From assembly GCA_964016885.1 (NCBI GenBank), contig OZ024757.1, positions 40,486,001 through 40,550,000 of the forward strand: 64,000 bases of DNA, read 5' to 3'. The DNA comes from Eledone cirrhosa (lineage: Eukaryota). Shown one piece after another: positions 1 through 64,000 of the stretch. Position 1 is the stretch's first letter; each line of letters opens with the position of its first letter. The notes below the pieces were generated by a model. The model did not search any database. It saw nothing but the letters and a program-made list of their open reading frames with translations, and was not told the origin of the DNA. The position numbers were made by a program, and so were the translations under genes.

Positions 1-12050: not shown

Positions 12051-12672
12051 CTAAACTGAGATGATGACCCCTGGTTTTCTCTTGGTCTCATGCCACAGGT
12101 ATAGCCATTTTTACCACCACATATGGCCAATTGCAGGTCAGGTTAGTGAGGCTATTTGGCCTGACATAGTTAGGTGTCCATTGTCACTAAACAGTTCATA
12201 CGCCGCTCATATAACTGAACATAATCTGTACGAATTTTTATTCATACATTTTATGATCGAGACTAAAAACAGTAATCTTGGCACTCGTAGTAGATTAGTT
12301 ATATAGGTTCATGGCTGATATACAACAGAATAGAAGCTTTTGTAAATATATGCATTATGTAAATTTGAAACGTGAACCACTTTAAACCTAGTTTTGCCTA
12401 CACTAAAGCTCTTATATTTTAATATGTATGACTAGAGGTTGTCTATTCTATTTTATTTTCTTTACGTTATATGCATGTATTCTTGTATGTGTGTGTATGT
12501 GTGTGTATGTGTGTATGTATATATGTATGTATGTATTATGTGTATGTATGTGTATGAATGTATGTATGTATGTATGTATAGATTTTTGTATGTGTATATA
12601 TGTTTTTTTATAATTAATAAACTTATGCATATACACGCATATATATATATACATAGCGAAAGAGAGAGAAGT

Positions 12673-12715
<43 letters not shown>

Positions 12716-12721
12716 GAGAGA

Positions 12722-12805
<84 letters not shown>

Positions 12806-13542
12806 CTGTATGTGTTAATGTGTGTATGTGTGTATTAAAATTCGAGATGGAAAAAAAACCTAGAAGAGGAAGGAGAAGAAGGAAATTCAAGCCAAGAGAC
12901 CGTCTAGAAAGTTCCTAAATAAAAGCCACACTTAAAAAACATAAAACGAGAAAAAATTACAAAACAGCCCCGAAAAAACCCCACCATTTCTCCATCTTTC
13001 CTTTCCAACCTCTTCTATTTTTTCTTGATTTTTTTTTAATCCTTTTTCTCTTTCTTCCCATTCCTCATTTCACATCACATCACATCGCATTGATTTTATT
13101 CTTTTCATACTTTATATAGATCTCGCACTACAAACTTAACTTTCTCTCCCATCTCTCAGCCCCCTCTTCTCTCACTCTCTCTCTCTCTATCTATCTATCT
13201 CTCTCTCTCTTGGTGTGTGCTTTTGTTTTATTTTCATTTGCTTCTCTTTTCTTCCCTATCGATATGGAATGGACTTACTGAGAAATCATCGGTGGGAAAC
13301 AATAAGACAAGAAGAAGAAGAAAAAGAAGATATGACAAACTAAAATATGTTCACTTTAGATATATACACACACACATATATATATATATATACATACATA
13401 CACACACATATATATATATACACACACACGCATATATATATATTTACACACACACACACGCACATATGTATATATATATACATACATACATACACATATA
13501 TATATACACACACACGCTCATATATATATACACACACACACA

Positions 13543-13671
<129 letters not shown>

Positions 13672-14894
13672 TATATACACACGCACACGCACATATATAT
13701 ATATATGTTCCTACGTCTATATACATTTTTGTTCTGTCTTCCTTTCTATTCTTTCATTTGTCCGTTGCTAACTTCCATCTTACTTCCGCCTTTCCTCTAC
13801 ACACCACCGCCATTTCCCTTCTATCTCTTCTTTCTCATTCTTTTACCTCCTACTACTTCCAAACGCCATTCTTTCTTCACTTCACCTTATGCCATATTTT
13901 TTTCTTTCAAAATACTCTTAGTGTATTTTTTTAATATATTTATATATTTATATATATTTTTTCTTCTATATTGATTTTTTAATTATTTTTTTTTACTTTA
14001 CTTTATTTGTCTTCAATCTTTCTTCCTGAAATTCTAGCATTTAGTCCACCACTTTCTAATATTTTTGTAACTTCATTGTTTCCTATTTCCCCTTATATTC
14101 TATTATATCTTTCTCCGTCCATTTCTCAAATTACCATCTTCATCATCATTTTCATTATTATTAAACTATTATTATTCTTACTATCATTATCATTATCATC
14201 ATTATTATTATTAATAATGATAGTAAGAATAATAATGAAGAAACCATTGTTATTCTTACTATGATTATCCTTACTATTATTAATATTGTTGTTATTATTA
14301 TTAATGTTATCATTATTACCAGTTCGATATGAATGGACGTGTTTTCAGACAGCTCCGTAAAAATTGGATAATTATCAAGTTTTTACAGGATGAAACAATT
14401 TTTCAATTTTTAATAATTTCTTTAAGATTTTCTTTTACAAATAGATGACTTTAGGTAACGTCAACACCAATAATAATACAAATAATAATACTACTAATAA
14501 GACTATTAATAATAAAGTGGAATCAAAAGAAAAAAAATAATTAAAAAACAAACAAACAAAGAGTAACGTAAGGTCTATCTGTTAAACATATTTCTTTTCT
14601 AAAACCTCTCTTGTTTAATTCAATCCAATATAATTTCTACTTCTAGTGGAGGAGAGTGAAGTGGAGGTGGTGTAGGAGAGTGTAGTGGTGTGGTGAGGCT
14701 AATAACAAAAGAAAATGCACTTGATATGCTTCTCAAGACGAAATAATTTTCGACTACGTGAAATCGAAATTTTAAAAATAAAAACGATAAACAGATTTTG
14801 AAAAAAGAAAGACACGATAAAAAGAATATCAATGGCAATAAAACAGACTCACTAACTAGTACAGAGAGCCATAGTATTGATTATTAATTTAGAC

Positions 14895-15070
14895 AGAAGG
14901 CCAACACATTTGAGAATAGGACAAAGTTGATTAAATCAGCTTCAGTATTTAGTTGGTATTTTATTTTATGGACCCCTGAAGGATGAAAAGCAAAGTTGAC
15001 CTCGGTGGGATTTGAATTAAGAATGTAAAGTGCCAGAACAAATATGATAATAGTATCTTATCCGGTGCTC
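14895..15070 (-). mobile_element. Older, degenerate SINE (Meta/MESC-like core)
   Basis: AAGGCCAAC...GAAGGATGAAAAGCAAAGTTGACCTCGGTGGGATTTGAA. Confidence 0.75.
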
Positions 15071-15111
15071 TACAAATTTCAGGTTCTAATTGTCAAGGCT
15101 TGCTCCCTTTC

Positions 15112-15707
15112 GTGTTCACAAGTGATGGAAGGAGGGAGGCTGAATTATGTGTAAGAATTCCAGGAGCTGGTGCAGTAATGGGTTAGCTTCAGGACTCGGT
15201 AATCAGAATAAGGGAGGTGTAAAAGACAAACTCGCTATCTTCAAATCAGTATTCGCGCCAACCCTTGCCTATGGTCAGGAATCTTGGGTAATGACCAAAA
15301 GGATACGATCGTGAATTCAAGCGGCAGAAATGGGGTTCCTCTGCAGGGCCTTTAGAGTAACGTTACTCGACAGAGTGCGTAGCTCGGAGATCAGAGAGTC
15401 ACTCCAGTTAAAGCCTGTACTGCTTCGAATTGAGAGATCACAGCTCCAACATCATGGGCATGTGGTTTGAATACCTCAGGACAGAATTGCTTGAGAGATG
15501 ATTTTACAAAACTAACCGGCAGATGTCTTAGGGGTAGACACCGAGCAAGATAGTTGAATAACATCCATGAGCTTGGCTGGTCTCGCTTAGGGGATCCAGC
15601 CAGATCAGTTGGTGACACTTGCTTTTGACAGGACCCGCTGGACGGAGTGTTTGAGGAATCTTCCCCCATGACCCTCTCACGAATAAGTGGGCGACGAAGA
15701 AGAAGAA
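15112..15707 (+). mobile_element. Decayed RTE-clade LINE (Rex3/Expander-like) C-terminal RT region with (GAA)n tail
   Basis: Translates FTSDGRREAELCVRIPGAGAVMG*...KLAIFKSVFAPTLAYGQESWVMTKRIRS*IQAAEMGFLCRAFRVTLLDRVRSSEIRESLQLKPVLLRIERSQLQHHGHVV*; in-frame stops; GAAGAAGAAGAA at 15696-15707. Confidence 0.85.
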
Positions 15708-16940
15708 ATAAGCTGTTCAAATTCTACTAATCCTCCTCTTTACACACACAGAGCAGTAATATTAAACTGAAGTCCGAAAGACAATAGCCTCAATGCAAAC
15801 TTCTATGATATTAATTAACAATGGTACAAAGCACTCCTTCGGTGGGATTACAAATAAAAGTTAGGTGTTAAACAGGGGTTGAATTCATTCAATGTAAGAA
15901 TGGAAGCGTTACGTCACATAAGAGTGAACATCCTTGCTTGAAGAATTTAGCCGTGGACTGGAAAGAAGAATAGTGAGAGCTGTGGTTGTAATAAACAGAT
16001 AGGGATTCCGTATGTTCTAAACACAATTTATGAAATACTCTAGATATATTCTGTACCCCATTGATAAGGGTAGGGGCATGTTAGCGTGTACCCTAATTAA
16101 AAACTTGCGGGTGAGGCTAGAAAGCTGCTTAAATTGGTACTGGTGGTGAAAAACTATGATTTAAGTTATGGTAATAGTGGTGGTGCTTTTGTTGGTGGTG
16201 GTCATGGTTGTTGTCGTGAGGCTTGTGATGGCGGTGTTGATGATGGCGGTGGTGGTGGTGGTGGTGGTGGTGGTGGTGTTATTGCTGGCGAAGGGTCTGG
16301 TGTTGTTGCTGGTTATAATTATGAGTGTAGTAGAGGTGGAGGTGGTATAGTTAGCAGTGGCAGTGGGGGATATTATAGGGATGAGGGTTGTTGCTGTTAT
16401 GTTGTGGTGCTGATGATGTTGTTGATGTTGTTGTTGTTCCTAGTGGCTGTGTAATTGGTGGCGTGGTGCTTTGTTGATGTAATAGTGTGTGTATTCGTGT
16501 GTGTAAGCGAGAGTGTATGTGAGAGTGTATATGAGTGGGTGTGGGTGTGAGGGTGTATGTGTGCGTGTGTGTGTGTATGTATGTGAGAGTGTATATGTGT
16601 GGGTGAGTATGTGTGTGTGTGTATGTGTGTGTGGTGGAGTGGAACATGTCGATAGCAGTATAATCAGGTTTAATTTGATAATGGAATCGTTAATGTTGTT
16701 GTTGTTGTTGTTGTTGTTGTTACTATAATTGTCTTTCGTTATGATAGTGGTCATAATAATGATGATGATGATGACGATTGCTGCGTGGGTTATATCGTTG
16801 ATATGATGATGATGATTGTTCATGGAATTGGTGTCTGCATCAATTTGGCGGTGGAGGGAAGGAATGGCGGGTTGGTGCGGAAGAGTGGACAGGTTCATTG
16901 ATGTTAAAAGGAAAAGGTGTCAGTGTGTGTCAGTGTGTGT

Positions 16941-16980
<40 letters not shown>

Positions 16981-17774
16981 GTGTCAGTGTGTGTGACTGT
17001 GTATGTGTGTGTGTGCGTATGTGTATGGATGTGTGTATGCAGATATGCACGTACTTGCATTATTTTTCTTACATTACTTACTTGATAAGTGGAAGAGAGA
17101 GAGAGAGAGAAATAAGAGGGAGAAAGATTGGGAGATAGAGAGAGAGTGAGACAGATGAGAGGGGGAAAGATGAGAGGGAGAAAGATGAGAGTGAGAAAGA
17201 GGAGAGTGAGAAAGAAAGGGTGAGAGAGAGAAATAGTTTGTAAATAACGAGAGTGAAAGGAAGTAGACGAGATAGTTACATATAAAGATAGATAGATAGA
17301 TAGATAGACAGGGACATATAAAGAGAGAAATAAAGATGGAGAGAGACATATAAAGAGAGAAAGAGAGAGAGATTATATATATATATATATGTGTGCATAT
17401 ATAGACAGAGAGAGAGTGATAGAGAGTGAGAGAGAGAGAGTGATAGAGAGTGAGAGAGAGACAGAGAGAGAGTGAGAGAGAGAGAGATGAAGTGTATAAG
17501 AATATGATCTATGCTGACGTGCTTCCTTCAACGATTAAGGATTTACATACATTAAACAGTCATAACCTATTGTATCAAACGCCAACACCACCCAACACCG
17601 CCACCACAATAACAATACTACCGCCTACGACCCTGGCTATTGCCAACATCACCAGCTCAATAAAAATAAACATACCACCGCCTACGACCCAGTCCATTGC
17701 CCTCACTGCCACCACAATAACAATAACACCGCCTACGACCTAGGATTTTAGAGCAACCGCCATGACAGTAATAA

Positions 17775-17955
17775 CTGTTTCTACTTTTTGGCACAAGGCC
17801 AGCAATTACTCAGTGCATTACTGGTACTTTATTTTATCGACCCCGTAAGGATGAAAGGCAAAGTTAACCTCGGCGGGATTTGAACTCACATCATAAAGGG
17901 CCGTAACTCAATGCTGCAAAGCATGGCGTCCGACCCTCTACCAATACTGCCAATA
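17775..17955 (-). mobile_element. Near-full-length tRNA-derived SINE (Meta/MESC-like core)
   Basis: Minus strand TGGCAGTATTGG (A-box-like) ... GAGTTCAAATCC (B box) ... GCCTTTCATCCTTACGGGGTCGATAAAATAAAGTACC. Confidence 0.9.
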
Positions 17956-18660
17956 CTCCACAGTAACAATAACAACATCTACGACCCAGGATATTGGAAC
18001 AACCGCCATCACAGTAATGATAACACCTACGACCCTGGCCGTTGCCCTCACCGCCACCGCCATCATGATCACCACCAACACGGTCTCGTCTAGCAACAAT
18101 TCCACCACCACCACCAACATCAACAGCAACAGCAACAGCAACAGCAATACCAGTGTCTATGACGCAATGCCTCACCGACACCACCATCACCACCAACAAC
18201 GCCACCACCACCAATACCACCATTTCTCCCTACTACGGCCCATTCATCAGCTAACACTCCAAACACCACTGACACTACCAGCTATTACCGGCACCACCAC
18301 CACTAAAACCAACACCACCAGATATTGCCTGCACCACCTCTACCATCACCATCACTACAACCACCACCACTACTATAACCACCTCTACCATCACCACCAC
18401 CACCAGTAAAACCACCACAACCAGCTATTGCCTGCACCACCACTACAAGCACCACAACTACAATCACCACCACTACCATCACCACCTCTACCATCACCAC
18501 CACCAGTACAACCACTACCACCAGCTATTGCCTGCACCACCACTACAAGCACCACAACAACAACCACCACCACCAGTACAACCACCACCACCAGCTATTG
18601 CCTGCACCACCACTACAAGCACCACAACTACAACCACCACCACCAGATATTGCCTGCACC

Positions 18661-19088
18661 ACCAGTACAACCACCACCAGCCATTACTTGCCCCACCACC
18701 TCTACCATCACCACCACCAGTACAACCACCACCAGCCATTACTTGCCCCACCACCTCTACCATCACCACCACCAGTACAACCACCACCAGCCATTACTTG
18801 CCCCACCACCTCTACCATCACCACCACCAGTACAACCACCACCAGCCATTACTTGCCCCACCACCTCTACCATCACCACCACCAGTACAACCACCACCAG
18901 CCATTACTTGCCCCACCACCTCTACCATCACCACCACCAGTACAACCACCACCAGCCATTACTTGCCCCACCACCTCTACCATCACCACCACCAGTACAA
19001 CCACCACCAGCCATTACTTGCCCCACCACCTCTACCATCACCACCACCAGTACAACCACCACCAGCCATTACTTGCCCCACCACCTCT
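18661..19088. repeat. 55-bp minisatellite, ~7.8 near-identical copies, preceded by diverged related units (18320-18660)
   Basis: Unit ACCAGTACAACCACCACCAGCCATTACTTGCCCCACCACCTCTACCATCACCACC starting at 18661, 18716, 18771... Confidence 0.95.
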
Positions 19089-19288
19089 CGCATCACCAGC
19101 TATTACCACCCAATATACTGTATATAGTTAGGCCATCAATCAACACTCACAACTATATTATATCATATCTCTACATATACCTGCATATCACCTACAACTT
19201 ATGTATCTATATATATATATATACATACATATGTATATACCTACGTATATATATATATATATATATACATACATATGTATATACCTAC

Positions 19289-19355
<67 letters not shown>

Positions 19356-19389
19356 TATACACATACATATACATATGCATATACATACG

Positions 19390-19431
<42 letters not shown>

Positions 19432-19583
19432 TATACACATACATATACATATGCATATACATACGTATGTGTATATATATATATATATATATACATACAT
19501 ACATACATACATATGTATATACATATATACACACATATATATATATATATATATATGTACATATGTATATACATATACATACG

Positions 19584-19616
<33 letters not shown>

Positions 19617-19641
19617 GTATATACATATACATACGTATATA

Positions 19642-19695
<54 letters not shown>

Positions 19696-20049
19696 ATCAG
19701 ACACACGCACACATATATACGTAAATATAAATATATGTATAAATATATATATGTATACAGTATATATAAATATATATATAAGCATATCTGTATTTATTCG
19801 GCCATATTTAAAACGTCTTCTCCATTATCATGCTCTAATCATGCCATATATTTCCCTATATTATCTCAGCCACGATCAAACTATCTTTCTATCAAAGTTT
19901 ATCTTTCAATCAGCAAATACGTACTTACTCGTCCGTCAATATTCTCATCGATCCCTTTACTAAATTTTATGAACGAACAGATAAACGTGCAGGCATTTGT
20001 GTGATATGTCTCTGTTTATATATATATATATATATATATTTATATTTAC

Positions 20050-20085
<36 letters not shown>

Positions 20086-20092
20086 ATATATG

Positions 20093-20164
<72 letters not shown>

Positions 20165-20389
20165 TATTTACATATACATATATGTATATATATACATGTA
20201 TATATATTTATATATGTATATTTCCATATAAATAGACAAAATGATTGAGTGATAGACCTATACATTCTAAAATAGCTCACTATATATACATATATATGTA
20301 TGTGTATATATATACATATATATACATATATACATATATATATATATACATATATATATATACATATATATATATGCATATATATATAC

Positions 20390-20476
<87 letters not shown>

Positions 20477-20489
20477 CATATATATATAC

Positions 20490-20897
20490 ATGTCGGTGAG
20501 CATGTCCAGCTAACCTCAGTCTCCTCTGTGTCACTTTTGGGATGCTCCCATACAGCTCTGAGTTCTTCATCCTCAGTGTATACTGATCAATGTTCAGAGC
20601 CATCCTCAACATTCTCGTGTAACACCCATCCACCATCTAAGTGAGTTTCTAAGTCAGTGTCCAAGCCTCAGACCCGTACAGCAGCACCGACTCCACTACA
20701 GAGAAGACTGATGTTAGCTGGACATGCTCACCGACATCGAGAGTTGACATTGCACACAGTGCTCCTGTGGGAGCCCCTACATGGACACACTGGAAGAGGA
20801 AGACCAAGGTTAACGTATGTTGATGTCCTAAGGACAGACACTGGACTGTTGGAGACGCAGGACATGGCAGCGATAATGAGGGACAGAGACCGCTGGA
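20490..20897. mobile_element. RTE-clade LINE 3' fragment with 5' inversion (minus 20490-20700, plus 20698-20897), same family as 11432
   Basis: Minus [16 protein letters not shown]...[16 protein letters not shown]...LAGHAHRH; plus [13 protein letters not shown]...[35 protein letters not shown]. Confidence 0.9.
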
Positions 20898-20979
20898 TAT
20901 ATATATATATCTCCAGAGCGTGAAATTAATAAACATTCGTTGTACTGCCTCTCTGTTTTGTCCCTGTTCTAATTTTTCC

Positions 20980-21024
<45 letters not shown>

Positions 21025-21046
21025 ACATATATATATATATGTATAC

Positions 21047-21079
<33 letters not shown>

Positions 21080-21152
21080 TACATATATATATAGATAGAT
21101 ATGTATATATACATATATATATATACATATATATACATATATATATAGATAG

Positions 21153-21197
<45 letters not shown>

Positions 21198-21252
21198 GAT
21201 AGATATGTATATATATATATACATATATATACATACATATATATATAGATAG

Positions 21253-21375
<123 letters not shown>

Positions 21376-21466
21376 TATATGCATATAGACAATGTATATT
21401 TTATGAGAGAAGGAATGGTAAAGCGACGAATATACTGATATACATGTATAGATACACAATATATAG

Positions 21467-21594
<128 letters not shown>

Positions 21595-22155
21595 TCATTA
21601 TCAGCAGCTGCTGTAGACTGACGATAGAATATCATTTCCTAATGAGGCGGAATGTCACAGCGGAAGCATTTTTCTATAGGAAAGTGTAAGAAAAAGTATG
21701 CAAACAGATTAATGATAATCAATAAAATACAGCTCAGCCAAGCGATCTGATCGTTTATCGAACTGCTAGACTAGTGGTTGATAGTTCTTACTATGCTACT
21801 GACTGATCCTGTTCCATGCCGTTGCCAAAATTACAGAGATTCAACGAGAAAGCTTCTGAAAGGTAAATATGATTTCTTTGAAATACAATCAGAATATTTC
21901 CTTGTGTATATCCGCCTTGTCGATATAGATTGGTTTTATGTGTTTATTGTTTCATTGGGGTTTATTTTTCAGGCATGTGACTGCGGCCATGCTGGAGCAA
22001 TATTGTGAAGTTTTACCATAGCTACTGGAAAAAACTGGGTAATATTTGGTAAGCAACAAAGCACAGGGTTATATGAGGGTAGCATTAGACATTTATCGAG
22101 TGTTTTAAATTACAGAAATTAGAGCATGTACGTATGATATATATATATGTACGTA

Positions 22156-22499
<344 letters not shown>

Positions 22500-22500
<1 letters not shown>

Positions 22501-22648
22501 ATACTATCTATCTGTCACAAATCCAGGTAGAAGGAGCAACGTGAAATAAAGTGTCTTGCCCAAGGACATAACGCATCGCCCAGTCCAGGAATCGAACTGA
22601 CAACCTCACGATTACGAATCCAGTTCTTTAAACACTCAGCCACACGCA
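22500..22648 (-). mobile_element. tRNA-headed CORE-like SINE, subfamily 2
   Basis: Minus GCGTGTGGCTGAGTG...GTTCGATTCCTGGACTGGGCGATGCGTTATGTCCTTGGGCAAGACACTTTATTTCACGTTGCTCC. Confidence 0.85.
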
Positions 22649-22679
22649 CAAAAAAAACCCAAAATCCCCAGAAAACAAC

Positions 22680-22960
22680 AAAAGCAACAGCTTGAATACT
22701 CCACATTAGTAATACCCCTAGCAGATTAAACTACACACATTCACACGGGTGAATTAGGTATCAAAAATAATAATAAGAGACATCACAAGAGCTAGAGCTT
22801 AAATACTCCACATTAGAAGTAGACCTACCAGCTTAAAATACACACCTTTACACAGGTGAATTAGCCCCCCCCCCCCCCCCCCCCCCCAAAAAAAAAGAGA
22901 AATCACAAAAGCAAAAGCTTGACTGTTCTGTATTAGAAATACACCTACAAGATTAACTGA
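22680..22960. repeat. Diverged tandem repeat, ~110-120-bp unit, ~2.5 copies
   Basis: AGCTTRAATACTCCACATTAG...ACAC...GGTGAATTAG recurs. Confidence 0.7.
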
Positions 22961-23255
22961 AAAGCCCATTTAAGTGATACGAAGTCATAAAATCATAGAT
23001 TACAATAGAAATAGTGTAGCTACTATCAACATTAGCTCTATAACAAGTCGGCATTATTGAAACAACACTATTTGCTTAGCGATATATAATAGACAGAAAT
23101 GAAAATATGATATGTAAATAGTTCACTTGTTCAGAAGCTCTTAACTGGCACTCTATGTATTAAGAAGACTAAATAGAAAAGAAAAGAGAAAAAAGTATAT
23201 ACTATCATACAAGCACAAACGAACACACACACACTAAATATATATATATATATAA

Positions 23256-23358
<103 letters not shown>

Positions 23359-23459
23359 GGGAGAGAGAGAGAGAGAGAAAGAACGAGAGTGAGAGAGAGG
23401 TACAATTCTTGGCACCGCGGTCGGGATTTACATATCTCTAAACCCATTCCACATTCCAA

Positions 23460-23670
23460 TTATGGTTACTTATATAGGCACAAGGCCAGCACATTTGGGG
23501 GAGGGGAAAGTCGATTAAATCGACCCCAGTACATTACTGGTACTTTATTTCATCGACCCCGTAAGGATGAAAGGCAAAGTTAACCACGGCGGGATTTGAA
23601 CTCAGATCGTAAAGGACCGTAACTCTATGCTGCACAGCATGGCGTCCGACCTTCCACCGATACTGCTAAA
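23460..23670 (-). mobile_element. Full-length SINE (Meta/MESC-like core)
   Basis: GGCACAAGGCCAGC...GTCGATTAAATCGACCCCAG...GGATGAAAGGCAAAG...GGGATTTGAACTCAG. Confidence 0.9.
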
Positions 23671-23926
23671 CCAAGTTTCCTACACTTACTATAGGTGGTG
23701 GCCATAAGTGGACTCAGAAACCAATAGTCGTACTTACAGGTTTTGTGTGTGGAATTTTGTTTATACTATATAAACTCTCTTGGAACAGATTGAGCTTTGT
23801 TTTCAGTAATCTTTCATCTCCGGATTCATACACACACACACACACACGTGTGTGTGTGTATAAACTACACTACACACATATATGTACACATACACGTTAT
23901 ATACATTGTATATGTATGTATATAGG

Positions 23927-23965
<39 letters not shown>

Positions 23966-24016
23966 AATAGACATATACAGACACGGGGTCCTGACTTTTT
24001 CCTATATATATATAGT

Positions 24017-24444
24017 TGGAGGCTTCATAGAGAGTGGTGATCCAGGTCTGAAGTTCGATCCTGGTCGGGAGTAGGGTTCCCGATAAACCTTTTCAGTTTT
24101 TTTTTCTATGGGATGTAAAATAAAAAACTGAATAATAGTATATGCACCTATGACCGAGATTGAACCCAAGACCAGGATCTCCACCGTCTGTAGTACTTAC
24201 CACTAGCCCACTGGCTATGCTACGAAAATCTAATGAAAATTCATACTTATAAACCTACTTTCAAAATGTTCACTACAAAGTGCTGTGGTGTCGTTCATGT
24301 CTTTCTTAATGTTATTGCTCCTACTTAAGGTCGACTTCTAAATCATTTGGGTGTTCTATAAACTACATCCTCGTTTTGTTTCTCATCTATCTAGACTATA
24401 TTTTAACCTGTAATCCATGTTTCATTTCTGTTGCACCTCGTTTC
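24017..24444. mobile_element. Fold-back element with two convergent tRNA-like units (copy 1, left arm truncated)
   Basis: Colinear and highly similar to 28785-29209. Confidence 0.8.
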
Positions 24445-24503
24445 TCCCACTCATCTCTCTCTCTTTTTAATTTGATTATTTTAACAAACAAATATATATA
24501 TAT

Positions 24504-24582
24504 ATAGGAAAAGGTACGACCCCGACGGTAGAACTGAAGCCGTTTCGACAACTATTTCTGGACTCTTACCACAACTCCTTCG

Positions 24583-24585
<3 letters not shown>
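24504..24585. mobile_element. Internally deleted copy of fold-back family D
   Basis: AGGAAAAGGTACGACCCCGACGGTAGAACTGAAGCCGTTTCGAC...ATTTCTGGACTC joined to TTACCACAACTCCTTCGTT (reverse complement of the family D terminus at 36116/46753). Confidence 0.75.
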
Positions 24586-24639
<54 letters not shown>

Positions 24640-24719
24640 ATAATACAATACTTATACATACTTAAGATGAAGACAGTGATTAGAATTATACATTTTTAAC
24701 TATATTAGCTGCTAATAGC

Positions 24720-24999
24720 CAGGCTTTGATGTAGCCCCCATTGGGTCCGGGGTACTTCAGGTTTGGGTAGCCCCACATATATAAATAAGACTCCACAGCA
24801 AAACCTTCAATTTTACATAAGTTAGCTTGGTGCAAGTAATTAGAATTGTTATACATACAGGTATTAAATTAAAAACATTCTAAACATCCTAAAGCTAAAC
24901 CTGAGAGCACAAATAAATTGCTGTATTTGGCGCTGGCTCCTCCCTGTGGCAGGGGTCAGGGGCAAATGCCCCTTTGCCCCACCATTAAATCTGGCCCGG
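24720..24999. mobile_element. Possible decayed hAT-type MITE
   Basis: Ends CAGGCTTTGATGTAG... and ...GCCCCCACCATTAAATCTGGCCCGG resemble CAGGGCCGGATTTA termini; no clear TSD. Confidence 0.3.
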
Positions 25000-25653
25000 C
25001 TTGCTGGTTAAGAAAACAAATATAGCCAATGATAATTAAAAAAGAATTGATAAATGATATGAGTGTGAAATCTTCAGCAATGAAATGAATTCTAACTGGA
25101 ATAAAATAACTTTAAGAATTTGTTATTCAATATGATTGTACAGATATAGATTTTGATATCTAATATAGTCGTATTGAATGAGAAATGAAAAAAAATAATG
25201 ATAATAAAATTAAAATAAAACAAAATCCAGCAAACATATAATTGATATTGCCATGTCTGAGAACACTAAACGCAAACTTGAATCAAATGGAGTCGTATCG
25301 AATATTTCAAGCGATAAATTGCAAATACGTGGTCACGACATAAGACGGATGTAATAGAATTTGTGACAGAATTTTTAGCTTTGGCATCTAATAAATTTAA
25401 CGAATGGTTATTTAAAATAGGAACTGAATAGAGGAGAAAAGCTTCGTTATTTTATTAAAATCAGATATGGTTCTAAATATAGAATTAGTGGATTCAATGT
25501 TGTAATATTTTATATTCGCTAACGTCTCTTTCAAAGCACCAGTCTATCGAATGTTTCAACGGTTTTTAAATCATTACCTGATATATGTATGTGATAGTTC
25601 GTATATATATGCATACACATACTCGCACATATACACACATATATATACATACA

Positions 25654-25695
<42 letters not shown>

Positions 25696-25828
25696 CATAT
25701 ATATATACGTATAAAAATATATATACATATGCATATATATACATATAAAAAAAAAATATATATATATACGTATAAAAATATATATACATATGCATATAAA
25801 ATATATATGCCTATATATATACACATAT

Positions 25829-25859
<31 letters not shown>

Positions 25860-25928
25860 ATATAAAATATATATACATATATATATATATATATGCATAT
25901 ATATACATATAAAATATATATACATATA

Positions 25929-25962
<34 letters not shown>

Positions 25963-26510
25963 CAAATGCATATATATACATATAAAATATATATACATAT
26001 ATATATATATATATGCATATATATATACATATCAAATATATATACATATAAAATATATATATATGCATATATATACATATAAAATATATATAGATATAAA
26101 TTATATATATATATAATATATATATATATATATAATATATATATATATATATACATATAAAATATATATATATATATATACATATAAAATATATATATAT
26201 ATATATATTGTATATGTATATATATATATATTATATATATATATATTATATATATATATATATTATATATATATATATTTTATATGTATATATATATATA
26301 TATATTTTATATGTATATATACATATAAAATATATATATATATATATACATATAAAATATATATATATATAATATATATATATATAATATATATATATAT
26401 AATATATATATATATACATATAAAATATATATATATATACATATAACATATATATATATATATATACATATAAAATATATATATATACATATAACATATA
26501 TATACATGTA

Positions 26511-26544
<34 letters not shown>

Positions 26545-26729
26545 TATATATATATACATATAATATATATATATATACATATAATATATATATATACATA
26601 TAATATGTATATATATATATATATATATAATATGTATATATATATATATATATATAATATGTATATATATATATATATATATAATATGTATATATATATA
26701 TAATATGTATATATATATATATATATATA

Positions 26730-26788
<59 letters not shown>

Positions 26789-26789
26789 G

Positions 26790-26956
<167 letters not shown>

Positions 26957-27694
26957 AGACAGAAGGAAAGAGTAAAATCACAAAAACTAGATTTCGTCTA
27001 GTGTTTGTAATTTTGTCTAATGTTTGCTTGAAGAGAAAATATATGTATATATATGCAAATGACCGTGTTCATTGGAGCAGTTTTGTTGCCTCACGTGTCT
27101 CAAGTTGTTGGCTGTATTAAGAGATGCAATTGACCGTGGTCATTGGAACACTTTGGCTGCCTCAACCATCTCAAGAAACGAGAGCTACTAAGTTTTAGCA
27201 TGTCACCTATTGGAATCAAATTTAATATCATCATATATCCTCATTTTCATTTACAGCCAAACCCTGAACCGGTTCTTATTTATTTACATCATTAATTATG
27301 AAAAATATTATTAATGATAATGAAATAATTAACATAGCTACTTCATTTCATAGTCATGAGAGAAGGCATAAAAAAAAATACTATTTTAATAAATGACATT
27401 CATTCGCCATTCCACGAGATTATCACAGAATTTGAATCCATTTCAGCCCAGAAAAATCAACAAAAAATATTATAATAATAATAAAAATAAAAATATAATG
27501 TATTTGAATAAAATATCATCCTCTCCATCCCCACACTGGGGGTTTCACACGTACCCTTTCAAAACTGATGTACCGCATTTTGACGTGTAATAAAATGTTT
27601 TAATTAGCTATTAATCGCACCCTGTATTCAAGTCATCGTTTGTGTTTTGGTTTTACTGCTTGTTATATTTATTGATGCTGTTAATATCGTTGCT

Positions 27695-27753
<59 letters not shown>

Positions 27754-27768
27754 ATATATACATATATT

Positions 27769-27813
<45 letters not shown>

Positions 27814-27943
27814 ATGTATATATACACACACATATATATATATACATGTATGTATGTATATATACATATATATATATATACGTGTATGTATGTATGTACA
27901 TATACATATGTATATACATGTATGTATGTATGCATATATACAT

Positions 27944-28001
<58 letters not shown>

Positions 28002-28009
28002 ACACACAC

Positions 28010-28052
<43 letters not shown>

Positions 28053-28064
28053 ACACACACACAT

Positions 28065-28097
<33 letters not shown>

Positions 28098-28722
28098 TAT
28101 TAATAATATTGTGATGGAGAGAGAGTTACCGTTTCCATAACTCTCTGATTTAATGTCTTGCTAATCATCACAAGGATCTCCAGATAACTCGCTGGGCACC
28201 ATTGTTATTTGATGTTCTTTTTTGTAGTTTTTGTGTGTGTTTTTCATTTGTTTTTCTTTTCATACTTTATAAATGTGCTTTAAAAGAATGGAACACCTTG
28301 ATATGAATATAAAATTATTAGATTATCCATGATTAATTTTCAATTTGCATCTTTACCAGAACTATTCAAATGTCATTGGTCAAAGCATTATGAGGAGAAA
28401 AAAAAACACAGTAACAACAGCAACAAAATAAATATAATAAAATGTTACATAAAAATAAATAAATCAATAAATAATTAGAAGAATAAATAAATAAAATAAA
28501 CAAATAAATGAATATATAAATGAATGAATGCAAGGTGCTCAGTGGCAGCTTCATAATTTCGATTGAAGATATACAAAATTAAAATAACTGTAGAAGCATT
28601 TACAAGTATAAAATGTAGTTTCAAAATTGTTAGATTCTCATCGCATCTGTCTATCTACACACACAAAAACCGACACACACACACACACATATATTTATAT
28701 AGACACTTACATACATACATAC

Positions 28723-29209
28723 AAAGTAGGTTTATAATCATTAATTTTCATTACACTTTTGTAATTGTCTCGGTGGCCTAGTGGAAGGTATCATAGACGG
28801 TGGTGATCTTGGTCTGAAGTTCAATCCTGGTCGGGAGTAGTATTCCCGGTAAACACTTTCAGTTTTTTTCTATGGGATGAAAAATAAAAACTGAAAAAGT
28901 TTACATAACCCTCTCGACCAGCATTCGAACCCAAAGCCAGGAGCTCTACCGTTTAAGTACCTACCACTAGGCCACCGAGACATCTTCGATAATCTACTGA
29001 AAATTCTTACTTATAAATCTACTTTCAAAATTTTCAAAACAAAATGATGTGGTGCCGTTCATGTCTTTCTTAATGTTATTGCTCCTACTTAAGGTCGACT
29101 TCTAAATCATTTGGGTGTTCCATAAACTACATCCTGGTTTTGTTTCTCATTTATCTAGACTATATTTTAACCTGTAGTCCATGTTTCATTTCTGTTGCAC
29201 CTCATTTCT
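28723..29209. mobile_element. Fold-back element with two convergent tRNA-like Pol III units (28767-28835 +, ~28912-28981 -) and a ~185-bp one-sided extension (copy 2)
   Basis: GTCTCGGTGGCCTAGTGG at 28767 and its reverse complement ending at 28981; B boxes AGTTCAATCC / GGTTCGAATGC; outer IR AAAGTAGGTTTATAA / TTATAAATCTACTTT. Confidence 0.8.
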
Positions 29210-29316
29210 ACCCCCCCCCCACCTCTCTGTGATATTTGAATCTACTATGATTTGGGCTTACCTTATTCATAAATATATATTTTTGCATGTCAGTTAGATT
29301 CAAACTTACAATGATT

Positions 29317-29447
<131 letters not shown>

Positions 29448-30164
29448 TAACGTGTAGAAAGTACTACAACGATGTCTGAGGAAACAGCTGTTTTAAATGA
29501 AACGTATGATACTGAGAACAAAGCCCAGAGAATAATAGTAAAGTAAGAAGACAGATGATCGAGTTTAATCCACGTTTTAGCATGAATGTAGCATGTAACA
29601 TAACTAGATATGCTCCGTCAATGAGAAGAACAAAAACAATAAGAGAAAACAAACAAAAACACCAACAAGGAAACAAGAGAAAAAAAGCGAAAAGGAAAAA
29701 CACAAAAATAATTAAAAAAAGACAAATGGAGACAGAAAACGAATACACACATATATACACACATCTCTATCAGCCATGAATTTCACAAAGTATTTATTAA
29801 GAACAACGTAAAAAGGCAGGTAAATCAAAGTAAATCAACTTAATCGAAATAGCCTACTGCAACAGACGTAAAAGTATTAGGAATAAATCTTATCTCTCGT
29901 GAGAATATAATTGCAATAAAACATCTTGTTCACTCAATGGTGAATGGATAAAATAAAAGAAAAGCTGTAGGGCATAGAACTCGACTAACATCAATTGATG
30001 GCATGAAAATATACTGATTGTGCTTACGGAAAATACATTTAAAAGTAGGTTTACACAATGTCTTCATTCCCTTCACATACTGATACTGATAAAAATCAAT
30101 ATCACTCATTTTTACCTATATGCTTAGAATTTGATCGAGAATGTAAATAAAGGCTTTTAATTTT

Positions 30165-30365
30165 AACACAAGGTCAGAAATATCAAGGGGATTGGGAAGT
30201 CGATTATATGTACATAAGTACTTGAATGGTACTTTATTTTATCTGACCTTGGAATCAGAAAAGTCAAAGTGGATCTTGACCGAATTGAAGCTCAGAACGC
30301 AAAGAGCCTGAATACTTACTCCTAAGCATTTATCTGGCGCTCTGCCGATTCTGTCAGTCCGCAAG
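30165..30365 (-). mobile_element. Old degenerate SINE (Meta/MESC-like core)
   Basis: CACAAGG...AAGTCGATTA...GGTACTTTATTTTATC...CAAAGT...GAAGCTCAGAACG. Confidence 0.65.
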
Positions 30366-30489
30366 GCTAATCATTAATTTCTCCCAAAGAATGTATGACT
30401 GACAAGCATTATATAATATTGCATGTAAGATCTATAATAAAAAAAATAAGAGCCCTATTAATATCTTAGCCGTCCTAGTAGGTCGATGG

Positions 30490-30695
30490 ATTGGCAGTAT
30501 TGGTAAGGTGTCGGCAATAAGCTTTGCAGCATATAGTTACGTTCATTTACATTCCGAGTTCAAATCCCGCCGAGGTTAGCTTTGTTTCATCTTTACTGAG
30601 GTCCATAAAATAAAGTACCAGCAACGTACTGAGGTCGAATTAAGTGGCTTTGTCCGCGCTTAAAATTGTTGGCTTTTTGCCTAAATTAGAAACAA
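30490..30695 (+). mobile_element. SINE (Meta/MESC-like core)
   Basis: TTGGCAGTATTGG...GAGTTCAAATCCCGCCGAGG...AAATAAAGTACCAG. Confidence 0.8.
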
Positions 30696-31597
30696 GATTT
30701 TACGTCATAACTGAATTCTAAGTGGTGATAGGTATCTCTGGGAGGTTAAACAGTTCATTTTGCAATCCTGAACTATAATGAATAAACAGTATTAAACAAA
30801 TGGGGGACGTTCTACGAGTAGTTTTGATCTGCAAGAAATAGCAGTCAAATGTCTTTAAAATTCCACAGTATCTTCTTAAAGGAAGGACAGAATGGCCTAA
30901 TTATGTTTGGGTTACACTGTATCTGATAAGGTCAGAATGACACAATGGCTAAAACTTCATTGGGTTTGAATGAAACTAATTAACAACAGTTCAACAACAA
31001 GAACAACAACAATAACAACAATAACACCTACGACTATGACAGCAGCAATAACACCAATCATGACAAACAACGGCAATAAAACAAACAACACCCACCACCA
31101 ACACTAACACCAACGAGAGCAACTGTAAACAGGGAATCAGCAATTTTTTCGACATAAATGTTTCCTAGCTAAGTCAATTTTAAAAATAGACCCCTTGATT
31201 ATAGATGTGTTCAATTAGGGATACACTGAAACCAAACCAGAACAGCAACTACAGAAGAAACAACAACAGTAACAACAGCAATAACAATAAAAGAAATAGC
31301 AACAACAGCAACTAGATATCAACAACATCGACAGTAACAACAATAGGTAACAGAAGACAAACAACAGTAGCAACAGCAGCATCAGTGACATCAGCAGTAG
31401 TAACGACAACAATAACAACAACGACAACTGTAATGAAGTTAGTGCCCACTTCCCACTGAAAATCATGTGTTTAGAATATTTCCAAAGATGGCTTATCTTG
31501 ATTAGGTCGGACAGGGAGTAAATCATCATCATCGTCATCATCATGGTCATCACGAGAAGCAGTACATTCTCTTGGTACGTACGACCTTATATTATAT

Positions 31598-31772
31598 GGT
31601 GGAGTGGCAGTATCGGTAGAGAGTCGGACTCCATGCTTTGTAGCAAAGAGTTACGGCCCTTGCCATTCTGAGTTTAAATCCCGCCGAGGTTAACTTTATT
31701 TTATCGACCCCGTAAGGATGAAAGGCAAAGTACCAGTAATTGCTGCCCTTGTGCCAAAAAGTTGAAACAATT
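31598..31772 (+). mobile_element. SINE (Meta/MESC-like core) with an internal 29-bp micro-inversion
   Basis: Head and tail are on + but 31698-31726 reads as the reverse complement of the consensus core. Confidence 0.9.
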
Positions 31773-33007
31773 ATATGATAGAATGATTTTGATCAGAGGC
31801 TTGTTCGACTAGGGCTGATATCAAAACTGAACAACAACAACTTCTAAAACTACTACTACTACAGCCGAGACAACAATAAAAACAACAACAACAACAGTGA
31901 CAACAACAACACAACACCAGTAACCACAACAGCTGTGACAATAACAGCAGCAACAACAACAACAACAGCTGTGAGAACAACAACAACAACAGCAGTAACA
32001 ACAACAACAACATCGATTTCTCTGGGCACTGATATCCTTACAGAATGCTTTTGATCAAATAACTGTTGGACTACGGAAGATGTGAAGTAAAAAGTTGAAA
32101 CAAAAGAGGCAAAAAACAACAGCAACAGCTACAATAACAACATCAACAACAACAGCAGCAACAACAACAGTAACATCAGCAACAACAACAGTAACATCAG
32201 CAATAACAACAACAACATTGGTAGGAGACTTATCGGCAACAGCAAATTTTCTAAGTAGTCTTTTTCCCTATAGAATAGTTTTCATCAAATTTCTCCTCGA
32301 GCGAGTCTCACCTGTAACTAAAACACTACCCCTACCACCACCACTACCACCACCACTACCACCACCACAACCAGCACTACCACCAGCACTACCACCACCA
32401 CTACCACCACTACCAACAACACCACCATACACACCACAACTACCACTACCACGGCGACGACAACCATCACCACCACCACTACCACCACCATCATTACCAC
32501 CACCACTACCACCACCATCATTACCACCACCACCATTACCACCACCACCACCAGCACCAACATCAACAGCAACACTACCAACACCAACAACAACCACCAC
32601 CGCCAATAACAAGAACAACAATATCAACGACAGCAACAACAACAATAACGACGACCACAACAACAACAATAACCACAGCAACAACAACGACATCAATATC
32701 AACAACAGCAGCAACATCAACAACAGTAACAACAACAACAACACCTTATTAAACCTATTTCTTGAAGCTGCGGCGTCTCTAACCTGAATAATATCGATTC
32801 CCGTGAAACAGCGAGAAAGCCAGAAAACAAGACAAAAAAAAAAAAAAAAAAGTCTCGGAAAAAATGTCTAGTAAAGTTAGAGTGAAGTACTATGTAATTG
32901 CTTTTTGCCACAGAGTCTGTGAGACTGTCACACTCGTGTTGTGAAATATAGTTACATGTTAATGGCAGATTGTCCTAGCATCAGATATCATATTGCCAAC
33001 ATATAAT

Positions 33008-33450
33008 GGTTTCTACTTTTGGCACAAGGCCAGCAATTATTCCAGTGCATTACTGGTACTTTATTTTATCGACCCCGTAATAATTGTTTCTACTTTTGGC
33101 ACAAGGCGCATGAATTAGTGGTTAGAGCATTGGCCTTGCAATCGAAAGGTTGTGAGTTTAATTCTCGGACCGGGTGATGTGTTGTTTCCTTGAGCAAGAC
33201 ACTTTATTTCACGTTGCTCCAGTTTACTCAGCTCTAGAAATGAGATGATAGGACTGGGGTCCCTATCATTAAATCACCTAAGACACCTCCAACAAGATAT
33301 ACCTTGGAGGAGGGCAGCTAAACCTGCATAGGTGAGAGCTGTCACGCACACACAAGGCCAGCAAGCATACAGTGTATTACTGGTACTTTATTTTATAGAC
33401 GCCCGTAAGGATGAAAGGCAAAGTTAATCTCGGCGGGATTTGAACTCAGA
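33008..33450 (-). mobile_element. Two partial SINE copies (Meta/MESC-like core), the second interrupted by a CORE-like SINE
   Basis: TTTCTACTTTTGGCACAAGGC at 33087-33107 resumes as CACAAGGCCAGC at 33351. Confidence 0.85.
33105..33355 (+). mobile_element. Full-length tRNA-headed CORE-like SINE with (CA)n tail, nested, with apparent TSD CACAA(GGC)
   Basis: GGCGCATGAATTAGTGGTTAGAGCATTGG...GAGTTTAATTCTC...TCCTTGAGCAAGACACTTTATTTCACGTTGCTCCAG...GTCACGCACACAC. Confidence 0.88.
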
Positions 33451-33521
33451 AAGGAAAGAGATGAAACTATATACCACAAAAATGTTATCCACTGCTCTAA
33501 GGACTCTATGGAATCTATGCG

Positions 33522-33619
<98 letters not shown>

Positions 33620-33810
33620 TGTGGTGGAGTGGTTAGTGTGCCGGTTTTATGATCACAATGTCGTTCGTTCGATTCATGAACTGTGGTGTGTATTATGTTT
33701 TGAAGACAAAGATATAATTTCATGTTGCTCCAGTATACTCAGCTGAAAATACTTAGAAGCCAGTAGGTGAGAGTTAAACTTGTGAAGGACTGGCGTCCTG
33801 TCCAGGGGTG
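33620..33810 (+). mobile_element. Degenerate CORE-like SINE
   Basis: TGGAGTGGTTAG...GTTCGATTC...TTTCATGTTGCTCCAGTATACTCAGCTG...GGACTGGCGTCCTGTCCAGGGG. Confidence 0.65.
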
Positions 33811-34160
33811 AGTGAGCCTTTTACAGTCAGGAGCTTAACCGTGAGGACACCAGCATAGAAGCCCTACCAGTCTGATGTCTCTACAAGCTTGGGACTGAAT
33901 TTAACTTCAACTATTAACAAGTACTAGGTCTCATTTAATTAATTTTGCCCTTCCACCATATTTGCTGATTTTGTACCTTGATTAGAAATCAATTACTAAA
34001 AGGTTGCTGTTGTCATTGTTATTATTGTAGTTGTTGTTGCAGTATTTTTTATTATTTTTTTACGTATTGTTTGATGCTGTATTTTGTTGTTTTTTGTCTA
34101 TTATATCGTTTTGTTTTGTTTAATTTTTTTCACTTTATTATTTCGTATATGTTGTGGATT

Positions 34161-34347
34161 GGCGGTGGATTTGCAGTATCAGTAGAGAGTCGGACGCCAT
34201 GCTTTCCAGCATAGTTACGTCCCTTTACGATCTGAGTTCAAATCCCGCCGAGGTTGACTTTGCCTTTCATCCTTACGGGTTCGATAAAATAAAGTACCAG
34301 TAATGCACTGGGTAATTGTTGGCCTTGTGCCTAAAGTAGAAACAATT
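34161..34347 (+). mobile_element. Full-length SINE (Meta/MESC-like core)
   Basis: GGCGGTGGATTTGCAGTATC...GAGTTCAAATCCCGCCGAGGTTGACTTTGCCTTTCATCCTTACGGG...TAGAAACAATT. Confidence 0.9.
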
Positions 34348-34930
34348 ATTTCGTATATGTTGTATTTAATACAAACAAATAATTGAAGTTTAACATTTAA
34401 ATTTAAGAATAAAAGAAGAACATTAACAAAACAACAGCAACAACAACAACAACAACACCAGCAACAACACCAAGAACAGCAACAACAACACCAACAGCAA
34501 CAACAAGAGCAACACCACCAACAGCAACAACAACAACAGCAACAACACCAACAGCAAGACCAACAACAAGAGCAACACCACCAACAACAGCAACAACAGC
34601 AACAACAGCAACAACGACAGCAAGAACAACCATTGTTTACGTTAGTGCAGCACACACAGGAAATAAAACACACACCTCCATATTAGATGCTTTTTATGAC
34701 AGACAACCAGAACAGAAGCAAACAATATGAGAAAAAAATAAGACAAAACAAAGACAAACAAAAGTAAACAGTAATTAAATAAATGAATAAAATAAAAATA
34801 AAAATAAAAATAAATTAACGAATGTAAAAAATAGAAAGAGATAAGACTAGAGAAAGATGGACGATAAGAAGGTAAAAATATATTAGATAATAAATATAAA
34901 AATAAAAATAATATTACTACTAATAATAAT

Positions 34931-35465
34931 TGTTTCTATTTTAGGCACAAGGCCAGCTATTTGGTCGAGGAGAAAGTTGATTAGATTGACCCAGTTCATT
35001 ACTGGTACTTCATTTATCGACTCCGTAAGGATGGAAGGTAAAGTTAATAATAGGAATTGTTTCTACTTTTGGAACAAGGCAATGAATGACCCAGTGCATT
35101 ACTGGTACTTTATTTTATCGACCCGGAAAGATGAAAAGCAAATCTAACATCGGTGGGATTTGAATTCAGAACATAAAGGGCTATAACTCTATGCTGCAAA
35201 ACATGGTGTATGACATTCTACTAATACAGCCAAACCACCTAATAATGGTTTCTTATATAGGCACAAGCCCAGCAATTTTTGGTGAGGGGAAAGTCGATTA
35301 AATCGACCCCAGTACATAACTGCTACTTTATTTTAATTTTATCGACCACGTAAGGATGAAAGGCAAAGTTAACCTCGGCGGGATTTGAACTCAGAACGTA
35401 AAGGACCATAACTCTATGCTGCAAAGCATAGTGTCTGACACTTTACCAATACTGCCAAACCACCT
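34931..35465 (-). mobile_element. Cluster of three head-to-tail SINE copies (Meta/MESC-like core)
   Basis: Units start at ~34931, ~35056 and ~35246. Confidence 0.88.
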
Positions 35466-36004
35466 AATACTAATAATAACAATAATTGTTTCATTTATTT
35501 GCCACAAGGGACGACATATAGGGGACAATAGACGAGGAGAGTGGGGGATTTTACACAAAAGCTCGAGTAAAAAAAATAGGAAAACAACAACAGCAACAAC
35601 AACAACAATAATAATAATAATAATAAAAATAATAATAATAATGGTGTATTTATTGGCCACAAGGGCCAACATAATAATAATATTAATAATCATAATAACA
35701 GTAATAACAACAATAGTAAAAATAAAAATAAATCCAACAGCAAACAACATTGGTAATGAAGACTAAATGAAGTACATCATCGATTTTTTGCCAATACATG
35801 GCATTAATTTCCGGACAACTTTCACTGAAAAGTTTCCAATATAATGCAAAAGTGTTAATGTGTTTGTAAAGAGGTTACATTACAAATGGAGTCACATTCT
35901 AGCTTTAGATATAGTGTGAATGGCTGGATATATATTCACATCCAAACAACAAATACTGAATACACATGTACTATCCACGTAATAAACTATCTTAAACTTA
36001 TGTA

Positions 36005-36041
<37 letters not shown>

Positions 36042-36115
36042 CGTGTGTATATTTGTATATATGTATATGTACATATACGCGCATATACTCATGCATATAT
36101 ATATATATATATATA

Positions 36116-36217
36116 AAACGAAGGAGTTGTGGTAAGGAACCAGATGGACCATAACGCACCAGAGTACTCAATACTTAGGGTAGTAGAGTGGGTAATAGGA
36201 GAATGTATGATCCCGAC
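36116..36217. mobile_element. Family D terminal fragment within TA/CA microsatellite
   Basis: Nearly identical to 46753-46853 (GTGGTAAGGAACCAGATGGACCATAACGCACCAGAGTACTCAATACTTAGGGTAGTAGAGTGGG). Confidence 0.85.
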
Positions 36218-36334
36218 ATACATACATATATGGATCTTCACCATTTACACAACAGTGAATACACGTCCACCTAATCACAATCTTAGACATATGCAAAAAA
36301 GATACAACCACATTCATATATATACATATATACA

Positions 36335-36426
<92 letters not shown>

Positions 36427-37029
36427 CGTGTTTGTATGTATATATATATATATATATATAAATACATATATAAACACATATTTGTATATCCTTTCAAAGT
36501 AAAATCACCTCGTTTCGCAGTTCTTGAGAATCCGAGGTGTTAGAGAATGTAAGAAAGGAAAAAAAAGAGAAAATAAGAGAGTGAACGATGAGATGCCAGT
36601 GATAAATTGGAGGATACATTAGAGCAGACAAATAAAAAAGAGGAAACCGATGATGATAGAAACATGACCAATTAAAGAAGTCAATAGGTTTAAACGTAGG
36701 TGTGATATGTGTATCCATTCACACATACACAAATATACACATGCATACCATACATACTCTTCCGCTCAAAGATACATACACACACACATACCCACTGACA
36801 CGCACCCACACAGACATATGCACGTACTTACACAATTACACACAGAGAGCAGATGCTACACATGTATATATATATATATATATATACACCCACGTGTACG
36901 CACAAAAACACGCATAGAAACGCATGCACATTATATAAATAATTATATATATATATTTCGTTTCTGAATTTGTTTAGCAATATTCTTTATCTGAAATCGT
37001 GTGTTGAAACCGATATTGTCTTTTTAATT

Positions 37030-37103
37030 TATACTTTAGGAGGGTCATGTTGCCAATAAGAAACGTGTGTTTCTTATTGGCAACATGACCCTCCCAAAGT
37101 ATA
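37030..37103. repeat. Hairpin with ~35-bp arms
   Basis: GGAGGGTCATGTTGCCAATAAGAAAC-GTGT-GTTTCTTATTGGCAACATGACCCTCC. Confidence 0.9.
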
Positions 37104-37269
37104 ACAATATATATATATATATCCTGACATGAAATGAAATAGTTGAATAAATTATGAATTAAGGTATCAATGACCTTGTAAATAAATGCAGAACAAATAC
37201 TGGAGGTGAGAGTGGAAACTATTGTATATCTATATCTATATATATCCATCCCACCCCTCCCTTTAATAT

Positions 37270-37383
37270 CTCTTATTTCTCATTCTTTCTTCTGGTGAAT
37301 GACTGGCGTCCGAAACGTTAAGACCCTCTTACTGCTATTTCAAGCGTTAATCTATTTATTCCTTCCATATACTGTACCGATTT
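37270..37383 (+). mobile_element. Family E element with a degenerate HHR (CTGGTGA...GAAACGTT)
   Basis: Reverse-complement homologue of 61979-62090 and 62350-62442. Confidence 0.75.
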
Positions 37384-37474
<91 letters not shown>

Positions 37475-37478
<4 letters not shown>

Positions 37479-37688
37479 AAGGAAAAGCGAAGTAGTTTCA
37501 GATGTTCAAGTCCTTTAATAATAATGCTGTGATATATATTTCAATTGAAATATATATCACAGCATTATTATTAAAGGACTTGAACATCTGAAACTACTTC
37601 GCTTTTCCTTATTCGATATTTACTCCGACACTCCTATGTGGAAAAAGTACGTTGAGTGCTTGAATTGAATTGCATCAATATTTACCCT

Positions 37689-37694
<6 letters not shown>
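37475..37694. mobile_element. Fold-back element, family F: perfect 140-bp spacerless palindrome (37475-37614) plus an 80-bp extension, between (TA)n tracts
   Basis: Centre TTTCAA|TTGAAA at 37544/37545; each arm begins GAAATATATATC (resembles the HHR 3' half). Confidence 0.85.
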
Positions 37695-37726
<32 letters not shown>

Positions 37727-37981
37727 CAAATATTAATAAATATAGTCATTCAACATAATCAAAATATATTTTATTATATATATTTCGAAGGTACTGTCTA
37801 TATTTATTAATATTTTGAATTAATCTTAATAACTCCAGAAAACTTAACTGTTGAGAGCTTCTAATCTATTGTAAAACTATATTCATTGATTAATCAATGA
37901 ACTTTCTTTAACTTTTGGTTATATATATATATTAATAAAATAATGAATAAACAAAGAAACAGTTCCTTATATTAAAAAAAT

Positions 37982-38123
37982 TCATCATTTTACGATCGTT
38001 TCTAGGATATATATGTGTTAGAGTTGGTATGCATATTCTATAGATCTATGTACAATATTTATACAAACTATCTGAGGGAATATACATACCTACACATATA
38101 TATGCTGTCTTCAGAAATAATGA
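37982..38123 (-). ncRNA. Type I HHR with a long stem II insertion
   Basis: Minus: TCATTATTT-CTGAAGA-CAGCATATATATGTG...CACATATATATCCTA-GAAAC-GATC-GTA-AAATGATGA; 9-bp stem I, intact core, palindromic ACGATCGT stem III. Confidence 0.75.
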
Positions 38124-38432
38124 TATTTGTTTATTGAAAAAAACAAAGATTCAATACAATAGGTCTGTTTGGGAACATGTTTTGAATTGACCAATAGAGA
38201 GATAGTGAGGGTCAGGATAGTAATATAGTAGTAGAAGAACTTTAAATTATGGGTAGAGGAAGGTAGATTTCAGTTTTGGATGGAAAAGAATATTATGAAT
38301 GAAGGATTATTTTAGGGAAGAAATAGGTCTTATGCTGACCTCAGAAATAATTTTATTTTTTCATTGAATAAAACCAACAAAGATCTAATATATTCTGTTT
38401 GTTTATATATTCTGTCTAATATATTCTCTCTG

Positions 38433-38470
<38 letters not shown>

Positions 38471-38916
38471 TAAGCAATGTTGACTCGAAGGCCGAGCCAG
38501 AACGGGAGTGTATTATAATTCCTAATACTAAGAATTATTTCTTTATTAGCCAAACAGGGTTCACATTAAGGAAACATTAAACACAGTACAGGACAGAAAT
38601 CATAATATTTTTTATATTTTTTTGTCAGAAGAACAGCGGATGAGGGAACACTAATATGGTAATGGGGAGTCATTAGCCTCGTTTATAGGCGAGGGGACAG
38701 GAAAAAGATGTAGGGTATAAAACAATATTGAAATTAGGGAGGGAGCATTGTAATGAGATATCTGAATAGAAGAGTTTAGGGAGCAGCCATATGGAGCTAA
38801 TCAAAGAACACTAAATATACTGGATTGCTCTTACCCTAACTGCCGAGAGTAATTACTCCCGCCTGGATATATTGTATTGCAGACTCAGTACAGACACATG
38901 GCACACACACACACAC

Positions 38917-38976
<60 letters not shown>

Positions 38977-38980
<4 letters not shown>

Positions 38981-39036
38981 AAAGGCTTCTACAGGACTAG
39001 CACTGTTTCATTCGAGAGGAATCATCAGGAGGCTTC
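38977..39036 (-). ncRNA. Family B HHR-like motif
   Basis: Minus: CTGATGA-TTC CTCTC GAA-T-GAAAC-AGTGCTA-GTC-CTGTAGAAGCC; stem I not evident. Confidence 0.5.
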
Positions 39037-39202
39037 TCGGGTGAACCTACAGTAACTCCAAGTTACAAGTTACACTCCCTGTATGTATGTATGTATGTAT
39101 ATATATATACATATATATATACACATATGTATACAGGTATATATATATACACATGCATATGTATATAGATATTAAGAAGGGCGAAATGTGGCTTCGTTTA
39201 TT

Positions 39203-39295
<93 letters not shown>

Positions 39296-39619
39296 TACAC
39301 ATATGAAAACACCGGGTGATCATAACTAAAATATCTTTGATTATAGTTCTATTCCATGTGAGCTGACCTAAAGATAATCACTGACAACAACAACAACTGC
39401 AACAACAACAGCAAAATTTCAGTAAAATTACTGAAGAGCAAGCACCACCCTCACCACCTTTACCCTCTACTCCCAGTGGAACTTAATATAACTTCAAATT
39501 TTGGCATAATGCCACCAATAGTGGGAAGAATGTTTGGTCGATATTATGACATTGCATCTAAAGACTCTATACTGTATTATATCACAAATATTATATATAC
39601 TAAATTGTCTACAGTGCTA

Positions 39620-40200
39620 GCCCGTGGCGTAGTGGTTAAGGTGTTCGATATACACACAACTTCATTAGTCAGTGAGTTCTATTTATGCTGGCACCTGGTC
39701 TAGTTGAAGGGTGTTTGAATTAAGATAATAATGCCAAGAGTTCTAGTCCTCGACTGGGTTGTGTGTTGTGTTCTTGTGTGCTTTTATCTCAGGTTGCTCC
39801 AGTATACGCAACTGGAAATGAGTTCCAGCAATAGCTGGGTGTTTAACCCTGGGATAGGTAGGCGTCATGTCCAAAGGAGGATTCTAGTACGGCCTCCTGG
39901 TAATGATCTTGGACTTACGATCATAATGTTATAGGTTCGATTCAAGGACTGGGTTTTTTTCTTGTTTCCTTGAGCAAAACATTTCATTTCATGTTGATAC
40001 TCATCTGAAATTGTGTACCAGAAATAGCTGAGAGTTTAACCCTGCGATAGACAGGCATCCTGTCTTGTACGGCCTAGGGGTACGGAAGTTGGACTTAAGG
40101 TCATAATATCATTGGTACGATTCAAAGATACTAAGCTGAAAATAAGTACCACCAATATCTGGGCGTTTATCCCTACGATGGATTGTCATCTTGTCAAAGG
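39620..40200 (+). mobile_element. Three tandem degenerate CORE-like SINE units
   Basis: TGGCGTAGTGGTTAAGG...; GGACTTACGATCATAATG...GGTTCGATTC...TCCTTGAGCAAAAC; TTAACCCTG-GATAG repeated three times. Confidence 0.6.

Positions 40201-64000: not shown

What the first reader, a model, noticed from the sequence alone, without database searches (positions are those of the whole stretch)
28723..29209. Mobile fold-back carrying two convergent tRNA-like Pol III genes with upstream TATA boxes and terminators
Seen: two tRNA-like units face each other, each with A box TGGCCTAGTGG, a B-box-like GTTC(G)AAT, pairable ends, TTTATAA ~30-36 bp upstream and a downstream T-run in the central TTCAGTTTTT.../...AAAAACTGAA hairpin. 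A ~185-bp extension upstream of the minus unit is strongly conserved in the second copy (24017-24444). Because upstream sequence travels with it, this is not a normal SINE. Arm-specific differences are shared between the copies, so the fold-back predates amplification. The unit is weakly tRNA-His(GTG)-like (TAGTGGTAAGTACT...GTGG). Inference: this is an undescribed non-autonomous element with the same asymmetric fold-back plan and microsatellite context as the HHR elements, able to make two small Pol III RNAs or one long hairpin RNA.
Basis: partly seen in the sequence, partly recalled or inferred. Interest (0 to 1): 0.75.

Follow-up and report, generated by a model that had tools for sequence, protein, structure and literature searches.

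The report
Transposon spreads paired Pol III genes
A cut-and-paste transposon family in this animal genome carries two facing tRNA-like genes in an estimated 1,600 copies, and the copies have extra mutations over just the stretch that RNA polymerase III would open and read, which likely means many were transcribed in the germ line.

Summary
The window holds two decayed fragments of a ~790-bp module: two convergent tRNA-like Pol III units (TATA, A box, B box, T-run; arms 79% alike). About 1,600 copies are estimated. The module rides in a non-autonomous hAT transposon, MITE-module-MITE plus deletion derivatives; 15 of 18 TIR-bounded copies have an 8-bp target duplication. It is not a SINE, not a tRNA, and probably not Penelope-mobilised.

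The new result is a mutation footprint. In both arms the substitution rate steps up about 18 nt before the tRNA-like start, stays about 1.4-1.9 times the flank rate to the terminator, and drops to baseline at the B box (107 copies). It replicated in 53 fresh copies. This matches transcription-associated mutagenesis at active tRNA genes (PMC6130373).

Against: arms with damaged boxes show no drop, no RNA data were available, and no parent locus or exact transposase partner was found. The scan index held no look-alike note.

The parts
28723..29318 (+). Copy A of the cargo module, cut on the left (the first ~170 bases of the module are missing); no hAT end lies in the window
28731..28737 (+). TATA-like box of the plus unit, 36 nt before the tRNA-like start
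   Evidence: identical in both consensus arms
28767..28869 (+). Plus tRNA-like Pol III unit: A box 28774-28784, B box 28819-28827 (45 nt apart in the consensus), trailer, T-runs 28857-28859 and 28863-28869; no cloverleaf
28857..28898 (.). Central hairpin holding the two facing T-run terminators
28886..28981 (-). Minus tRNA-like Pol III unit: start 28981, A box 28974-28964, B-box-like 28930-28921, T5 at 28898-28894
29011..29017 (-). TATA-like box of the minus unit
29028..29209 (+). Right extension; its first ~75 bases are the mirror partner of a left segment that is lost in this copy
29229..29318 (+). Right terminal segment of the module, followed by (TA)n at 29319-29440; in other copies a MITE 5' end or a second module follows this TA tract
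24013..24445 (+). Copy B: plus unit cut (B box 24053-24061 kept), hairpin 24091-24132, minus unit A box 24210-24200, B box 24165-24157, TATA 24253-24247, full right extension
24466..24494 (-). Inverted 29-base piece of the module's left end, next to a TA tract; similar inverted stubs occur in L083 and L085

Best explanation
Two facing tRNA-like genes with their own TATA boxes and terminators ride as cargo inside a non-autonomous hAT DNA transposon, and RNA polymerase III has likely transcribed them at many insertion sites in the germ line, leaving extra mutations over the read stretch. Shown: the module sits between two same-strand copies of a hAT MITE. Whole composites and their deletion derivatives are bounded by CAGTGGCGGA terminal repeats and 8-bp target duplications. 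The mutation excess runs from about -18 to the terminator in both arms and spares the TATA region and the B box. Inferred: a hAT transposase working in trans moved the composite by its outer ends. Slippage or gap repair between the many TA tracts made the tandem modules, deletions and lone fragments such as the two in this window. TFIIIB and TFIIIC cover the TATA region and the B box, while the opened DNA between them is damaged. The ~90-100 nt RNAs do not fold as tRNA and are probably by-products. Where the module first came from is not known.
For: Mobility: same-strand MITE sequence lies within 1.5 kb in 25 of 30 loci picked by a core 27-mer, 24 of 30 picked by the module's left end, 19 of 30 and 23 of 30 in two BLAST-ranked sets, against 0 of 70 unrelated loci. 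It lies within 750 bp in 49 of 60 fresh loci. MITE-module-MITE is seen in L257, L258 and L260. Of 18 TIR-bounded elements enclosing the core, 10 have a perfect and 5 a one-mismatch 8-bp duplication (12% expected from mismatched flanks), including non-TA ones such as CCCATCAT and CCCACATC. A 4,435-bp hAT sharing the first 10 TIR bases, with an 8-bp duplication and a DUF4371 + Dimer_Tnp_hAT reading frame, is in the genome. Footprint: in 107 copies, with 22 subfamily columns dropped and trinucleotide context and copy age fitted on flanks, observed/expected was start 1.58, middle 1.50, trailer 1.52, A box 1.26, B box 0.75, TATA region 0.78, centre 1.00. The rate ratio is 1.89 (1.59-2.21) after adding arm pairing and local GC, and the best step lies at -18 in each arm. 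Variant sharing between copies is close to permuted data, the excess survives pruning to 56 copies, and 96 of 107 copies show it. Replicate, 53 fresh copies: A/T sites 0.110 at -18..-1 against 0.033 in flanks; step at -16 and -17; 51 of 53 copies. A host SINE head shows no excess over its body (24 copies). Active tRNA genes have a 20-base 5' flank about four times more divergent, peaking 12-15 nt upstream (PMC6130373, passages).
Against: No dose response: arms with a mutated TATA (1.63, 46 arms), a mutated B box (1.69, 46 arms) or the TATA missing (1.57, 10 arms) are no lower than intact arms (1.46-1.48). Only arms lacking the B box are lower (1.15, 17 arms). The time of each loss is unknown, and more mutated arms are more likely to have a hit box. 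The two arms are homologous, so they are not independent tests of a context effect wider than the trinucleotide. A second tRNA-bearing repeat (T2) shows no footprint in 30 young copies chosen for high identity (low power). The spectrum is broad; C-to-T on the sense strand is only slightly above G-to-A. 16 of 20 widened lone loci still have no MITE sequence within about 5 kb, and neither window copy has any. No transposase gene with this MITE's subterminal sequence was found in 80 hAT loci. Many duplications are TA-rich, and L006/L033 share flanks.
Confidence: 0.66

Rival explanations
1. The module is hAT cargo but silent. The mutation excess comes from chromatin or a wider sequence context (a nucleosome on the GC-richer units, TFIIIC binding without transcription, or hairpin extrusion), not from Pol III transcription.
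For: No drop in arms with damaged or missing TATA. Homologous arms share context. Columns paired between the arms mutate slightly less (0.80). No footprint in T2.
Against: The excess is highest in the AT-rich -18..-1 zone (0.110 against 0.030 just upstream). It holds at every level of local GC and arm pairing. It ends at the terminator (centre 1.00) and skips the B box. A GC-rich SINE head shows none.
Confidence: 0.2
2. The module is, or was, an independent TA-targeting mobile element (like the T2 repeat, or a Penelope-driven element) that later nested between MITEs.
For: Fixed ends in (TA)n, head-to-tail tandems and short inverted end stubs resemble Penelope-like insertions (PMC8557442, passages). 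16 of 20 widened lone loci lack MITE sequence. T2 carries a tRNA gene and has fixed ends in TA.
Against: Most copies are MITE-linked. Lone and MITE-linked copies have the same age (0.072 and 0.071). The arms are 21% diverged and fixed, each with its own extension. No hammerhead in 28690-29240; no hyperedited copy. Both units end in T-runs, so Pol III cannot make a full-length template. Other insertions push MITE parts 1.7-4.2 kb away (L242, L251, L254).
Confidence: 0.2
3. The units are a useful part of the transposon: TFIIIC/Pol III binding insulates it from silencing, or the small RNAs or their hairpin act as decoys, which helped the loaded form spread.
For: 17 of 30 MITE 5' ends picked by the TIR alone have the module within 1.5 kb. 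24 of 25 promoter and terminator columns are identical between arms that are 79% alike (p = 0.018, motifs chosen after seeing the arms). Many deletion derivatives keep both units.
Against: Empty MITEs are also common (13 of 30). The predicted RNAs have no special fold (z +0.7 and -0.7). The A box is not conserved. No compensatory pattern or arm conversion was evident.
Confidence: 0.14

Closest known systems
Multicopy Pack-TIRs of animals, e.g. frog Pack-hAT-N8_XT and Drosophila Ssk-FB4 (PMC8277862; passages seen)
   Same: A TIR transposon, here hAT, carries internal non-transposase sequence to new sites, each with its own target duplication; copies lose an end over time.
   Different: That survey found four multicopy cases in reference genomes, of a few copies each, with protein-gene cargo; 'tRNA' occurs 0 times in its main text. 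Here about 1,600 copies carry two whole Pol III units between two MITE copies. No parent locus was found, so capture from the host is not shown.
Non-autonomous hAT elements (MITEs) of the DUF4371-type transposase group; nearest in this genome is L194:506-4940
   Same: CAGTGGCGGA terminal repeats, 8-bp duplications, internal deletion series.
   Different: Subterminal sequence differs from L194, so L194 is a relative and not a shown partner. The cargo is unusual. Dfam and Repbase could not be checked.
Transcription-associated mutagenesis at tRNA genes (PMC6130373; passages and section 8 seen)
   Same: [quoted passage not shown]
   Different: In real tRNA genes purifying selection hides the gene body. 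Here the apparently unselected body shows the excess, with a trough at the B box, across hundreds of dispersed copies.
Penelope-like elements and non-LTR retrozymes (PMC8557442 passages; 10.64898/2026.07.22.740005 abstract; PMC7229834 passages)
   Same: TA-microsatellite context, tandems, inverted stubs.
   Different: No hammerhead found, arms old and fixed, hAT ends and duplications on the loaded copies.
tRNA-derived SINEs (a host family shares the A box)
   Same: A box and B box at tRNA spacing.
   Different: Upstream DNA travels with the unit, a terminator follows about 25 nt after the B box, there is no body or tail, and the likeness to the host SINE stops at the A box.

Membership tests
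hAT non-autonomous DNA transposon | Short terminal inverted repeats | tested here: met
   14-bp CAGTGGCGGACTGG...CCAGTCCGCCACTG around loaded copies; absent from the two window fragments
hAT non-autonomous DNA transposon | 8-bp target site duplication | tested here: met
   15 of 18 with at most one mismatch, 12% expected
hAT non-autonomous DNA transposon | Autonomous partner with matching ends | tested here: inconclusive
   A relative sharing 10 TIR bases was found; none of 80 transposase loci held this MITE's subterminal sequence; only part of 846 candidates were seen
Pack-TIR | Transposon sequence on both sides of the cargo, with distinct target duplications | tested here: met
Pack-TIR | A non-transposon parent locus for the cargo | tested here: inconclusive
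   A profile of the unit found only element copies in the loci held at that point and the window; an A/B-box pattern found an unrelated SINE; genome searches are swamped by copies
tRNA gene | A and B boxes at tRNA spacing, T-run terminator | tested here: met
   45 nt in both consensus arms; T-runs follow
tRNA gene | Cloverleaf fold | tested here: not met
   T-stem and anticodon stem do not pair; no ARAGORN or Rfam call
SINE | Copy begins at the Pol III start and has a body and 3' tail | tested here: not met
   More than 110 bases upstream of each unit travel with it; terminator about 25 nt after the B box
Penelope-mobilised element / retrozyme | Hammerhead ribozyme | tested here: not met
   No Rfam hammerhead match in 28690-29240 at E<=10; the module's two end segments were mostly outside that stretch
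Penelope-mobilised element / retrozyme | Tandem or inverted copies in (TA)n with 5' truncation | tested here: inconclusive
   Tandems and stubs present, but truncations occur on both sides and several are due to later insertions
Active Pol III gene | Pol III occupancy and transcript | not testable with these tools
   Only the indirect mutation footprint

The most novel reading that the evidence does not exclude
A cut-and-paste transposon carries its own working two-gene Pol III cassette, has planted it at more than a thousand germ-line-active sites, and gains from it through TFIIIC insulation or small-RNA decoys. The copies also give a selection-free, base-resolution map of Pol III mutagenesis.
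Probability: 0.15. Interest if true: 0.85.

Novelty: new variant of a known kind. Interest (0 to 1): 0.62.

Why it matters
In real tRNA genes, selection hides how much Pol III itself mutates the gene body. Here more than a thousand apparently unselected copies of one complete Pol III gene pair, next to their own untranscribed control DNA, show a sharp start near -18, an excess up to the terminator and a trough at the B box. If transcription is the cause, the family is a ready natural reporter for Pol III mutagenesis and a way to read germ-line activity from sequence alone. It also shows a DNA transposon scattering complete Pol III promoters and TFIIIC sites across a genome, at copy numbers far above the multicopy animal Pack-TIRs in PMC8277862.

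Tried and rejected
tRNA identity: ARAGORN and Rfam gave nothing, so His was dropped; other identities rested on recall only and are not claimed.

U6-type promoter: 20 U6 loci show TATA near -30, most with an octamer-like motif near -75; no match to the arms' shared upstream block was seen by eye. Identical runs between the arms are not more clustered than chance (p 0.09 and 0.60).

ADAR hyperediting as a sign of an RNA intermediate: none; the highest per-locus counts were 10 A-to-G and 13 T-to-C, in multi-copy loci.

Arm-to-arm conversion: not evident; frequent variants are subfamily states.

Helitron, Kolobok and Dada were considered from recalled end rules and PMC8869645 (passages) and rejected, because the loaded copies have hAT ends.

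Outside the genome: 0 matches in viral contigs; 9 metagenome matches, none extending beyond the 21-mer. RNA: no RNA holder listed.

T2 as a second footprint test was uninformative. The box-damage dose test gave no support.

Literature: ten full-text searches listed no paper whose title or abstract start describes this element or a Pol III footprint in transposon copies.

Full report
Observation. The fold-back is far beyond chance (z -13.7). A second copy at 24013-24460 is 85% identical. Neither ARAGORN nor Rfam calls a tRNA. In the family consensus the A and B boxes are 45 nt apart in both arms, but the T-stem and anticodon stem do not pair. These are tRNA-type promoters with TATA boxes and terminators, not tRNAs.

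Family. The genome is 3.0 Gb; earlier scan notes call it octopus-like. A search with the finding gave 2,827 first-look candidates, of which 40 were scored. A 27-mer from the extension has 428 exact matches. 12 of 44 copies chosen on other grounds carry it exactly, which gives roughly 1,600 copies. The full module is about 790 bp: TA tract, 94-bp left end, 74-bp outer arm, plus unit, hairpin, minus unit, 182-bp extension, CT tract, 91-bp right end, TA tract. The arms are 79% identical. Copies are 5% (younger type) or 7% (older type) from their consensus in a star-like, weakly supported tree. The fold-back is therefore older than the spread. Window copy A groups weakly with the older type.

How it moves. 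Many copies are bounded by 14-bp terminal repeats starting CAGTGGCGGA. The same MITE also exists without the module. The largest form is MITE, TA tract, module, TA tract, MITE (L257, L258, L260). Other loci hold two or three modules in tandem, and the rest read as internal deletions. Same-strand MITE sequence lies within 1.5 kb in 25 of 30, 24 of 30, 19 of 30 and 23 of 30 loci of four sets, against 0 of 70 unrelated loci (an earlier count was discarded because one probe matched microsatellites). It lies within 750 bp in 49 of 60 fresh loci. Of 18 TIR-bounded elements enclosing the core, 15 have an 8-bp duplication with at most one mismatch (12% expected); several are not TA repeats. Eight-base duplications with short TIRs mark hAT (established knowledge). 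A 4.4-kb hAT with the same first 10 TIR bases and a DUF4371 + Dimer_Tnp_hAT frame is present, but none of 80 transposase loci had this MITE's subterminal sequence. Against a purely hAT story: I widened 20 of 29 lone loci to about 10 kb and 16 still had no MITE sequence, and the window has none. Later insertions do push MITE parts several kb away, and lone copies are no older than linked ones. An earlier life as an independent TA-targeting element stays possible.

Penelope test. Earlier notes on this genome describe hammerhead fold-backs as Penelope-driven and sometimes ADAR-edited (unchecked leads). I tested those marks here. There is no hammerhead in 28690-29240 and no hyperedited copy. The arms are old and fixed, and each has its own extension. 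Tandems and short inverted stubs do occur and resemble Penelope-like insertions (PMC8557442, passages), so this rival is weakened, not excluded.

The mutation footprint. The units vary more among copies than their flanks. In 107 copies, dropping 22 subfamily columns and fitting trinucleotide context and copy age on flanks, observed/expected was 0.78 at the TATA region, 1.58 at the start, 1.26 at the A box, 1.50 in the middle, 0.75 at the B box, 1.52 in the trailer and 1.00 past the terminators. Variant sharing between copies is close to permuted data, pruning relatives down to 56 copies keeps the excess, and 96 of 107 copies show it. The excess is thus recurrent mutation after insertion, not lineage history. 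With base, arm pairing and local GC as covariates the rate ratio is 1.89 (1.59-2.21), the B box is 0.94 (0.67-1.22), and the best step is at -18 in each arm. A replicate on 53 fresh copies, with the regions fixed beforehand, gave A/T rates of 0.033 (flank), 0.030 (-54..-19), 0.110 (-18..-1), 0.065 (body) and 0.027 (B box), G/C rates of 0.076, 0.079, 0.124, 0.110 and 0.068, steps at -16 and -17, and 51 of 53 copies. A host SINE head shows no such excess over its body (24 copies). Active tRNA genes show a roughly fourfold excess in the 20 bases upstream, peaking 12-15 nt before the gene, attributed to Pol III initiation (PMC6130373, passages and section 8). The excess begins upstream of where a transcript would start, so it is hard to explain by RNA editing or reverse-transcription errors (inference; the start-site and open-complex positions are recalled knowledge).

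Results against the footprint reading. Arms with a mutated TATA or B box, or with the TATA missing, are no lower (1.57-1.69 against 1.46-1.48); only the 17 arms lacking the B box are (1.15). The second tRNA-bearing repeat, T2, shows no footprint in 30 young, similarity-selected copies. The arms are homologous, so a context effect wider than three bases is not excluded. The A box is not conserved, and the B box is at baseline, not clearly under selection. No transcript or occupancy data could be examined.

Function. The predicted RNAs have no unusual fold, and no compensatory change or arm conversion was evident. 17 of 30 MITE 5' ends have the module nearby and 13 do not. The cassette is most likely a passenger that kept working; a benefit to the transposon is open.

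Known relatives and novelty. It is a hAT non-autonomous family by TIR and duplication. It works like a multicopy Pack-TIR (PMC8277862, passages), though no parent locus was found. Ten literature searches listed nothing describing this element or such a footprint in transposon copies; Repbase, Dfam and supplements were not seen. The scan index had no look-alike or nearby note. Verdict: new variant of a known kind, interest 0.62, carried mainly by the replicated footprint.

Noticed in passing
L123, L125-L133, L316-L345 (repeat T2; e.g. G000:C4:143426265-143429645): A young ~1.7-kb repeat (140 first-look candidates, 97-98% identical) with fixed ends in TA tracts, a terminal hairpin (loop flipped in L133), a near-intact tRNA gene called Ala(GGC) about 310 bp inside with a T-run, and an inverted copy of an internal ~175-bp piece at its far end. 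It made up 10 of the top 13 Rfam tRNA hits. Its class is unknown.
   Followed up: partly
L194:506-4940 (G000:C4:298032005-298036439) and L346-L375: A young hAT family (about 30 copies at 90-100% protein identity, some with 870-885 aa open frames) with CAGTGGCGGA ends and 8-bp duplications.
   Followed up: partly
L139-L149, L152-L156 (G000:C19:31.78-31.84 Mb): A tandem array of about 30 U6 variant genes at ~1.8-kb spacing; in several units a SINE has replaced the promoter upstream of the TATA box.
   Followed up: no
L122, L124 (G000:C1:243.65-243.68 Mb): A dense tandem array of tRNA-Thr-like genes with varied anticodons and short AT-rich spacers.
   Followed up: no
L229/L230 (G000:C2:83.78 Mb): A near-perfect inverted duplication centred on the module's central hairpin (MITE end, left segment and plus unit mirrored), suggesting breakage and fold-back at the hairpin.
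   Followed up: no
L104, L120, L226: Three copies are cut at the same base of the extension, each followed by a CA(G/C) start that looks like another hAT element: an apparent target hot spot.
   Followed up: no
   Followed up: no
G000:C2:343586204-343596194: Four MITE 5' ends at ~3.3-kb spacing, a tandem array not examined.
   Followed up: no
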